A program made the translations under genes and the position numbers. The notes under the pieces were generated by a model. It made no database searches. It worked only from the letters and a program-made list of their open reading frames with translations, and was not told where the DNA came from. A stretch of DNA of 64,000 bases from Acutalibacteraceae bacterium (GTDB taxonomy: Bacteria; Bacillota; Clostridia; Oscillospirales; Acutalibacteraceae). Below are positions 1 to 64,000 of this stretch, one piece after another (positions within the stretch are counted from its first letter, which is position 1; every line of letters begins with the position of its first letter). The stretch is from the NCBI GenBank assembly GCA_045578985.1, contig JAZNLH010000040.1, forward strand, positions 990 through 64,989. The letters run 5' to 3'.

Positions 1-41
1 AAAACTTCGAGCACCGCATCGCGTTGCCGTGAACTTCTCAT
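1..41 (-). CDS. Fur-family transcriptional regulator, first 13 codons only (gene runs off the left edge)
   Basis: The reverse complement reads ATG AGA AGT TCA CGG CAA CGC GAT GCG GTG CTC GAA GTT = MRSSRQRDAVLEV. A GAGGTG SD lies at the complement of 47-52. R-x-x-x-QR-x-x-[IV]L-E is the usual N-terminus of Fur/PerR/Zur proteins. The fragment is too short to be sure. Confidence 0.35.
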   Translation of the reverse strand, partial: MRSSRQRDAVLEV

Positions 42-140
42 CTGATCACCTCATTGCGTTCATTAAATTTTTATTAAGTAGTAATAATTATCATTACTGT
101 AATTAATATAACAGACCATCAACCATTTGTCAACACTTTT

Positions 141-635
141 TTATATTTTTTTTAAAATTTTTTCTAACTCAATATATTCTGTTAATTCTTCTGACAAATT
201 GCGATAATACTCCGCTGTTTCCTTGTTTAAAAGCAGGTATTTTCCTATCCTTCTGACAGTTTTATCAAAACGTCTCGTTATTATATATTCCCCATTCAAA
301 AGCGGACAATCAGCGCGTTTGTCGAACTCGGTTTCTATGTATTCAATGCCATCGTTATATTTTATTATCGGAAACAGCGGATATATTCTGCAGGCAAGCG
401 GTCTTTTATTCCTATCGCATTTTCCGTCACATACAGCAACTTTATATCCTTTTTCATTTACAATTATTTTCATATCCGTATCTATTAGATTTTCCTCTCC
501 GGGAAACAAAAGCATACCTGTTTTTTCGTCACCCTTACAACATTTACCACCACAGATTTTTCCACAGTCAAATTCAAGCGGTGTTATATTTCGTAATAAA
601 GAATAACAGGTTTCTAATAAAACTTCTTTTTTCAT
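141..635 (-). CDS. YkgJ/UPF0153-type Cys-rich (putative Zn/Fe-chelating) protein
   Basis: Clean 164-aa ORF with a GAGGT SD upstream. It has an N-terminal Cys cluster CGKICGGKCC plus later CDGKC, CRIYP and CP residues, as in the CxxCxxCC family. It lies directly upstream of the Fur-like start on the same strand. Confidence 0.65.
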   Translation of the reverse strand: MKKEVLLETCYSLLRNITPLEFDCGKICGGKCCKGDEKTGMLLFPGEENLIDTDMKIIVNEKGYKVAVCDGKCDRNKRPLACRIYPLFPIIKYNDGIEYIETEFDKRADCPLLNGEYIITRRFDKTVRRIGKYLLLNKETAEYYRNLSEELTEYIELEKILKKI

Positions 636-725
636 AAAAAATACCTCAGTGTTTAAATTATTAAAAGTAGGTTAAAATATTTTTTAGATAGGTAAAAACC
701 TATCATAAAAAAGGAGGTAACGATA

Positions 726-896
726 ATGAACGATAAGAAAAACAGCAACATCGGTTGTACAGTTGAAAGCTGTAAATACCATTGCAAAGATGCAAACTAC
801 TGCTCATTAAACGCAATTGAGGTAGGCGCATGCAACTGTGACCCTAAATCAGTTGACGGTACTTGCTGCCAATCATTTGAAGCAAGTGCATATTAA
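726..896 (+). CDS. DUF1540-type small Cys-rich protein (56 aa; below the ORF-track cutoff)
   Basis: ATG at 726 is preceded by AAGGAGG (711-717). Translation: MNDKKNSNIGCTVESCKYHCKDANYCSLNAIEVGACNCDPKSVDGTCCQSFEASAY. The C-x-V-x-x-C-x-YH...C-x-x-x-x-I-x-V pattern matches DUF1540. A hairpin terminator follows. Confidence 0.7.
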   Translation: MNDKKNSNIGCTVESCKYHCKDANYCSLNAIEVGACNCDPKSVDGTCCQSFEASAY

Positions 897-902
897 TTAA
901 GG

Positions 903-945
903 AAATCCGTCCGATAGCCAGGTTTATCGGACGGATTTGTCTTTC
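903..945 (+). terminator. Intrinsic terminator after the DUF1540 gene
   Basis: Perfect 14-bp stem AAATCCGTCCGATA (903-916) / TATCGGACGGATTT (925-938), followed by GTCTTTCTG. Confidence 0.7.
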
Positions 946-954
946 TGTACTCGC

Positions 955-2613
955 TTATATTTTTGGACAATCCGTAACGAGATTATCTGTATTTTTAAAA
1001 TTAACCCATCTATGGTCTGCGGGTCTGCCCTTGTACACGTTATCACGCATAAGTATATTGGCAGAGTTAATTACATTTAATGCATAAGTATTGTTTATAA
1101 TAAACAAGTTGTTTTCAATAAGAATGTTTCTGTGAACAGGCCCTGCATATTTTTTATTCTCGGGTTTAATAAGAATTGCATTTTCTTCACAGTTCATAAA
1201 CGCATTACCGCGTATTATAACATCACTAACTGCGCCGCTTTCATACCAACTTGAAGCATCATCTGAAATAAGTATGCCACTCATACCGGTATTCAGGAAC
1301 TTGTTGTTTTCAATTCTCACTTTACCGCGAGTTGTAACCAACACACCACGTGTAACAATTCTGTTTATAGTATTGCCCGAAAACTCAAAATCAGGACAAG
1401 CCGATATATTTTCAATAACACCGCCCACACCTATTGGCGGGTCATAGGTAGCAAGAACCAGATCATAATAGTATTCATCACGAAGTGTAGCATGTAAAAT
1501 TTTAGTTCTTCCGATTTCTAAAAGTGTTTTCGGATCCACAAATGCAATAGTGTCCCCTTCTCTTATGCACTCAAAGCCATAACTTTGAGGATGAGGGAAC
1601 TTCACGGTAATTTTATCCTTGTTAGCTTTAACTATTTTAAAATGAAATCCGTGAACGTTACAAGCATCGTCGCCCGCTGCATCAAAATTGGAATCAACAA
1701 CCTTAATTCTTCCTCGGCACATACTGAATTGTAAAAAATCAGCAACTGAACAAAAATCCACTTCCGCATTGGAATTAGGTGAAAAATCCACATTATTCAA
1801 TGTTATGTTTTCGCTATTCTGAGCTATAAACCCAAGGGAATTATTGTATCTTTGTCTGACATTCTCTATAACGATATCCTTTGAAGAATCAATAACAATT
1901 CCGACCTCTTTACGCACACACGGAAACATATAAAAAACCTGACCGACCTCATAGTCCTTAGGCGTTATAAACCTGATATTAAAAACCCTGTCTGCAATTT
2001 GTTTTATTGATGTAGCACCTGCAAATGGGTGACTGTCGTTGCGCTTAATATGGTTATAGTTCGACGGTCTGGCAGTAGCCATCCACCAACCTCTGTTTTT
2101 ATATTCCGTAAAGCCCAACTTATAATCCGTCCCATACCAATAAAACTCTCCGTTTTCTTCCACATATTTGCTGGTTTCATCAATTTTAACCGTTACATAA
2201 AATGATGATGCTTTAATAACAGTAATTTTATGCACATTGGGAAGAACCGTTTGAATATTCAGATTCTTGATTTTAATTTTTTCACAGTTTTTAATAAGGA
2301 TATTAGTCATCACGCCATCCATTATAAAATTAGAATCGCAACAATCTATTTCCATATCCTTTACATTTTCAATTACAATTGCTGTTCGGTGAACATTTTT
2401 CTGTTCTTCTTTAGAATATTCTTCCGCGGCAATAGTATTAGATATATGCATTTCACGCACATCAGCATTTTTACTGCAAAAAACATAATTCCCTTTAACA
2501 AGAGTAAGTGTTTTATGTATTGCCGTCTGTGCGGTTGTATTAAAAAGGTTTCTGAACCCTATAGTAGCTTCAATATCAGGCTTCAGACTGAAAGATTCAG
2601 GGTATATTACCAA
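955..2613 (-). CDS. Right-handed parallel beta-helix repeat protein (probable cytoplasmic glycoside-hydrolase/lyase-fold enzyme)
   Basis: 552-aa ORF with no signal peptide. It shows periodic beta-helix-like repeats rich in N/G/I/V, for example NNKFLNTGMSGILISDD and IIRGNAFMNCEENAILI. The family assignment (GH110-like?) cannot be verified here. Confidence 0.55.
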   Translation of the reverse strand: MVIYPESFSLKPDIEATIGFRNLFNTTAQTAIHKTLTLVKGNYVFCSKNADVREMHISNTIAAEEYSKEEQKNVHRTAIVIENVKDMEIDCCDSNFIMDGVMTNILIKNCEKIKIKNLNIQTVLPNVHKITVIKASSFYVTVKIDETSKYVEENGEFYWYGTDYKLGFTEYKNRGWWMATARPSNYNHIKRNDSHPFAGATSIKQIADRVFNIRFITPKDYEVGQVFYMFPCVRKEVGIVIDSSKDIVIENVRQRYNNSLGFIAQNSENITLNNVDFSPNSNAEVDFCSVADFLQFSMCRGRIKVVDSNFDAAGDDACNVHGFHFKIVKANKDKITVKFPHPQSYGFECIREGDTIAFVDPKTLLEIGRTKILHATLRDEYYYDLVLATYDPPIGVGGVIENISACPDFEFSGNTINRIVTRGVLVTTRGKVRIENNKFLNTGMSGILISDDASSWYESGAVSDVIIRGNAFMNCEENAILIKPENKKYAGPVHRNILIENNLFIINNTYALNVINSANILMRDNVYKGRPADHRWVNFKNTDNLVTDCPKI

Positions 2614-2709
2614 CTTTTTTCACCACCAAAAAAGATTACAAAAATATAATACAATACGCAGGTCAAAAAAGCAACACAGGGTCTTTTAAAATTTTTGGAA
2701 AAGAACAAG

Positions 2710-2740
2710 AAAAGACCACCGCTTTTTGCGATGGTCTTTT
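2710..2740. terminator. Orphan terminator-like hairpin between two divergent genes
   Basis: AAAAGACCACCGC-TTTTT-GCGATGGTCTTTT forms 12 pairs with 1 mismatch. It is flanked by an A-run on one side and CTTTTCTTG on the other. On the minus strand it is followed by a T-rich tract (CTTTTCTTGTTCTTTTCC). Confidence 0.45.
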
Positions 2741-3052
2741 CTTGAACTTAGAAAGCTATTAACTTCCTGCGTATCGTATTGGCATCTTTATAATAACCCC
2801 TTGTTGTTGTATTGATGTTGCGCATTTATGAACAAACTGTGAACATTTCAATGCTTGGCACACTTTTTTTCCGAGCAAAAACCGTTTTTCGTCAACATTA
2901 ACAAGCGTTTGTGTTGGTTTTTGTGCAGATTATCTTTCTTCAAAAAAAGAAATAAAAAAAGTTTAAACTTTAGTTGAAACATTTAAAATATTGTGTTAAT
3001 CTATAACTATAATTCGTAGGAAAAATACTTCCTACGCATATGGAGGTATATT

Positions 3053-4207
3053 ATGTCAAACATTCTTGATGCTTTCAAAGAAAAGCAAACTGAAGAAAGA
3101 GTTTACACCGGTGAAAAAATAAAAGTCGGCATTATCGGTTGTGGCTGGATTGCAGAAGCACATCTTAAAAGTTACCTTAAATGTGACGACGTTGAAGTTG
3201 TTGCATTTGCTGATATTGTTCCCGGTAAAGCTGAAGCATTCGCAAAGGCTAACGGCATTGACGTTGAAAAAGTAAACTTCTATTTAAGCGATAAAGAACT
3301 TATTGATAACGAAAAAGATCTTGATGCTGTTTCAATTTGTACATACAACCGTCAGCATGCTCCTTGTGCAATTTATGCACTTGACCATGGTGTTCACGTT
3401 CTTCTTGAAAAACCCATGTGCGTTACTCTTGAAGAAGCAATTGAAATCTGCAAAGCTGAAAAACGCAGCGGTAAAATCCTTTCAATCGGTTTCCAGCCTC
3501 GTTTTGACGAGAATATGAAAATGGTTAAAAAGATTTGCGAAAGTGGCGTGCTTGGCAAAATTTATTACATCCAGACCGGTGGCGGCAGAAGAATGGGTAT
3601 CCCCACTCCTTTCGGCACATCCTTCATTCAGGAAGATACAGCCGGACTTGGTGCATTAGGCGATATCGGTTGTTATTCACTTGATATGGTTCTTAATGCT
3701 ATCGGTTATCCGAAGCCCCTTACAGTTACAGGCTTTAAAGCAGGTCTTTTCGGCAAAAAGCCTGAATACCTTCAGAAACCCGAATATACAGAGGTTTTCG
3801 GTGTTGATGACTTCGCAGCCGCATACGTTCGTCTTGAAGGTGATATCGTTCTTGACTTCCGTATTGCATGGGCAATGCATTGCGATACTCCCGGTGATAC
3901 AATCATCATGGGTACAGAAGGCGGTCTTAGAATTCCTTCCACAGAATGCTGGAATGGTTCAATCGGCGGTCCTATGACAATTTACCACAACATCGCCGGT
4001 GAATGTGTTGAAACAGTTATCCCTGAAATGGATAACGACGGCGATAACTTCGATAAGAAAATCCGTTCATTTATCGATGCTATCGAGTTCAACCTTCCTT
4101 CACCCGTACCTTCAAGCCAGATTATCTACAACCAGGCAATTATTGACGGTATTGCTCGTTCTTCCGATGCAGGCAAAGAAGTTGAAATTGTAATTCCTGA
4201 ATTCTAA
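3053..4207 (+). CDS. Gfo/Idh/MocA family NAD(P)-dependent oxidoreductase
   Basis: N-terminal Rossmann motif KVGIIGCGWIAEAH and the EKP motif (VLLEKPM). GGAGG SD lies before the ATG. 384 aa. Confidence 0.85.
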   Translation: MSNILDAFKEKQTEERVYTGEKIKVGIIGCGWIAEAHLKSYLKCDDVEVVAFADIVPGKAEAFAKANGIDVEKVNFYLSDKELIDNEKDLDAVSICTYNRQHAPCAIYALDHGVHVLLEKPMCVTLEEAIEICKAEKRSGKILSIGFQPRFDENMKMVKKICESGVLGKIYYIQTGGGRRMGIPTPFGTSFIQEDTAGLGALGDIGCYSLDMVLNAIGYPKPLTVTGFKAGLFGKKPEYLQKPEYTEVFGVDDFAAAYVRLEGDIVLDFRIAWAMHCDTPGDTIIMGTEGGLRIPSTECWNGSIGGPMTIYHNIAGECVETVIPEMDNDGDNFDKKIRSFIDAIEFNLPSPVPSSQIIYNQAIIDGIARSSDAGKEVEIVIPEF

Positions 4208-4215
4208 AATAAATC

Positions 4216-4255
4216 AAAAAACGCTCTTGATTTTTCAATCAAGAGCGTTTTTTTT
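4216..4255. terminator. Bidirectional intrinsic terminator between convergent genes
   Basis: Stem ACGCTCTTGAT (4221-4231) / ATCAAGAGCGT (4238-4248), with an A-run before it and a T-run after it. Confidence 0.8.
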
Positions 4256-4256
4256 A

Positions 4257-5369
4257 TTAATAAAATGCTTTTCTGTCTTCAGAAAGTGTTATATTGCTTT
4301 CACCATAAATTGCATTTTGCAAAGTCTGGGCAGCAAGCGGATAATCAACTTCCCAATACCAAACATCACCGGAATGTGCTTTACGTGATGCTTCATCGGG
4401 CATAACAATCTGATTAACACTGAATGTAGCCCAACCACCTATTACCGCCTTACTTGCAAGAGAAACAACTTCTGCCTCGTTATAACTGGTTTCAAGATAC
4501 GGCATAAATGTTTTAACATAATCAGTAACTTCTGAAGCTTGAATGGTAGCAGCCTTTTGAAGAAGTCCTGTAAGCACCTGTCTCTGACGGCGTGTACGGC
4601 TAACGTCACCATCCGCATCGCATCTACGGCTACGGCAGAAAGCAAGAGCTTCATCACCGTTTAATGTTACTGCATTTCCTGCTTCAATATCGAAGCCGTA
4701 ACCTTTATTTATATAGTCAGCCTCATATTGTTGAACCGGAACAGTCACACCGCCTAATTTATCGATTACCGCCTTGAACAAAGCAAAATTAATCATAGCG
4801 TAACCGTCAATTCGGATTTTGAAGTGGCTTTCAATTGTGTTTATAAGATTTTCAACACCGTAGAACGGGAATGCAGAATTGATTTTATTAAAACTACCCA
4901 CACCGTCCGGTGATTCAAGGTAAGCATAACTATCGCGCATTATTGATGTGAATGTTATAGTTCCGAGTTTTTTGTTGACCGAAACAATAATCATAGAGTC
5001 AGTAAGACCTGAAATAGTATTTTTGTTACGAGTGTCAACACCCAGACAAAGAACATTTATGACATCTTCGCTGTACATCACATCGCCGCCGTTGGTAGCC
5101 CACTCTTTTATAGCAGCTTTAAGTTCTGTTGAGTTACCCTCAAAAATCTGCTCAAATTCCGGGTCATCCTGTAAAGATGCCGCTACAGTTTCGTGTTCGT
5201 CAAAGTCATATGTCAAAGTATCTTCAACTTCGGGAGGAGCGTTTTTTATACTACGCCAATAAGAAAAACCTACAGCAAATAAACCTATACAAAGCACAAG
5301 AATAATGCAAATAATTGTTATGAGTATTTTTTTACCCTTTTTGTTTTTATTTTTGGACATAATCATCAC
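4257..5369 (-). CDS. LytR-CpsA-Psr (LCP) family cell-wall glycopolymer transferase
   Basis: N-terminal membrane anchor (KILITIICIILVLCIGLFAVGF). LCP signature blocks LCLGVDTR, SMIIVSVN, SIMRDSY and FCRSRR. Confidence 0.85.
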   Translation of the reverse strand: MMIMSKNKNKKGKKILITIICIILVLCIGLFAVGFSYWRSIKNAPPEVEDTLTYDFDEHETVAASLQDDPEFEQIFEGNSTELKAAIKEWATNGGDVMYSEDVINVLCLGVDTRNKNTISGLTDSMIIVSVNKKLGTITFTSIMRDSYAYLESPDGVGSFNKINSAFPFYGVENLINTIESHFKIRIDGYAMINFALFKAVIDKLGGVTVPVQQYEADYINKGYGFDIEAGNAVTLNGDEALAFCRSRRCDADGDVSRTRRQRQVLTGLLQKAATIQASEVTDYVKTFMPYLETSYNEAEVVSLASKAVIGGWATFSVNQIVMPDEASRKAHSGDVWYWEVDYPLAAQTLQNAIYGESNITLSEDRKAFY

Positions 5370-5473
5370 CTTAAAAAGTTATAAAGCTATTATAATACGA
5401 TTCTCAAGATATTACAATAGTTTTGTTATATACCAAGTTATATACAACAACGCCGTTCCGAAATTTTATATTT

Positions 5474-6166
5474 TTAATTTTTCATTCCTTTGAGTGCTGT
5501 CATAACAGCTTCTTCAGACATATCACAAGACATTTCATAAATAGGTATATCAGAAAGAATTCTGTTCAGTGTTTCAAGCATATCTTTCATAAGCTCCTTG
5601 TCATAAGGGCGAACAGTTTGATCCATAAATAGTTTCAACGCCTTTATTCCGGGAATTCTTTTAATTTTATTTTCGCCACGTGACAAGAAAGTAATACCCG
5701 CAATCGGTACACCTTCATTAACACTTTCATCCGTTTTACCACTCCAGGGTGTACCGTAAGCATAAAACACTCCATCAACCAGTCTTATGGCAGGTTTATC
5801 ATCGTTAATAATACGAGCACCGGGCAAATATTTTAACCATAAATGTGTATGTGTAGACTTTCCTGTTCCTGAACGCGCCGAAAACAAATACGCCTTGCCC
5901 TCATATTCAACACAAGATGCGTGTAACATTACGCCATTAAATTTTGCAAGTCTTTCATAAAAATGAGCACCACTCCAAAGATATTCTGCCTCACCTTGAG
6001 TTAAGTTAAGATGCTCCGCTTGCCTGTCTATATAATACTGTTCAGAAACACAAAAAACAATATCTGCATCTTCATCGCCATCATATTTGTAGGGTTCAAC
6101 ACGAGATAAAAGCAAATCGTTATGAATATTCAGTTCAACAATTAAATCAGCTGTTTTAATCTTCAA
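5474..6166 (-). CDS. HPr-kinase-like P-loop protein (HprK C-terminal-domain fold; substrate unknown)
   Basis: 230-aa ORF with a TTG start and a strong AGGAG SD 7 nt upstream. Walker-A-like SARSGTGKSTH sits mid-protein after HASCVEYEGKAYLF, the layout of HprK-related kinases. There is no N-terminal HprK domain. Confidence 0.5.
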   Translation of the reverse strand: MKIKTADLIVELNIHNDLLLSRVEPYKYDGDEDADIVFCVSEQYYIDRQAEHLNLTQGEAEYLWSGAHFYERLAKFNGVMLHASCVEYEGKAYLFSARSGTGKSTHTHLWLKYLPGARIINDDKPAIRLVDGVFYAYGTPWSGKTDESVNEGVPIAGITFLSRGENKIKRIPGIKALKLFMDQTVRPYDKELMKDMLETLNRILSDIPIYEMSCDMSEEAVMTALKGMKN

Positions 6167-6198
6167 AGTTATTCTCCTATCTTTACAACGAATATATT

Positions 6199-6589
6199 AA
6201 CGCGAAGCCTTATCATCCCTGTTTCATCTGCGATGAAATAGGGAGGGGGACCGCGTCAGCGGTGGTGGGTAGTTCTCTTGCTGTTTTTCTTCAGTAAAAG
6301 TAACGCGAAGCCTTATCATCCCTGTTTCATCTGCGATGAAATAGGGAGGGGGACCGCGTCAGCGGTGGTGGGTAGTTCTCTTGCTGTTTTTCTTCAGTAA
6401 AAGTAACGCGAAGCCTATCATCCCTGTTTCATCTGCGATGAAATAGGGAGGGGGACCGCGTAAGCGGTGGTGGGTAGTTCTCTTGCTGTTTTTCTTCAGT
6501 AAAAGTAACGCGAAGCCTATCATCCCTGTTTCATCTGCGATGAAATAGGGAGGGGACCGCGTCAGCGGTGGTGGGTAGTTCTTTTGCGG
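6199..6589 (+). repeat. Four head-to-tail copies of a ~103-bp structured repeat (unit starts 6199, 6302, 6405, 6507)
   Basis: Unit: AACGCGAAGCCTTATCATCCCTGTTTCATCTGCGATGAAATAGGGAGGGGGACCGCGTCAGCGGTGGTGGGTAGTTCTCTTGCTGTTTTTCTTCAGTAAAAGT. Periods are 103/103/102 bp with only a few substitutions or indels. There are no spacers. The array abuts the DUF559 stop codon. Confidence 0.95.
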
Positions 6590-6991
6590 TTAGTCTCCTA
6601 TGAAAGTAACCTCAACATCAACGCCCAATTCTTTCGCTCTTTCTATGCAACTGTAATAAATGGTAGTTTCTGTGTTTTTTATCGCTTTATTTATGTCGCT
6701 GTTATAAAATCGTAATAATTTATAACCTTCATTTTGTAAATATTCATGACGACGTTTTTCGTATTTCAAGTTATCTTCAAGATAATGTTGAACGCCGTCT
6801 ATTTCAATAACAAGTTTCAACTTAGGACAATAAAAGTCAACTATATATGAGCCGATTATCTTTTGCCTTATAAATCTTGGTTTTATTCTTTTAAGATACA
6901 GATGCCATAATTTATTTTCTTCTTCGGTTGGTTCTTTGCGCATCTCTCTGGCTCTGTCTACTAATATGTGGGTTATACCTTGATTTTTCAT
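6590..6991 (-). CDS. DUF559 (Vsr/restriction-endonuclease-like fold) domain protein
   Basis: 133 aa. Family pattern ARE-x-RK-x-PT-x-x-E-x-x-LW...F-x-RQ...Y-I-x-DF-x-C...L-x-IE-x-DG-x-x-H. The sequence here reads AREMRKEPTEEENKLWHLYL...FIRQKIIGSYIVDFYCPKLKLVIEIDGVQH. Confidence 0.85.
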   Translation of the reverse strand: MKNQGITHILVDRAREMRKEPTEEENKLWHLYLKRIKPRFIRQKIIGSYIVDFYCPKLKLVIEIDGVQHYLEDNLKYEKRRHEYLQNEGYKLLRFYNSDINKAIKNTETTIYYSCIERAKELGVDVEVTFIGD

Positions 6992-7019
6992 TGTTTTTTC
7001 TTCTCTCTGGATGGTGGGT

Positions 7020-7108
7020 AACAGATAAAGAACTACCCACCACCACGCTTGCGCGCGGTCCCCCTCCCTATTTCATCGCAGATGAAACAGGGATGATAGG
7101 CTTCGCTT
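7020..7108 (-). repeat. Diverged fifth copy of the 103-bp unit, inverted relative to the array, 29 bp upstream of the DUF559 ATG
   Basis: The plus strand reads AACAGATAAAGAACTACCCACCACCACGCTTGCGCGCGGTCCCCCTCCCTATTTCATCGCAGATGAAACAGGGATGATAGGCTTCGCTTT. This is the reverse complement of the unit with a 4-nt expansion in the second hairpin. An extra hairpin, GGTGGGTA-N13-TACCCACC, lies at 7013-7041. Confidence 0.9.
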
Positions 7109-7323
7109 TATTTTTACTTGTTTTCTTATTTCAATTCATCGTAAACGACAAACTCAAATAAAAAAACAATTAAAATTAACACATTACGATTTTTGCATTT
7201 TATATCACACAAGCCGAGGTTTCCCTCGGCTTGCGGTTTTTTAGTTGATTAAAAGATGTCTTTCACCCTCCGCCCCTGCGAACAGGAGCGGAGTTTCAAG
7301 TAACTTAACCGACTAAGTTGGGA

Positions 7324-7428
7324 TTAATACCAACCGTCGTTGATGTCACCAGTACCAATAGAAAGAGTGAGTACATCTTCGAGCTCGAACTCCATGATTT
7401 CGAGCTCAGGTGCTGTGTATTTTTTCAT
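7324..7428 (-). CDS. Small ORF A, 34 aa: MKKYTAPELEIMEFELEDVLTLSIGTGDINDGWY (RiPP-precursor-like peptide)
   Basis: ATG at 7428 with an AGGAG SD 9 nt upstream; TAA at 7324-7326. It shares FEL[ED]DVLTxS with ORF B while using different synonymous codons. Hairpins lie downstream at 7268-7293 and 7210-7235. Confidence 0.55.
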   Translation of the reverse strand: MKKYTAPELEIMEFELEDVLTLSIGTGDINDGWY

Positions 7429-7469
7429 TCAAAAATACTCCTTTCAGTATTCATAAAAGTAATTGAATG

Positions 7470-7637
7470 TTACTGGAAAAAGTCTGACCAGGGAATAGTG
7501 GGATCTTCATTGGGATAAGTTACACCTTCCGGTAAAGTTGCCGGTTCGGTAGTAACTACTGATGAGTTTGTTAAAACATCATCCAACTCAAAATATACTA
7601 TTTTAAAATCAGCTTTTTCGTAAGCTTTCGAAATCAT
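7470..7637 (-). CDS. Small ORF B, 55 aa: MISKAYEKADFKIVYFELDDVLTNSSVVTTEPATLPEGVTYPNEDPTIPWSDFFQ (paralogue of ORF A in its N-half)
   Basis: This is the in-frame distal part of track ORF 7470..7793. The ATG at 7637 lies 4 nt after the stop of the 370-aa gene, so translational coupling is possible; there is no clear SD. The leader motif is conserved with ORF A. Confidence 0.45.
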   Translation of the reverse strand: MISKAYEKADFKIVYFELDDVLTNSSVVTTEPATLPEGVTYPNEDPTIPWSDFFQ

Positions 7638-7641
7638 TAAA

Positions 7642-8754
7642 TTAAGCAAAAATGTCAGCCATACCTGCTGCAACTGCGTTGTCATATGTTGTCTTAGCAT
7701 CAAGCTCAACCCATTCAGAATATACATAAGAACCATCTGTCTTAAGTACATAAGTTCTGATTTCGATTGTGCTTGTAAGAGCATTTGCACCAACAGATGT
7801 TAAAGCAGGAAGGAACTGGAAGCCGCCCTGTACAGTTTCAGATGCTGCACCATCTGTGATGCTACCATTTAAGTAGATCTTAGATGCTGTGCTGCTCTGT
7901 GTAACGCCATCAACCTTAGCTTCGATACCTACACCTGCGATACCGCAAGCATTGCTATCAACTGTGTAACCACAGATTGTCTTACCGTCACCACCGTAAA
8001 CAGCTTTAACTGTTACAGCCATATCGGATTTACCGATGTAACCAAGATCAACAGCAGAGCCGTTAACTCTGATCTTACCTGTAACTTTCTCAAGTGCAGC
8101 TACGCCAGGTTTAGCAACAGCTTCTGTAAGAACAACATTAGCGGCATCATATGCAATACCTGCGGTTGTTGATTCAGTAAACTGTTTGAAGTTAAAGAAG
8201 TTTGAGCCCAAAGCACCTGTAACAACACCGATTGCGTCAGCTTCAGTAAGTGTTTTAAGAGTTGTAAACTGAAGAGTAAAGAGTTCACAATCAGTTTCTA
8301 CAGGATAACCAGTTTTGGTTGTGTATTCACCACCAGAGAGCTGAGCTTCCTGAATCTGAACACCTGCGTTCCAACCATTTGCTTTATCAGCATCGTTAAA
8401 TTTCTTAACGATGTTGTTAGAAATAGTTGTCGCACCATTACATGTAGTACTTACAGTTTTGAAAACATCCTGATAAAAACTACCCCATGCGAATGAAGAA
8501 GTATCAACTGAATAAGCTGTATTGTCATAGCCGAGAGAAATGTTTGCAAATGTAAGCTGAACTTCTTCCCCTTCAGGAATAAGAAGTGTTGCTTTTACAG
8601 TTACAACAGTTCCAGCAGGTGCACCAACAACAGCATCAGATTCAATCTTGATACCAATTTGACCTGTTGTAAGGTCCGCAGCATTTGTAGAGAATGCAAA
8701 GATAGACACAAGCATTACAACTACAAGTGCTACACTTAAAATTTTCTTGGACAT
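7642..8754 (-). CDS. Secreted protein with cohesin-like beta-sandwich signature; function unknown
   Basis: Signal peptide MSKKILSVALVVVMLVSIFAFSTNA. The segment GAPAGTVVTVKATLLIPEGEEVQLTFANISLGYDNTAYSV ... CELFTLQFTTLKT resembles cohesin modules by pattern only. GGAGG SD is present. Confidence 0.5.
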   Translation of the reverse strand: MSKKILSVALVVVMLVSIFAFSTNAADLTTGQIGIKIESDAVVGAPAGTVVTVKATLLIPEGEEVQLTFANISLGYDNTAYSVDTSSFAWGSFYQDVFKTVSTTCNGATTISNNIVKKFNDADKANGWNAGVQIQEAQLSGGEYTTKTGYPVETDCELFTLQFTTLKTLTEADAIGVVTGALGSNFFNFKQFTESTTAGIAYDAANVVLTEAVAKPGVAALEKVTGKIRVNGSAVDLGYIGKSDMAVTVKAVYGGDGKTICGYTVDSNACGIAGVGIEAKVDGVTQSSTASKIYLNGSITDGAASETVQGGFQFLPALTSVGANALTSTIEIRTYVLKTDGSYVYSEWVELDAKTTYDNAVAAGMADIFA

Positions 8755-8786
8755 TTTAAGTTGCCTCCTATTAAATTAAAAAAGAA

Positions 8787-9896
8787 TTATAAAATTGCGA
8801 TAATATCACTGATTATGATACGACCAGTATCATCGTTCAACATATATGCGTCATGAAGTTCAACGTCACCAGCGTCGATAGCGTCTGCTGCTCCATCGCC
8901 GTTAACGTCGCCTGCAAACTCTTGGCATGCAAGAAGACGACCAGTCTCATCGTTCAACATATATGCGTCATGAAGTTCAATGTCACCAGCATCGATAGCA
9001 TCTGCTGCTCCATCACCGTTAACGTCACCAAAAATTATGAGAACATAACTTTCAACTACGTTACCATCAAGATCAAGAACATTAACCATTGCACCTGTGC
9101 CAGCATCTGAACCAGCATCTGAAGAAATAACCTCTAAAGTACCGTCGCCAACGACCTCGAATATGGTATCAACTGTATCACCTGCATCGGGATCCAAACC
9201 ATAAACGTAACCATCGCACTCAATACCATTATCGGCATCTATTGTTGTTCTTGTAGTATCGATAACACCGATAGTGCCGTCGATAACAGCAAGTGTGGGA
9301 GGTTCAGTAGCGCCGCCGATAACTACGGAGTTACCTGCGTCAACTGTCTGACCTGTGATGGGGTCACCTGTAACAAGGTTATCATCAGTTACACGAGCAG
9401 CGATAAGAGAACCGCCAACGTTTGTTGCAGATTTTGCATCATCTTCAATAGCGATTGTTGCAGAACCTGAACCGCTGTAGCTGTAAACAACAGTAGCGAT
9501 AACGCCATCGATTGCAACAGCTTCGATTGTAGCAACGCTTGATGTATCATATAAGAACATCACTTTGCCTTTTGTTTTGTTAACGCTGATAGTAGCGTTA
9601 TAATCTTCGGGAATAGCATCACCGATTGTAACAGACTGAATAGCTGCTACGGATGTGTCAGTGTTTGTGAGAACGAACTGGATAGGACCTGTTGCGTAGT
9701 TTGTTGTAAGAGAAACATCTACGGTATAGGTACCGTCGCCGTTGTCAACGGGCTCACTGAGTGCCCAAGTCTGTGTGTAGTTAGCTGCATCTTCTTCTGA
9801 TTCATAGTAGTAAGCAGCATTTGCTGTCATAGCAAACATAGAAACTACCATCATAAGAGCAATAACAACACTAAGAAGTTTTCTTGTCTTTGACAT
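8787..9896 (-). CDS. Secreted cohesin-like protein with a C-terminal tandem dockerin-like duplication (2 x 39 aa)
   Basis: Signal peptide ...MFAMTANA. Cohesin-like block GPIQFVLTNTDTSVAAIQSVTIGDAIP...GKVMFLYDTS...GVIATVVYSYSGSGSATIAI. The C-terminus has two copies of GDVNGDGAADAIDAGD[IV]ELHDAYMLND[ED]TGR, an EF-hand-type DxNxDGxxDxxD loop. Confidence 0.6.
   Translation of the reverse strand: MSKTRKLLSVVIALMMVVSMFAMTANAAYYYESEEDAANYTQTWALSEPVDNGDGTYTVDVSLTTNYATGPIQFVLTNTDTSVAAIQSVTIGDAIPEDYNATISVNKTKGKVMFLYDTSSVATIEAVAIDGVIATVVYSYSGSGSATIAIEDDAKSATNVGGSLIAARVTDDNLVTGDPITGQTVDAGNSVVIGGATEPPTLAVIDGTIGVIDTTRTTIDADNGIECDGYVYGLDPDAGDTVDTIFEVVGDGTLEVISSDAGSDAGTGAMVNVLDLDGNVVESYVLIIFGDVNGDGAADAIDAGDIELHDAYMLNDETGRLLACQEFAGDVNGDGAADAIDAGDVELHDAYMLNDDTGRIIISDIIAIL
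8821..9029 (-). repeat. Tandem 117-bp-period DNA duplication encoding the two dockerin-like segments
   Basis: 8821-8912 and 8938-9029 are about 93% identical (6 mismatches in 92 bp). The period is 117 bp, or 39 codons. Confidence 0.9.
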
Positions 9897-9989
9897 TTGT
9901 TTGCCTCCTTGGATAATTTTTTCAAATTCTCTCCAAATTGCGGCTAACGCCGCACCGCTTAAACCATTGTTATCGCACAGCGATAATAG

Positions 9990-10223
9990 TTAGGAATTAG
10001 GAATGAGGGGTTAGGAGTTTCGGGGCAAAGCCGATTATAAGCTTCGCTTTTTGAATCTCCGTCCTTACTCTTAAACCTGACATTATACCGCAATTGCGAG
10101 ACGGAATATATATACTATTATATATATGTGGGTATGGGGAACGAAACGAGGCTGGTTTTGCGTTAGCATAAAATGCCGTGCGCAGCACCCTTAACTCCTC
10201 ACTCCTAACTCCTCATTCCTCAC
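9990..10223. repeat. Imperfect inverted repeat (purine-rich AGGAG-type arm / CU-rich arm) enclosing ~167 bp in the intergenic leader
   Basis: The 9990-10019 arm is TTAGGAATTAGGAATGAGGGGTTAGGAGTT. The 10187-10223 arm is ACCCTTAACTCCTCACTCCTAACTCCTCATTCCTCAC. The core is 19/20 complementary. Confidence 0.85.
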
Positions 10224-10330
10224 TTTTCATCCATCTCCCCCTCCGGGTTTCCCCGGAGGAGTGATAGCATTTAATAGTTTAAGGGATTTGTATTAAATCA
10301 CATTAGTGAATTAAAACCGTTAGACTTAAA

Positions 10331-13300
10331 TTAAGCAATAACTTTGTTAACAACTGCTGTGTAGTCAGCGCCTGCGATTTCTTCAGTAGCTGTGTCGAGG
10401 TTAGCTGCGATGAAGTAGCAACCTTCGAGCTGAGCATGTTCGTTAGCTGTAAGCTCTGTAAGAGCAGCGTCAAGAACGTCAAGAGCACCGTCACCGTTTA
10501 CGTCAGCGTCAACAACAACCTTAACTGTAGCAACGGGAACCTTAACACCACTTACGAGTGTGTAGAATGTAACTGTTGCGTTTGTACCTGTGAATGCTTC
10601 AAGGTCAGTATCAATTGTGTAGTTAACGTCGTTAGAAACTGTAATAAGGTCTGTTGTTACATTTGCGCTTGTTGCAGTTGCGCCAAGAAGAGCCTTAACT
10701 GTGTCTGCATCAAGTTCGGGAGCAATTCTTGCAACAGAAGCTGTGATAGCGGGAACATCGTTAACCTTATCTTCAGGAACGATTGTTTCTGTAGCAATGT
10801 TAGCACCTGTAATGTTGAGGCCTTTGAATTTAAGTCTTGCAAGAGCTTCTTTAAGTGCTGTAGCAGCTCTGTCAATCTTATACTGTTCATCTTCTGCATA
10901 AGGTTCTGAGTTCTCATGAAGAGCTGAACCGGGGAAGAGCTGAACCATGTCACCGTCTGCATTTTCAAGGTCTACATAACCGAGTTCTGCAAGAACCTGA
11001 CCGATTTCTTTAGCTGTGTTGTCGTAAAGGCCTGTGTTAGCCATTACCTGCTGAGCCTGAGCAATAAGTGCTTCAAGTTCAGAATAGTCTGCTTCGTCTT
11101 CAACCAATACGAGCTCGTTACGAGCAATCATGAGGTTGTACTTAGCATCAAATACTGTCATCTGAGTGGGGTTAGCAAGAACAGCCTTAGCTTCGTTGTA
11201 AGCTTCGATATACTTAGCCCAGCTACGTGCTGTGTAAAGGCTCTGTGCACCAACCATATTGTCTGCAGATGTGATTTCGTCTGCAAGGAATGTTGTGATA
11301 ACACCATGATCTCTAGCAAGAAGACGATCAGATGTTCTTTCGACAAGGTTAGCAGCCATTTCAACGTCAAGAAGTGTCTGTGACTGATACTCAAGTTTCT
11401 TGTTCTTGAGCCAGTTTTCAGTTTCCTTGATTGCGTTTTCATCCTTTTTCTCAAGAAGAGCAAGGATGTATCTTTCGTACTGATCACCTGCTACGAGAGC
11501 TCTGAGGTCATCTTCGTTGATCCATGTGTAGGGGAAGTCTTCGTCGATTTCATCAACTGTTGCGTTAGAAGCATCGTTCTTAAGGTTGATGTAGTACTTA
11601 GCATCGTTACGAGCATCGTTGTAACGGTTCCATCTATACATCTTATAATCTGTATAGTCGTAAGCGTCACTCTTTGCTGCTTCGATAGCATCAACGTCTG
11701 CCTTAAGAGCATCAACAGCAGCGTCAATGTTGTCACCGTTGCCTTCTGCAACAATCTGTGCTGTGCCCTTCTTACAGTAACCAACGTCGTTTGAAGCAAC
11801 TTCAAAAGCTTCATAAAGAGCCTGGAAGTTATAAACAGTGTTAGCGTTGAAAGCCTGCATACCGCCGCGGATACCGGGAACGATGTTTGCAACATAGTTT
11901 GAAATAGCAGTAGCGCAGTCGATAACTGTTACTTTCTTAACAGCGATTTCTTCGCCGTCAACTGTTACAGTACCGTAGTTACCTTCTTCATCAGTTGTAG
12001 TAACAGCAGATGCAGCATACTCAGTAACTGTTTCTGTAACTGTAGAGCCGTTAGCATCTGTGTAGCTACCTGCCCACTTGTTTGCATCTTCGTTAGCAAC
12101 CCAAGCAGTTGTTGCGAAGTTAGTATCACGAAGAACTCTTTCGCCGTCTTCATCAGTTGTTTCAGCTGATTCAAGAACGCCGTCAGTGTAATATTTACCT
12201 GTAAGGTTGTAGTCAGCTGCAAGTCTTACAGCATCCATTTCTTCTGCTGCGAGTGATGTAAGCTTGTTGTAGTAAACATCATCGTAGTAGTAGAGAGTAA
12301 GGTTGTGAGGACCGTTATTTGTGCCCTTAGCTGTCAATGTAATTGACCATGTTGATGATGAACCGGAAGTCTTGTTAGCAGCTTTCCATGTAGCTTCATT
12401 AACACTACCGCTAATTGTAAGAGCATTACCGGAACCGGACTGTTCGTCACCGTCTTCATTAGTTGCCTGTACGGTATATGAGTCGAACTGTCTGAGGTCA
12501 TTGAAGTAACGACCACCTGAAGAGTTAGCGAATGTCATTGAAACGTTACCGAATGTGATACCGTCAACTGTTGGTGTAGCAGCTGTAATAGCACCCTTCT
12601 GATTAGATGTGAAGAGCTTATAATCACGACCGAATTTACCTGTTACGATTCCGGGGATGTAATCCACAGCTGTTGAAAGGGGAACATAGCGAGGACCGTA
12701 GATGGCTGCATAAGTAAGTGAGCCATTGTTGTTGAAGTATGTTTCCTGACCTTCGTTTGTGGGGTTGTAGTTAAGCCATGCGTAAGATTTAGCATAGAAT
12801 GTCTTACCGTTAGACATTGCGTTGCCGTCTTCATCATAAACTTTATAACCAACCTCAAATCTTACAAGAGCACCGCCTGTACCAACGCCTGTTGCATTGT
12901 AAGTGAAGGTAGCTGACTGACCGTAGTCGATCTTACCTGTGTCATAACTTGCAATTGAAACATATGCTGAAGCGCCGTCACCAAGTTCATCATAAGCCTT
13001 AACGCTTACAAGCTGAATCTGGTACTGGTTATCAGTATATTCGTTACCTGCTGCGTCTCTGTAGTGTCTCCATACACCATTTGAAGCGTTACGAACATTA
13101 ACTGTCTGAGTTGCTGTTGTAGCACCGTTTGTAAGGTCAACAGATCTTGAAAGTGAAATCTGAGGAGTATTGAACTCCTGTTCTGTACCCCAGCCCTTGA
13201 TAAACATACCAACTACGGGAAGTGCACAGTTAAGAAGGTCTTCTGCCTGAGTGTAAAGAGCTCTGAGAAGCTGCTGAACAGTAATCTTAAGGTTAGCCTG

Positions 13301-15742
13301 TGAAACTACTGTATCAAGGTTTCTTGAATCTTCGCCCTGAAGAAGATTTGTGTAACCGTCACCATTTCCTTCGATGGGAAGAACAAGGTTTACAATATCA
13401 TTTACGAGAGTGAGAACAACTGTGATAAGGTTCTCATCATCAAAGATATTGTAAGAAGAATCCTGGTTTCTACCGAAGAGAGATGCAATTTCGGCAAGGT
13501 CAAAGCTTGTAAGGAATGCTTTTACCTTATCAAAGAGCATTGATACGTCGAAATCCCAAGAATCAGATGTACAACCACAAATAAAACCGAGAGGAAGAAG
13601 TGTGTTGAGAACATAGCTGAATTTATCAAAGGGATCGTTATAAGCAGCAAGTTTAGTGGGTTCGAAACCGTGGATAACGCTTGCTGTACCGTCGCTTACA
13701 TACTCAGCAGCCCATGTAACAGCAGCACCGAGCATATCTTTCCAACGAGTTTCTGTGATTCCCTGTGTGGGAATAGCTGTGTTGAAGTTTGTGATGTTGT
13801 TAAGGTATGTGTAACCAACATCGACACCCATATTAAGGATGATGTTGAACCATGTTTCAGCATCATTTGTTTTGAACTGTCTGTCGTTAGCAGATGTTAC
13901 ATTGCCGTTTGCGAAGATGTAAGCATCATAGTTAACGTTAGGAGCGATTTCAGTAATGAATTCACGGAGAACAAGAGCACCGAATTCAAGAAGCTGAACG
14001 CCTTCGTGGAATGCATAAGTACCGTCAGCATTCTTAGGCATAATAAGCTGGGGCATTGCATCCTCAAAGAGAACGGGACCAATGATAGCGATGATGTCGA
14101 TGATAGATTTATCAGCAACATCGGCATATTCCCATGCAACATAAGGTGATGAAGAACCGAAGATTTTATCAGCATGTTCAGCGAGAAGATATTTAAGAAG
14201 ACGTTCTGCGTTGTTCATGAGCTGTTCTGTTGTAGGACCATCTACCCAGTAGTCACCTGTTAAATCTGCAAAGTAATCCTTAACATCCTGCTTAACTGCT
14301 GTTTCGAATACAACATAAAGAAGGTGGTTAAGAGATTCCATGATTGAACCGTATTCTTCAATAAGAGCTGCATAGTTAAGAGCAGCAAGGTTTTCTAAAC
14401 CGAATTCAGCTGAAGTAGCTTCATCTGTTAACGGTTCGGGAGCAACGAATTCCCAACCGAAGTCTATGAGCTGGAAGAAATCGTTAGCTGTTGCTGTGTT
14501 AGCTTTGAAGTACTTACGAACTTTTTCTGTCTGTTCTTCGCCGTCTGCACCAAGAAGAGGTTCACCGTCGTCACCAACGATTACTTCTGTTTCCATTGTT
14601 GTGTAGTACCAGTCAGAACCGAAGCTTGCGATATTGTCGTAAGCGATGTAAGTAACGTATGTTTCTTTGCCGTCTACTGCATCAACTTCGAAGTGTGTTG
14701 CAACGTCAGCGGGAAGAGTTGCAGGATCGATTTCGTTGAACTCAACTTCAACAGCTTCCATAAGAGCTTTCTTAAGGTTGTTGTTGAGAGCACCGACACC
14801 GAGGTCATAAATAGCAAAGGGAGCAAGCTTGTCGATAAGCTGGAAGAGGCTGTTCTTATCAGCTTCACCGTCGCCATCATAGTCAGTGGATGAACCTGTA
14901 ATGCTGAAGTAATCCATTACAGTGTCAATGCCGTACTTAGCAACTGTGGGCATAAGAAGTGAATCCATGTTCCAGACTTTCTTAGCAGCTTCGCCTTCAC
15001 CTTCCCAAGAATAATCCTGGGGATAAACAAGAAGACCGCCGATAGCTCTGTTAGCGATTTCGTTAAGAGAGTCAACTTCTGTAGGAAGTGTGCCGAGTTC
15101 TTCAGCATTCTTATCGTAACCGTAAGAGCCGTGGATAAGCAAGTCATAAACCATTTCTGTAAGCATCAACGGAATGTTTGAAAGCATATCGCCGATATCG
15201 CCAAGGTCAAGGAAGTTACCGATAAGACCAAGGCTAACACCGGGGTCGCCAGTTAAACCGTAAGCTGCTTTAGAAAGAATGTTTGAGTTGTTATCGTTAC
15301 CGATGAACTCAAGAAGAGCTAAGACAACGTTAATATCACCGTGTTCTCTCTTGTAAGCTGTGTGAGAACTGAATGTACCGAATGAACCACTTTGAAGAAG
15401 AGGAGAGAAGTCCATGTCGCCAAGGTCACCGAGAAGACCGGAACCGATAGTCCATGCGAAAGAGTCTCTCAAACTACAGATATCTTCAAAGATATTGTCA
15501 ATCTTGTTAAGTCTGAGCTCACCAAGAATTGAAAGGTCGATAGTTTCCATACCTGCAAGGAGATCGTTATCGACCAAGTCGAGAGCAAGGTCAGCAACCT
15601 GTTCAGGTGTAAGCTGTGCATCGTCGATGTTATCCCAAGTAACTTCACTCTTAACGAGTGCTGCGTTACCGATAACTGTCATGCAGCTGAAAGCCATAAC
15701 AAGAGCAAGAACCAAACTCAACAATTTAGTTGATTGTTTCAT
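10331..15742 (-). CDS. Giant (1803 aa) secreted protein with a C-terminal dockerin-like module and FIVAR-like helical segments; no catalytic domain recognised
   Basis: Signal peptide MKQSTKLLSLVLALVMAFSCMTVIGNA and a GGAGG SD. The C-terminus DADVNGDGALDVLDAALTELT...AANLDTATEEIAGADYTAVVNKVIA has the two-segment dockerin layout. YTARSWAKYIEAYNEAKAVLANP is FIVAR-like. The ORF is uninterrupted for 5.4 kb. Confidence 0.75.
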   Translation of the reverse strand: MKQSTKLLSLVLALVMAFSCMTVIGNAALVKSEVTWDNIDDAQLTPEQVADLALDLVDNDLLAGMETIDLSILGELRLNKIDNIFEDICSLRDSFAWTIGSGLLGDLGDMDFSPLLQSGSFGTFSSHTAYKREHGDINVVLALLEFIGNDNNSNILSKAAYGLTGDPGVSLGLIGNFLDLGDIGDMLSNIPLMLTEMVYDLLIHGSYGYDKNAEELGTLPTEVDSLNEIANRAIGGLLVYPQDYSWEGEGEAAKKVWNMDSLLMPTVAKYGIDTVMDYFSITGSSTDYDGDGEADKNSLFQLIDKLAPFAIYDLGVGALNNNLKKALMEAVEVEFNEIDPATLPADVATHFEVDAVDGKETYVTYIAYDNIASFGSDWYYTTMETEVIVGDDGEPLLGADGEEQTEKVRKYFKANTATANDFFQLIDFGWEFVAPEPLTDEATSAEFGLENLAALNYAALIEEYGSIMESLNHLLYVVFETAVKQDVKDYFADLTGDYWVDGPTTEQLMNNAERLLKYLLAEHADKIFGSSSPYVAWEYADVADKSIIDIIAIIGPVLFEDAMPQLIMPKNADGTYAFHEGVQLLEFGALVLREFITEIAPNVNYDAYIFANGNVTSANDRQFKTNDAETWFNIILNMGVDVGYTYLNNITNFNTAIPTQGITETRWKDMLGAAVTWAAEYVSDGTASVIHGFEPTKLAAYNDPFDKFSYVLNTLLPLGFICGCTSDSWDFDVSMLFDKVKAFLTSFDLAEIASLFGRNQDSSYNIFDDENLITVVLTLVNDIVNLVLPIEGNGDGYTNLLQGEDSRNLDTVVSQANLKITVQQLLRALYTQAEDLLNCALPVVGMFIKGWGTEQEFNTPQISLSRSVDLTNGATTATQTVNVRNASNGVWRHYRDAAGNEYTDNQYQIQLVSVKAYDELGDGASAYVSIASYDTGKIDYGQSATFTYNATGVGTGGALVRFEVGYKVYDEDGNAMSNGKTFYAKSYAWLNYNPTNEGQETYFNNNGSLTYAAIYGPRYVPLSTAVDYIPGIVTGKFGRDYKLFTSNQKGAITAATPTVDGITFGNVSMTFANSSGGRYFNDLRQFDSYTVQATNEDGDEQSGSGNALTISGSVNEATWKAANKTSGSSSTWSITLTAKGTNNGPHNLTLYYYDDVYYNKLTSLAAEEMDAVRLAADYNLTGKYYTDGVLESAETTDEDGERVLRDTNFATTAWVANEDANKWAGSYTDANGSTVTETVTEYAASAVTTTDEEGNYGTVTVDGEEIAVKKVTVIDCATAISNYVANIVPGIRGGMQAFNANTVYNFQALYEAFEVASNDVGYCKKGTAQIVAEGNGDNIDAAVDALKADVDAIEAAKSDAYDYTDYKMYRWNRYNDARNDAKYYINLKNDASNATVDEIDEDFPYTWINEDDLRALVAGDQYERYILALLEKKDENAIKETENWLKNKKLEYQSQTLLDVEMAANLVERTSDRLLARDHGVITTFLADEITSADNMVGAQSLYTARSWAKYIEAYNEAKAVLANPTQMTVFDAKYNLMIARNELVLVEDEADYSELEALIAQAQQVMANTGLYDNTAKEIGQVLAELGYVDLENADGDMVQLFPGSALHENSEPYAEDEQYKIDRAATALKEALARLKFKGLNITGANIATETIVPEDKVNDVPAITASVARIAPELDADTVKALLGATATSANVTTDLITVSNDVNYTIDTDLEAFTGTNATVTFYTLVSGVKVPVATVKVVVDADVNGDGALDVLDAALTELTANEHAQLEGCYFIAANLDTATEEIAGADYTAVVNKVIA

Positions 15743-16014
15743 AAAGTTTTACCTCCATATTTTAGTACGCCAATACAAAAATACGCGTGCGTTAACTCAA
15801 AACGCCAAACCGCAGACACGCACTGACTGCGGAAAACATTTTTGTCGCACAGACCCCCTTTCATAAATTTCCGAAACCTTTCGCGATAAAAAGCAAAGCT
15901 CAATATCGCAGTTTTGGTGGGATTACATTCTGACCGCGGGCTCAAAGTCCTACTGACTTCTACAAAGTGCACAGCGCCGAATTGCTCAGAGCGCATAGCG
16001 GGAGCGAATTACAT

Positions 16015-16063
16015 TTAGGAATCAGGAGTGAAGGGTTAAGGGGGCGCTTGGCGCCGATTGTAA
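16015..16063. repeat. Third copy of the leader element arm seen at 9990-10040
   Basis: TTAGGAATCAGGAGTGAAGGGTTAAG...GCCGATTGTAA compares with TTAGGAATTAGGAATGAGGGGTTAGG...GCCGATTATAA. Identity is 22/26 at the start and 10/11 at the end. Confidence 0.7.
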
Positions 16064-16353
16064 CCACCTCAACGATTCTGTTCCTAAGTGTAGAGGTACA
16101 GAAACAAAAGCTTGTTCCCACCGTTGCGCACTCCACCGCTGCTGCACCCTGCACCATCGCTTTGTGCAATTAACGCACAAACAATATATAAAGCAGGAGA
16201 GGTACTGACCTACCCCGGACAGGTAAAACAAAAGCTGCATACACAACCCTTGTTTTACCTGACCGAGATTGTGCCTCACATAAGACAAAAAAGTTTAACA
16301 TTTTTGCCCTGAGGGCATAATACCCCCACTGCCCCAACCTTATGGTCACAGTA

Positions 16354-16383
16354 ATAATACAATATTTATGCTTAGCTTGTCAA
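16354..16383 (-). promoter_or_regulatory. Candidate sigma-A promoter for the giant-protein operon
   Basis: On the minus strand: TTGACA (complement of 16378-16383), an 18-nt spacer, then TATTAT (complement of 16354-16359). This implies a ~600-nt 5' leader. Confidence 0.45.
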
Positions 16384-17278
16384 GAGTTTTACGGCAAATT
16401 TTGCACTAGTTATATATATTATTTTGTCGTGCGCGCACGCGTGTATGAATTCCTCTAAAAAAACGACTCGAATTCTGTCTTTTTTGGTCTAAAGTAGACA
16501 ATAAAAGGCAACACCAGATAAGTGGATTTTTCTGAGGTTTTTTCCGGTTCGCATTAACATACGCTTATTTTCCGTATCAGTGTACTAAAATGCGTTGAAA
16601 ACTATATGAATCAATCAACCAAGTTGTTGTATTCGTATTTTGTATTTGTTACCGCTTGCTTCGGCACAACAGTATCGGCAACACTTCTCTCATTAGTTCA
16701 AAAGTTTTTGGGATAACATTAACGATACACAAGTCTCTGCTGACCAAGTTGTATTCCACCTTCGCGAATCTCAAAAATCATTTTACCGAGCTTTATGATA
16801 TATTTTTTCAGATTTGTTTGTGCATTTTTCACAACGATATATGTAAAGCTTCTCAACTTTACTTTATACATTTAAATTTCCCAACCCTTTTCATACGATT
16901 TTCTGTGTTTCTATGCGGTTTTAAACAAAAATCAGCTTACTTCTTAAATCCGTTTAAAATGCAACTGTAAAGTTTTTTTGCTTTACTTTTACATTATTCT
17001 CCAGCGTTTGTTATATCAATTTTATAAGTATTTTTTAGTCATTTTGACGAATTGTTTTTTTGAGAAAATCCAAGCTTTTTAAACGCGAAAATATGCTTAA
17101 AAAAAAGACATCCACAAACACTATCTCGTATCGATTTTTTTAACTTGAACATAAAAAAACTGAAAATACACACATCGGGTATCTGTTGATTGATTTCGCA
17201 AAATGCATTATATTTTGCCTGTTGTTTGTAACAAAATGACGAAAAACCGCGTATTGGCATTTTTCAATGAAATTCCAC

Positions 17279-17308
17279 TTGAAATTTGTGCAGTAGTTAA
17301 TGTATAAT
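17279..17308 (+). promoter_or_regulatory. Candidate promoter of xpt
   Basis: TTGAAA (17279-17284), an 18-nt spacer ending in TG, then TATAAT (17303-17308). Confidence 0.4.
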
Positions 17309-17362
17309 TCGAGTGTATTAAGCTTTACAATCGTATTTAGACATACTAAGGAGAATCTCTAT

Positions 17363-17944
17363 ATGAAGCTGCTTGAGGATAAAATTGCAACCGAAGGCAT
17401 TTCCGTCGGAACAGATATACTTAAAGTGGACATGTTTTTGAACCATCAATTAGATGTAAATTTGTTGGACGAAATGGGTAAAGAATTTCACCGCATTTTC
17501 AAGGATTGCGGTGCGACTAAAATAGTTACCATCGAATCTTCAGGTATAGCTATCGCAGTTTTTACCGCAAAATATTTTGATTTACCGGCACTTTTCGCTA
17601 AAAAGGCTCAGCATAAAAACGTCGGCAACGATGTTTACGGTGCAAAGTGTTATTCGTTTACACATGGCAAAGAATACACAATGAATATTTCTAAAAAATA
17701 TCTCCATAAAGGCGATAAAGTGCTCATTATTGACGATTTCATGGCAGGTGGCAATGCCTGCAACGCCTTAATTGATATTATTAACCAGGCTGAAGCCGAG
17801 GTAGTTGGCATCGGCATCGCAATAGAAAAAGGTTTTCAGCCCGGCGGACAAGCTTTGCGCGAAAAGGGCTACAACATCAGGTCATTGGCAATTATCGACA
17901 GCATGAACGATGGCGAAATCACGTTCAGAAGTGATGATTGCTGA
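17363..17944 (+). CDS. xpt: Xanthine phosphoribosyltransferase
   Basis: The start was moved to the ATG at 17363, which has an AAGGAG SD. The sequence MKLLEDKI...DILKVDMFLNHQLD and the PRPP-binding block KVLIIDDFMAGGNA are typical Xpt. Confidence 0.9.
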   Translation: MKLLEDKIATEGISVGTDILKVDMFLNHQLDVNLLDEMGKEFHRIFKDCGATKIVTIESSGIAIAVFTAKYFDLPALFAKKAQHKNVGNDVYGAKCYSFTHGKEYTMNISKKYLHKGDKVLIIDDFMAGGNACNALIDIINQAEAEVVGIGIAIEKGFQPGGQALREKGYNIRSLAIIDSMNDGEITFRSDDC

Positions 17945-17979
17945 CAAATATATCCAAAAAAATATTGGAGGTAAAAGAA

Positions 17980-19230
17980 ATGAAAAAGTTCAACAAAGTT
18001 CTTGCTCTTTGTCTTGCTCTTGTTCTTGTTGTAACTGCTTTTGCAGCTTGCGGCGGAAAAGAAACTGACGAAGGCGAAAAAAAACCCGAGATACTCGGCA
18101 TGAGTGATTCTCCCCTTGCAGCTCCTGAAATCAAAAAGGATTTCGAAATCAAAGAAGGTTTCAAAATCGGTTTCATCTGCTTACACGATGAGAACTCCAC
18201 TTACGACAAAAACTTCCTCAACGCAGCTGATGCTGTAGTTGCAGCACTCGGACTTACCAAGGATCAGTACATCATTAAGAAAAACATTCCCGAAGGTAAC
18301 GAATGCTACGAAGCAGCAAAAGACCTTGTTGACCAGGGTTGCAATATTATTTTCGCTAACTCTTTCGGTCACGAAGACTTCATGCTTAAAGCTGCTAAAG
18401 AATTCAAAGACGTTGAATTCTGCCACGCAACAGGTTTCAAAGCAAGCATCGAAAATCTTCCCAACTACCACAATGCATTTGCTTCTATCTACGAAGGCAG
18501 ATATCTTGCAGGTATCGTTGCAGGTATGAAACTTAACGAAATGATCGCTGACGGCACAATCACTGCAGAACAGGCTAAGATGGGTTACGTAGGTGCTTTC
18601 ACATACGCTGAAGTTATTTCTGGTTACTCTTCTTTCTATCTCGGTGCAAAATCTGTATGTCCTTCAGTTACAATGGATGTTCAGTTTACAGGTTCATGGT
18701 ATGATCCTACATTAGAAAAGAATGCAGCAGAAGCTCTCATTGCTAAAGATTGCGTTCTTATCAGCCAGCACGCTGACTCAATGGGCGCTCCCGGTGCTTG
18801 TGAAGCAGCAGGCGTTCCCAACGTTTCCTATAACGGTAGCACTTATGAATCCTGCCCCGAAACATTCCTTGTTTCTTCTGCTATCAACTGGGCTCCTTAC
18901 TTCAAATACATCATTGAATGTGTAAACACAGACAAGGCTATCGCAACTGACTGGTGTGGCGGTATCGCAGAAGGTTCTGTTGTTCTTACAGGTATCAACC
19001 AGGATGTAGCTGCTGAAGGTACAGTTAAAGCTGTTGAAGATGCTGTTGCAGCATTCAAAGCAGGTACCCTTAAAGTTTTCGATACAAGCAAATTCACCGT
19101 TGGCGGCAAAGCTCTTGAAGATTCTGAAATCGTTTTCGACGGTTATTACCATGAATCAGAAAAGGTTTCTGCTCCTTCATTTGATGTAAACATCGACGGT
19201 ATCACACGTTTGAACGAAAACTTCGGTTAA
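17980..19230 (+). CDS. BMP-family (PnrA/Med-like) ABC transporter substrate-binding lipoprotein, probably nucleoside-binding
   Basis: The start was moved to the ATG at 17980, which has a GGAGG SD. Lipobox LVVTAFAACGG. BMP-family blocks IGFICLHDE, FGHEDF and GYVGAF. Confidence 0.85.
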   Translation: MKKFNKVLALCLALVLVVTAFAACGGKETDEGEKKPEILGMSDSPLAAPEIKKDFEIKEGFKIGFICLHDENSTYDKNFLNAADAVVAALGLTKDQYIIKKNIPEGNECYEAAKDLVDQGCNIIFANSFGHEDFMLKAAKEFKDVEFCHATGFKASIENLPNYHNAFASIYEGRYLAGIVAGMKLNEMIADGTITAEQAKMGYVGAFTYAEVISGYSSFYLGAKSVCPSVTMDVQFTGSWYDPTLEKNAAEALIAKDCVLISQHADSMGAPGACEAAGVPNVSYNGSTYESCPETFLVSSAINWAPYFKYIIECVNTDKAIATDWCGGIAEGSVVLTGINQDVAAEGTVKAVEDAVAAFKAGTLKVFDTSKFTVGGKALEDSEIVFDGYYHESEKVSAPSFDVNIDGITRLNENFG

Positions 19231-19248
19231 TCATTTAAAACTTAAGGA

Positions 19249-19276
19249 TAGGCGGAGTTTTCTCCGCCTATTTCTT
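19249..19276 (+). terminator. Intra-operon hairpin/attenuator after the binding-protein gene
   Basis: TAGGCGGAG-TTTT-CTCCGCCTA followed by TTTCTT. Confidence 0.6.
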
Positions 19277-19342
19277 GGTTTAAAAAATAGTACAAGATGC
19301 TGTAATATTTTTTAAGCTAAGAAATTCGGAGGTGCTGTAAAT

Positions 19343-20881
19343 TTGAATAACCGCGTTGCTCTCGAATGCAGAGGTATAACGAAAACATTCGGTGAAGTTG
19401 TTGCCAATAAAAACGTTAATCTGTGCGTTCATCGTGGGGAAATTCTATCTATTTTGGGCGAAAACGGAAGCGGAAAAACCACCTTAATGAATATGATATC
19501 AGGAATTTACTTTCCTGATGAGGGTAGTATTTTCGTTGATGGCAAGGAAGTCACAATCCGTTCACCAAAGGATGCTTTTAATCTTAAAATCGGCATGATT
19601 CATCAACATTTTAAACTTGTTGATGTTTTTGACGCGACCGAAAATATTGTTTTGGGTATAAGCGGCAAAAAGTTCAATATGAAACTTGCAAACAAGGAAA
19701 TCCGCGAAACCTGTGACAAATACGGCTTTGAGATTGATCTTTCAAAGAAAATTTATGATATGAGCGTGTCTGAAAAGCAGACAGTTGAAATCATAAAAGT
19801 TCTTTACAGGGGCGCCGATATTCTTATCCTTGATGAGCCTACGGCAGTTTTAACCCCTCAGGAAATACAAAAGCTTTTCAATGTTTTGCGCCGTATGCGC
19901 GACGACGGAAAGGCAATCATAATTATCACCCACAAGCTTAACGAGGTGCTTGAAATTTCCGATAAGGTTTCTGTTTTGCGTAAAGGTGAATATGTGGGAA
20001 CAGTTGAAACAAAGGACTCTACCGAACAAAGTCTTACAGAGATGATGGTAGGTGAAAAAATCAGCCTTGATATCAACAGACCAATGCCCCACGATACTGT
20101 GGACAGACTTGTTGTTAAGGGCATAGACTGTTATAACTCCGACGGAGTTAAAGTTCTTGATGACGTATCGTTTGTTGCAAAAAGCGGTGAAATACTTGGT
20201 ATTGCAGGTATTGCCGGTTCAGGTCAGCGAGAACTTCTTGAGGCTATTGCCGGACTCCAGAAAATCAGTGGCGGTGAGGTTATTTACCACGACCCAAAAA
20301 CCAACAACGCTGAAAATTTGCGAAACAAAACGCCTATTGAAATCAAAAACTTAGGTGTGCGCCTTTCTTTCGTACCCGAAGACAGATTGGGTATGGGCCT
20401 GGTTGGTAATATGGGCATCGCAGATAATATGATGCTCAGGAGTTACCGTAAAGGTAAGTCAATGTTCCTTGAACGCAAAGAACCAAAAAAACTCGCTAAT
20501 AAAATTATTGACGAACTTAATGTTGTTACTCCAAATGCCAACACCCCCGTCAGAAGGCTTTCCGGCGGTAATGTTCAGAAAGTTCTTGTAGGCCGTGAAA
20601 TCGCCGCTTCACCCACAGTGCTTATGGCGGCTTATCCCGTACGCGGTCTCGATATTAACTCTTCTTACACAATTTATAACCTTCTTACCAAACAAAAAGA
20701 AGAAGGTGTTGCAGTTATTTTTGTTGGCGAAGACCTTGATGTTCTTCTTGATTTGTGCGACAGAATACTTGTTATCAGCGGCGGCAGAGTTACAGGTATT
20801 CTTGACGGCAGAACAGCTAAAAAAGAAGAAATCGGTATACTTATGACGAAATCTACCACAACTAAAAAGGAGGGTAATTGA
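19343..20881 (+). CDS. ABC transporter ATP-binding protein with two fused ATPase domains (BMP-type nucleoside/sugar importer)
   Basis: TTG start. Walker A motifs GENGSGKTT and GIAGSGQRE, signature LSGGNVQK and Walker B ILILDEP. Confidence 0.9.
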   Translation: MNNRVALECRGITKTFGEVVANKNVNLCVHRGEILSILGENGSGKTTLMNMISGIYFPDEGSIFVDGKEVTIRSPKDAFNLKIGMIHQHFKLVDVFDATENIVLGISGKKFNMKLANKEIRETCDKYGFEIDLSKKIYDMSVSEKQTVEIIKVLYRGADILILDEPTAVLTPQEIQKLFNVLRRMRDDGKAIIIITHKLNEVLEISDKVSVLRKGEYVGTVETKDSTEQSLTEMMVGEKISLDINRPMPHDTVDRLVVKGIDCYNSDGVKVLDDVSFVAKSGEILGIAGIAGSGQRELLEAIAGLQKISGGEVIYHDPKTNNAENLRNKTPIEIKNLGVRLSFVPEDRLGMGLVGNMGIADNMMLRSYRKGKSMFLERKEPKKLANKIIDELNVVTPNANTPVRRLSGGNVQKVLVGREIAASPTVLMAAYPVRGLDINSSYTIYNLLTKQKEEGVAVIFVGEDLDVLLDLCDRILVISGGRVTGILDGRTAKKEEIGILMTKSTTTKKEGN

Positions 20882-21975
20882 TGGCTAAAACAGAAAATAA
20901 AGTTCACACCCCTCTTTTTCACATAGTTAAAAGAGAACCTCTTCCGTTCTGGCGTGCTTTAGGAATACGCGTTGCAGCGGTCGTTGCTGCACTTATTGTG
21001 TCAGCTCTGGTAATTACAGTTTTATCGAAACAAAATCCTTTAGAGGTTTACAAATCAATGTTTGAGGGTTCATTCGGTTCAACAGTAAGAATATGGAACC
21101 TCCTTCAGAACCTGGCAATGTTGCTTTGCGTTTCACTGGTTGTTACGCCGGCTTTCAAAATGAAGTTCTGGAACATCGGTGCTGAAGGTCAGGTCCTTAT
21201 AAGCGGACTTGCTACAATAGCTTGTATGTTCTTCTTAGGCGGCAAAATACGCCTTCCCTTTCTTTTGGTCGTAATGCTCGGTGCAAGTATTCTTGCAGGT
21301 GTTATCTGGGCTTTACTTCCCGCTATTTCAAAGGCTTTATGGAACACTAACGAAACCTTGTTCACCCTTATGATGAACTACATTGCTATACAGCTTGTTG
21401 CTTATTTCCTTAAACGTTATGTTAAAAGCGGTTCCGGCGTTTTAGAGCCTATGCCTCAATATGGCTTACCTGTAATAGGCGATATGGATTACCTGCTCAG
21501 TATTATCGTGGTTTTAGTTTTGACTGTTGTCGTTTATATCTATTTAAAACACAGCAAACAAGGTTATGAAATTTCTGTTGTGGGTGAAAGTGTTAATACC
21601 GCTAAATACATCGGTATAAACGTAAAAAAAGTAATTATAAGAACCTTGGCTATATCCGGTGCAATTGCCGGTGTTGCAGGATTTTTGCTTGTAGGCGGTA
21701 TTAACCACACCATAAGCACCACAACCGTAGGCGGCAGAGGATTTACCGCCATTATGGTTTCCTGGCTGGCTAAATTCAATCCCTTACTTATGATAATAAC
21801 TTCGTTCATCATTGTGTTTATGGAACGCGGTGCAGAACAAATCAGTTCCGACTTTGATGTTGACCCATCAATTTCAGATATCTTGACCGGTATTATTCTC
21901 TTCTTTATTATCGGTTGTGAATTCTTCCTCCAGTACAAAATTGTATTTAACAAACACAGAAAGGAGGAAGCATAA
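20878..21975 (+). CDS. ABC transporter permease (BMP-type system)
   Basis: 365-aa polytopic membrane protein. Its start overlaps the ATPase stop by 4 nt (ATGA). Confidence 0.85.
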   Translation: MMAKTENKVHTPLFHIVKREPLPFWRALGIRVAAVVAALIVSALVITVLSKQNPLEVYKSMFEGSFGSTVRIWNLLQNLAMLLCVSLVVTPAFKMKFWNIGAEGQVLISGLATIACMFFLGGKIRLPFLLVVMLGASILAGVIWALLPAISKALWNTNETLFTLMMNYIAIQLVAYFLKRYVKSGSGVLEPMPQYGLPVIGDMDYLLSIIVVLVLTVVVYIYLKHSKQGYEISVVGESVNTAKYIGINVKKVIIRTLAISGAIAGVAGFLLVGGINHTISTTTVGGRGFTAIMVSWLAKFNPLLMIITSFIIVFMERGAEQISSDFDVDPSISDILTGIILFFIIGCEFFLQYKIVFNKHRKEEA

Positions 21976-22922
21976 TGTTATCCTTTCTTGTTAGTGCCAT
22001 TCGTTTGGGAATGACCTTCCTTTTAGGCTCCACCGGTGAAACCATCACCGAAAAAGTCGGTCACCTTAACCTGGGAACGCCCGGTGTTATGTGTGTGGGT
22101 GCTGCTTGCGGTTGCTTTACAGAGTACCTTTATCTCTCACAAACGGGACTTTACGCTAACCCTGTTTTAGCTGTTTTAATCCCCGTTTTAGCGGCATTTA
22201 CAGGCAGTGCTTTAATGGGTTTGTTATTCAGTTTTATGACAGTTACCCTCAGGGTAAATCAAAACGTTACAGGTCTTGCACTTACCACATTCGGTGTTGG
22301 TGTTTCCGACTATATCATTTCCCAAACCGGCTTAGCTTACCAAAGAGGCTCTAAATTTTTCAATGCATCTTTGCCTTTTGCAGAGGATTTAGGTTGGTTC
22401 GGTGAATTATTCCTTTCACACGGATTTTTAATCTATTTCGCTATAGTTATCGCCTTGCTTACAACTTTTGTTTTCAACAAAACAAAAATTGGTCTCCACC
22501 TTCGTGCAATCGGCGAAAATCCTGCAACAGCAGATGCTGCGGGTATAAACGTCTCCGCATATAAATACATTGCAACCTGTATCGGTTGCGGTATTTCAGG
22601 TTTAGGCGGTCTTTCATTTATTATGAACTACCTTAACGGCAACTGGGAATACTGCATTGATGCCATAGGTTGGTTGGCAATAGCCCTTGTTATTTTCACT
22701 GTCTGGAAGCCGAATCTCGCAATTATCGGCTCAATTGTTTTCGGTGCACTTTACATTGCAAGTACTTATATCAAAGGATTTTCAATTCACGATAACGAGA
22801 TACTTAAAATGCTTCCCTACATCGTAACAATTATAGTTCTTCTCATTACAAGCATCAGAAGTAAAAAGAAAAACCAGCCTCCCCAGAGTCTCGGTTTATC
22901 ATACTTCCGCGAAGAAAGATAA
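21975..22922 (+). CDS. ABC transporter permease (second subunit)
   Basis: 315-aa polytopic membrane protein. Its start overlaps the previous stop. Confidence 0.85.
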   Translation: MLSFLVSAIRLGMTFLLGSTGETITEKVGHLNLGTPGVMCVGAACGCFTEYLYLSQTGLYANPVLAVLIPVLAAFTGSALMGLLFSFMTVTLRVNQNVTGLALTTFGVGVSDYIISQTGLAYQRGSKFFNASLPFAEDLGWFGELFLSHGFLIYFAIVIALLTTFVFNKTKIGLHLRAIGENPATADAAGINVSAYKYIATCIGCGISGLGGLSFIMNYLNGNWEYCIDAIGWLAIALVIFTVWKPNLAIIGSIVFGALYIASTYIKGFSIHDNEILKMLPYIVTIIVLLITSIRSKKKNQPPQSLGLSYFREER

Positions 22923-22935
22923 AAGACAAAACGCA

Positions 22936-22972
22936 AAAACCCCCGATTATCATCTGATAATCGGGGGTTTTC
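22936..22972. terminator. Bidirectional intrinsic terminator
   Basis: AAAACCCCCGATTATC / GATAATCGGGGGTTTT is a perfect 16-bp stem between convergent genes. Confidence 0.85.
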
Positions 22973-22979
22973 AATTAAT

Positions 22980-24596
22980 TTAGTTTGAGCTACACTCAAA
23001 TTTACTTTTTATTCCGTCTCGGTTGTATGCACTCATTCTGAAACCACACATAGCTTTTACAGTGTAAACATATGTTACGCCTTCTTTGACGTCTGTGTCA
23101 TAATAAGTTGTATCTTTTACATCAGCAATCTGTTTCCAATACTTTGCACCTTCGACCTTACGATAAACGTAATAATTAAGCGCACCGTCTACATTACCCC
23201 ATTCCAGCGTAATACCATCAGCGGTGTTTTTCGCAGCTTTTAATTCCGGTGTAAAAAGACTTTTTACCAAAACTCCGTCAATATCATAACTGCTGAGGAA
23301 TCCGTTATTAAGAGCTCTTATGGTATATGTGTAGTACACACCGCCTTTTACGTTCACATCAGTATATTCATTAGTGCTTACAGTATCAATAAGCCTCCAA
23401 TTTTTTTCACCGGCTGCTTTGCGATATACTCTATATGAATTTGCACCATTAATGCTGTTCCAACTAACCTTAACACCATCATTAACGTTAATTCCATAAG
23501 CTATTTCAGGTGTATCCAGATATTTTATTGTGATGCCGGCAGCATCGTATCCACTAAGAACATAACCGGAAAAAGCTCTTATTCTATAACAATAAGTGTT
23601 TCCGCTTGAAACGTTTTTATCTATATAACTTGTAGAGTTGCCGTTTCTTACAGATGTGTACCATGCCCATTTACCATTATTCACTTTACGATAAAGGTAA
23701 TAGCCACTTGAAGCGCTGTTTTTATTCCATGTAAGCTTGACACCATCCGCTGCATTATAAACGGATTTGAAGTCAGCAGGACTTAAAAACTTAACTGAAA
23801 CACCTGCATAATAAGGACTTAGAACTTTTCCTTTACAAGCTCTTACAGTGTAAATATACTCTTGACCATTTTTAGCAGTGGTATCCACATAACTGTTATT
23901 AACCACACTTTTGATATAATACCATGAGCCATTGGGAACTTTTCTGTAAACATTGTAATATGATGCTTTATCTATAGCATTCCATTTTAAACTGACACCG
24001 TTTTCAAGGTTCGCCGTAGATTCAATTTTAGGAGCTTTTACTGATGTTTTAGCACCAAAAAGAGTTTCTGAATCATACATTCTGATAGAATACATAGTCC
24101 AGTTATCAGTTCCACAATGAGAATAAGTATATGTCTGCTTATAACCATTGTGAGCTTTATTGTGTGCATAGTCCTGAACGTAACCATTACTGTTTGCGCC
24201 ATTGCATATTACAACATGTTCAAAACTACCACAGGAATTACAATAATAAAAAATCGGGTCACCTTTTTCAACTTTGCCTACATTATCCGACATTTTTATA
24301 CAACCGCTTCTGCCGTTTGTAAGTTTCAGTTTATAAAGTTTACCATAGCCTTTATCAAGAATTTCATTGTAAAGTGTAACAACTCTTGTGCTGTGTGCTT
24401 CAACGCCACCTGCATTTAAACATTTTGAAACGTATTCTGCGCAAAGTCCTACGCCGCTGTTCCAATTGTCATCAGCATACTCAAGTGCTGCATCACAATC
24501 ATAATTATAAGCTGCTGATGCTTTAACATTTACCAAGAAAATAACGCCTAAAGTAATCACTAACGTAAACAACGAAGAAAGTAATCGTTTTGTCAT
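22980..24596 (-). CDS. Secreted putative amidase-domain protein followed by four FN3-like ~90-aa repeats
   Basis: The start was moved to the ATG at 24596, which has a GGAGGAG SD. Signal peptide ...NVKASA. The N-domain with LCAEYVSKCLNAGG ... FEHVVICNG looks like a papain/NlpC-type amidase domain. Repeats are marked by Y[YN]VYRK...W...Y.D..V..G..Y.Y.VRA. Confidence 0.6.
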   Translation of the reverse strand: MTKRLLSSLFTLVITLGVIFLVNVKASAAYNYDCDAALEYADDNWNSGVGLCAEYVSKCLNAGGVEAHSTRVVTLYNEILDKGYGKLYKLKLTNGRSGCIKMSDNVGKVEKGDPIFYYCNSCGSFEHVVICNGANSNGYVQDYAHNKAHNGYKQTYTYSHCGTDNWTMYSIRMYDSETLFGAKTSVKAPKIESTANLENGVSLKWNAIDKASYYNVYRKVPNGSWYYIKSVVNNSYVDTTAKNGQEYIYTVRACKGKVLSPYYAGVSVKFLSPADFKSVYNAADGVKLTWNKNSASSGYYLYRKVNNGKWAWYTSVRNGNSTSYIDKNVSSGNTYCYRIRAFSGYVLSGYDAAGITIKYLDTPEIAYGINVNDGVKVSWNSINGANSYRVYRKAAGEKNWRLIDTVSTNEYTDVNVKGGVYYTYTIRALNNGFLSSYDIDGVLVKSLFTPELKAAKNTADGITLEWGNVDGALNYYVYRKVEGAKYWKQIADVKDTTYYDTDVKEGVTYVYTVKAMCGFRMSAYNRDGIKSKFECSSN

Positions 24597-24689
24597 ATTC
24601 TCCTCCAAAAAGGTTACAATTTGTAATCAGCGGGGTTGATTATAACTCTAAAACTATATTTTGTCAACCCCTAATCCCTTTTTTAGGAA

Positions 24690-24740
24690 ATAATAAAACA
24701 GAATGGTTTCAAAATCTGAAACCATTCTGTAATTTTTTGT
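24690..24740. terminator. Bidirectional intrinsic terminator downstream of plsC
   Basis: ACAGAATGGTTTCA (24698-24711) / TGAAACCATTCTGT (24717-24730), flanked by A-rich and T-rich runs. Confidence 0.8.
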
Positions 24741-24759
24741 TTTATTTTTCCGATGTTTG

Positions 24760-25494
24760 TTAGGTTCCCTCACGTTGCCTTTCTCTCTCGTTTATTATAA
24801 GTTCACGTATTTGTTCAGGCATTTTAAAGAATTCTTCTTCCGTAAGACCTCTTGTATCAATCGGGTCAAGAAATGTTACAGAAATTTCACCTGCAGTAAT
24901 GTTTCCGGTTTCTTCAAGGCATTCTCTTGTACCTTCAAGAAGAACAGGAACAACTTTGGCGCCTGTTTCCATAGCAATTTTCATAGCTCCACCCTTAAAT
25001 ACACCGAGTTCGCCTGTTTTTGAACGAGTTCCTTCAGGGAAAACAACGATGCTTCTTCCGTTTTTCACCATTTCAATTGCATCATGAAGGGATGAACGTG
25101 CTTTATCCTTGTTGTTTCGGTCAACAAACACACAATCCATTACATCCATCCAATCCTTTATAAGAGGAAGTGAACGTAATTCTTTTTTGGCTATAAAAAT
25201 CGGAGGCTGAGGTGTATTAAGAATAATTGCAGGAATATCGAACGCTCCTGAGTGATTGGGTGTATAAATTATAGGCTCATTTTGCGGAATTTTCTCCTTA
25301 CCTTTTACTGCAAATGTTACACCTGCGAAATCAATAAGCGGATTAAGCCAATCATAAAGTTTCTTATCTACAAATGACTTGTACTCTTCCCAAGTTCCTT
25401 TTTCTTTTAATTTTTTTGCTTGTCTGAGTGCGGGATTACATTTAATAAGGGATGTAATAAACTTTGTACCCCACTTTAATGTATGTGTGTTCAT
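24760..25494 (-). CDS. plsC: 1-acyl-sn-glycerol-3-phosphate acyltransferase
   Basis: HX4D motif NHSGAFD and FPEGTRS. Confidence 0.85.
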   Translation of the reverse strand: MNTHTLKWGTKFITSLIKCNPALRQAKKLKEKGTWEEYKSFVDKKLYDWLNPLIDFAGVTFAVKGKEKIPQNEPIIYTPNHSGAFDIPAIILNTPQPPIFIAKKELRSLPLIKDWMDVMDCVFVDRNNKDKARSSLHDAIEMVKNGRSIVVFPEGTRSKTGELGVFKGGAMKIAMETGAKVVPVLLEGTRECLEETGNITAGEISVTFLDPIDTRGLTEEEFFKMPEQIRELIINERERQREGT

Positions 25495-25665
25495 GATTTT
25501 CTCCTTTTCATAAACATATAAAAGAGTTTTGCAACGAAAAACATTTTAGCACAGCCATTTAAAAATTCAAGTCGAATTTACAAATAACACACTTTTTGTT
25601 GAAGAAAAAATAAATATGTGTTAAAATTTATACGTATTTTCTTTAGAAATAAGGGGGTAACGTTT

Positions 25666-27894
25666 ATGGATTTCCAATATGGTAATTTAGGTATTCGTGC
25701 GGACGGTAACGGTGCTTTATACGCTGCAGAACTTTTTGCAAAAGAAATACTGGCACGTACAGGTGAAATTCCGGAAATTAACCAAAACACAAGCTCAACT
25801 TTTATACACTTGATAATCGACAATACCATAAGTGATAAAAACACCTTTGTAATTGTCTATGAACAAAACGGATTAATAATCAGAGCAAAAACAATCCGGG
25901 GTCTTATATTCGGATACTCATTATTTTTAAGAAAAACGAAATACGAGAATGGTAAAATTACTCTGACCGAAGATATTTCAGGAATACACAAACCCGAAAA
26001 ACAAATAATAGGCCATCAAATAGGTTACAGAACAACACCCAACACTTATGATGCCTGGGACTATGACCAATATTTCCGTTACTACCTGGATATGATGGCG
26101 TTCGGAACCAATACTTGTGAACATAACACTACAAAATTCGGAAAAAACGAGATGAATCCTCTTATGCGCTACACCCAAGAGGAGTTCGTTATTGAAGCTT
26201 CACGACTTGCAGATACAATTGACCTTGATGTTTCTTTGTGGCACGCAAATGATGATAACGAAACAGAAGAAGAAGCTTTGGCTTTACGCGAAAAGATATA
26301 TTCCCGGATTCCTCGTATAAATGCTGTATTCCCTCCCGGTGGTGACCCGGGTGAAATGTACGCAGACGAGTTTATAGAGCGTTGTAAAAAAATATCACAT
26401 TTATTGAAAAAACTTCACCCCGAAGCACAAATGCACCCTTCCGCACAAGCTCCTCACAAGTACAAAGATTGGGGTACCGCTTTAGTCAAAGAGCTTGAGG
26501 AAATGCCCGATGAAATAGATACAATTATTATGGGTCCCAACCATGCATTTCCAATGCACGAATTAAGGAAAAAGATTCCTTCAAAATATCCTATCAGATT
26601 TTATCCCGACATTACCCACAACCTGCGTTGTGAATACCCCGTAAATTTCCTCGAAGACGATTGGCACTATGCACTGTGTTCAACCCTTTCCAGAGAAAGC
26701 GTAAATCCGCGTCCTACTGAACTTCGTACCCTTCACAGAATTTTTTCGCCTTATACAATAGGTAGTGTAAGTTATTCTGAAGGCGTTCATGACGATGTAA
26801 ATAAAATGATCTGGAGTGCCCTGGAATGGAACAAAGATGCAGATTTACGAGAAATTCTCCTTGATTACGGAAGGCTCTTCTTTTACGGAACAGACGAAGA
26901 AAAAATTGCCGATACTATTCTGCTTCTTGAAAAAAGCTGGCAAGGTGACCCGGTAGAAAATCCTTGTATTGACTTTGCATATAGTAATTTGTACGAACTC
27001 AAAACCGACTACCCCACCCTGTCGGAGAACTGGCGTTTTATGCTCCTTTATTTCAGGGGATGTTGCGATAAACTCGTCAAAATGCGCCGCTCGTTTGAAA
27101 ATAAACTTTGTAAAGATGCAATAAAAGTTCTTTCAACTTATAATATTGAAAAGGCGTTAGAAATTTTTAAAACGCCATTCAGCAATACTTATAATGATTT
27201 AAGAAACGAGTTAAATGAAATTGGAGAAAAATTATTTAACCTCATCGGAATCCAACTTGATGTAGAACATTATTATGCAGATAGTTGGGAACGAGGCGCA
27301 ACACTTGACACAATCGATAACAACGTTTCGGATAAAGCTTTTCTTATTGATAAACTGGCTTATGCTCTTGAACTTCCTGAAAACGAAATCAATGGCTTTA
27401 TCAACCGTCTTATTTCCAGAAACAAAACCGAAGCCGATGAAATCTATTACTCAGTTGCATTTCATGGTCTTAATGCATTGGGTATAAAACAAGAGGGCGA
27501 AATTTATATGGATATCCAGGGAGATCGCCCTTATACGAAGCAAACGCCTATACCCATGTCTATGACCAAGTTGTATGATAACTACTCTGTAAAAGCAAAA
27601 TTCGGCGGTTTCAGAAGCGGTTGTGACTATATTCTTACAGTAGTTTACAAATCCGATAAATCACCCGATATAAAAACACACTGCGTAATCGCCAATAACC
27701 AAATAATTTATGAAGGCGCTCAATTCAGTGAAATTAAAAATCCGCAGTTTGATAAAGAATTGCTGGTACCGGGTTTCGAAAGTGCATCGTACATTATAAA
27801 AAGTGACGTATTTATAAACGGTACTTTGGAACTTGAAATTAAGGAACCGGAAAACGGATTAAAATTCTGTGAAATGTGGATTAAAAAATCATAA
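25666..27894 (+). CDS. Hypothetical 742-aa cytoplasmic protein (possibly glycoside-hydrolase-like; not recognised)
   Basis: The start was moved to the ATG at 25666, which has an AGGGGG SD. It is a long clean ORF with no signal peptide. I cannot assign a family from sequence alone. Confidence 0.5.
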   Translation: MDFQYGNLGIRADGNGALYAAELFAKEILARTGEIPEINQNTSSTFIHLIIDNTISDKNTFVIVYEQNGLIIRAKTIRGLIFGYSLFLRKTKYENGKITLTEDISGIHKPEKQIIGHQIGYRTTPNTYDAWDYDQYFRYYLDMMAFGTNTCEHNTTKFGKNEMNPLMRYTQEEFVIEASRLADTIDLDVSLWHANDDNETEEEALALREKIYSRIPRINAVFPPGGDPGEMYADEFIERCKKISHLLKKLHPEAQMHPSAQAPHKYKDWGTALVKELEEMPDEIDTIIMGPNHAFPMHELRKKIPSKYPIRFYPDITHNLRCEYPVNFLEDDWHYALCSTLSRESVNPRPTELRTLHRIFSPYTIGSVSYSEGVHDDVNKMIWSALEWNKDADLREILLDYGRLFFYGTDEEKIADTILLLEKSWQGDPVENPCIDFAYSNLYELKTDYPTLSENWRFMLLYFRGCCDKLVKMRRSFENKLCKDAIKVLSTYNIEKALEIFKTPFSNTYNDLRNELNEIGEKLFNLIGIQLDVEHYYADSWERGATLDTIDNNVSDKAFLIDKLAYALELPENEINGFINRLISRNKTEADEIYYSVAFHGLNALGIKQEGEIYMDIQGDRPYTKQTPIPMSMTKLYDNYSVKAKFGGFRSGCDYILTVVYKSDKSPDIKTHCVIANNQIIYEGAQFSEIKNPQFDKELLVPGFESASYIIKSDVFINGTLELEIKEPENGLKFCEMWIKKS

Positions 27895-28053
27895 ATTTTA
27901 ATAAAATAACATTTTTGTTACTTTATTCGACCGATTTTGAAATGTTTTTGTAATAAAATATTGAAAAAGTCGGTCGATTTATGTTATGATAGAGTGAAAT
28001 ATGATTGGGTGACTTGTGTCACACAATACCTATTAATGGTAAAGGTGGAAATT

Positions 28054-30531
28054 ATGATAAGAATCATTTGCGCAAAATGTAAAAACGCTTATCTAAAAAA
28101 AGAAGACGAAAACCTCGTTTGTCCGTCTTGTAAAGAAGTTTTTCCCGAGTCTATGGAGAATCTTCTTTTAGGCGCTCAGTATTACACCGAGGGTAAAATA
28201 GCCGAAGCCGGCGACTGTCTTATGAAATACATCGTTAAAAACGGCGCTGAACCTCAGGCAATGTTCTACAAAGCTCTTTGTGATGCTTCGCTTTTCGACG
28301 AAGATACTGTATCATTGAATGATTTATACGAAAAACTTCTTCAATCCCTTTCTGAGTTTCCTGATGATTTATTCATCCGTTACTTAGCAATTGCCAATGA
28401 TGAAGCAGAACGTATTGAAAAACTTATATCAGAAAATCATATCAGACAGTTCGAAAATGCTGATGCTGAAAAAATAAAAAAAGAGGTTACTGTTATTATC
28501 GGTTTCCAGAACGAAGCAAAGGAATTCCGTGCTAAACTTACCGATTTAACCAACGCATATAATGAAAGAGCAACTAAAAAAATCGGTGTAAGATTTTCAA
28601 CTTGTCATCTTGTTCAACCGGAAGTAGCAACAGAGGTCGGTGCACTTAAATTCGACAAAGTGAAAGAAAGCATCGAATCTCATACGGTATTTACAGGTAT
28701 TCTTTCAACCGACATAAAGAATCTTGAAATATATTACCGTTGTATTGTTATGTTCTTTGAAAAGGATAGACAAAAATACGATTTCCTTATGGAAAGCGCA
28801 GAAAAATTCAACGACCTTGCAAAGCTTCTTGAAGAAGGCAGATACTCTTCTATAAGTGGTGTACCGACAATTGCAAACAAACTTAAAAGCGCTGCCTACG
28901 ATTTCTTCCAGGAAAGTCTCAAAGACCATGACGATGAATTTGAACAACAAACGGAAACTGTTGTAGTAATTGTTCCCGAAACTGTTGAGGTACCTGTTGA
29001 AGAAACCGAAGTTTCTGATGAAACAGTTGAAGATAACACTGTATACGAGGATATATACTCCGATTCAACTTCAACTGAAGAAATTGAATCAGAAGAATCA
29101 ACACCGGTTTCAGAGGAAATGGCAGAAGAAGCTGAAGTTCTTGAAAACACATCGGAAGATGCAGTATTTGAACTTCCCGTTGCGGATAATTTTGATGAAA
29201 TCACTCCTGTAAGTGAAATCAAAGAAACAGAAAATTTAACTGAAAAGGAAACCGAAACAGTTGAAACTGTTGTTGAAGAAGAAATTTCAGAAAAAGACGA
29301 AACAAACGAAGCTGTTTTTGAAATAGCTGAAGAAGCAGAAGAAACTGAAGAATCTGAAGAATCAGAAGAAATTTCCGAACAAACAGCCGAATTTGCCGAA
29401 GAATCTTCAGAAGTAATTGAAGTTTCCGATGAAACCGAAACTGATACTGCTGACGTTCAGAAATCCGATGATTCCGAAGAAAAAGAATCCGAATACGAAA
29501 AAGTTGAAGTAACAGATGAAGCAAAAGTTGTTATAAAACACAAAAAGAATTACGCTCCCTTTGTTGCAATAATTCTTGTAATCCTTGCAATTGCAGGATT
29601 AATCGCTCTTAAAGTTGTTCCCGATAAACTTAATGCTGCAAATTATGAAAAAGCATCGGTACTCGCTACAGAAAAGAAATACGCCGAAGCTGCAGAAGTA
29701 TTCGCAGAATTAGGTGATTATTCCGATGCGCAGGATAAGGCTGTTGAATGTCGATATAATCACGCCTGCTCACTTGAAACAGAGAAAAAATATACCGAAG
29801 CAAAGGCTATCTTCAGTTCTTTAGGCAACTATGAAGACAGTGTAGCAAAAACTAACTCCTGTGCATATAACGAAGCTCTTGCGGTTTTAGAGGCAGGTAA
29901 TTTTGATGAAGCTGCCACACTCTTTGAACAGCTTAAAGATTATGCAGACAGCGCAACAATGATAAAAGAGTGTTCTTATAAGAAAGCCCTTGCTTTATTG
30001 GGAAACAAAGACTATGAAGGTGCTATTGAAATCTTCACAAATCTCGATGGATATTCTGACAGTGCCGACAAAATACTTGAAGCAAAATACGGCTATGCTA
30101 AGGATAATCTTGATGCAAAGAACGAAACCACACTCAGCTATCTCAAAGACCTTGCTCAGGCAAAATACAAGGATAGCGCTGATTTAAGAAATAAACTTCT
30201 CGGCATTTCTAATGAACTTGCCGCAGGTGTAACGTCATGCATCAACTACAACCCTACAGATACACAAACCGCTTTAACAGAAGCAGATAAATCAAAAGTT
30301 ATCTATTTCCACGTTGTTGTTACGGAACCTGAACTTTATAACAAGAAGTTAACGATTGATTACACAACATCTATGGGTTACCACGATACAAAAGGAATTG
30401 TCCTTACTGCTGATGATAATACATATACATTTGCATATCCCAGCACCAATAGCAGTAATTATTCCGTTGTATTCAAACTTCTTTCAGACGATAACACAAC
30501 CCTTACAACACAACAGATTTTAATTAAATAA
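28054..30531 (+). CDS. Membrane protein: N-terminal zinc ribbon, ~180-aa poly-acidic linker, one TM helix, extracellular repeats of F..LGDY.DS..K..EC.Y..A type
   Basis: The start was moved to the ATG at 28054, which has an AAAGGTGG SD. Zinc ribbon CAKCKN...CPSCKE; an E/T/S-rich region; TM helix YAPFVAIILVILAIAGLIALKVV; then at least 5 repeats (LGDYSDAQDKAVECRYNHA, LGNYEDSVAKTNSCAYNEA, LKDYADSATMIKECSYKKA, LDGYSDSADKILEAKYGYA). Confidence 0.6.
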   Translation: MIRIICAKCKNAYLKKEDENLVCPSCKEVFPESMENLLLGAQYYTEGKIAEAGDCLMKYIVKNGAEPQAMFYKALCDASLFDEDTVSLNDLYEKLLQSLSEFPDDLFIRYLAIANDEAERIEKLISENHIRQFENADAEKIKKEVTVIIGFQNEAKEFRAKLTDLTNAYNERATKKIGVRFSTCHLVQPEVATEVGALKFDKVKESIESHTVFTGILSTDIKNLEIYYRCIVMFFEKDRQKYDFLMESAEKFNDLAKLLEEGRYSSISGVPTIANKLKSAAYDFFQESLKDHDDEFEQQTETVVVIVPETVEVPVEETEVSDETVEDNTVYEDIYSDSTSTEEIESEESTPVSEEMAEEAEVLENTSEDAVFELPVADNFDEITPVSEIKETENLTEKETETVETVVEEEISEKDETNEAVFEIAEEAEETEESEESEEISEQTAEFAEESSEVIEVSDETETDTADVQKSDDSEEKESEYEKVEVTDEAKVVIKHKKNYAPFVAIILVILAIAGLIALKVVPDKLNAANYEKASVLATEKKYAEAAEVFAELGDYSDAQDKAVECRYNHACSLETEKKYTEAKAIFSSLGNYEDSVAKTNSCAYNEALAVLEAGNFDEAATLFEQLKDYADSATMIKECSYKKALALLGNKDYEGAIEIFTNLDGYSDSADKILEAKYGYAKDNLDAKNETTLSYLKDLAQAKYKDSADLRNKLLGISNELAAGVTSCINYNPTDTQTALTEADKSKVIYFHVVVTEPELYNKKLTIDYTTSMGYHDTKGIVLTADDNTYTFAYPSTNSSNYSVVFKLLSDDNTTLTTQQILIK

Positions 30532-30542
30532 CATAAAAACAA

Positions 30543-30586
30543 ACGATCATTCGCTTAGTTGATTCTTTGCGAATGACCGTTTTTTC
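30543..30586 (+). terminator. Intrinsic terminator
   Basis: ACGATCATTCGC / GCGAATGACCGT (1 mismatch) followed by TTTTT. Confidence 0.7.
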
Positions 30587-30620
30587 GTTTCAGGATATTT
30601 TTCTTGTGTTGCTTACTGAA

Positions 30621-30920
30621 TTAATCCATCATTCCGGATACATTTTCAGAAACATCTGTTACCATGTCCGAAACACCCTCTGATACATCAGTTACAATCT
30701 CACCGAGCATACCGTTATCGCCATTTTCCGATACATCTGTAACAATACCGTCACTCACATCCATCATTTCGTTCTCGCCGGTGTTACCTGTTGTAGGAGC
30801 AGATGTAGTTGCAGGTGTAGTGGTTGTCATATCTTCATCATTTGCACCGCAACCATAAAAAACAACTGCAATACAACCAATAAGAACTAATGCAGATACA
30901 ATAGTAATAATTTTTCTCAT
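30621..30920 (-). CDS. Small lipoprotein with VTDVSE repeats
   Basis: Lipobox-like VFYGCGAN after a signal helix. The motif [IV]VTDVSE[NG] occurs four times. Confidence 0.55.
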   Translation of the reverse strand: MRKIITIVSALVLIGCIAVVFYGCGANDEDMTTTTPATTSAPTTGNTGENEMMDVSDGIVTDVSENGDNGMLGEIVTDVSEGVSDMVTDVSENVSGMMD

Positions 30921-30995
30921 AAACTCACGTCCTTTCCGGAGCCGCTTATCCCAAAACTCCGTTATAATTATTTCCCTTTTAAAAAATATTATTCA

Positions 30996-32354
30996 TCACT
31001 TTGTCAGCACGCCGCCATCAGTGTAAAGAAGTATAAGCACATCTTTTTCTTCACCGGTTAAAGGATCAATATAAATAAGCACTTCCTGCTCGTCCGGAGC
31101 AACACATCTGTATTCATACACATAGTCTTCTGTTTCCCATTCTGTTGGGATAAATGCTTTTTTGTATGAAAGGATTTTCAATCCGTCCCTGATAAGTTTT
31201 TTCGCCTCAATAGGTGTATATTTCACGTTTTGCGGTACAGTTCTGGTTTTATGATTCATGAGATATCCCGTTGCATCAAACGCCGTTATATCCCCTGTGT
31301 CAAGAGCAACACTCACTTTAATAAGATCCGTATAATAGGTTATGCCGTTTTCGTAGAATGAAAAATTAATTGTACAAATACCGTCAGTTGTTGAATAATA
31401 ACTTTCCTTTACTTTATCATAGCCATGATTTTTGAGAAATTCCGTGGCTTTTTTTATTGCCTGTTCTGTAGATAATTCGATCTGAGCCGCATATTTGGAA
31501 GTAAGCATATAACTGACTATACCACCCTTTTGTGTAACCGAAAGAGTATATTCGGAATTATAAAAAGTGTAGGTGCTGAGATTATTCTGAGTTTTACTTA
31601 AAAGCTGAAGTTGATCGCTTTCTACACCTATAAATTCAGCTGCTTTTTCTCTTGCCTTTTCTTCTGATACAACAGAAAGCTTTTCTGTAACGGCAGAGGT
31701 TTTATTAACAATATGATCAGAGAAAGGTCCGTCATAAATAAGTGTGGGATATTCGTTAAGCGATTGATTAGCATCGTTAAGTTCGTTCCCCAAATATAAT
31801 CTTTCTTCTCCGTCACTCTGTAAAGTTGTTTTTACTTCTTCAAAATCAAGAAGCCCGTTTTCTTCCTGTTCAATAAGATAGTTCACACTGTTGCTTAAAT
31901 TTTCAGAGTATTGAAGAAGCTTATTAAGATTTTCGGTTTCTTCTTTGGTTATTTTCTCTCCTCTTGCAATACGTTCATTAAGTGCAAGTGTGTACTCGCC
32001 TACTTGGGAAAGGAATTTATACACACCTGAAATTTCTGTGTTACCATCGGTAATTTCTGATAAACTCTCTTTTGCCGATGAGCTTGAGCGCCAAAGTTTT
32101 GAAGTTACTGTTGAAAGCATACTTTCACTTGCGCAATACATACATTTTTGCAAATTAAGATTTATATCATCAAGATACGCACCCAACTGTGTTAAAGCAC
32201 GTTCATTTGAAGCACGCATTGCCATTTTCGCTTCGGCAAGTTTAAAAGCATTTACAGAACCCCAAATTGTAAGCACCAAAACAAGTGCACTCAAAAAACT
32301 GACTGTTCTGACGAAGCGTCTTTTACTACTTCTCATATTTCTGCTCCTTAGCAA
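30996..32354 (-). CDS. ypeB: Germination protein YpeB-like (PepSY-domain protein)
   Basis: N-terminal membrane anchor. The YpeB-type N-domain (LTQLGAYLDDINLNLQKCMYCAS) is followed by PepSY-like repeats (AIKKATEFLKNHGY). Confidence 0.7.
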   Translation of the reverse strand: MLRSRNMRSSKRRFVRTVSFLSALVLVLTIWGSVNAFKLAEAKMAMRASNERALTQLGAYLDDINLNLQKCMYCASESMLSTVTSKLWRSSSSAKESLSEITDGNTEISGVYKFLSQVGEYTLALNERIARGEKITKEETENLNKLLQYSENLSNSVNYLIEQEENGLLDFEEVKTTLQSDGEERLYLGNELNDANQSLNEYPTLIYDGPFSDHIVNKTSAVTEKLSVVSEEKAREKAAEFIGVESDQLQLLSKTQNNLSTYTFYNSEYTLSVTQKGGIVSYMLTSKYAAQIELSTEQAIKKATEFLKNHGYDKVKESYYSTTDGICTINFSFYENGITYYTDLIKVSVALDTGDITAFDATGYLMNHKTRTVPQNVKYTPIEAKKLIRDGLKILSYKKAFIPTEWETEDYVYEYRCVAPDEQEVLIYIDPLTGEEKDVLILLYTDGGVLTK

Positions 32355-32552
32355 TTAAATATTTTAAACAAGGCGTACGAGGTTCAACACCCGTTACCTT
32401 ACCATTTTCTCCTTTAATTCATAAAATATTCAAGAAATTTACAATAAAACTTAACTTAAAACCATTTACAAAAACCTTAATAATATAGTATAATTAGACG
32501 ATTATAAATATAAATCAATATGTAATAAATAAAGAAAAGGAAGTAGTGTTTT

Positions 32553-33686
32553 TTGACCGTTTATTTTGATAACAGTGCTACTACAAAACCTTGCAAAGAA
32601 GCTATTGAAGCTGCTACCAAAGCTATGACAGAGTGTTGGGGTAATCCATCATCTTTGCACGAATTAGGAAGTTTGGCATCATCCGAGCTCAGAAAATCAA
32701 GAAAAAGCGTGTGTAAACTTTTAGGTGTACCTGAAGATACTTTCTTTTTCACTTCGTCGGGCACCACCGCAAACAATACCGCCATTTTCGGAACATACGA
32801 AAAACTCAAACGTGAGGGCAATCGAATAGTTACTACAGCTATTGAGCATCCATCTGTCAGCGAACCTATAAAACGCCTTGAGTCTTGCGGTGTTGAGGTC
32901 ATCCGCCTTATGCCTGATAAATTCGGTAAAATAAACGAAGATGAACTTTTGGAAAGTATAAACCATAACACTTTTTTAGTCTCCCTGATGGCAGTAAATA
33001 ACGAAGTCGGTTCAATACTTCCCGTAAATTCTGTACGTACAGCAATCAAAAGAGCAGGTTCACCTGCGGTTATACATTCTGATTGTGTTCAGGCACTTTC
33101 AAAAATTCCCGTTAATCCAAAAACAGTTGATGCAGATATTATCACCGTCAGCGGTCATAAAATTCATGCATTAAAAGGCGTTGGCGGAATCTATGTCAAA
33201 TCACAAAATCTTCTTAAACCATACATACTCGGTGGCGGTCAGGAAAAAAATATGCATTCCGGCACAGAAGCCACACCTGCAATATTCTCATTCGGAGCTG
33301 CGGCACAGTGCGCTATGGATGTAAGAAGACATTCTGATTATGTAAGATCACTAAAAGAACAATTTCTCAGAGGAATAGAGGATTTATCATGCGTTATGGT
33401 GAACTCACCCCACGACTCTATCCCCTACATTGTTAACATATCAATCCTCGGTTTACCAAGTCAGCCAACAGTTAATTTTATGAGCAGTAAAGGAATTTCA
33501 ATCTCTGCAGGTTCAGCCTGTAAAACAGGTCACAGAAGCCCTGTTCTTACTGCGATGGGGCTTTCACCCGAAATTATAGACAGCGCTGTAAGAATTAGTT
33601 TTTCGCGCTATAACACAACCGAAGAAGTTGATATTCTTATAAATGCTGTAAAAGAAGCAGCGGAAAAATACGGCAAAAAATGCTGA
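32553..33686 (+). CDS. Cysteine desulfurase (NifS/IscS class V aminotransferase)
   Basis: TTG start. YFDNSATT, the PLP-lysine motif VSGHKIHALKGVGG and the C-terminal SAGSACK active-site Cys loop. It is adjacent to thiI. Confidence 0.85.
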   Translation: MTVYFDNSATTKPCKEAIEAATKAMTECWGNPSSLHELGSLASSELRKSRKSVCKLLGVPEDTFFFTSSGTTANNTAIFGTYEKLKREGNRIVTTAIEHPSVSEPIKRLESCGVEVIRLMPDKFGKINEDELLESINHNTFLVSLMAVNNEVGSILPVNSVRTAIKRAGSPAVIHSDCVQALSKIPVNPKTVDADIITVSGHKIHALKGVGGIYVKSQNLLKPYILGGGQEKNMHSGTEATPAIFSFGAAAQCAMDVRRHSDYVRSLKEQFLRGIEDLSCVMVNSPHDSIPYIVNISILGLPSQPTVNFMSSKGISISAGSACKTGHRSPVLTAMGLSPEIIDSAVRISFSRYNTTEEVDILINAVKEAAEKYGKKC

Positions 33687-33707
33687 TAATCGTTTGAAAG
33701 GAATATT

Positions 33708-34895
33708 ATGAAAGAAATAATTCTTATAAAAGACGGAGAACTCGCACTTAAAGGTCTTAACCGTTCAACATTCGAAGATATGCTCGTTAAAAATATCCGT
33801 AGGCGTATAAAACCTTTCGGTGCTTTTGAAATAAAAAAATCGCAGTCTACTATTACCGTCACACCTACAGATGAGTATGCAGACCTTGATGCAGCAGCAG
33901 ACGAAATTTCACGAGTTTTCGGTATTGCAGGTTACTCAAGAGCAGGAGTTTGCGAAAAAAATATTGATGCAATAATGGCTCTGGCTCCCGTATACCTTAA
34001 AGAACAGTTGCTTGATGCAAAAACTTTTAAAGTAGAAGCAAAACGCTCCGACAAAAAGTTCCCCTACAAATCCCCCGAAATTTCTGCTATGGTGGGAGGA
34101 AAACTCCTCGAAAGTTTTCCTCACCTTAAAGTTGATGTTAAAAACCCCGATATCACCGTTACGGTTGAAATCCGTGACGAAGCATACGTGCGCGGTAATC
34201 AGTTAAAAGGTGCAGGCGGTATGCCTTGCGGTTCATCCGGAAGAGCATTGATACTTATTTCAGGTGGTATCGATAGTCCTGTTGCGGGTTATATGATGGC
34301 AAAAAGAGGTTTGGAGCTTGTGGGTATTCATTTTGCATCCCCACCCTACACCTCCTTACGCGCTGAAGAAAAAGTTCATGATTTACTTTCAAAAGTCGCA
34401 AGATACAGCGGAAGAATCTGGCTTCATACAGTACCTTTCACAGAAATCCAAGAGCAAATCCGCGAAAAATGTCCCGAAGAATATTTCACAATTATTATGC
34501 GTCGTTTTATGATGCGTCTTTCAAATATGCTTGCAGCTAACTCTGACTGCCACGCACTTATTACAGGCGAAAGCGTTGCACAGGTTGCCAGTCAGACTAC
34601 TCTTGCTCTCGGCTGCACAGATGCGGTTGCCGAATATCCTGTTTTCCGTCCTTGCATTGGCATGGATAAAGAGGAAATAATAACAATATCCAGAAAAATT
34701 GATACATTTAATATTTCAATACAACCTTTCGAGGATTGCTGTACGGTGTTTACTCCTAAACATCCTAAAACACGTCCTCAACTTCCCGATATCGTCGAAG
34801 CTGAAAAAGTGCTTGATATTGAGGCACTTTGCCAAAGAGCATACGACGGAATAAAACGAATTTCAATCACTTCGGACGGCGTTGAAAATGAATGA
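33708..34895 (+). CDS. thiI: tRNA 4-thiouridine(8) synthase ThiI
   Basis: THUMP-type N-half and the PP-loop SGGIDSPVA. Confidence 0.9.
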   Translation: MKEIILIKDGELALKGLNRSTFEDMLVKNIRRRIKPFGAFEIKKSQSTITVTPTDEYADLDAAADEISRVFGIAGYSRAGVCEKNIDAIMALAPVYLKEQLLDAKTFKVEAKRSDKKFPYKSPEISAMVGGKLLESFPHLKVDVKNPDITVTVEIRDEAYVRGNQLKGAGGMPCGSSGRALILISGGIDSPVAGYMMAKRGLELVGIHFASPPYTSLRAEEKVHDLLSKVARYSGRIWLHTVPFTEIQEQIREKCPEEYFTIIMRRFMMRLSNMLAANSDCHALITGESVAQVASQTTLALGCTDAVAEYPVFRPCIGMDKEEIITISRKIDTFNISIQPFEDCCTVFTPKHPKTRPQLPDIVEAEKVLDIEALCQRAYDGIKRISITSDGVENE

Positions 34896-35403
34896 AAAAA
34901 AATTAATAACTTTTGCTGAAGTTATTGTAAAAAAACTCAAAGACAATAATTTATCTCTCGGGCTTGCCGAATCCTGCACAGGCGGTTGGTTAAGCAAAAT
35001 CATAACCGATGTCAGCGGTGCTTCCGCCGTTTACAATGGTGGTATTTGCTCATATTCAAACGAAATCAAAGTTAAACTTCTCGGTGTTAAGGAAGAAACT
35101 TTGCGTTCTTTCGGTGCTGTAAGCGAACAAACAGCATATGAAATGGCAAATGGTGCAAGAAATGCTTTAAATGCTGACATAGGTGTCGGTATAACCGGGA
35201 TTGCCGGTCCTGGATCCGATGACACTTCAAAGCCCGTTGGTCTTATTTACGTAGCGGTTTCCTATAAGAATAAAACCGTGGTAAAAGAATTACGTAACAA
35301 TTTCCAGACAGATATCAGATTAAACAACAGACTTTCCGCTTTGGAATCAGCGTTAAGTCTTTTAGCCGATATATTTTCAGGTGATATAAATGAAAAAAAA
35401 TAA
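34888..35403 (+). CDS. CinA-family protein (PncC-type nicotinamide-nucleotide amidohydrolase domain only)
   Basis: AESCTGG motif and GITGIAGP. The start was set at the ATG at 34888, which overlaps the thiI stop. Confidence 0.8.
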   Translation: MNEKKLITFAEVIVKKLKDNNLSLGLAESCTGGWLSKIITDVSGASAVYNGGICSYSNEIKVKLLGVKEETLRSFGAVSEQTAYEMANGARNALNADIGVGITGIAGPGSDDTSKPVGLIYVAVSYKNKTVVKELRNNFQTDIRLNNRLSALESALSLLADIFSGDINEKK

Positions 35404-36463
35404 AAAAATACAAGATTCTCCCTACATTTACTTTCAAAATGCAGAAGAAACTGTTACACGAACAGATGAAACTCAAAAGAATGCTATTTCAAAAATAATT
35501 AAAAGAAAAAAACTGAAAAAGACAACTTTCAATGTTATTTCTTTTATTCTTATTTTTGCAATTGTTATCTCTTCGCTGTTTTTGGGAAAAAGAGGTATCG
35601 AAAAATTCCTGGTTTTAAGGCAGGAACAAAAGCAACACGATTCTTCTACCCTTCCGGAAGACGTAATGAAAGAACTTGAGTCTATGTCGGAAGAAGAAAA
35701 GTGGGCATATCTTTACGAGCAATATCCCGAACTTATAAATGTCAAATTCCCTGCGGGAATCCTTTGCGACTATGCTCTTTACTACGCCAATAACCCTGAA
35801 ACTATAGGATACATAAAAATTGATGGCACAAGAGTTAATTCTCCTGTTGTTCAGGCAGATAATAATAAATACTATCTTAATCACGACTTTTACGGAAAAA
35901 CAACAAGTTACGGTGCAATTTACGCATCCTACAAACACAATTTTGAACCCTTTGACAGAAATACACTTATTTACGGCCACAATATGACTGATGGTTCGCG
36001 TTTTGCCGAACTGCTCAATTACAGAAATATTGATTTTTTCAAAAAGCATCCTGTTATTCAGTTTGATTCACTCTTTGAAAAACATTTATGGAAAATTTAC
36101 GCCGTAGTTATTACTAACGGCTCAACGGAAAGTGATAACGGATATTTCTTCGATTTCACATTCAACCATTGTTCCGATGCTTGTTATGAAGAATACATCG
36201 AAGAACTCGATAAAAGAAAACTTTATGATACAGGTGTTGACCTTTTACCTACAGACACCATTATAACTCTTTGCACTTGCACTTACGAATACGATGATGC
36301 AAGATTAATAGTTATTGCCCGTATGGTGCGTGATGGTGAAAACCCCGATGTTGATGTAAATCTTGCATCAATGAAATCTACTCCTGTAAAATATCCTGAT
36401 TCTTACTACGAAAATCCCAATGAAAACCCATATAAGAATGATAAAAAATTCTATTTGTATTAA
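35390..36463 (+). CDS. srtB: Class B sortase with extended N- and C-termini
   Basis: TM anchor, YGHNM (His) and TLCTCTYE (TLxTC catalytic Cys). At 357 aa it is longer than typical SrtB. Confidence 0.75.
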   Translation: MKKNKKIQDSPYIYFQNAEETVTRTDETQKNAISKIIKRKKLKKTTFNVISFILIFAIVISSLFLGKRGIEKFLVLRQEQKQHDSSTLPEDVMKELESMSEEEKWAYLYEQYPELINVKFPAGILCDYALYYANNPETIGYIKIDGTRVNSPVVQADNNKYYLNHDFYGKTTSYGAIYASYKHNFEPFDRNTLIYGHNMTDGSRFAELLNYRNIDFFKKHPVIQFDSLFEKHLWKIYAVVITNGSTESDNGYFFDFTFNHCSDACYEEYIEELDKRKLYDTGVDLLPTDTIITLCTCTYEYDDARLIVIARMVRDGENPDVDVNLASMKSTPVKYPDSYYENPNENPYKNDKKFYLY

Positions 36464-36481
36464 AAATTGCGAGGTGTGATA

Positions 36482-37957
36482 ATGGAAATCAAAGCATATT
36501 CATTTGAACAAAACAGCCATACATTGGCAGAAGTTAAACGCACCGTTGCGGAAACTGTTAAAGAAAACGTAATTTATTTTGAAAGTTACGCCGACCCGAA
36601 AGAACTTTTTACTGACCTGAGCGAATGTATTGACGACACAGATATTATACTTATAGGTGTAGAAAGCAAGGTTTACCTTAAATTCAAACCTATACTTATA
36701 AAAGCATTCAACTTCACTCCCGCTTACAGTGAAGATATAGGTACCGCTATCGGCGACACAATCACTGATGAAAAACTCAAAAAAGCTCATACACTTGTTC
36801 CCAACGAAAGTAAGGAGCTCATTTCAAAAGATGGTCTTTACAGCGGTTTTTACATTAAAGATGGTGAGCAATACATAGTGGTATTCCCGCTGATTGATAC
36901 GGTTGTTCCTTATATTCTTAATAATTCCGGTCTTTCATTTTTCTCAAAAGCCGAAGATAAAGCAGCCGTTTTCGAAGAAATCTCAAGTCATTCTAAAGCA
37001 TCTGCAAAAGCTCAGCTTCTTATAGAAAAACTTGAGAAAAACAATATAAAAATTGCTATCCCTTCAACACCCGCTGCAAGAATGCTTAAAGAAGATATCA
37101 GAGCTTGTGAAGGTTACAAAGATTATGTTTTCTTCACACCTTTCGTTAACGATACAGGCATTGAGGATCCTAAACAGTATGCTGCACAACTTGCAAAGAG
37201 TGCTCTGGAATTAAGAAACACTCAGTTAGGCGCAACACTCTCAAATATTTTCCGTGAAAAAAAAGGTGATGAAGTAATAAATTACTACTCATTCATCAGC
37301 GTTGCAACTGAAGATAAAGTTGTAGTAAAAAAATTGTTTGCAGATGCCGGCGAAAGCATCGATAACCTTATTGTTGAAGCAACAAACGAATTGTATTCAA
37401 TGATAGACAAATACGTAGACGAAACAATTTTCAAAATGACAGCTTCTGAAGATGAAATTGCAAAATACGAACAATCCCTTATTGAAGCTGAACTTGTTTC
37501 TGATATAAAACCTGAGGAAAAGAAAAACAAAACGGGTAAAATTGTCGCAGCAATAATTCTTATTGTCGCTATTGCTCTCTGTGTTGTTTTAGGACTCCAT
37601 TTCGGTGATTACTTTGTAACATCATCAGATGCGCCCATAAATGAAAACTTCCAGAACAACGGCAATCCTGTTGTGGATATACCTACAAACACACAACCGG
37701 CAATAAACCTTAATAACACCGTGGCACAACTTACAGAAATCCCATCAGAAACATCCATTTTTGATGTAACTACAACACTTCCCCAGATTGTACCTAATAC
37801 AAATTATGAAATAATTTATACACCTACAAAAAAACCGGACTCAGGTACAACAACAGAAAAAACCACAACAGAATCCTCTACCCCTTCCACAACGAAAGAA
37901 CCGGTAACGGAAAAACCGACCGAACCGGAAACTACAGAAGAAAGTATTGATTTTTAA
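36482..37957 (+). CDS. Hypothetical membrane protein with a Thr/Pro-rich extracellular tail
   Basis: The start was moved to the ATG at 36482, which has a GAGGTG SD. One TM helix (IVAAIILIVAIALCVVLGL). C-terminal TTTEKTTTESSTPSTTKEPVTEKPTEPETT. Confidence 0.55.
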   Translation: MEIKAYSFEQNSHTLAEVKRTVAETVKENVIYFESYADPKELFTDLSECIDDTDIILIGVESKVYLKFKPILIKAFNFTPAYSEDIGTAIGDTITDEKLKKAHTLVPNESKELISKDGLYSGFYIKDGEQYIVVFPLIDTVVPYILNNSGLSFFSKAEDKAAVFEEISSHSKASAKAQLLIEKLEKNNIKIAIPSTPAARMLKEDIRACEGYKDYVFFTPFVNDTGIEDPKQYAAQLAKSALELRNTQLGATLSNIFREKKGDEVINYYSFISVATEDKVVVKKLFADAGESIDNLIVEATNELYSMIDKYVDETIFKMTASEDEIAKYEQSLIEAELVSDIKPEEKKNKTGKIVAAIILIVAIALCVVLGLHFGDYFVTSSDAPINENFQNNGNPVVDIPTNTQPAINLNNTVAQLTEIPSETSIFDVTTTLPQIVPNTNYEIIYTPTKKPDSGTTTEKTTTESSTPSTTKEPVTEKPTEPETTEESIDF

Positions 37958-37984
37958 ATAAATGGATATAAGGAGATAATTAAT

Positions 37985-39001
37985 ATGGCAGTACTTGTTA
38001 CAGGCGGAGCCGGCTACATAGGTTCTCACACATCAATCGAACTCCTTGAAAGCGGAAAAGACATTGTTATAATCGACAATTTTTATAACAGTTGTCCCAA
38101 AGTTCTCGACAGAATCAAAACGCTTTCAGGATGTGAATTCAATTTTGAAGAGTGCGATATAAGAGACAGAGAAGCACTTGACAAAGTTTTTGAAAAATAC
38201 GATATAGATTCTGTAATTCATTTTGCAGGTCTCAAGGCTGTAGGCGAATCTTGCGAAAAGCCTTTGCTTTATTATGAAAACAACATCAGCGGTACCGTTA
38301 CCCTTTGCGAAGCAATGGCTGATCACGGATGCAAGAAAATTGTTTTCAGCTCCTCTGCTACCGTTTATGGTGAGCACAATGTTTCTCCCCTCAAAGAAAC
38401 AATGGTTGCAGGCGGAACAACAAACCCCTACGGCACAACAAAATTCTTTATTGAACAGATTCTTCAAGACCTGGCAAAATCCGACCCCGAATGGAGCGTT
38501 TGTATCTTAAGATACTTTAATCCCATCGGTGCTCATATCAGTGGTATGATCGGTGAAAGCCCAAATGGTATCCCCAACAACCTTATGCCTTACATCACTC
38601 AGGTTGCAGAAGGCAAACGCGAATATCTTAATGTTTACGGCAACGATTATGATACAGTTGACGGAACAGGTGTAAGAGATTACATTCACGTTGTTGACCT
38701 TGCAAAAGGCCATCTTAAAGCACTTGATAAAATAGTTGATGAAACCGGCGTTTTTGTATACAACCTTGGCACAGGCAGAGGCTACAGTGTTCTTGAAGTT
38801 GTAGCAGCATTTGAAAAGGCTTCCGGTGTTAAAGTTCCTTACAAAATTGCAGAGCGCCGTCCCGGCGACCTTGCAACTTGTTATTCAGACCCAACCAAGG
38901 CAAAAGAAGAACTTAATTGGGTCGCTGAAAAAGGCATAGATGAAATGTGTGCCGATTCTTACAGATGGCAACATAATAATCCCAACGGTTACGAGGACTG
39001 A
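37985..39001 (+). CDS. galE: UDP-glucose 4-epimerase
   Basis: VTGGAGYIGSH, catalytic YGTTK and C-terminal WQHNNPNGY. Confidence 0.92.
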   Translation: MAVLVTGGAGYIGSHTSIELLESGKDIVIIDNFYNSCPKVLDRIKTLSGCEFNFEECDIRDREALDKVFEKYDIDSVIHFAGLKAVGESCEKPLLYYENNISGTVTLCEAMADHGCKKIVFSSSATVYGEHNVSPLKETMVAGGTTNPYGTTKFFIEQILQDLAKSDPEWSVCILRYFNPIGAHISGMIGESPNGIPNNLMPYITQVAEGKREYLNVYGNDYDTVDGTGVRDYIHVVDLAKGHLKALDKIVDETGVFVYNLGTGRGYSVLEVVAAFEKASGVKVPYKIAERRPGDLATCYSDPTKAKEELNWVAEKGIDEMCADSYRWQHNNPNGYED

Positions 39002-39005
39002 TTTT

Positions 39006-40859
39006 TTGCAATTCATACCATTCAATTCACGAGATACAAGGCACAAATCAATATTTGGCAGTACAGCCGCAGGGGATAACCTGCGGCTTGCTGTTCTTAT
39101 GCCCAGAAATTTTTCTTGTCAAAAAGTCACACTTGTTTTCCATAAAGATGGTGAAAACAATCAATATCGTGATTTGTATTGGTGCGGAATGAATGGTGAA
39201 AACGAGGAATGGTGGGATATTAATATATCCTTTGAAACAAGCGGTCTTTATTTTTATCACTTCACCTATGAAACCCCATTTGGCAGAGGAAACATTTACT
39301 TGCGTTCAAGCGGTTGCGGAGAATTTGCCCCAAGCGGAAACGAATGGCAACAAACAGTTTTCAAAAAAAGCTATAAAACACCCGATTGGGCAAAAGGCGG
39401 AATAATGTACCAGATATTCCCCGACCGATTCAATATCGGAAGTGCTCCTTCAAAAAGCTATCCTTCAGATAGATTACTTCATGAATCTACTGAGGAGATA
39501 CCTGTTTGGCAACCTGACTCCAACGGTAAAATCCTTAACAACGATTACTTCGGCGGAACTCTTAAAGGCATAGAAGAAAAACTGCCGTATATTGCATCTT
39601 TAGGTGTTAATATTCTTTATCTTAATCCAATTTTTGAGGCCCATTCCAACCACCGCTACAATACTGCGGATTATATGAAAATCGACCCTATGCTAGGTAC
39701 AGAGGACGATTTCAGATCACTTTGTAAAGTTGCAGACGAATACTCAATAAAAGTTATTCTGGATGGTGTTTTCAGCCATACAGGATCTGACAGCATTTAC
39801 TTTAACCGGGAAAATCGCTATGACAGCAACGGTGTCTGGAATAATCCGGATAGCCCGTATAAAGATTGGTTTACTTTTAAAAATGACGGCACCTACAAAA
39901 GCTGGTGGGGCATCGACACCCTTCCGGAGACAAACGAAGATACAGATTCTTTTATAAACTTTGTTGCAGGTAAAAACGGAGTAGCTGAGAAATGGCTCAA
40001 AAACGGTGCTTACGGTTTCAGGCTGGATGTTGCCGATGAACTTCCGGATAGATTTCTTGATGAGTTTACAAAATGTGTAAAAAATTTAAATAAAGATTAC
40101 CTGGTTATCGGTGAAGTGTGGGAAGATGCCACTAATAAATTCAGTCACGGCGGAAGACGCCGTTACCTTTTAGGCGACCAACTTGACAGTGTTATGAACT
40201 ACCCGTTTGCCGCTGCTATTCTCACATTTATGCGCTACGGCGTTGCAGAGAATTTTATGGAGAACATAGTGACCATTTGCGAAAACTATCCGAAACAAGC
40301 GCTTAACTGTCTTATGAATCATATCGGTACACATGATACCGCAAGAATTCTGACAAGTCTTATTTACGATTCAATTGAGCATAAACCGCGTCATATCCAA
40401 GCGAACTGCAAACTTACCGATGAAGAATATGCCAAATCAAAACAACTTTTAAAAACCGCTACCGTACTACAATACACTCTCCCCGGTTTTCCGTCTATCT
40501 ACTATGGGGATGAAGCAGGTTTACAAGGCGGCGGCGATCCCTTCAATCGTGGATTCTTCCCTTGGGGAAAAGAAGACTGTGATCTTACGGAATGGTATAA
40601 GAAATTAGGCAAAATCAGGCGCAATTCGAAAAGTCTTAAAGACGGCGATTTTATTCCCTATTCTGCTATGCTTTCCTGTGTAGCGTATACGCGTCAAAGT
40701 GAAAACGAAACGCTTTTCATTATAGCAAACCGCAATCCTCACGAAATTGACTATTACCTCCCCGATGATTTCAAATACAAAACAGAACTGCTTTTTGATA
40801 AATCAGTCTCAGATTTTGTTAAAGTTCCTGCATACGGAGCGGTAATTATTTTAAAATAA
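39006..40859 (+). CDS. GH13 alpha-amylase-family enzyme (neopullulanase/cyclomaltodextrinase-like, cytoplasmic)
   Basis: The start was set at the TTG at 39006 (GAGGA SD 8 nt upstream), because the track start at 38940 overlaps galE. GH13 regions are DGVFSHTG (I), GFRLDVADE (II), EVWED (III) and NHIGTHD (IV). Confidence 0.85.
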   Translation: MQFIPFNSRDTRHKSIFGSTAAGDNLRLAVLMPRNFSCQKVTLVFHKDGENNQYRDLYWCGMNGENEEWWDINISFETSGLYFYHFTYETPFGRGNIYLRSSGCGEFAPSGNEWQQTVFKKSYKTPDWAKGGIMYQIFPDRFNIGSAPSKSYPSDRLLHESTEEIPVWQPDSNGKILNNDYFGGTLKGIEEKLPYIASLGVNILYLNPIFEAHSNHRYNTADYMKIDPMLGTEDDFRSLCKVADEYSIKVILDGVFSHTGSDSIYFNRENRYDSNGVWNNPDSPYKDWFTFKNDGTYKSWWGIDTLPETNEDTDSFINFVAGKNGVAEKWLKNGAYGFRLDVADELPDRFLDEFTKCVKNLNKDYLVIGEVWEDATNKFSHGGRRRYLLGDQLDSVMNYPFAAAILTFMRYGVAENFMENIVTICENYPKQALNCLMNHIGTHDTARILTSLIYDSIEHKPRHIQANCKLTDEEYAKSKQLLKTATVLQYTLPGFPSIYYGDEAGLQGGGDPFNRGFFPWGKEDCDLTEWYKKLGKIRRNSKSLKDGDFIPYSAMLSCVAYTRQSENETLFIIANRNPHEIDYYLPDDFKYKTELLFDKSVSDFVKVPAYGAVIILK

Positions 40860-40863
40860 ATAT

Positions 40864-40900
40864 ACACCCATCAAACTTACAAAAAAAGTCTGATGGGTGT
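40864..40900. terminator. Hairpin between convergent genes
   Basis: ACACCCATCA / TGATGGGTGT with a 17-nt A-rich loop, followed by TATGTTTTT. Confidence 0.5.
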
Positions 40901-40907
40901 TATGTTT

Positions 40908-43208
40908 TTAGTATCCTCCGCTTATATAGGTCTCTCCGTCTTTCATTTCTATACCCTTGACCGCCATCATTTCCGATACCGTAACAAGTTGGTATCCGTT
41001 TTCTACAAGCCACGGAATCAGAATATCGCTGGCATCTGCAGTAGATTCATATAAATCGTGCATTAGTACAATAGAACCATCTCTCACCTGACTTTGCACT
41101 TTTTCGGTAACAGATTTTGCGTTGCGGTATTTCCAATCCAATGTATCGATAGACCAAAAAATGAGAGGCATATCTACATTTTCTTTTGTCAGATCATTCA
41201 CGGCACCACCGGGCGCTCTGGCAATAACCGGTGCTATTCCGGTTAAATTTTCTATTGAAGAGTTTGTTTGAATAATCTCCTGTTTAATTTCTTCTGCCGT
41301 TGATTTTGCAAGGTTTTTATGATGATACGAATGATTTCCTATTTCGCAATCCTGCCGTACTGCACGTTTTATACAATCGCTATATGTATTTACTCTTTCA
41401 CCAACAACAAAGAATGTGGCACGTCCGTTATAATGGGCGAGTTTATCAAGTATTCTGTTTGTTATATCGTTACTCGGTCCGTCATCGTAAGTAAGCGCAA
41501 CCATAGGTTTATTAGGATCTATACCGTACGCAGATGAAACAAATGAATCAACCACATCGCCATCCGGAAAGAGAACACGAACCACATAATAATTCTTTTC
41601 TCCGTAAACCGGGCTACCGTCTATACATTGTGTGGTAGAAGAATCCAGCGTGCCAATTTTAACCCAATCAGCGTTATTATCGGTTTTTCTGAAAAGTTCA
41701 TAACCGTTGCAATCAGCAATTTGACTCCAATGAAGCATTATTCCCTGCGGACAAAGAGAGGCTTTAATACCTAACGACGGAATATGGCGTATCGTTACTC
41801 CGTTAATATCGAAACTGCCTGAAACACCATTTTTCACACATCTTACGGTATACACATAGGAATTATCTTTCTGAACATTGTGGTCGGTAATATAATTCGT
41901 ATCACTGGAATAAACCCTTTTGATTTCTTTCCATTCACTTTCGCCATGATTTTTTCTGTAAACTATATAACCTGTTGCAGAATTTGATTTTTCCCACTGT
42001 AACTGCACGCCATCGAACAAATTTATTGTAGCAAGGTTAAGTGGTTTTTTTACAACATCGCAATATATGTTTTTAGTCGCATCCGAAAGCATATCAGCTT
42101 TTAATCCGACTGCTCTAATCGTATACGAGTATCTTTTGCCATCCTCAACATTCATATCCGAATATGTAAAAGAGGACGTCTGTCCGATTAATTCCACGTC
42201 GGCATTTTCACTTCTGTATATATTATAACTCTGTGCACCCTGTACTTCATTCCACGAAAGCAAAATACCGTCATTATAATTTTCTGCCGAAAATTTTCCG
42301 GGCACATTCAAAAACTGTATGCTAACACCGGTTTTATTGTATCCGCTGTATATTTTTTTGATTATCGATCTTATTGTATATGTATAAACATTTCCGCTTT
42401 TTACATCCTTATCAGTAAATGTATCTATGTTTGCGGAAACTACTTTTAGTTTTACCCAGTGGTTTTCATTGTTGACTTTTCTGTAAATAACAAAATTATC
42501 AGCATACTTAGGTTTCTGCCACTTAACAGTAACTGCATCGTCAATATTTTTTACACTGATTATTTCGGGGGTTCCTACAAAAGGTTGCGAGGTTTTATAT
42601 TCGTGAGAACTTCTGTAATCACCATTATAAGCCGTAACGGTATATGTATACGCCACCGTTTCTTTTACATTTTCATCTTCATAATGACAATTGCTATCGC
42701 CTTTTACATCTGAAACGAGCTCTATACCGGCAGCATTTTTTCTGTAAATATAGTAACCCTCTGCACCTTGGGATTTCTGCCAATCCAGTTCAATACAACA
42801 ATCACCGAAAGCAATTTTTTCAATAGTTGGCTGTAACAGTCTGACTATAAATTTTCTTTCACTTAACCGGCTAAAAAACTTTCCGTCGTATGCCCTCACG
42901 GAGTACTCATATTTTTTGCCACTTTCGGCAGTTTTATCGATGTAAAAAAGCTTGTCCGCACCTTCAATTCTGGCTATTTCCACAGGATGCCTTTGGTTAT
43001 TCAACCTTCTGTACACCTTGTAACCCTGTGCTTGTTGTGATTCTTCCCAAGTTATATTTACACCGTCAAATGTATTGATGACTGCTACATTCTCAGGCAT
43101 TTCGGGTCCTATACCAAATCCGCCTGCATATGTAAACGTTGTCAGACAAACCATAATCAGGCTCACAATAGCAAGTGTCAGTATTGTTGTCCTGACGGAT
43201 CTTTTCAT
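40908..43208 (-). CDS. Secreted polysaccharide deacetylase (NodB domain) preceded by six FN3-like ~90-aa repeats
   Basis: Signal/anchor ...TFTYAGG. The repeats are of the same type as in 22980-24596 (GYKVYRR, GYYIYRK, NFVIYRK, SYNIYRS, GYIVYRK, GYELFRK). NodB motifs are LTYDDGP and GNHSYHH. Confidence 0.8.
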   Translation of the reverse strand: MKRSVRTTILTLAIVSLIMVCLTTFTYAGGFGIGPEMPENVAVINTFDGVNITWEESQQAQGYKVYRRLNNQRHPVEIARIEGADKLFYIDKTAESGKKYEYSVRAYDGKFFSRLSERKFIVRLLQPTIEKIAFGDCCIELDWQKSQGAEGYYIYRKNAAGIELVSDVKGDSNCHYEDENVKETVAYTYTVTAYNGDYRSSHEYKTSQPFVGTPEIISVKNIDDAVTVKWQKPKYADNFVIYRKVNNENHWVKLKVVSANIDTFTDKDVKSGNVYTYTIRSIIKKIYSGYNKTGVSIQFLNVPGKFSAENYNDGILLSWNEVQGAQSYNIYRSENADVELIGQTSSFTYSDMNVEDGKRYSYTIRAVGLKADMLSDATKNIYCDVVKKPLNLATINLFDGVQLQWEKSNSATGYIVYRKNHGESEWKEIKRVYSSDTNYITDHNVQKDNSYVYTVRCVKNGVSGSFDINGVTIRHIPSLGIKASLCPQGIMLHWSQIADCNGYELFRKTDNNADWVKIGTLDSSTTQCIDGSPVYGEKNYYVVRVLFPDGDVVDSFVSSAYGIDPNKPMVALTYDDGPSNDITNRILDKLAHYNGRATFFVVGERVNTYSDCIKRAVRQDCEIGNHSYHHKNLAKSTAEEIKQEIIQTNSSIENLTGIAPVIARAPGGAVNDLTKENVDMPLIFWSIDTLDWKYRNAKSVTEKVQSQVRDGSIVLMHDLYESTADASDILIPWLVENGYQLVTVSEMMAVKGIEMKDGETYISGGY

Positions 43209-43421
43209 TTAAACACCACACATAACTGTATATAAAATTAAATCTGTTATCTTTTCTTTCATTATATTATAAATCATATTAGTTAAAATCACAACAACAT
43301 GACTTAAATTTTTTGTTAATTCGATTTTTTTCGATAAATTTATGTTTTATTTCCCTGCTAATCTTTACTTTACAGCCCGAATAGAATAAAATATTGTCAT
43401 ATACTCTTATGAGGTGCATAT

Positions 43422-44489
43422 ATGAAAAAAAACACATACAACGTTTGGCTTGTGATAATAATATGTTTTGCCGTTGTAGTTCTTGTAACAGGAACTATAC
43501 TTACAGTATTCACTAAAACACCGGAACACGAAAAAGAACAGCCCGTTAACGTTACTACTGCCGTGGCATTTTCTTCTGTTATCAATACTTCAGAGCCGGA
43601 AACTTACGATTCTTTAACAACATCTATGTTGAAGCTAAGGAATCTGTATCCCGATTCATTGAAACTATTCACCGCAGGTTATTCAGAAAGTGGCAAAGAA
43701 ATTTTAATGTTCACCATGGGTAACGGAGAAAAAAATGCGCTTATTGTAGGCGGAATACACGCACGCGAACATATAACAACAAAATATCTTTTACGTTGTG
43801 TTGAAGATTATTGTTTCGAATACGAAAAAGGCTCAGGCGTTTTTGGCGGATACAACTTGAAAGAGCTTCTTGATGAATATACACTTTATATTATACCTTG
43901 CGTAAATCCTGACGGTCTTGAGATAATTTCCGGACGGATGAAAGCAGAGAAAAACGTAAGAATAAATGATATATCCGAATACAAAGCCAATTTCAATGGT
44001 GTTGATCTTAACAGAAATTTCCCACTTGCCTGGGAGCAGATTAAAAATGGTGTGAATTCACCGTATTCTTACTATTTTAAGGGCTACAACAGCGCAAGCG
44101 AAAGCGAAACAAAAATGCTTATGAATCTTTGCAACGAAAACAGTTTTGATTTTGCACTTTCTATTCATATTAAAGGAAATTGTATTTTCTGGGGCGACAC
44201 CTACAATACAGAAAACAACGGTCTTTATAAAGCTTTCGCCCAGGATATTGCAACTGCTTCAGGTTTTATTATGACAGAAGAATCTTCGAAAGTTAACAGC
44301 TACGGCGGCGGCTTTGAAAACTGGTTCCGTCATACATACAACAAGCCGGGGTTGTGCATTGAGTTGAGTAATCACACCAATATAGTTGTTCCTCGCGATA
44401 ATACCAATTACAAAAACTTTGATAGTTTTGTTAATTATGAGCAATCTAAATATGCAATAGCCGCAGCCTTGGCTTCAAACAACAAATAA
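43422..44489 (+). CDS. M14-family zinc carboxypeptidase (gamma-D-glutamyl-meso-DAP peptidase-like)
   Basis: TM/signal anchor. The zinc motif is GGIHAREHIT (HxxE). NRNF is also present. Confidence 0.75.
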   Translation: MKKNTYNVWLVIIICFAVVVLVTGTILTVFTKTPEHEKEQPVNVTTAVAFSSVINTSEPETYDSLTTSMLKLRNLYPDSLKLFTAGYSESGKEILMFTMGNGEKNALIVGGIHAREHITTKYLLRCVEDYCFEYEKGSGVFGGYNLKELLDEYTLYIIPCVNPDGLEIISGRMKAEKNVRINDISEYKANFNGVDLNRNFPLAWEQIKNGVNSPYSYYFKGYNSASESETKMLMNLCNENSFDFALSIHIKGNCIFWGDTYNTENNGLYKAFAQDIATASGFIMTEESSKVNSYGGGFENWFRHTYNKPGLCIELSNHTNIVVPRDNTNYKNFDSFVNYEQSKYAIAAALASNNK

Positions 44490-44506
44490 TTCCGGAGAAT
44501 AGTAAT

Positions 44507-45073
44507 ATGAATGTTTTTGACTTTGATAACACAATATATGACGGCGAAAGTGTAATAGATTTCTTTTTATATTATTGTAAAAAAGATAAAACACTACTGA
44601 AATATCTGCCAACAGTTACAAATGCTTTGGTAAAGTATAAAAAAGGCTCCATAACCATAGAAGAAGCCATCTCGAAATACGGTAAAACTGTTACAGATTA
44701 TTATGTAAAACATATCGGTATGGGCGACGATTTCAAAGTGTTCTGGGATAATCATATGCACAAAATAAAGCCTTTTTACAAAACTGTCCAAAGTGATGAT
44801 GACCTTATAATATCCTGTTCGCCTGAAATCAGCTTAAAAATAATTTGTGAAAGATTAGGTATTAAACACTACATCGGCACCGTTATCGACAATAAAACAG
44901 GTGAAATTAAAAGACTTTGTTTCAGAGAAAACAAAGTTAAAGCCTTTTTAAGTGAATATCCTAATACAGAAATCGAAAATTTTTATACAGATTCTCTTAA
45001 CGACCAACCCTTAATAGATATCAGCAAAAATGCATATCTTGTCAAGGGTAAGAAAATCACTAAAATAAAATAG
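44507..45073 (+). CDS. HAD-superfamily (IB-like) hydrolase
   Basis: N-terminal DxDxT motif FDFDNTIYDGES. Confidence 0.65.
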   Translation: MNVFDFDNTIYDGESVIDFFLYYCKKDKTLLKYLPTVTNALVKYKKGSITIEEAISKYGKTVTDYYVKHIGMGDDFKVFWDNHMHKIKPFYKTVQSDDDLIISCSPEISLKIICERLGIKHYIGTVIDNKTGEIKRLCFRENKVKAFLSEYPNTEIENFYTDSLNDQPLIDISKNAYLVKGKKITKIK

Positions 45074-45130
45074 CAAAAACATATAACCCTCCATTACTGC
45101 ATACATTTTGTAGTAACGGAGGTGTTTTTA

Positions 45131-45412
45131 ATGACAGATGATAAAAAGACAGGTCTTTTACCCCATAATTGTATTCTTGAAGACAGAAAAATGCTCTCTG
45201 TTTCAGGTGTAAACGATGTGGGAAGTTTTGACGAACAAACCATTGTCGCCAGTACCGATTACGGAGAATTGACCATACGCGGAGAAAAACTTCACATTAC
45301 AAAGTTATCTTTAGAAATAGGCGAACTTTGCATTGAAGGAAAAATAAGTTCTTTACAATATGCTGATGTAATAGAAAAAAGCGGAAGTTTCTTATCAAGG
45401 GTGTTCCGCTGA
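45131..45412 (+). CDS. yabP: Sporulation protein YabP
   Basis: LEDRKMLSVSGVNDVGSFDEQTIVASTDYGELTIRGEKLHITKL is the YabP signature. The ATG at 45131 follows a GGAGG SD. Confidence 0.85.
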   Translation: MTDDKKTGLLPHNCILEDRKMLSVSGVNDVGSFDEQTIVASTDYGELTIRGEKLHITKLSLEIGELCIEGKISSLQYADVIEKSGSFLSRVFR

Positions 45413-45984
45413 TGTATTCTGTACCACAGAGCGAACAGCTTGCTATTTTCGTAAGCTCTCTGGGATTAGGTTTTCTGCTGGGAATTCTTTATGATATCTT
45501 GAGAGCTTTGCGACTTTCTTTGACAAAAACCAAAGTAGCAATTATTGTTTTTGATATTCTTTATTTTGTTTTGTTCGGACTTTGCACCTTTCTTTTTATA
45601 CTGGCTTTGAATAAGGGCGAGGTGCGTTTTTATATAATCGCAGGCGAACTTATAGGTGCCCTTTTTTATTACATATCTTTCGGTATAGCAGCAATTAAAA
45701 TAACGGATCGTGCGGTAGCTCTTTTGCGACGATTCTATGCTTTCGTTTTCAAAGTTATTTCTGCACCTTTCAGGTTGATTAAAAAGGCTTTTTCCGCACT
45801 TTTAAGTAAAATGACACGTTTTTTTAAAAAAACTGAAAAAAAGTCTGCAAAAATGCAAAAAAAACTCTTGCCAAAACTGCGTTTGTATGTATATAATTTA
45901 TTAGGTATATTATTTGCAAATAAACCCATCAAGAAGAAAGGCGGTCGTGATTTTGGCAAAAGCAAAGAAGAAGAAGCAAATTAA
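45412..45984 (+). CDS. yabQ: Spore cortex biosynthesis protein YabQ
   Basis: Multi-TM protein directly after yabP with ATGA overlap. The yabP-yabQ-divIC-S1 synteny is as in Bacillus. Confidence 0.8.
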   Translation: MYSVPQSEQLAIFVSSLGLGFLLGILYDILRALRLSLTKTKVAIIVFDILYFVLFGLCTFLFILALNKGEVRFYIIAGELIGALFYYISFGIAAIKITDRAVALLRRFYAFVFKVISAPFRLIKKAFSALLSKMTRFFKKTEKKSAKMQKKLLPKLRLYVYNLLGILFANKPIKKKGGRDFGKSKEEEAN

Positions 45985-46261
45985 GCCACACAGCATAATT
46001 GCAATCATCGTATGTTCTTGCATTGTTTTGTTTTTCATTTATTCTTTTATAAAGATTCAAGTTGAAATCAACAACAAAGAAGCCGAACTCACCGAACTTG
46101 TCAGCATTTGTGAAAGCCAGGAAGCTGAAAACGAAGCTCTCGAAAAAGCTGTTTCTGAAGGCGATGAGGAAGCTATTGCTAAAGAATATGCCAGAAAAAA
46201 AGGGTATGTTATGCCTGACGAACGTGTTTACGTTGACATAACTCCCGGAGCAGAAGAATAA
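45947..46261 (+). CDS. divIC: Septum formation initiator (FtsB/DivIC family)
   Basis: Basic N-terminus, TM helix (IIAIIVCSCIVLFFIYSF), then a coiled coil. The start is uncertain: GTG at 45947 with an AAAGG SD, or TTG at 45914. Confidence 0.7.
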   Translation: MILAKAKKKKQIKPHSIIAIIVCSCIVLFFIYSFIKIQVEINNKEAELTELVSICESQEAENEALEKAVSEGDEEAIAKEYARKKGYVMPDERVYVDITPGAEE

Positions 46262-46279
46262 ATTCAACAGAGGTAAACT

Positions 46280-46741
46280 ATGGCAGTGGAAATCGGTGCG
46301 ATTCTTGAAGGTAAAGTAACAGGCATTACAAATTTTGGGGCATTCGTTGAACTCCCCGACAAAACAACAGGTATGGTACATATTTCGGAAGTTTCTTCAT
46401 CTTTTATTAAAGATATTCACGAAAAACTTTCCGAAGGCGATACAGTTAAAGTTAAAGTTATCGACATTAACGAAAAAGGCAAGATAGCTCTTTCTATAAA
46501 AAAGGCACTTCCCCAGGATGAGGAATCAAAACCCAAACGTCCTAATGGCGACAGACCCAGAAGACCACAGCCACAGGTGTGGACAGGTACTCCGCGTACA
46601 GAACCTGAAAATATGTCTTTTGAAGATATGATGGCAAGATTCAAAACTGTAAGCGACGAAAAAATGAGTGATCTTAAAAAGAATTCCGCTGCTAAACGCG
46701 GCACTTCAACTCCTCGTCGTGGCGGTAATCAAAAAGGATAA
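46280..46741 (+). CDS. S1-domain RNA-binding protein (YabR-like)
   Basis: S1 motif GKVTGITNFGAFVEL...GMVHISE and a basic C-terminal tail. Confidence 0.8.
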   Translation: MAVEIGAILEGKVTGITNFGAFVELPDKTTGMVHISEVSSSFIKDIHEKLSEGDTVKVKVIDINEKGKIALSIKKALPQDEESKPKRPNGDRPRRPQPQVWTGTPRTEPENMSFEDMMARFKTVSDEKMSDLKKNSAAKRGTSTPRRGGNQKG

Positions 46742-46747
46742 ACCATT

Positions 46748-46775
46748 AACCGTGCCTTTTACGGCACGGTTTATA
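46748..46775 (+). terminator. Intrinsic terminator
   Basis: AACCGTGCC-TTTTAC-GGCACGGTT followed by a T/A-rich tract. Confidence 0.65.
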
Positions 46776-46797
46776 TTATTTAACAGGATGTGAAACC

Positions 46798-47640
46798 GTG
46801 AGAGAAATAAGTGCTTTAACCATAGAAAAAAACGTTGAGGAACTTTTTTTAACTGCAAATGCAGTTTTACCGCAATCCCTTGAAAGTCATATCCGTAACT
46901 GTGCTGAACTTGAAAGTTCGGATTTAGCGAAGGGAATCTTTTGCGATATGTGTAAAAATCTTGATGCTGCTAAAAATCTTGGTATTCCTATTTGTCAGGA
47001 TACAGGTATGGCAGTTCTTTTTTGCGAGTTAGGTCAGGATGTACATATTATAGACGGCGACTTTACCACCGCTGTCAACAACGGCGTCAGGAAAGCGTAT
47101 CTGGATGGCAAAATGCGTTGTTCTATTGTTCAAGATCCTATTCGTCGCGGCAATACTAACGATAATACCCCGGCATTAATACACCTTTCAATTGTTCCCG
47201 GTGATAAAATAAAACTCACCGCCACACCCAAAGGTTTTGGCAGTGAGAACATGAGCAGAATAAAAATGTTTACACCTTCTGCTACCATTGATGATATAGT
47301 GAACTTCGTTACGGAAACCGTGAAAATCGCTGATGCAAATCCCTGTCCGCCCGTTGTGTTGGGTGTTGGTATCGGCAGTGACTTTGAAGGCGTAGCACTT
47401 CTTGCCAAAAAAGCTTTATGCAGAGATATCTCTGTTCCCAATGGAGATGAATTTTACAGAAAGCTGGAAAACAGAATGCTTCAGGAAGTAAACAATCTTG
47501 GTATAGGACCTCAAGGTTTTGGCGGCAACATAACCGCTCTTGCAGTAAATATTGAAACTGCCCCTACGCATATTGCAGGTCTCCCCATAGCAGTAAACAT
47601 AGGTTGCCATGTAACAAGACATGCTGAAATTATTATTTAA
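46798..47640 (+). CDS. Fe-S type hydro-lyase alpha subunit (class I fumarate hydratase / L-tartrate dehydratase alpha)
   Basis: GTG start. It has the CQDTG motif (IPICQDTGMAV) and is 280 aa, the alpha-subunit size. No beta-subunit gene follows. Confidence 0.8.
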   Translation: MREISALTIEKNVEELFLTANAVLPQSLESHIRNCAELESSDLAKGIFCDMCKNLDAAKNLGIPICQDTGMAVLFCELGQDVHIIDGDFTTAVNNGVRKAYLDGKMRCSIVQDPIRRGNTNDNTPALIHLSIVPGDKIKLTATPKGFGSENMSRIKMFTPSATIDDIVNFVTETVKIADANPCPPVVLGVGIGSDFEGVALLAKKALCRDISVPNGDEFYRKLENRMLQEVNNLGIGPQGFGGNITALAVNIETAPTHIAGLPIAVNIGCHVTRHAEIII

Positions 47641-48295
47641 TCTTTTCCATCAATTCCTCATATAACTCTAATAATTTAAATTTAACTACAAACTTATTAC
47701 CACCGTTGACTATTTTTTCACCGCTTTCAGTTAAATAGTCGGCGGTATTTTCATTTGTTTCAATACCATCCGCCGCAGGCACGCACAGAGGCGGAAACAT
47801 AACGCACCACCAGTTATGCCCCTTACCCTCACCCAGTATAACTTTTAAAGCCATATATTCTCCTGCAGGAAAAGTTAAATCTCCGTATTGGCGAGTTTCA
47901 AAATACTCTTTTTCAAGAGTTATAACAGCGCTATATTCTAAACCGTTTTCTTTTAATACCATTTGCGCAATTTCCAATAAATCATCCTTTGATTCCTCAA
48001 AATACTTATAGGCATTATCAGAATTTACTCCTTTCGAAAGAAGCGAGGTGTTCTTTTCGAGAAGCGCATCGCGAACTTTCAATTTTATATTCTGGTCAAA
48101 TACAGAATCGCTGTTAGCGAGAATATGAAGCCTAACTACATCTTCGCGAACTTTTTTTGCAGCTCCCGCAAAATATGTACAAGAAAAAGCCATATACAAA
48201 GCCAACGCAATAGAAAAAAACGATAGCAATAATTTATCCTTTCTTTCATTGAAATATCTTTCTGTAATTACTGACATAAAAAACCGCCCTTTCAT
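47633..48295 (-). CDS. spoIIR: Stage II sporulation protein R
   Basis: The signal anchor is followed by VRLHILANSDS..DQ..KL.VRD, the SpoIIR signature. The start may instead be the second ATG, 6 codons in. Confidence 0.85.
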   Translation of the reverse strand: MKGRFFMSVITERYFNERKDKLLLSFFSIALALYMAFSCTYFAGAAKKVREDVVRLHILANSDSVFDQNIKLKVRDALLEKNTSLLSKGVNSDNAYKYFEESKDDLLEIAQMVLKENGLEYSAVITLEKEYFETRQYGDLTFPAGEYMALKVILGEGKGHNWWCVMFPPLCVPAADGIETNENTADYLTESGEKIVNGGNKFVVKFKLLELYEELMEKIK

Positions 48296-48328
48296 TTGTT
48301 AAAATGATTTTAGGCGGTTTTAAAATTT

Positions 48329-49219
48329 TTATTCAATAGCAGAAATAATTTCTACACCTGTTTTTTCCGGTGTGCAAAGATATATATTGGAAAATTTCAG
48401 TTTCAATTCGTTCATTGCTTTTTCTGCCTGCGATTTTTCTTTAAATATTCCGTATACCGCAGAACCTGAACCCGTCATACAGGAGGCTACTGCGCCATTA
48501 CAATTACAAACAGCTTTAATATCAACCCTACCGGGAACTTCGAGAGCTTGTTCAAATACGTTGCCGCAAAGTTTCAACGCTGCTTCGCTATCACCATCTG
48601 CAAGATATTCCAGCATTTCTTGATTTTTCGGATGTTTCATATCAGGGAGAGAATCAACTGCCTCATAAGCCTCTTTAGTAGAAACACCGTCTTCGGGTTT
48701 TACAACAACAATGTAATAGTCCTCAATATCCGGAAGCGGTGCTACAATTGCACCGGTATCAAGTGCAAGGGCAGTTCCTCCGATAATACAAAACGGAATA
48801 TCTGCGCCAACTTTTACGCCTATGCGACAAAGAATTTTTTCAGAGTAGCCGGTACCAAAAATCTTATTAAGTGCCACAAGTACTGCTGCGCCGTCAGCGC
48901 TCCCGCCACCCATGCCTGCACAAAACGGAGTTACTTTATCAATATGAATATGAACACCTCTGTTTTCGGTTATTCCTGCATACTGAAAAAATTTATCAGC
49001 GCATTTATATACAATATTTCTGCTGTCGGTAGGCACACCGGGCACAGTGCAAGACACAGTAATATTTTCACCCTTTGTTTTCTCCACTGTAACGGTATCC
49101 CCAAGACTAATTGACTGCATCACAGTAAAAAGGCTATGATAGCCGTTTTTCTTGATACCTGTAACATCGAGAATTAAATTTATTTTTGCGTTAGCTTTAA
49201 CAGTGAGTTTCATACGCAC
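48329..49219 (-). CDS. ispE: 4-diphosphocytidyl-2-C-methyl-D-erythritol kinase
   Basis: KINLILDV and the GHMP-kinase motif GMGGGSADGAA. Confidence 0.9.
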   Translation of the reverse strand: MRMKLTVKANAKINLILDVTGIKKNGYHSLFTVMQSISLGDTVTVEKTKGENITVSCTVPGVPTDSRNIVYKCADKFFQYAGITENRGVHIHIDKVTPFCAGMGGGSADGAAVLVALNKIFGTGYSEKILCRIGVKVGADIPFCIIGGTALALDTGAIVAPLPDIEDYYIVVVKPEDGVSTKEAYEAVDSLPDMKHPKNQEMLEYLADGDSEAALKLCGNVFEQALEVPGRVDIKAVCNCNGAVASCMTGSGSAVYGIFKEKSQAEKAMNELKLKFSNIYLCTPEKTGVEIISAIE

Positions 49220-49346
49220 ACTCCTCTCAGCCGTATTTTAACATAAATAATGATAATTTAAAAGATTATTCTTTATTTTTTAACATAAACCCTGTTCAAT
49301 CATATTTTTTTGTGCTATTATATGTCATTGGAAAGAAGGTTTTTTT

Positions 49347-50162
49347 ATGAGCGAAATAAAAATTATTGACTTACATACACACACCGATAATTCTCAGGAT
49401 GGTAACCATTCCGCAACATATATGGCTGAAATAGCCGCAACAAATGGTATAGAATGTGTTGCATTTACCGACCATTGTGAGGTTGACGTTTTTTATAAAG
49501 ACGGTTTTGACCGCCGTGCAACTCAAAGTTTTTTCGAAGTTTCAAAAGCCAAAATAGCATTTGATGGCAAACTTGAAATTCTTCGTGGTATTGAATTGGC
49601 TCAGCCCCACTATGTGCCGGACCTTGCAGAAAAAATTGTTAATTCTCAGAATTATGATGTTATCATCGGTTCGATTCATAATCTTCGCAATCAAGAAGAT
49701 TTTTATTATATGAAGTCCTTTGACGGCATTAATATTGAAGATATGATGAATGAATATTTTGACGAACTTATTGCTATGATGGAGTGGGGAAATTTTGATA
49801 TTCTTGCTCACATCACTTACCCTTTCAGATATATTTTTAATATCTGTGGATATGTTGAAGATATAAATAAATATTCTAAAAAAGTTGATGAACTTCTTAA
49901 ACTTTGTGCAGAAAAAGACAAGGCGCTCGAAATTAATATGGGCGGTCTTAAATACCCCATTAACAAACCCGCCCCCGATATTGACACCGTAAAAAGATAT
50001 AAAGAATTGGGTGGAAGACTTGTCAGCGTAGGCTCAGATTCTCACTATGCCGAGCGTATAGGTTTCGGAATTCCTCAGGCTTATGAAATTGCCCGTGAAG
50101 CAGGTTTTGACTTTGTTGCAAAATTCAACAACAGAAAAGTTTCTGAATTTCCTATCAGATAA
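49347..50162 (+). CDS. PHP-domain histidinol-phosphatase-family protein (HisJ-like)
   Basis: IDLHTHTDNSQDG N-terminus; later AFTDH and GSDSH metal ligands. Confidence 0.75.
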   Translation: MSEIKIIDLHTHTDNSQDGNHSATYMAEIAATNGIECVAFTDHCEVDVFYKDGFDRRATQSFFEVSKAKIAFDGKLEILRGIELAQPHYVPDLAEKIVNSQNYDVIIGSIHNLRNQEDFYYMKSFDGINIEDMMNEYFDELIAMMEWGNFDILAHITYPFRYIFNICGYVEDINKYSKKVDELLKLCAEKDKALEINMGGLKYPINKPAPDIDTVKRYKELGGRLVSVGSDSHYAERIGFGIPQAYEIAREAGFDFVAKFNNRKVSEFPIR

Positions 50163-50477
50163 TACAGTATAAACTGTATATTTTTTCCATTTTCAAGGTT
50201 TTATACAAAACCAACATTGATAAAATGTATGAAAATCTTGTAAAGTAATAGGCTTGTCATTGTTCATAACTCTGTCTAAAATGTTTATAACTCACATTTT
50301 TCTTCATTTTATAATTCGAAATAAGAAAAAACGCGTAAAGCAACTGACTTTACTTCTACAATTTTATGAACAATCGCCTTTTTTCGATCAATGTATATAC
50401 AAATGCATATACATTTCGAGCTTTTTTGCAAAACAGAAAATTGTTGAAAGATTTTTTTATAAAGGAGGTCCTTAAAT

Positions 50478-51362
50478 ATGCGTATCATAAATTATATTAT
50501 AACAGAAGAATACGACAACAGACCTCTTATACATTTCCTCAAAGGGCAAATAAAACTTTCAACCCATATCGTTCAATCGCTGCGTCATACCTATGGCGCA
50601 GTTCTTATTAACAAAAAACCGACTCGCCTTGTGGATAAAGTTTTTAAAGGCGACGAATTAGAACTGCATCTTCCCGAAAAAATTTCTGCTCCCCTTTTGT
50701 GGGCAAAAGAACTTGAAATCATTTATGAGGATGAAGATATACTTATTATAAATAAACCTTCCGGAATCTCTGTTCATCCCACTTTTAACCACCCCAACGA
50801 AACACTTTGCAATGCGGTTGCAAACTATCTTGTTAAAACCAATCACAGTAATGCTGTGGCACGTGCGGTAGGCAGACTAGATAAAGTCACTTCCGGCGTA
50901 ATGGTCTTTGCAAAAAATGCGTTTTCAGCTTCAAAGCTTAACGGAAATATCGATAAAAAATACAATGCTATTGCATACGGAAAAATGGAAAACGAAGGTA
51001 CTGTTGATGCCCCTATTTACAGACCGGATCCCGGAAAAACTATTCGTGCAGTGGGAAAACAAGGTGACAAAGCCATAACCCATTGGAAAACCCTGGCGCA
51101 TTTCGAAAACAAAACCTTTCTGGAAATAAAAACCGAAACAGGAAGAACACATCAGATAAGAGTACATTGTGCCCATATAGGACACCCTCTTTTAGGCGAC
51201 GAAATGTATGGTGCCCCTTTAACAGAATTTTTGCAACGTGCAGCTTTACATTGCCGTGAAGTTTCGTTTAAACATCCTGTTACAAATGAGTATATGACGT
51301 TTATTGCACCGCTCCCTGAGGATATGAAAAAAGAACTTGAAAAAAGCGGATTTACTTGTTGA
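50478..51362 (+). CDS. RluA-family 23S rRNA pseudouridine synthase
   Basis: S4-like N-terminus. Catalytic GRLDKVTSGVMVFAK and GRTHQIRVH. Confidence 0.85.
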   Translation: MRIINYIITEEYDNRPLIHFLKGQIKLSTHIVQSLRHTYGAVLINKKPTRLVDKVFKGDELELHLPEKISAPLLWAKELEIIYEDEDILIINKPSGISVHPTFNHPNETLCNAVANYLVKTNHSNAVARAVGRLDKVTSGVMVFAKNAFSASKLNGNIDKKYNAIAYGKMENEGTVDAPIYRPDPGKTIRAVGKQGDKAITHWKTLAHFENKTFLEIKTETGRTHQIRVHCAHIGHPLLGDEMYGAPLTEFLQRAALHCREVSFKHPVTNEYMTFIAPLPEDMKKELEKSGFTC

Positions 51363-51387
51363 CAAACGGAGTATTATCTGCTAAAAT
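51359..51387 (+). promoter_or_regulatory. Candidate sigma-A promoter of the rplU operon
   Basis: TTGACA (51359-51364), a 17-nt spacer, then TAAAAT (51382-51387). Confidence 0.5.
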
Positions 51388-51483
51388 ACCATTTGCCGCA
51401 TATTAAGGGCGGGTATTTTGTTGTGCCCATAAACACAAAAGTGTGCCTTGTTAGCGAGACTGAAAGAAAGCAGGTAAAAATCT
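51388..51483 (+). promoter_or_regulatory. 5' leader of rplU (possible L21-leader-type element)
   Basis: A ~95-nt untranslated leader precedes rplU. Firmicutes rplU-prp-rpmA operons often carry an L21 leader RNA. I cannot verify its consensus from memory. Confidence 0.25.
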
Positions 51484-51795
51484 ATGTACGCAATCATCGA
51501 AACAGGCGGAAAGCAGTACAAAGTTCAGAACGGCGATGTTATCTTCGTTGAGAAACTTGAAGTTGAAGCTGATTCCGAAATAACCTTCGATAAGGTTATC
51601 GCAGTTGGTGCAGATGACGGTATTAAAGTCGGTGCTCCTTACGTTGACGGTGCTTCCGTTAGCGCAAAAGTTATCAAAAACGGCAAAGGCAAAAAGATCG
51701 TTGTTGCAACTTACAAACCCAAAAAGAATGAAAAGCGCAAAATGGGTCACAGACAGCCCTATACAAAGGTTGAAATTTCAGCCATCAATGCGTAA
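51484..51795 (+). CDS. rplU: 50S ribosomal protein L21
   Basis: [14 protein letters not shown] is the canonical L21 N-terminus. Confidence 0.97.
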
Positions 51796-51798
51796 TCA

Positions 51799-52119
51799 AT
51801 GATAAACGTTAAGTTTTATCACTCATCAACTGATGCACCTTTAGGTTTCATGATTAAAGGTCATTCCGGCTATGGCACTCATGGTAACGACATCGTTTGT
51901 TCCGCAGTTTCTTCAGCCGCATATATGACTGCTAACACTCTTCTTGAAATAATGAAGCTGGATATTACAGCTGATGTTCAAGATGGTCTTATGAAAATTA
52001 TGATTCCCGAAGACAGTGCAGATAAAACCAAAGATTTATTGCTTGGGTTCGAACTGCATATAAGCGAACTCGCAAAGCAATACCCTAAAAATGTTACGAT
52101 AACTACTACGGAGGTGTAA
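51799..52119 (+). CDS. prp: Ribosomal-processing cysteine protease Prp
   Basis: It lies between rplU and rpmA. GHSGYG...GNDIVCSAVS contains the catalytic His/Cys. Confidence 0.9.
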   Translation: MINVKFYHSSTDAPLGFMIKGHSGYGTHGNDIVCSAVSSAAYMTANTLLEIMKLDITADVQDGLMKIMIPEDSADKTKDLLLGFELHISELAKQYPKNVTITTTEV

Positions 52120-52122
52120 CGA

Positions 52123-52407
52123 ATGCTTAAAATCAACATCCAGTTATTTGCTCATAAAAAAGGTATGGGTTCTACCCGTAACGGCCGTGATTCCGAATCA
52201 AAAAGACTCGGTGCTAAAAGAGCTGACGGTCAGCATGTTCTTGCAGGTAACATCCTTGTAAGACAGAGAGGCACAAAGATCCACCCCGGTACTAACGTAG
52301 GCAAAGGTAAAGACGATACACTCTTTGCACTTGTAGACGGCCAGGTTCGTTTTGAGCGTCTTGGCAGAGACCGCAAAAAGGTTAGTGTTTATCCTGTTGA
52401 GCAATAA
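52123..52407 (+). CDS. rpmA: 50S ribosomal protein L27 (with a Prp-cleaved N-terminal extension)
   Basis: The [10 protein letters not shown] propeptide is followed by [14 protein letters not shown]. Confidence 0.97.
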
Positions 52408-52433
52408 TTATTTAAAAAAATAATGAAAAATCG

Positions 52434-52464
52434 ACTCCGACTGAAAAGTCGGAGTTATTTTTTT
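52434..52464 (+). terminator. Intrinsic terminator of the rplU operon
   Basis: ACTCCGAC-TGAAAA-GTCGGAGT followed by TATTTTTTT. Confidence 0.85.
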
Positions 52465-52508
52465 ACCTTTTCTTCACAAACTATTTACAAAAATCTTCCT
52501 TAAAAAGG

Positions 52509-52537
52509 TTGACAAAAAACCTTTTCGGGGTTATATT
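52509..52537 (+). promoter_or_regulatory. Sigma-A promoter of the hrcA-dnaK operon
   Basis: TTGACA (52509-52514), a 17-nt spacer, then TATATT (52532-52537), immediately upstream of CIRCE. Confidence 0.7.
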
Positions 52538-52547
52538 ATTAACAGAG

Positions 52548-52574
52548 TTAGCACTCGCACTTCAAGAGTGCTAA
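52548..52574 (+). promoter_or_regulatory. CIRCE operator (HrcA binding site)
   Basis: TTAGCACTC-GCACTTCAA-GAGTGCTAA is a perfect match to the TTAGCACTC-N9-GAGTGCTAA consensus. Confidence 0.95.
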
Positions 52575-52612
52575 ACAATGCTAACACAGCATATACTAAA
52601 GAGGTGATTCCT

Positions 52613-53644
52613 GTGGCAGAACTTACCGAGCGAAAGCAACGCATACTCGCAATTATAATTGAACGTTTCATAGCCACAGGCGAACCGGTGGGTTCTAAGG
52701 CAATATGTACGGAAATGGGGAATGCGGTTTCTTCTGCCACCATCAGAAATGATATGGCGGATTTAGTTGAACTCGGTTTACTTGCTCAGCCCCATACATC
52801 AGCCGGCAGAACACCTTCCCAAGCAGGCTATCGTTATTATGTCGATAACCTTATGACAAAATACGAATTAGGCATCGAAGAACAGGAACGCATTAAAATC
52901 TGGCTTCAGACTTTTTCAGGTGAACCGGATAAACTGCTCGAAAAAGCAGGTAGCATTCTCGCAGAACTCACCAACTGTGTGGCAGTTTCCTCTTCCCCTG
53001 CTGACAACAAAGCTTTTATAAAACGCATCGAACTTGTTCCGTTAAGCAATCATACCGCTATGATAGTTCTGCTCGCTACATCAGGTATTTTAAAAAGCGC
53101 CGTTGTCAGAAGTGATACAGAAATAAATATGGATATTGCAGAAGTTTTCTATAACATCTGCCAGACTTACTTCAACGGAAAGAACGTTTCCGATATCAGC
53201 GTACCTTTTATACAAACCCTTGTAGCATCTTTAGGCGATAAAGTATTTATTATGTCCCCTTTCCTTTGCGCAATTTCAGACCTTTGTGATGCGGTAAAAA
53301 CAACAGAAATACATTTAAAAGGTCAGAACAATATCCTTAATCACAGCGAACTTTCGGACGATGCTTTCAATTTAATGGATTTCTTATATAGGGCAACTCC
53401 GCTGGAAGCTATACTGGAATCACACAAAAAACCTTTAAATGTTGCTATCGGTACTGAAAATTCTTACCGCGAATTAAAAAACAGCACAACAATTTTTTCT
53501 AAATATTCCGTAGGCGACCGGGACAGCGGTTCCATTGGTATAATCGGTCCTACACGACTGGATTACGCACATCTCATACCCACAATCAAATATTTAGCCG
53601 GAGTCATTGGAACACTTCTTACTGAAACTCTGGATGAAGAATAA
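52613..53644 (+). CDS. hrcA: Heat-inducible transcription repressor HrcA
   Basis: The start was set at the GTG at 52613, which has an AGAGGTG SD. LTERKQRILAIIIERFIATGEPVGSK. It lies upstream of grpE-dnaK-dnaJ. Confidence 0.92.
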   Translation: MAELTERKQRILAIIIERFIATGEPVGSKAICTEMGNAVSSATIRNDMADLVELGLLAQPHTSAGRTPSQAGYRYYVDNLMTKYELGIEEQERIKIWLQTFSGEPDKLLEKAGSILAELTNCVAVSSSPADNKAFIKRIELVPLSNHTAMIVLLATSGILKSAVVRSDTEINMDIAEVFYNICQTYFNGKNVSDISVPFIQTLVASLGDKVFIMSPFLCAISDLCDAVKTTEIHLKGQNNILNHSELSDDAFNLMDFLYRATPLEAILESHKKPLNVAIGTENSYRELKNSTTIFSKYSVGDRDSGSIGIIGPTRLDYAHLIPTIKYLAGVIGTLLTETLDEE

Positions 53645-53680
53645 AAAATGATAATAATATATTTCTAAAGGAGCAAAGAA

Positions 53681-54241
53681 ATGGCAACCGAAGAAACAAA
53701 AACAACTGCTGAAGTTACTGAGGAAACAGAAAACACTCCCAAAGAAACCAAGGCAAAAAAGAAAAAAGCAGACAAAAAAGGTGAAGTAGAAGCATTAAAA
53801 GCAGAAGTTGAAAACCTTTCCGCAGAACTTGCTGCTTTAAAAGATTCTCATCTTCGCACACTCGCCGAATATGACAACTATCGTAAACGTTCACAACGTG
53901 AAAAAGAAGCTGCTTACGGCGATGCAAAAGCAAATACGTTAAAACTTTTGCTCCCTGTCATTGATAATTTTGACAGAGCAACTGATAATAAAACCGAAGA
54001 CATCGAAGTTTACCGAAAAGGTATAGAAATGACACTCAATCAATTACGTGACATCCTTAAAAATCTTGAAGTAGTATCATTCGGTGAAATCGGTGATGAA
54101 TTCGACCCAAACATTCACAGCGCAGTTATGACTGTCGAAAACAATGATCTTCCTGAAAACTCCGTTGCAGGTGTTTTTGAAAAAGGTTATAAAATGGGTG
54201 ATAGAATTCTTCGATTCGCAACCGTACAGGTTACAAACTAA
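53681..54241 (+). CDS. grpE: Nucleotide exchange factor GrpE
   Basis: RTLAEYDNYRKR motif and operon context. Confidence 0.95.
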   Translation: MATEETKTTAEVTEETENTPKETKAKKKKADKKGEVEALKAEVENLSAELAALKDSHLRTLAEYDNYRKRSQREKEAAYGDAKANTLKLLLPVIDNFDRATDNKTEDIEVYRKGIEMTLNQLRDILKNLEVVSFGEIGDEFDPNIHSAVMTVENNDLPENSVAGVFEKGYKMGDRILRFATVQVTN

Positions 54242-54277
54242 AAAAAGACATAATTCACTAAAAATAAATGGAGGTAA

Positions 54278-56131
<1,854 letters not shown>

Positions 56132-56216
56132 TAAATTAAAAATCACTAAAGACGGTACCTTCTCAAGAGGCGCCGTCTTTGGCGAATACTCGTCACATTA
56201 ACGAAAGGAATCTGTT

Positions 56217-57368
56217 ATGGCAGACAAAAGAGATTATTATGAGGTGCTTGGTGTTCAGAAGAGCGCAACACCGGATGAGATAAAAAAAGCATATCGTCAA
56301 CTTGCCAAAAAATACCATCCCGACCTTAATCCCGACAACAAAGAAGCTGAAGCAAAATTCAAAGAAGTTAACGAAGCTTACGAGATTCTCTCTGACAGCG
56401 AAAAAAGAGAAAAGTACGATCGCTTCGGTTTTGCCGGCGTTGATCCAAGTTACGGAGCAGGTCAAGGTGGCGGTTTTGGCGGTGGTTTCGGCGAAGGTAT
56501 GGAATTTGACTTAGGTGATATATTCGGGTCATTCTTCGGCGGTTTTGGTGGAGGAAACTCACGTTCCAACCCCAATGCACCAAGACGTGGCAGCGACATT
56601 CAGACAAACGTCTATCTCACCTTTGAAGAAGCAGCAAAAGGTTGCAAAAAAACCGTTGATTTCCAACGTATTGAATTATGCGATGAGTGCGGCGGTAACG
56701 GTGCCGCAAAAGGCACTCAACCACAGACTTGTCCGGAATGTAACGGCAGAGGCCAGATAAATGTACATCAGCGCACACCTTTTGGAACAATCAGTACATC
56801 AAAACCCTGTCAACGTTGCGGCGGAAAAGGTTCTTTCAATCCCCATCCTTGCAATCGCTGTAAAGGTGCAGGCAGAATCAGAAAAACCCAAAAGAAAGAA
56901 ATCACAATCCCCGCAGGTATCGATGAAGGGCAAATTTTCACCGTACGTGGCGAAGGCAACTTCGGTGTCAATGGTGGTCCCAGCGGCGACTTAAGAGTGG
57001 GAGTTGCTATCAAACCTCACGAATATTTTGAACGTGATGGCTACAATGTTTGGTACGATATGAAAATATCATACATCCAAGCAACTCTTGGCGATAAATT
57101 AAGAGTACCAACACTGGATGGGCAAGTGGAATATGAACTTCCCGCAGGTACACAACCCGGTCAGGTATTTAAACTTAAAAACAGAGGTATTCCTGTACTT
57201 AACAGCACAAGACGTGGCGATCAACTTGTAAGAATAATTGTTGATGTTCCCAGGTCATTGACCGAAGAACAAAAAGCTGCGCTTCTCAGATTCAACGAAA
57301 CATTGGGAAATAATCCCGTTAAACCTGAAGAAAAACGCGGTTTCTTCGGCGGAAAGAAAAAGAAATAA
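56217..57368 (+). CDS. dnaJ: Molecular chaperone DnaJ
   Basis: J-domain with KYHPDLNP, a G/F-rich linker and four CxxCxGxG zinc-finger motifs. Confidence 0.97.
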
Positions 57369-57378
57369 ATTCTATAAA

Positions 57379-57425
57379 ACAGTAACAGTTTTACTTTTAA
57401 AATTGTTACTGTTACTTTATTTATT
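57379..57425 (+). terminator. Intrinsic terminator after dnaJ
   Basis: ACAGTAACAGTT.../...AATTGTTACTGT forms an extended stem, followed by a T-rich tract. Confidence 0.7.
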
Positions 57426-57464
57426 ATTCAAATTATGTTATACTGAGGCAAAGGCGGTGAGAAA

Positions 57465-58208
57465 ATGGCGGACGAATTACAGATATTAAAAAATCGACTC
57501 AAAGAACTTTCAATGCGTTCTCAAAATCGTGGAATATATCTATACAGTGATTTTTTAAATTTGCATGAGCAAACTGTCCTTTATGATGAAATAAAATACG
57601 GCTACACTCTTACAGGTGGTTTCGAAGATGCAGAAAGAAAAATAGCGTGTTTCGGTGACGAAAATGATTTTGGCTACCCGCCCTCACCACCTATTGTAAT
57701 AATCTGCATTGAACCCTTATCCGCAAAATTTTCCGAAGATTTAACACACCGTGATTTTCTCGGTTCTTTAATCGGTTTAGGAATAAAACGAGAAACTTTG
57801 GGTGATATAATTATAACAGCAAATAAAGGTTATCTTTTTTGCCTCGAATCCATATCGCAATATATAATTGAAAATCTTATCAAAGTGCGTCATACAAGTG
57901 TTACTTGTTCCCTTTGCGACGTACTTCCCGCCGGTGCACTCCCCCAACCAAAAGAAAAACTTGTTATTGTTTCTTCTCTTAGACTTGATGCGGCAATTTC
58001 TTCTGTTTATGATTTATCACGTAGCAAAAGCGCCACTTTACTTGAAGGTGAAAAGGTTTTTATTAACGGAAAACTTACCACAAGCACTTCTAAAAATATA
58101 GAAATTGGTGATACAGTTTCTGTAAGGGGTTATGGGAGATTCCGATATGCGGAAATTCTGGGCGGAACTAAAAAAGGCAGAACAAGGATAAAATGTGAAG
58201 TTTATTAA
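57465..58208 (+). CDS. YlmH-like RNA-binding S4-domain protein
   Basis: It has an FLxxxE N-region and a C-terminal S4 domain (LRLDAAISSVYDLSRSKSATLLEGEKVFINGK). Confidence 0.75.
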   Translation: MADELQILKNRLKELSMRSQNRGIYLYSDFLNLHEQTVLYDEIKYGYTLTGGFEDAERKIACFGDENDFGYPPSPPIVIICIEPLSAKFSEDLTHRDFLGSLIGLGIKRETLGDIIITANKGYLFCLESISQYIIENLIKVRHTSVTCSLCDVLPAGALPQPKEKLVIVSSLRLDAAISSVYDLSRSKSATLLEGEKVFINGKLTTSTSKNIEIGDTVSVRGYGRFRYAEILGGTKKGRTRIKCEVY

Positions 58209-58226
58209 CAGAAAGGATATAAAACT

Positions 58227-59153
58227 ATGCGAACAATGAAATTAGGCAAAAGCGGTGTTGAAGTACCTGTTATAGCGGTTGGCTGTATGCGAATGGCTGA
58301 TAAAACCATTGATGAAGCAAAAGCACTTATTGATACTGCTATGGGTGCAGGTCTTAATTTTTTCGACCACGCTGACCTTTACGGCGGCGGAAAAAGTGAA
58401 GAAGTATTTTCACAGGCTATCGGTATGAACGACGATATAAGAGAAAAAATATTCTTGCAGTCAAAATGCGGTATTTGCCCCGGCAAAACTATGTTTGATT
58501 TTTCAAAAGAACACATTATTGAATCTACCGAAGGTTGCCTCAGAAGATTGAATACAGACTATCTCGATTTTCTTTTGCTTCACAGACCCGACACCCTTTA
58601 CGAACCCGAAGAGGTTGCGGAGGCTTTCGCTACCCTTAAAGAAAGCGGTAAAGTTCGCCATTTCGGTGTTTCAAACCAAAACCCTATGCAAATGCGCCTT
58701 TTACAAAAATATATCGGTGATGAGCCCATTTGTGTAAATCAACTTCAATTCAGCATTACTGACTGCCATATTGTAAAACAAGGTCTTTATGTAAATATGC
58801 GTGAGGATAACGCTATTGACCGCGACGGCGGTGTATTAGAATTCTGCAGATATGAGGATATTACTATTCAGGCTTGGTCTCCATTCCAATACGGCTTCTT
58901 CGAAGGTGTTTATGTTGACAACCCTGACTTCCCTGAAATTAACGCAAAACTCCAGGAACTTGCCGATAAATACGGCGTAACAAAATCCACCATTGTTATT
59001 GCATGGATACTTCGACACCCTGCAAAAATGCAACCACTTACAGGTACAATGAATCCTGCAAGGCTTTTAGAGTGTGCTGCAGCGGCAGATATCACCATCA
59101 CCCGTCAAGAGTGGTATGATATTTTTTCTAGTGCAGGAAATGTTATTCCATAA
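58227..59153 (+). CDS. Aldo/keto reductase family oxidoreductase
   Basis: LGKSGVEVPVIAVGCM, FFDHADLYGGGKSE and HFGVSN motifs. Confidence 0.85.
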   Translation: MRTMKLGKSGVEVPVIAVGCMRMADKTIDEAKALIDTAMGAGLNFFDHADLYGGGKSEEVFSQAIGMNDDIREKIFLQSKCGICPGKTMFDFSKEHIIESTEGCLRRLNTDYLDFLLLHRPDTLYEPEEVAEAFATLKESGKVRHFGVSNQNPMQMRLLQKYIGDEPICVNQLQFSITDCHIVKQGLYVNMREDNAIDRDGGVLEFCRYEDITIQAWSPFQYGFFEGVYVDNPDFPEINAKLQELADKYGVTKSTIVIAWILRHPAKMQPLTGTMNPARLLECAAAADITITRQEWYDIFSSAGNVIP

Positions 59154-59157
59154 AACA

Positions 59158-59192
59158 CAAAAACCGCCCAAACGGGCGGTTTTAATTTTTTT
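59158..59192. terminator. Bidirectional intrinsic terminator
   Basis: AAACCGCCC-AAAC-GGGCGGTTT with T-rich flanks on both strands, between convergent genes. Confidence 0.85.
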
Positions 59193-59193
59193 A

Positions 59194-60348
59194 TTATACT
59201 TTTCTCACTCTGATAACATCTTCACTATTATTAAGTGTGTTAATGACCGTTTCAGGAATACTTTCAGCAGCAATAAGTGTGTAAGCAAAATCACCCTTTG
59301 CCTTGGATGCAAAACCTGTTGTTTCTACACCGTTTTTCATAAACGCACCAAGAATATCATTTACTGCTGTAAGCACATTATGATGAATAACAGCCACTCT
59401 TTCACCCTCTGCAGAAAGTTCAACATTGGGGAAATTAACCGAGTTTTTAATATTACCTTTTTCAAGGTATTCACGAATTTCAACCGCTGCCATATAAGCA
59501 CAGTTCTCTTCACTTTCGGGAGTTGATGCACCAAGGTGAGGAAGCGCAGTAACATTCGGGAGACCGATTACTTCGTCTGATGGGAAGTCGGTAACATAAG
59601 CGGCAACTTTACCTGACGCAATAGCCGCAGCCATATCTGCACCCACAACAAGTTCACCACGTGCGAAGTTAAGAATTCTTACACCGTCTTTCATCTTGCC
59701 GATAGTTTCTGCATTTATCATACCCTTGGTTGAAGCAACACAAGGAAGGTGGAGTGTGATGTAATCAGCTTTTTCATAAACCGCCTCAAGTGAATCTACA
59801 TACTCTGTGTCAGCCGGAAGGTCGCCTTTGAATTCTTCGTTGAAATAAGGGTCATAGCCCACAATTTTCATACCAAGAGCATTTGCTGCAACAGCTACCA
59901 TTCTGCCGATAGCACCAAGACCAATAACACCTAATGTTTTACCGAGAATTTCAGGACCCGCAAACTGTGATTTACCTTTTTCAACGAGTTTGCCTACATT
60001 ATCACCCTCGCCTTTAAGTGTTTTACACCAGTCATAAGCAGCAGAAACACGTCTTGAAGCAAGCATAAGTCCGCCAATAACAAGTTCCTTAACTGCGTTA
60101 GCATTAGCGCCCGGAGTATTGAAAACTACGATACCTTTCTTTGTACACTCGTCAACAGGAATATTATTAACGCCCGCACCTGCTCTTGCAACTGCTACGG
60201 TTTTTTCTGAAAAATCGTACTCGTGCATCGCTGCAGAACGAACAATAATACCATCAGGACATTCACAACTGTCCGTAACAGTATATTTATCATCGAGTTC
60301 TTTAAGACCTATCTGAGAAATCTTGTTTAATGTGAGAATTTCAAACAT
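59194..60348 (-). CDS. serA: D-3-phosphoglycerate dehydrogenase (with a C-terminal ACT-like domain)
   Basis: NAD-binding GVIGLGAIGRMVA and the 2-hydroxyacid dehydrogenase catalytic region. It is adjacent to serC. Confidence 0.85.
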   Translation of the reverse strand: MFEILTLNKISQIGLKELDDKYTVTDSCECPDGIIVRSAAMHEYDFSEKTVAVARAGAGVNNIPVDECTKKGIVVFNTPGANANAVKELVIGGLMLASRRVSAAYDWCKTLKGEGDNVGKLVEKGKSQFAGPEILGKTLGVIGLGAIGRMVAVAANALGMKIVGYDPYFNEEFKGDLPADTEYVDSLEAVYEKADYITLHLPCVASTKGMINAETIGKMKDGVRILNFARGELVVGADMAAAIASGKVAAYVTDFPSDEVIGLPNVTALPHLGASTPESEENCAYMAAVEIREYLEKGNIKNSVNFPNVELSAEGERVAVIHHNVLTAVNDILGAFMKNGVETTGFASKAKGDFAYTLIAAESIPETVINTLNNSEDVIRVRKV

Positions 60349-60362
60349 TACATATCTTCCTT

Positions 60363-61445
60363 TCAGGAATTTTCTTCTTCGAATTTCGCCATGAATTCTA
60401 CGAGTCTTTCAACACCTTCAATAGGCATTGCATTATATATAGAAGCTCTCATACCGCCAACGCTTCTATGACCTTTAAGGTTAACGAAACCTGCTGCCTC
60501 AGCTTCTTTAACAAACTTTGCATTAAGTTCATCGCTGTCTGTTACAAAAGGTACGTTCATAAGTGAACGGTCTTCCGGAACAACAGTACCACGGAACATC
60601 TTGCTGTTATCGAGGAAATCATAAAGAATTTTTGCTTTTTTACGATTGCGCTCAGCCATTGCTTCAAGTCCGCCAAGTGACTTAATCCACTCAAGCACAA
60701 GCTTACAGATGTAAATTGTATAGCAAGGAGGAGTGTTGGAAAGTGAACCTGCATCTGCGTGAACTTTGTAATCAAGCATTGTGGGAGTATAATCACGTGC
60801 ATTACCAAGGATATCTTCACGTACAATTACAATTGTAAGACCTGCAGGAGCTATATTCTTTTGAGCGCCACCGTAAACCATAGCAAATTTTGTAACATCA
60901 AGGGGTTCAGAAAGGAAACAACTTGAAATATCTGCAATAAGAGGAACATCACCTGTGTCGGGAAGTTCGTGGTAAACAGTACCGTAAATTGTGTTGTTCA
61001 TACAAATATATGCATAATCCGCATCCTGACGGAAATCTTCGCGTGTTGTTTTGGGAATATATGAGAAAGTCTTGTCTGCGGAAGATGCAACTGCAACTGC
61101 ATCACCGTATTTTTTAGCTTCAGTGAAAGCTTTCTTTGCCCACTGACCTGTAAGAATGTAGTCAGCTTTACCGGATTTATTCATAAAGTTCATAGGGATA
61201 GCTGCAAACTGTGTTGTTGCGCCACCCTGAAGGAAAAGAACCTTGTAATTATCCGGAATATTCATAAGTTCTCTTAAAAGAGATTCAGCGGACTGTATGA
61301 TGCTTTCAAATACTTTGGAGCGGTGGGACATCTCCATAACAGACTGACCGCAACCCTCATAATCGAGCATTTCGGCTGCCGCTTTTTTCAATACTTCTTC
61401 GGGAAGCATAGATGGACCTGCAGAAAAATTGTATACTCTACTCAT
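60363..61445 (-). CDS. serC: Phosphoserine aminotransferase
   Basis: YNFSAGPSMLPEEVL N-terminus and the PLP-Lys region GGAQKNIAPAG. Confidence 0.92.
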   Translation of the reverse strand: MSRVYNFSAGPSMLPEEVLKKAAAEMLDYEGCGQSVMEMSHRSKVFESIIQSAESLLRELMNIPDNYKVLFLQGGATTQFAAIPMNFMNKSGKADYILTGQWAKKAFTEAKKYGDAVAVASSADKTFSYIPKTTREDFRQDADYAYICMNNTIYGTVYHELPDTGDVPLIADISSCFLSEPLDVTKFAMVYGGAQKNIAPAGLTIVIVREDILGNARDYTPTMLDYKVHADAGSLSNTPPCYTIYICKLVLEWIKSLGGLEAMAERNRKKAKILYDFLDNSKMFRGTVVPEDRSLMNVPFVTDSDELNAKFVKEAEAAGFVNLKGHRSVGGMRASIYNAMPIEGVERLVEFMAKFEEENS

Positions 61446-61649
61446 ACCATAAAACTCCTTTTTAACAAATGTTTAAAATTATTTATGTTAATTATATTAT
61501 TGTAAAAAATATTTTTCAAGTAAAAAAACAATCTTCTTTGTATTCAACAAAAATCTATGGAAAATATGTTTTTTTTAGTATTTTATTTCCTAAAAATTTA
61601 TCATATTTTCTCCGAACCCTACATTATATTATTTTTTTGGAAAATTGAT

Positions 61650-61691
61650 ACTCCAAAACAAAAAGAAACCGACCGTGTTATCCACGGTCGG
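61650..61691 (-). terminator. Intrinsic terminator of hpf
   Basis: On the minus strand: CCGACCGTG-GATAA-CACGGTCGG followed by TTTCTTTTTGTTTTGG. Confidence 0.8.
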
Positions 61692-61728
61692 CATCTTTTA
61701 ACAGGAGCATAAAATATCCAATAATTCA

Positions 61729-62253
61729 TTATTTATCGGTATCCGGAGCAATAAGTCCGTAACCGGTTGCGTTGCGTCTGTACACAACATTTATTTCATC
61801 TGTTTCTGCATTAAGAAACATATAAAACTGATGACCTAAAAGATTCATCTGAAGAATGGCTTCTTCTACATTTTGAGGTTTAAGAGCTACTGTTTTTTCC
61901 CTTATAACATCAAACTCAGTTTCTTCTTCAACAGGATCGATAAAATCATCAAGAACAGCTGAATGAAGTTTTTTATCGAGTCTTGTTTTGTTCTTGCGAA
62001 TCTGTCTGATAAGGGAATCAACACACGCATCAAGGGCATCTTCCATATTTTCCGCGCTTTCTTCTGCACGGAAAATCATCCCACTTTTGGTCACAGTCAC
62101 CTCCACAATATGGCAAGTTTTTTCAACAGTTGCGGTTACCTTTGCTGAAGCTTCTTCACCGAAAAGCTTCTCAACTTTGCCGAGACGCTTTTCTGCACGT
62201 TGACGGAAGTCTTCACGAGGGTTGCATTTGCGGCCAACAATAGTAATGTTCAT
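61729..62253 (-). CDS. hpf: Ribosome hibernation promoting factor (long HPF)
   Basis: MNITIVGR... S30AE-family N-domain plus the C-terminal dimerisation domain (FYMFLNAETDEINVVYRR). Confidence 0.9.
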   Translation of the reverse strand: MNITIVGRKCNPREDFRQRAEKRLGKVEKLFGEEASAKVTATVEKTCHIVEVTVTKSGMIFRAEESAENMEDALDACVDSLIRQIRKNKTRLDKKLHSAVLDDFIDPVEEETEFDVIREKTVALKPQNVEEAILQMNLLGHQFYMFLNAETDEINVVYRRNATGYGLIAPDTDK

Positions 62254-62430
62254 AAAAACATCCCTTTCTGTGGTTTATTCTCTTTTCAATAAAATTTTAA
62301 CATTCCAATATCATAATGTCAATACTTTTTATGCATATTCACTATTTTTTTACATTTACACAACTTTTTATTGATAGTATTAGTCAAAAACAACAACTGA
62401 TCCGGTACATAACCGAATCAGTTGCATAAA

Positions 62431-62673
62431 TCAAGAAATCACTTCATACATATTGGCGGCTTCATCTTTTTTGGCATATTCATTAACAGATAAAACCTTG
62501 TATTTTGTAAGATTTTGCCCCATCTGAATTGCTATAATGTCGCCCGTTTTTACTTCGTAAGAGGCTCGTGCAATTTTACCGTTAACCTCAACATGTTTAG
62601 CATCGCAAACCTCATTGGCAACAGTGCGCCTTTTAATTATTCGTGATACTTTTAAATATTTATCTAATCGCAT
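62431..62673 (-). CDS. Small S4-domain RNA-binding protein (YabO/Hsp15/RqcP-like)
   Basis: The start was moved to the ATG at 62673, which has a GGAG SD. MRLDKYLKVSRIIKRR. Confidence 0.8.
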   Translation of the reverse strand: MRLDKYLKVSRIIKRRTVANEVCDAKHVEVNGKIARASYEVKTGDIIAIQMGQNLTKYKVLSVNEYAKKDEAANMYEVIS

Positions 62674-62749
62674 AACATTACTCCTATAAAATTTTAGTAT
62701 TAAAATCACGTGAGTTTGGCGAGTAAACGGTGAAAGATGCGTGACGAAC

Positions 62750-63361
62750 TTAATTTCTTGAGCCTGACCAGAATAAATGGTCCTTTACCAAAACAGCTCT
62801 GCACGGCGCTGCTTCAACGCCTGAAATTTTAAGAGGTTGAGCCATAAGGAAATACCTTCCGGGTTCCACTTGGGAAAGATCAAGCCCCTCAATAATAGGA
62901 ATACCCGCTGAAAGAATCGCTCTGTGAATAACCTGGTTTGCACCATGGTTACCTATTGAAGGCGCATCAATCCCGACAACTTTAACTCCGGAATCTACAA
63001 TATAATATGCGCTACTTTCCATAAGATATGAAAGTCCGTTCCCTTTAATTAAAAGCCTTTCACAACCTTGCCACGGAAAATGTTCTTCAGCATACGCACC
63101 GGTTATGGGTCCGGGCGGTGCATCAACAACAACGCATTCGCCAATGAACAAATCCGGTGAGAATTTATCAATAGTTTCCCCACCCTCAATAAAATGCAAT
63201 GGGGCATCCACATGTGTGGCGGTATGTAGACAGGTATACACTGAATTTAGGTTACAGTGATCACCCGCTCTAAGACTTTGAATAGGATCTACATACCCTT
63301 CCGGGTCACCCGGATAAACCGGAGTTTTAAGTAAATCTTTGGAAATATCTATAATCTCCAT
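62750..63361 (-). CDS. Cyclase-family protein (kynurenine formamidase-like metal hydrolase)
   Basis: The HxxTHxDxPxH motif is present as HTATHVDAPLH. Confidence 0.75.
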   Translation of the reverse strand: MEIIDISKDLLKTPVYPGDPEGYVDPIQSLRAGDHCNLNSVYTCLHTATHVDAPLHFIEGGETIDKFSPDLFIGECVVVDAPPGPITGAYAEEHFPWQGCERLLIKGNGLSYLMESSAYYIVDSGVKVVGIDAPSIGNHGANQVIHRAILSAGIPIIEGLDLSQVEPGRYFLMAQPLKISGVEAAPCRAVLVKDHLFWSGSRN

Positions 63362-63373
63362 AAAAACACCCTA

Positions 63374-64000
63374 TTATTTTAAAAGATTATTAATGTCCAC
63401 CTGTGTAAGTGATGAGAAATCAGCGTTTCCGAAAGCAGAAACTGCCTGATTCATATAAGCTCTTTCAAAACCTTCGCCAAATGCATCGAGTAACACCTCT
63501 GTTTGTGTTCCGTCTTCCATACATTTAAGCATAACTTTACCTGTTTCAAGTTCGTTATCACCTATAACTACAGTAAACTCGGAGTTGATTTTATTAGCAT
63601 ACTTCATCTGTGCTTTTATTGATCTTCCTACAGTATCAATATTTACGCTATAACCTTCTGCTCTGAGTTCTGCTGAAAGTTCAAGAGCTTTAAGGAGTGC
63701 ATTTTCACCGGCACTAACAATTGAAAGATTGCATTTAGGAGCTTCAGGGAACGGTATTCCACTTTCCTCCATTGCAATAAGAAGTCTTTCAAGACCCATT
63801 GCAAAACCGCAAGCCGGCATTGCTGCACCGCCCAATTCTTCAATAAGCCCGTCGTAACGTCCACCGCCGCCAAGAACAAGTCCTTTTGTTTTCTCATCAA
63901 GAGAAACAAACTCAAAAACAGTTCTTGTATAATAATCAAGACCGCGTACAATCTGAGGATTAACTGTATAAGAAATACCTAAAACTTCAAGATATTTCTT
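63374..64000 (-). CDS. hisS: Histidine--tRNA ligase, C-terminal ~208 codons (continues past the right edge)
   Basis: The frame is open to the window end. It contains GGGRYDGL and motif 3 (PACGFAMGLERL), followed by the anticodon-binding domain. Confidence 0.9.
   Translation of the reverse strand, partial: KKYLEVLGISYTVNPQIVRGLDYYTRTVFEFVSLDEKTKGLVLGGGGRYDGLIEELGGAAMPACGFAMGLERLLIAMEESGIPFPEAPKCNLSIVSAGENALLKALELSAELRAEGYSVNIDTVGRSIKAQMKYANKINSEFTVVIGDNELETGKVMLKCMEDGTQTEVLLDAFGEGFERAYMNQAVSAFGNADFSSLTQVDINNLLK

Follow-up and report, generated by a model that had tools for sequence, protein, structure and literature searches.

A DUF559 gene between inward-facing arms of a dispersed, apparently BoxC/TM-type repeat in Acutalibacteraceae

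BoxC/PIT repeats were reportedly described by Bergler (1992) and Hoyne (2000), and REPIN-RAYT systems, or REPtrons, are said to have been treated by Nunvar (2010). The BoxC/TM repeats have been in the literature since the 1990s, for some 30 years, with a mechanism and a partner protein missing. They belong to the published BoxC/PIT/TM (TMECO) class of intrastrand-triplex repeats (Holder et al. 2015, PMC4666352), for which the ITxF search definition uses loops of 1-6 nt between blocks. The same study describes TM loci as rearrangement-prone, found no mobility functions next to TM repeats in its survey, and states that intrastrand triplexes of the TM kind do not form in RNA. REPIN-RAYT systems are among the other described systems considered here (Bertels & Rainey 2011; PMC3116915, PMC3337134).

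DUF559 is a very large protein family with its function listed as "unknown". A Caulobacter DUF559 protein behaves as a Vsr-like enzyme (PMC12907096), and a survey table gives DUF559 an odds ratio of 14.3 for enrichment among predicted inversion targets (PMC9881135); that row is the closest statement found in print to the pairing described below. No published account of DUF559 paired with BoxC/triplex-type repeats was found in the literature, and the pairing is apparently unpublished. An earlier sequence-only reading of this DNA knew of no described element with such an organisation; this holds for the DUF559 partnership and fails for the repeat, which looks to be of the published BoxC/PIT/TM class.

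The cassette, its array and the DUF559 protein

The window is the whole stretch of DNA that was analysed, 64,000 nucleotides from an Acutalibacteraceae bacterium. Positions 6199-7106 contain one copy of a ~0.6-kb cassette, in which a DUF559 subfamily-A (DUF559A) gene lies exactly between two complete inward-facing arms, each ~85-105 nt long. The gene (6590..6991, minus strand) encodes 133 aa and matches PF04480 with E = 1.7e-28. The core of the upstream arm (7026..7106, minus strand) scores 77.5 bits against the covariance model R1 of the repeat and is inverted relative to the array on the other side of the gene, to unit 1 of which it is 88% identical by blastn. The tail of this arm (6992..7025, minus strand) is the DUF559 leader; it reaches the ATG at 6991 and holds a purine-rich ribosome-binding site, AGAGAGAAGAA, as well as the segment TTACCCACC. 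Pairing of TTACCCACC with the arm's GGTGGGTAG could give a third hairpin (DNA fold, z = -4.5), and the leader tail TCTCTTATCTnTAyCCACCAyyAAGAGAGAAGAA..ATG is kept in relatives.

Tandem Repeats Finder (TRF) reported one array, at 6198-6591, with a period of 102, 3.9 copies and 97% matches. Unit 1 (6199..6301, plus strand) was recovered by TRF, by blastn at 100% against unit 2 and by model R1 (match 6202-6279, 69.6 bits), and unit 2 (6302..6404, plus strand; TRF, blastn, R1) is identical to it. Unit 3 (6405..6506, plus strand; blastn, R1) is without one T (AAGCC-TATC) and has GTAA, not GTCA, as the loop of its second hairpin, while unit 4 (6507..~6608, plus strand; R1) has one G fewer and a diverged tail that takes in the end of the DUF559 reading frame, last codons and stop included, and is the original 3' arm of the cassette. 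TRF and blastn agree with the four head-to-tail units of ~103 bp, and their differences, noted in the sequence-only reading, and the blastn and PF04480 matches bear out its inverted fifth copy with a DUF559 gene between. Because every unit holds the former last eight codons of the DUF559 gene, the array represents a local tandem duplication, of recent date, that took in the 3' arm and those codons, and is no special functional array. Arrays are the exception among DUF559A cassettes, most of which have single arms.

The genes on either side of the array are both antisense to its forward strand; the second of them is a kinase-like gene (5474-6166) with a TTG start 33 bp from the array end; an exact-protein look-up of this kinase found no record. 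No transposase or recombinase gene was found near the cassette, and the outer flanks of 80 arms gave no consistent target-site duplication and no recognisable defined cut site, as the earlier reading had it when it saw neither a transposase or integrase nor a target-site duplication here. Those outer flanks are A/T-rich, or belong to a different repeat module made of a heptamer tract and a CGGGGC hairpin, or consist of the tail of the preceding unit, GTAAAAGTAAC.

By sequence the DUF559 protein matches PDB 3HRL (E = 1.5e-12) and I-Bth0305I (3R3P, E = 0.006). Its AlphaFold2 model (pLDDT 87.9) was matched by Foldseek to the Vsr-like (EDxHD) class, including 3R3P, with probability 1.0 and TM 0.53-0.77, and to 1VSR with a TM of only 0.43. 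The protein is thus predicted to have a Vsr/I-Bth0305I-like PD-(D/E)xK nuclease fold, and across 40 homologues residues D52, E63, D65 and H69 do not vary. The gene is under purifying selection (dN/dS 0.13), and some DUF559A copies carry stop codons. We found no DNA match among plasmids, only 3 weak DUF559 protein matches in 50,697 phage records, no match to PF01797 in the source genome, and none to PF00145 (C5-cytosine methyltransferase) in the source assembly, which is 85% complete.

Architecture of the arm

In order, the arm consists of a pyrimidine block, a variable hairpin 1, a purine block, GGGACC, a variable hairpin 2 and a mirror-image G/T block. In unit 1, hairpin 1 (6217..6243, plus strand) is CCCTGTTTCATC-TGC-GATGAAATAGGG by DNA folding, with a conserved G.T wobble at CCCTG/TAGGG. 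The purine block, or block 2 (6238..6246, plus strand), is ATAGGGAGG and stands immediately 5' of GGGACC; hairpin 2 (6251..6262, plus strand) is CCGC-GTCA-GCGG; and the G/T block, or block 3 (6264..6272, plus strand), is GGTGGGTAG. Both hairpins covary strongly: hairpin 1 (model helix 3) has 97.5% of cells paired and both-side changes in 8/9 pairs, and hairpin 2 (model helix 4) has 97.7% paired and both-side changes in 7/8. Only the forward strand tolerates G.U/G.T pairs. The hairpins vary between arm copies inside one genome, and the hairpin 2 site of other copies holds inserts of 80-175 nt. At the base of hairpin 1 a conserved T.G (ATAGG facing CCTGT) resembles an NTWGG substrate of Vsr, which is a lead at most; it is present in 89 of the 116 arms of the window's subfamily, and other subfamilies have Watson-Crick pairs in its place.

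Blocks 2 and 3 are related as mirror images in the purine-motif triplex code. When ATAGGGAGG of the window arm is reversed and set against GGTGGGTAG, 7/9 positions agree by the G.G / A.A / A.T code. Over 52 distinct variants, 4.92 of the 7 variable block 2/3 positions fit this code, compared with 3.61 +/- 0.13 when block partners were shuffled, and the observed value was reached in 0/2000 shuffles. Since the purine block and the G/T block covary as mirror images, we assign the arm to the BoxC/TM type, of which it appears to be a derived intrastrand-triplex repeat. The pyrimidine block CATCCCTGT pairs with ATAGGGAGG at 7/9 positions, the others being one G.T wobble and one A/G mismatch, and hairpin 1 of the model covers only the CCCT/AGGG part of this pairing; full pyrimidine/purine blocks are present in relatives, for example L156 and L194.

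A three-way-junction model, with the RNAalifold closing stem GAAGCC.TATCAT / GTGGTGGGTAGTTC, was tried and rejected. This stem is 82-92% paired but is almost invariant and rich in G.U, and the mirror relation of the triplex type explains the conservation of the arm's 3' block better. The arm was assigned to no family in permissive Rfam scans, which covered this region of the window and 8 other loci; sub-threshold Gut-1 matches fell on a different, neighbouring repeat. No promoter-like site was found 5' of the arms.

Distribution of arms and DUF559 genes

The source genome has 18 arm copies, all intergenic, and 5 of its 10 arm loci are inverted doublets. The sequence-only reading had named confinement of the unit to this one locus as an outcome that would tell against it; the unit is not so confined, and 9 other loci of the genome, and most relatives, carry it as well. 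Arms are spread through a large clade of the genus, being present in 63 of its 98 species (genomes) at tens per genome, and the 98-genome set yielded ~1,300 copies with covarying hairpins. They often lie between convergent genes and may point either way with respect to their neighbours. Most copies are gene-less, in the form of solos, inverted doublets and tandem arrays, hence the repeats are not private to the gene, contrary to what "its own" in the sequence-only reading had implied. Five genomes that appear to be without any DUF559 gene, an absence weakened by the incompleteness of metagenome assemblies, hold 8-36 arms; arm pairing is 93.7% in DUF559-less genomes vs 94.0% elsewhere, and two DUF559-less, arm-bearing clades span speciation events.

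Where the gene is present, it is closely bound to the arms. At 25/30 DUF559A loci of related species two arms flank the gene and always face inward, whichever strand the gene is on; four of the remaining loci are one-armed (one of these at a contig end) and one is armless. At 23/23 further DUF559A loci the gene is bracketed by an inverted repeat that scores 34 bits or more. The gene starts ~8 nt past the tail of one arm and ends inside the tail of the other. The earlier proposal that the gene and its inverted structured repeats are a cassette-like unit is upheld by this recurrence. Neither do DUF559 homologues elsewhere lack similar flanks, another outcome that would have spoken against it: at the same threshold, inverted repeats bracket 67% of 78 DUF559 genes vs 2.4% of 212 control (neighbouring) ORFs, and in Ruminococcus, other Clostridia and Synergistaceae there are DUF559 genes between related arms (hairpin, GGGGGACC, hairpin, GGTGG...). 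Which block 2/3 variant an arm has goes with the DUF559 subclade.

At the level of whole genomes, at least 5 arms are present in 29/29 genomes with DUF559A (median 34) vs 21/69 other genomes (Fisher p = 1e-11). We downgrade this value because of contrasts on the kinase-gene tree, in which about 4 of 10 independent contrasts went the same way and 0 the opposite (median p 0.125); the raw co-occurrence mostly reflects shared ancestry. Within the arm-bearing clade the gene, which is patchy, changes state 17 times vs 9 for the arms, and its copy number is 0-5 per genome.

The slots on the two sides of the kinase gene are occupied in relatives by DUF559A with arms, by arms only, by DUF559B with arms, by a RAYT, or are empty, and occupancy of these orthologous slots varies at species level. 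In all four species that carry the DUF559 gene at the orthologous site its orientation is the same. Two gene-less derivatives were found: one (L076) consists of an arm, the ATG and the end of the other arm, and the second (L080) of an arm with the leader tail. Paralogous cassettes in one genome are 73-89.5% identical and are old; there is no sign of recent homing, since identity between them is no higher than this.

Candidate explanations and comparison with known systems

Our preferred reading, which we hold tentatively and at somewhat less than even odds, is that DUF559A is a homing-endonuclease-like selfish nuclease gene living in a repeat family that its product recognises. The protein would recognise the arm, whether folded or as duplex, or else a doublet of arms, and nick or cut gene-less copies, and repair of the break would copy the gene in. 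The gene would then always be found in the middle of a doublet because it is copied into cut arm doublets. The repeats would serve as a landing pad that is independent of the gene; breaks at arms would favour unequal repair and so give rise to arrays, internal deletions and rearrangements of the locus. In favour of this reading are the recurrent geometry, the fit of the gene between two arm tails, the cassette remnants in gene-less derivatives, the varying occupancy of the orthologous slots, and the predicted nuclease fold with its invariant residues and low dN/dS. The patchy distribution of the gene and its stop-bearing copies fit the life cycle of a homing gene. Against it are the divergence of paralogous cassettes, the failure to recognise a target-site duplication or cut site, and the mostly phylogenetic co-occurrence, and the gene could instead be a passenger. 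Of the two possibilities that the sequence-only reading had offered, a selfish or homing-type element is the best available, given the likeness of the protein to I-Bth0305I, a homing endonuclease. A cis-RNA partner is disfavoured, since the arms covary by the purine-motif triplex code and triplexes of this kind do not form in RNA according to Holder et al. 2015 (PMC4666352).

The nuclease could also act in the opposite direction, as in REPIN/RAYT systems, so that the arms owe their multiplication, homogeneity or upkeep to it, and those without a gene depend on it as non-autonomous elements. The genome-wide repeat inverted around a gene and the frequency of doublets are as in REPtrons, arm-rich genomes include every genome with DUF559A, arm variants track DUF559 subclades, and in one relative (L078) a genuine RAYT with its own REPs fills the same intergenic slot, which makes the niches of the two equivalent. 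We nevertheless consider this unlikely. Linkage alone predicts that arm variants and protein subclades covary, the association with arm number is non-significant under phylogenetic control, and the hairpins differ within a genome and therefore give no sign of copying from a master. Arms also stay numerous, paired and present across speciation events in genomes and clades without the gene. With arms intact where there is no gene, the repeat as target fits better than the repeat as product, and as the repeats need no gene, a nuclease parasitising the repeat is favoured over one making it. That same persistence of structured arms would suit the absence of any functional link, with the arms serving the host in structure or regulation (as BoxC/REP-like recombination hot spots, terminators or stabilisers) and with DUF559 as a Vsr-like repair-type gene or a trapped passenger; the intergenic position of all arms, frequently between convergent genes, the published rearrangements at TM loci (PMC4666352) and the Vsr-like Caulobacter protein (PMC12907096) point the same way. 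But neither chance nor general clustering accounts for the excess of bracketing over control ORFs across phyla, the ORF fits exactly between two arm tails, and without PF00145 in the 85%-complete assembly the usual source of a Vsr substrate is missing, so we regard this explanation too as improbable.

It is very unlikely that the arms act as RNA, whether within the DUF559 mRNA (as cis-regulatory leader or 3' element), as a small RNA or as a type III-style array antitoxin. Hairpin covariation, the restriction of G.U/G.T pairs to one strand, and the place of the upstream arm's forward strand in the 5' leader, where an alternative hairpin is possible beside the ribosome-binding site, would agree with a role of this kind. 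However, the arms have no Rfam family and no promoter-like site before them, lie in both orientations to their neighbours, are mostly gene-less, and show the mirror covariation of a purine-motif triplex, a structure said not to arise in RNA (PMC4666352); the array's forward strand runs antisense to the gene on either side, and arrays are not the rule. A type III toxin-antitoxin array was rejected in particular: the forward strand is antisense to the gene, the array is downstream of the gene and most cassettes are single-armed. Least of all do we expect an invertible switch, in which the DUF559 segment would flip by programmed inversion at the arms. The arms do form inverted repeats of ~85 bp, and DUF559 is enriched among predicted inversion targets (PMC9881135), but that enrichment is simply explained by the presence of flanking inverted repeats, a recombinase gene was not found nearby, and the gene has one orientation at the orthologous site of its four carrier species.

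It is possible, although we think it doubtful, that DUF559 proteins are the missing partners of BoxC/TM triplex-type repeats more generally, as structure-specific nucleases that recognise the repeat in its folded form and home into or propagate such repeats across many bacterial phyla. If true, this would be a second "repeat plus resident enzyme" system beside REPIN-RAYT, mechanistically unrelated to it, and the DUF559 partnership would account for TM loci as rearrangement hot spots. The locus and the 98-genome genus offer unusually clean data, insofar as they include a cassette with defined ends, gene-less derivatives and gene-less genomes, and mirror-image covariation in the set supports a DNA triplex-type fold. 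The identity of the repeat and the role of DUF559 become questions that are directly testable at the bench.

Like the BoxC/PIT/TM repeats, the window arms are multicopy, strictly intergenic and found in both orientations, they share the pyrimidine block, the purine block and the mirror-image G/T(A) third block, and their loci are rearrangement-prone with no transposase nearby. They differ in that both loops exceed the short ones of the published definition: loop 1 is lengthened by a variable stem of 6-8 bp, and loop 2 consists of GGGACC, hairpin 2 and T, where hairpin 2 measures 12-19 nt or the site holds inserts as long as 175 nt. The pyrimidine/purine pairing is imperfect; no associated protein is reported in the published work, and here a DUF559 gene lies between two arms. 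With REPIN-RAYT systems the locus shares a small gene flanked by inverted hairpin repeats that are dispersed genome-wide as inverted doublets, in a system that is apparently long-lived and largely vertical within its clade. In contrast to those systems, the enzyme is a predicted PD-(D/E)xK Vsr-like nuclease and not a Y1 HUH transposase (PF01797 is absent from the source genome), the arms are ~4 times longer with a triplex-type core, and the gene is patchy, with an arm population that appears to persist without it and not to decay.

MITEs and their parent insertion sequences resemble the cassette in having terminal inverted repeats and gene-less internal-deletion derivatives, but the cassette has no recognised transposase class, target-site duplication or near-identical copies. 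The very-short-patch repair endonuclease Vsr differs in its partner, PF00145, which has no match in the 85%-complete assembly, and in the low fold similarity of 1VSR. To the Vsr-like (EDxHD) homing endonuclease I-Bth0305I the protein is similar in its predicted fold, by sequence and by structure, and in its conserved acidic and histidine residues, and the gene is likewise small, self-contained and patchy, with some degenerate copies. Unlike homing endonuclease genes, it is intergenic and chromosomal rather than in an intron, intein or phage genome, and the target presumed for it is a dispersed repeat instead of a unique conserved gene.

Organization of the DUF559 cassette

The sequence-only reading had placed a DUF559 gene between a tandem array of slightly differing repeats and an inverted fifth copy, and our analysis bore out each of these elements. 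Tandem Repeats Finder returned one array at 6198-6591 (period 102, 3.9 copies, 97% matches), in which unit 2 repeats unit 1 exactly, unit 3 lacks one T and has its loop changed from GTCA to GTAA, and unit 4 has one G fewer and a diverged tail. The inverted copy lies at 7026-7106, its tail reaching the ATG at 6991, and the ORF at 6590-6991(-) matches PF04480 (E = 1.7e-28). This ORF is fitted exactly between two complete arms, as we call these two-hairpin repeats: the tail of the upstream arm precedes the ATG and supplies a ribosome-binding site and a third hairpin to the gene, and the tail of the downstream arm contains its last codons and stop codon. The nearby HPr-kinase-like gene (5474-6166) starts 33 bp beyond the array end. 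A terminator-like hairpin with a T-run at 7210-7233 (+) faces the cassette from the DUF559-antisense direction and is conserved in relatives, directly after precursor-peptide genes. The ORFs of 54 aa (6359-6523 (-)) and 77 aa (6928-7161 (+)) that cross the repeats (...RGPPPYFIADETGMIGFA...) are artefacts of translating the arms, and such arm-derived peptides may be a source of the N-terminal additions to DUF559 made by gene callers in public records.

On the gene strand, units 1-3 each read ...VTFTEEKQ..., and the C-terminus of DUF559A (the close subfamily A, at least 60% identical) reads ITFTEEKQ* or VAFTEGKQ* in relatives; the window's live gene ends in VTFIGD*, within unit 4. Since units 1-3 encode the DUF559A C-terminus, the 103-bp unit consists of an arm together with the final eight codons of the gene. 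This unit was duplicated in place, via unequal recombination or slippage, the proximal copy diverging later. Other species likewise have arrays of two or three arms beside DUF559A; these may lie to either side of the gene, and one case has 3 + 3. At the orthologous site of a related genome, G056, there is an array too, but its hairpin 1 is different, implying that the units evolved in concert or that amplification happened repeatedly.

Among solved structures, sequence similarity is highest to the DUF559 protein 3HRL (E = 1.5e-12) and to the catalytic domain of I-Bth0305I, a group-I-intron homing endonuclease (3R3P, E = 0.006). An AlphaFold2 model of the window's protein (pLDDT 87.9) resembles 3HRL, 3R3P and PvuRts1I/AbaSI, with a weaker match to Vsr (TM 0.43). 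All of 40 homologues share residues D52, E63, D65 and H69, and the median dN/dS over 18 orthologues and paralogues is 0.13, as in a conserved nuclease under selection; some DUF559 copies contain stop codons. Neither a Y1 transposase nor a C5-cytosine methyltransferase was found in the window's own genome (85% complete).

A dispersed repeat family with a conserved fold

Following the BLASTN search of the unit that the sequence-only reading had proposed, we found the family to be dispersed, with 18 arms by blastn and covariance model in the window's own genome (50 contigs), five of them at the window locus. Inverted doublets are present at four further loci (contigs C5, C35, C25 and C42), a truncated doublet on C44, and solo arms at four sites (C10 twice, C32 and C22). 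All are intergenic, several lie at contig ends, and a DUF559 gene is absent from every arm locus of this genome other than that in the window. In agreement with the sequence-only reading, no target-site duplication was visible, here at the outer flanks of 80 arms. The genome's second DUF559 gene, of the B type (C47:41272-41619(-), 47% identical), has different flanks (41150-41760): one side carries a different, triplex-style arm without GGGGGACC (CCTTCCTTC-GAAGGAAGG-[hairpin CACGTGATATC..]-GAAAGGTTC) and the other only a partial partner arm. Across the genus, covariance model R1 (81 positions, 28 pairs) matched 63 of 98 species genomes, with up to at least 47 matches per genome and at least about 1,330 in total; R1 was derived from a single arm variant and therefore under-counts others. 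Arms were not found by blastn in 16 other genera of the order. By record titles, related loci come from Acutalibacteraceae/Oscillospiraceae, in gut and rumen MAGs, and all genomes analysed are MAGs.

Copies share a near-invariant framework, GCGAAGCC-TATCAT-CCCTG...ATAGGGAGGGGGACC...GGTGGTGGGTAGTTC, enclosing two hairpins that vary in sequence and keep their pairing. Over 116 distinct arms, in an alignment itself fitted to R1, 94.0% of cells were paired, compared with 81.2% after shuffling and 45-60% with partners slid; hairpins 1 and 2 reached 97.5% and 97.7%, changes on both sides occurred in 24 of 28 pairs, and none of 500 shuffles reached the observed values. G.T pairs are confined to the arm's forward strand. 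The closing stem from RNAalifold is nearly invariant and therefore unproven, and no Rfam family matched the arm. In some copies hairpin 2 carries inserts of 80-175 nt (C5:17433-17574, C35:76492-76638, C42:131877-132017, C22:89916-90190; fetched locus L075, 711-963). One of 82-83 nt, beginning CCGTTCTTTGAT..., is recurrent, and one of 175 nt is common to C22 and the arm upstream of DUF559A in genome G065; these recurrent inserts look like nested elements.

In the TM motif described by Holder et al. (2015, PMC4666352), three blocks fold into an intrastrand triplex in vitro: one rich in C, one rich in G, and a G/T block that is a mirror image. The motif occurs in multiple intergenic copies and is a marker of loci prone to rearrangement. 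We compared block 2 of the arm (a purine block, the 9 nt just 5' of GGGACC, read backwards) with block 3 (a G/T block, the 9 nt after hairpin 2). In the window arm the two agree by the purine-motif code at 7/9 positions, and over 52 distinct variants from all fetched loci they covary, as in GGAGGGATA with GGTGGGTAG, GGGAGGAAA with GGGTGGTAC, GGAGAGAAG with GGAGAGTTC and GGAAGGAGG with GGAAGGTCC. The mean mirror fit was 4.92 of 7 variable positions versus 3.61 +/- 0.13 for shuffled partners, and 0/2000 shuffles reached the observed value. This mirror covariation indicates that the arm is a derived TM-type motif, with hairpin 2 placed within loop 2 and a variable stem added to loop 1. It also favours a structure at the DNA level, since RNA is stated not to form triplexes of the purine-motif kind (PMC4666352).

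Other repeat modules accompany the arms. One often abuts their outer end (C5:17225-17272, C35:76195-76262, C47:41085-41130 and many other loci) and consists of a 7-nt repeat tract (AATGCAA/AATGCGT/GGAATTA/GCAAGTG), a CGGGGC-loop-GCCG hairpin and ATTATAGATAAAGT. Further hairpin modules follow many arm tails in mosaics of up to about 0.5 kb (C44:3950-4090, C25:1010-1150, C32:36590-36760, C42:131560-131870), for example CCGTAAGG-TACGCACCTGTGCGTA-CCGC and CTTACTTGCGGGACGAATAGATTCGTCCC. On C10, sub-threshold matches to the Rfam Gut-1 RNA (38-39 bits, gathering threshold 50; 1993-2069 and about 3400-3480, L009 1394-1470 and 2803-2879) fall on a GCGATAT-rich hairpin repeat adjoining a solo arm.

Occupancy across genomes and at the orthologous site

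Of the 98 genomes, 29 carry DUF559A, each with between one and five copies if fragments are counted. Arms lie on both sides at 25 of 30 loci from different species, always facing inward irrespective of gene strand; of the other five loci, one lacks arms and four have a single arm, in one case at a contig end. In a second, independent set of named public MAGs, an inverted repeat of at least 34 bits brackets all 23 subfamily-A loci, and at a threshold of at least 30 bits such repeats bracket 67% of 78 DUF559 loci of all kinds versus 2.4% of 212 neighbouring control ORFs. Arms of like design ([hairpin]GGGGGACC[hairpin]GGTGG...) surround DUF559 genes in Ruminococcus, other Clostridia and Synergistaceae, and in Burkholderiales one DUF559 gene is flanked by looser, GC-rich hairpin repeats. 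Paralogous cassettes within a genome are 73-89.5% identical over roughly 270-750 bp, and none is recent. In the best-matched pairs identity spans arm, gene and arm; the cassette therefore has defined ends, coincident with those of the arms.

Occupancy of the orthologous locus, which in relatives runs two precursor-peptide genes, slot X, kinase, slot Y and a LytR-family gene, is variable. In slot X, G000, G065, G007 and G023 have DUF559A with arms, G047, G056 and G016 have arms alone, G009 has DUF559B with diverged arms, and G054 has a RAYT-type Y1 transposase accompanied by REP hairpins of its own. The G054 ORF (L078, about 1000-1490; motifs HIHLL ... YYDH) lies in the slot matching window 6167-7190, among REP-type hairpins GGGTCAGGCAAGCCTGACCC and GTAGGGGCTAGGCTCGCCTAGCCC and with no DUF559 cassette. 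Slot Y is variously empty, occupied by an arm doublet with DUF559B or, in G016, filled by a collapsed element in which an arm and an ATG are followed by the other arm's end. Such collapsed forms, together with arms retaining a leader tail at locus L080, show that full cassettes gave rise to at least some of the gene-less copies by deletion. Of 120 DUF559 matches in the genus (A and B), 37, in 29 genomes, are no more than 2.5 kb upstream or downstream of an HPr-kinase-like gene or paralogue; chance alone predicts about 0.6. Possible reasons for this proximity are a preference for a target, a variable island common to both, or functional ties to the phosphorylated-peptide clusters.

Relation between the nuclease gene and the repeat

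At least five arms are present in 29/29 DUF559A genomes (median 34), 13/30 with B-type genes only and 8/39 without DUF559 (raw co-occurrence, Fisher p = 1e-11). On a kinase-orthologue tree, however, the arms behave as a clade-level trait (9 changes), and it is the gene that is patchy inside that clade (17 changes); ten independent contrasts on this quick single-gene tree, which has one misplaced row (G023), gave about four in the same direction, none opposite and six without difference (median p = 0.125). DUF559 is missing altogether from five genomes with 8-36 arms, one of which is 95% complete (20 contigs), and the arms of these genomes pair like the rest (93.7%; hairpins 97.7% and 95.6%). 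These gene-less counts are to be read with MAG incompleteness in mind: repeat-flanked genes are often on short, unbinned contigs, and many DUF559 homologues lie on contigs of <1 kb.

We tentatively prefer a reading in which the repeat is the target: the DUF559 nuclease would recognise an arm or arm doublet, and its gene would act as a homing-type selfish gene residing in the repeats. The converse, a RAYT-like propagator of which the repeat is the product, seems only about half as probable, because arms thrive without the gene, the gene and not the arms is the patchy partner, and a homing endonuclease is among the nearest characterised relatives of the nuclease. That arms and gene lack any functional link we consider as probable as this propagator reading. 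The sequence-only reading had offered a selfish or homing-type element or a cis-RNA partner; patchiness and the homing-endonuclease relative favour the former, and the triplex code makes a function of the arms as RNA improbable. An inversion switch is the least probable, and we give it very little weight.

In this connection, published work lists DUF559 only in one row of a table of predicted inversion targets (PMC9881135). BoxC/PIT/TM repeats are known from publications, without a protein partner there; Holder et al. (2015) found no mobility genes next to the TM motif (PMC4666352), and we found no paper linking these repeats with DUF559. The loops of the arm itself are longer than the published TM search definition allows. 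The window contributes the mirror-covariation test, a genus-wide census with phylogenetic control, gene-less genomes, a RAYT in the same slot, and an array that is a duplication taking in the gene end.

Follow-up and report, generated by a model that had tools for sequence, protein, structure and literature searches.

Two adjacent small open reading frames, ORF-B and ORF-A, are real genes, as judged by their conservation, and probably encode LppA-type precursors of linear polyphosphorylated peptides (LPPs), in a Clostridial branch of this class of RiPPs. They lie in the 64-kb stretch of DNA analyzed here, which we call the window. By their sequences, both peptides belong to a large superfamily of small peptides with a shared N-terminus and a variable tail. 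According to the gene neighborhoods of its members, this superfamily is associated with five maturation genes, encoding an RRE, a kinase, a peptidase, a transferase, and a pump.

In the proposed mechanism, the N-terminal ~16–23 residues would act as the leader. Its Y-x-x-P/A-x-(L/F) motif would be bound as a β-strand by a small PqqD-type RRE, and the contacts expected from the Paenibacillus work are Y4, P7, and L9 in ORF-A and Y6, A9, and F11 in ORF-B. The HprK-like kinase encoded at 5474–6166 would phosphorylate a near-invariant Ser (S23 in ORF-A, S25 in ORF-B) once or more. A signal-peptidase-I-like serine protease would cut off the leader, an MsbA-like ABC pump would export the linear peptide, and an NTP_transf_5 enzyme may decorate it further. 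We infer this chemistry (RRE binding, Ser phosphorylation, leader removal, and export) by analogy with the published Paenibacillus system.

The peptide pair and its superfamily

ORF-A is translated as MKKYTAPELEIMEFELEDVLTLSIGTGDINDGWY and ORF-B as MISKAYEKADFKIVYFELDDVLTNSSVVTTEPATLPEGVTYPNEDPTIPWSDFFQ, both from the minus strand. Re-reading of the DNA bore out the original prediction in the coordinates, strand, lengths, and translations of both frames. It also confirmed the ORF-B ATG 4 nt past the TAA of the 370-aa gene, and an AGGAG at 7442..7438, 9 nt ahead of the ORF-A ATG. The gapless alignment of the two peptides at offset 2 can be read directly from the sequence, as can the different synonymous codons at six of the eight identical residues in F-E-L-x-D-V-L-T-x-S. 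The features of the locus are collected in Table 1.

Table 1. Features of the locus in window coordinates
Feature	Position	Strand	Basis or remark
HprK-like/ScmC-like kinase homologue (LppK-like), 230 aa	5474..6166	-	TIGR04249 ScmC, E 4.6e-7
Second perfect stem-loop	7210..7233		scores as + strand terminator; A-tract on other side
G+C-rich stem-loop	7268..7293	-	~30 nt past ORF-A stop; short T run ~12 nt on
ORF-A, 34 aa, probable LPP-type precursor	7324..7428	-	sequence; ~50 homologues; independent profile, 48 bits
Perfect 9-bp inverted repeat GAGCUCGAA-N9-UUCGAGCUC, ORF-A codons 8-16	7381..7407	-	predicted RNA hairpin
Ribosome-binding site GAAAGGAG of ORF-A	7438..7445	-	kept in all related loci
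ORF-B, 55 aa, probable LPP-type precursor paralogue	7470..7637	-	sequence; 88 homologues; profile, 22 bits
370-aa secreted protein, signal peptide, no known domain	7642..8754	-	stop 4 nt before ORF-B start
369-aa secreted protein, weak cohesin-like match, C-terminal dockerin	8787..9896	-	
1803-aa secreted protein, signal peptide, dockerin-like C-terminus	10331..15742	-	first gene of conserved five-gene cassette

The ORF-A leader, MKKYTAPELEIMEFELEDVLTLS, is nearly invariant in its own clade and is followed by a hypervariable, acidic, Gly-rich core that ends in GWY. ORF-B begins with MISKAYEKADF..FELDDVLTNS, continues into a Pro/Thr-rich linker, and closes with the conserved PWSDFFQ, so that the C-terminal residues are Tyr in ORF-A and Gln in ORF-B. 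The leader motif reads Y4-T-A-P7-E-L9 in ORF-A and Y6-E-K-A9-D-F11 in ORF-B. Thus, ORF-B has YxxA where most relatives have YxxP; Ala replaces Pro in 9% of the superfamily.

A search with ORF-B yielded 88 homologous clusters of 54–94 aa. Common to them are MISKAYEKADF..EF..EDVLT.S.VV(H)TT, a Pro/Thr-rich linker that differs in length and, mostly, a [WYF]SDFFQ end. ORF-A was too short as a query, and two tandem copies were used instead. This gave ~50 homologues with a nearly invariant 22-residue N-terminus, MKKYTAPELEIMEFELEDVLT, and hypervariable tails of 10–20 residues in which Gly, Asp, Glu, and Asn are abundant. A Trp is kept close to the tail end (GWY, DDWA, WVDAE, WKDFE). The variable C-terminal half proposed for both peptides therefore held for the ORF-A core but not for the end of ORF-B, which is kept in most of the 88 homologues.

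When one genome per species was scanned, 30 loci emerged, all of them in uncultured Acutalibacteraceae, Eubacteriales, or Clostridia MAGs from animal guts. Together with the window and the loci fetched earlier, the order B then A, with a 35–43 nt spacer and both frames intact, was found in 32 distinct loci. In about 32 genomes of uncultured Acutalibacteraceae, counted at species level, a five-gene operon closes with the pair. In ORF-B leader codons 1–11, pN/pS is 0.007; the amino acids are fixed and the synonymous sites vary. The ORF-A leader is unchanged between the window and locus L007, although the large secreted proteins of the two are only 44% identical.

Beyond this clade, a profile of the shared N-terminus was searched against 1.84 billion cluster representatives at a cut-off of E ≤ 1e-3. 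It matched 2,225 representatives, almost all of them peptides of 30–70 aa with a common N-terminus. The superfamily consensus is MKKYxxPE(L/M)EIxxFxxEDV(I/L)T(T/A)S, followed by a variable tail. Among 231 superfamily peptides, conservation reaches 97% for Tyr, 91% for Pro (Ala in the remaining 9%), 97% for Phe, 100% for Asp, 92% for Thr, and 99% for the final Ser. This last Ser, which closes the EDV(I/L)T(T/A)S motif, is the predicted modification site, and its conservation lends indirect support. A profile built from unrelated 'EDVITTS' peptides of other Clostridia only gave 48 bits for ORF-A and 22 bits for ORF-B; the top score among 400 shuffles was 5.3 bits. By these scores, the likeness is far beyond chance, and a reading of the frames as chance ORFs was rejected.

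The superfamily has no model in Pfam or NCBIfam, and the few source annotations of its members read 'hypothetical protein'. Pfam and NCBIfam scans of both peptides gave nothing useful; the sole match was a weak one to YydF (E 0.11). Comparison of the peptide profile with solved structures returned a chance 'DVITTS' match only, and a literature search with the peptide strings returned no match.

The DNA of the ORF-A leader carries a second layer of conservation. The arms of the inverted repeat lie at 7407-7399 and 7389-7381, and the predicted free energy of the hairpin is -12 to -18 kcal/mol for a 36-nt stretch. Synonymous diversity is 0.18 in the ORF-A leader vs 0.59 in ORF-B codons 12–30. Across the ORF-A clade, the stem shows only two synonymous changes, both C-to-U and both keeping G.U pairs, and one further synonymous change falls in the loop. 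A Phe to Ile change in three loci removes one closing pair. Because the synonymous sites are nearly frozen, selection seems to act on an RNA hairpin as well as on the peptide; so little variation leaves no room for a covariation test.

This nearly invariant leader DNA and the palindrome inside it would also suit a non-coding RNA or DNA element at the 3′ end of the operon, in which the ORFs are incidental. However, ORF-B and the distant ORF-A-like genes of loci L005 and L008 keep the peptide motif with other codons and without the inverted repeat. Moreover, the 2,225 peptide homologues have intact frames, and Rfam gave no family within 6900–8000. The codon-level evidence excludes a purely non-coding element, and we consider this account hardly credible. 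Downstream of ORF-A, the G+C-rich stem-loop is likely the end of the operon transcript, as read from the sequence; the terminator scan gave it no score. The second perfect stem-loop may work in both directions, since it has an A-tract on its other side.

Maturation genes in the superfamily and at the locus

The leader-profile search with its neighboring genes placed relatives of ORF-A and ORF-B beside PqqD-family RRE genes. In loci L041 and L042, the peptides stand beside a PqqD-family protein, a PF14907 NTP_transf_5 protein, a ScmC/HprK-like kinase, a signal-peptidase-I-like protease, and an MsbA-like ABC exporter. The order peptide(s)-PqqD-NTP_transf_5-ScmC/HprK-like-S26-like peptidase-ABC recurs in L041, L042, L047, L065, L076, L092, L109, and others. 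The PqqD protein of the L041/L042 type has the lasso-type PqqD chaperone NF033530 as its best NCBIfam match, and the closest solved relative of the Clostridial PqqD protein is TfuB1 (6JX3). The small protease of the full clusters has ~144 aa, is S24/S26-like, and gives a weak signal peptidase I match. Compared with the characterized LppS, the small Clostridial peptidases score as homologues (E 1e-12 and 4e-9), with the catalytic Ser/His/Asp aligned. In L121, one fused gene encodes both the peptidase and the ABC pump, suggesting a coupling of cutting to export. Literature searches for PF14907 and ScmC returned noise or nothing.

A metagenome scan supplied 80 further superfamily loci. At least three of the five genes were found in 7 of the 13 metagenome loci having at least 5 kb on both sides, and at least one in 26 of the 47 loci having at least 1.5 kb downstream. 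Roughly half of the well-flanked superfamily members have no maturation gene nearby, which counts against the LPP assignment. The proposal that the two ORFs encode precursors of the RiPP type, in which the leader is conserved and the C-terminal part varies, was supported. The suggestion that an RRE recognizes the YxxPxL-like motif gained support from the adjoining PqqD-family genes and from the [Y/W]xxP motif used by LPP precursors.

The same genes bear on the lasso-peptide reading that had been raised for the pair, in which an RRE-bound leader is cut after Thr-x and the N-terminus of the core is cyclized onto an Asp or Glu at positions 7–9. The YxxPxL-type motif and the Thr two residues ahead of the Ser resemble lasso leaders, and a comparable leader (MTYNKPSFEKISSFKESTM) is found in lasso precursors of Ruminococcus; lasso clusters of the paeninodin type, too, contain HprK-like kinases and NTP transferases. 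This leader motif is, however, shared with LPP precursors, and the Leu-to-Thr spacing is 12 here vs 10 in the lasso consensus. The window ORFs of at least 150 aa and the genes listed for L040-L042 include no Asn-synthetase-like cyclase, and neither the window nor the full clusters yielded a transglutaminase-like B2 protease. L041 and L042 use the SpI-like protease instead, the hallmark of the linear LPP class. The ring argument from Asp9 and Glu7 has no force, since Asp and Glu abound all along the cores. With the cyclase and the B2 protease both missing, the lasso reading fails, and we regard it as very improbable.

In the window itself, the kinase homologue is the sole homologue of an LPP maturation gene. 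Its product has a Walker-A-like/P-loop motif, SGTGKST, visible in the alignment. It shares 31–39% identity with the kinases of full clusters (E 1e-36 to 1e-39) and matches the kinase family HMM with E 1e-94; comparison of its sequence with solved structures gave nothing. The gene follows ORF-A on the same strand at a distance of 1.16 kb, with an inserted DUF559 endonuclease-like gene (6590-6991) between them. In L018, L023, and L029, the kinase gene begins only 180–230 nt past ORF-A. Family HMMs and domain scans of the 64-kb window revealed no RRE (PqqD), SpI-like peptidase, NTP_transf_5, or MsbA-like exporter. They also gave no lasso cyclase, transglutaminase, or radical SAM gene in the window, where the only ABC match is an importer ATPase (19343-20881) and the remaining genes are housekeeping. 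The original prediction that the window holds no maturation gene was thus right for the RRE, cyclase, radical SAM, and leader protease genes but had missed the HprK-like kinase.

We compared the genes downstream of ORF-A in the window and in the 32 fetched clade loci having at least 1.2 kb of downstream sequence. A kinase or an LppS homologue was among the first downstream genes, on the same strand and 0.12–1.8 kb off, in the window and in all 32 loci. The window and 10 loci carry the kinase; the other 22 carry the LppS homologue (21 distinct, as L032 duplicates L004). The LppS loci mostly encode a 560-aa LppS-NTP_transf_5 fusion; eight have the peptidase alone, and L012 has a disrupted fusion. 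None of these loci, the window included, has both a kinase and an LppS homologue, and no RRE or exporter was found within 10 kb in any sister locus. Between species, the kinases are 58–88% and the full-length fusions 63–82% identical, with the catalytic motifs kept.

The lack of an RRE, SpI-like peptidase, NTP_transf_5, and MsbA-like exporter in the window, and of an RRE and exporter within 10 kb in the sister loci, speaks against the LPP reading; the peptidase requires the RRE in the published system. ORF-B also has Ala at the RRE-contacting Pro site, where Pro-to-Ala weakened binding in that system. As the flanking enzymes are intact and conserved and orphan members are common elsewhere, the simplest reading is that other parts of the genome encode the missing partners. 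We infer that the RRE, protease, and exporter genes of this genome lie outside the 64-kb window.

Secreted-protein neighbors

The stop of the 370-aa gene lies so close to the ORF-B start that the two genes probably share a transcript and are coupled in translation. In the loci with genes listed, the cassette ahead of the pair encodes secreted proteins of ~1800 aa, of ~370 aa (cohesin-like/dockerin), and a very divergent one of ~360 aa. The 1803-aa protein of the window gives a weak FIVAR match, under the Pfam cut-off, and is 44% identical to its L007 orthologue. A sequence search of the three secreted proteins against solved structures found nothing. Elsewhere in the superfamily, precursor genes also directly follow genes for signal-peptide proteins, five of which share a conserved C-terminal domain of ~100 aa. 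This domain is not detectable in the secreted proteins of the window. The idea of one secreted-protein family upstream of precursors across the superfamily was rejected; the shared domain belongs to one other branch.

Small lipoproteins encoded beside precursors end in the motif of the neighboring peptide core (for example, DDGLNWSPLVPVE vs DDGMNWSPLTPIE).

Envelope and polysaccharide genes lie near the pair, namely an LCP transferase and sugar-modifying enzymes in the window and a Wzz/tyrosine-kinase gene in sister loci. Type IV pilus genes adjacent to L004, L006, and L007 were dropped as a clue because the window has no such genes. The likely co-transcription of the precursors with three secreted dockerin/cohesin-type proteins makes a cell-surface role probable. 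The secreted-protein operons and the motif-sharing lipoproteins hint in the same direction, which fits the capsule loci of LPP clusters.

The serious rival to the LPP reading draws on these same neighbors. Here, the peptides would be unmodified partners of the co-transcribed secreted proteins, the N-terminus would be an export or docking signal only, and the kinase or peptidase would be a relic; the aromatic ends WSDFFQ and GWY would bind the cohesin/dockerin-type surface proteins. The coupling to three secreted proteins is tight in every locus, and peptides of the wider family also follow signal-peptide protein genes, five of them with the shared ~100-aa domain. The end motif of a core recurs in neighboring lipoproteins, the C-terminus of ORF-B is conserved, which is unusual in a RiPP core, and the RRE and exporter are absent nearby. 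However, the kinase and peptidase(-transferase) genes are intact and conserved, as relics would not be. Without a signal peptide, the peptides would still require a leader-dependent exporter, and the near-invariant Ser by the leader makes best sense as a residue that is modified. Given the intact and conserved flanking enzymes, we hold this reading to be unlikely.

If the peptides are LPP-type precursors, as we prefer, a further and speculative step can be taken. In these gut Clostridia, the mature peptides might be dedicated, rapidly diversifying components of a cell-surface assembly rather than free antibiotics. Phosphorylated and exported, they would bind or attach to the dockerin/cohesin-type proteins or to envelope polymers through their aromatic C-termini, and the motif-sharing lipoproteins would reach the same site by the Sec route. 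The hairpin in the ORF-A leader would in addition tune the expression of the last gene. We put this proposal forward tentatively, as rather unlikely; if true, it would be the first biological role assigned to the LPP class.

Comparison with known systems

The LPP class was described in Bacilli in May 2026 (Popov et al., Nat Commun 2026; PMC13381572). It is defined by a five-gene core of RRE, HprK-like kinase, SpI-like peptidase, NTP transferase, and MsbA-like pump, and the lpp cluster of Paenibacillus alginolyticus DSM5050 encodes LppA, LppB, LppK, LppS, LppD, and LppN (PMC13381572). The discrete PqqD-type RRE, LppB, binds the YxxP leader, precursors use [Y/W]xxP, and a Pro-to-Ala change in the leader motif weakened RRE binding (PMC13381572). 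LppK puts several phosphates onto core Ser3, and LppS, like archaeal-type signal peptidase I, cuts after Thr-1 of the leader only when LppB is present (PMC13381572). LppD is the export pump, and LppN was inactive in the test host (PMC13381572). The 126 clusters on which the class is based came for the most part from Bacilli; the clusters sit in capsule loci, and the final product was not identified there (PMC13381572). The main text makes no mention of Clostridia; as far as the tabulated entries of the supplement go, a few Clostridial peptidases appear in minor network clusters, with the precursor field given as 'ND' (PMC13381572). From these entries and the main text, the Clostridial precursor family appears to be undescribed there.

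The likeness to this class is considerable. Both sets consist of small precursors, one to three per cluster, with a conserved YxxP leader and a variable C-terminus. Relatives of ORF-A and ORF-B cluster with the same five genes, and their peptidase is homologous to LppS with the triad kept. A Ser just past the leader is conserved, and the clusters lie near cell-envelope or polysaccharide genes. At the locus itself, we found small precursors with YxxP/A leaders and variable tails, with an HprK-like kinase encoded alongside; homologues of LppS, LppB (RRE), LppN (PF14907), and LppD were not found in the 64-kb window. An LppS homologue lies directly downstream of ORF-A in 21 sister loci, and an RRE gene stands beside many other superfamily members.

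The differences begin with the leader, which is YxxPE(L/M)EIxxFxxEDV(I/L)T(T/A)S here and YxxPxVLxHQxIxFETxxS in Bacilli. The Clostridial profile gives Bacilli LppA no score in an HMM search, and this absence of detectable homology between the leaders is a point against the LPP reading. Profile-profile alignment with 15 LppA sequences gave a weak but consistent match with a 3-residue gap (P 0.001–0.007, probability 5–20%). In this weak match, the Bacilli 'FET↓' falls on the Clostridial 'FEx'. The Bacilli cleavage site is not transferable; read from this alignment, the candidate site in ORF-A is after L16 (FEL↓EDVLTLS), and the alternative candidate is after T21. The hosts here are Clostridia of gut and rumen, with 2,225 representatives against 126 clusters. 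In the window, the cluster is split, the kinase gene alone adjoining the precursors. The precursors come last in an operon for three secreted dockerin/cohesin-type proteins, and sister loci have LppS-LppN fusions.

Phosphorylated lasso peptides of the paeninodin and pseudomycoidin type share with the present system an RRE, a [Y/W]xxP motif, an HprK-like kinase acting on Ser, and NTP transferase tailoring (PMC7533575, PMC13381572). They differ in having a macrolactam cyclase and a transglutaminase-like B2 protease, which are absent here. The paeninodin type also has a WxxP leader and a phosphorylated C-terminal Ser, whereas the C-termini here are Tyr and Gln. Precursors of ComX-type pheromones have a conserved N-terminal part and a short hypervariable C-terminal part with a Trp near the C-terminus, like ORF-A. 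To our knowledge, no ComQ-like prenyltransferase or ComP-like sensor is encoded near ORF-A and ORF-B, and the leader is that of an RRE-dependent family, so this is a resemblance only.

Taken against these systems, ORF-A and ORF-B are probably members of a large Clostridial LPP branch; their cluster is unusual in being split and in its link to genes for surface proteins. The branch is far larger than the Bacilli set and differs from it in leader consensus. It shows several arrangements that were not reported for Bacilli: precursor genes at the ends of secreted surface-protein operons, split clusters in which the precursors adjoin a kinase gene only or a peptidase gene only, fusions of the peptidase with the transferase or the exporter, and lipoproteins that copy the core motif. 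These arrangements point towards a cell-surface role and offer concrete, testable systems. The leader profile would let annotators find thousands of precursors that are now missed.

Constraint within ORF-A and a variable position downstream of it

The inverted repeat within ORF-A, the 34-residue precursor peptide gene, was predicted to form an RNA hairpin. Comparison of about 30 species showed that the synonymous sites in this element are nearly frozen, and the only synonymous substitutions found in the stem retain G.U pairs. Downstream of ORF-A, the position filled in the window by the DUF559 gene is vacant in other species or holds an IS200-like protein (weak match; L006, a related locus). 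Because of this variability, the position looks like an insertion hot spot.

Separately, the 94-aa ORF-B homologue P0047 lacks the WSDFFQ end: in its stead come a long acidic linker, then a transmembrane helix at the C-terminus and the residues KKKAN. It may be a membrane-anchored variant, or else an assembly artefact.

Coordinates of features in the window and in related loci (L-numbers) from other genomes or metagenomes
Feature	Locus	Position	Strand	Context
9-bp perfect inverted repeat	Window	7381-7407	minus	Inside ORF-A codons 8-16
DUF559 endonuclease-like gene	Window	6590-6991	minus	Between ORF-A and the HprK-like/ScmC-like kinase gene
Operon proteins (dockerin-type Ca-binding repeats; weak cohesin-like match)	Window	8787-9896; 10331-15742		
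Sortase-domain protein	Window	35390-36463		~28 kb from the peptide genes
Lipoproteins, ~145-155 aa	L042; L047; L049; L069	4236-4688; 7175-7606; 8532-8999; 9547-9981		Adjoining precursor genes
Secreted proteins with a common C-terminal domain	L042; L047; L049; L069; L106	3533-4033; 5701-6963; 6402-8327; 8488-9252; 8999-9982		
LppS-like peptidase-NTP_transf_5 fusion, 560 aa	L004; L006	8499-10184; 11897-13576		Directly downstream of ORF-A homologues
ABC exporter, 686 aa, with N-terminal LppS-like peptidase domain	L121	5429-7489		

Surface and secreted proteins around the precursors

The dockerin-type repeats and the weak cohesin-like match in the window's operon proteins suggest that this Acutalibacteraceae bacterium has a surface assembly resembling a cellulosome or amylosome. 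In some sister species (L004, L006 and L007), a Wzz/tyrosine-kinase gene lies downstream of the fusion of LppS (signal-peptidase-I-like protease) with LppN (NTP_transf_5 transferase). It is followed there by a type IV pilus-like set comprising a LysM/secretin-N protein, T2SSE and T2SSF, with PilM added in L004 and L007. Neither the Wzz/tyrosine-kinase gene nor this pilus-like set occurs in the window.

The tabulated lipoproteins terminate in DDGL(D/N)WSPL.P(V/I)(N/E), a C-terminal motif that also ends the core of a precursor peptide encoded nearby. Five secreted proteins, encoded immediately upstream of precursors of another family branch than the window's, have in common a conserved domain at the C-terminus, roughly 100 aa long and 37-62% identical among them. 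This domain gave no Pfam match in the L042 protein, the one member scanned, and was undetectable in the window's proteins.

Natural fusions of the LppS-like peptidase

The N-terminal ~145 aa of the 560-aa natural fusion correspond to an LppS-like signal peptidase, with 45-52% identity to the stand-alone versions. The same peptidase-transferase fusion was also observed, again immediately after ORF-A homologues, in L007, L011, L021, L022, L024, L028, L031, L033, L035 and L036. The L121 exporter resembles the peptidase-containing bacteriocin exporters, but its peptidase domain is of the serine signal-peptidase type.
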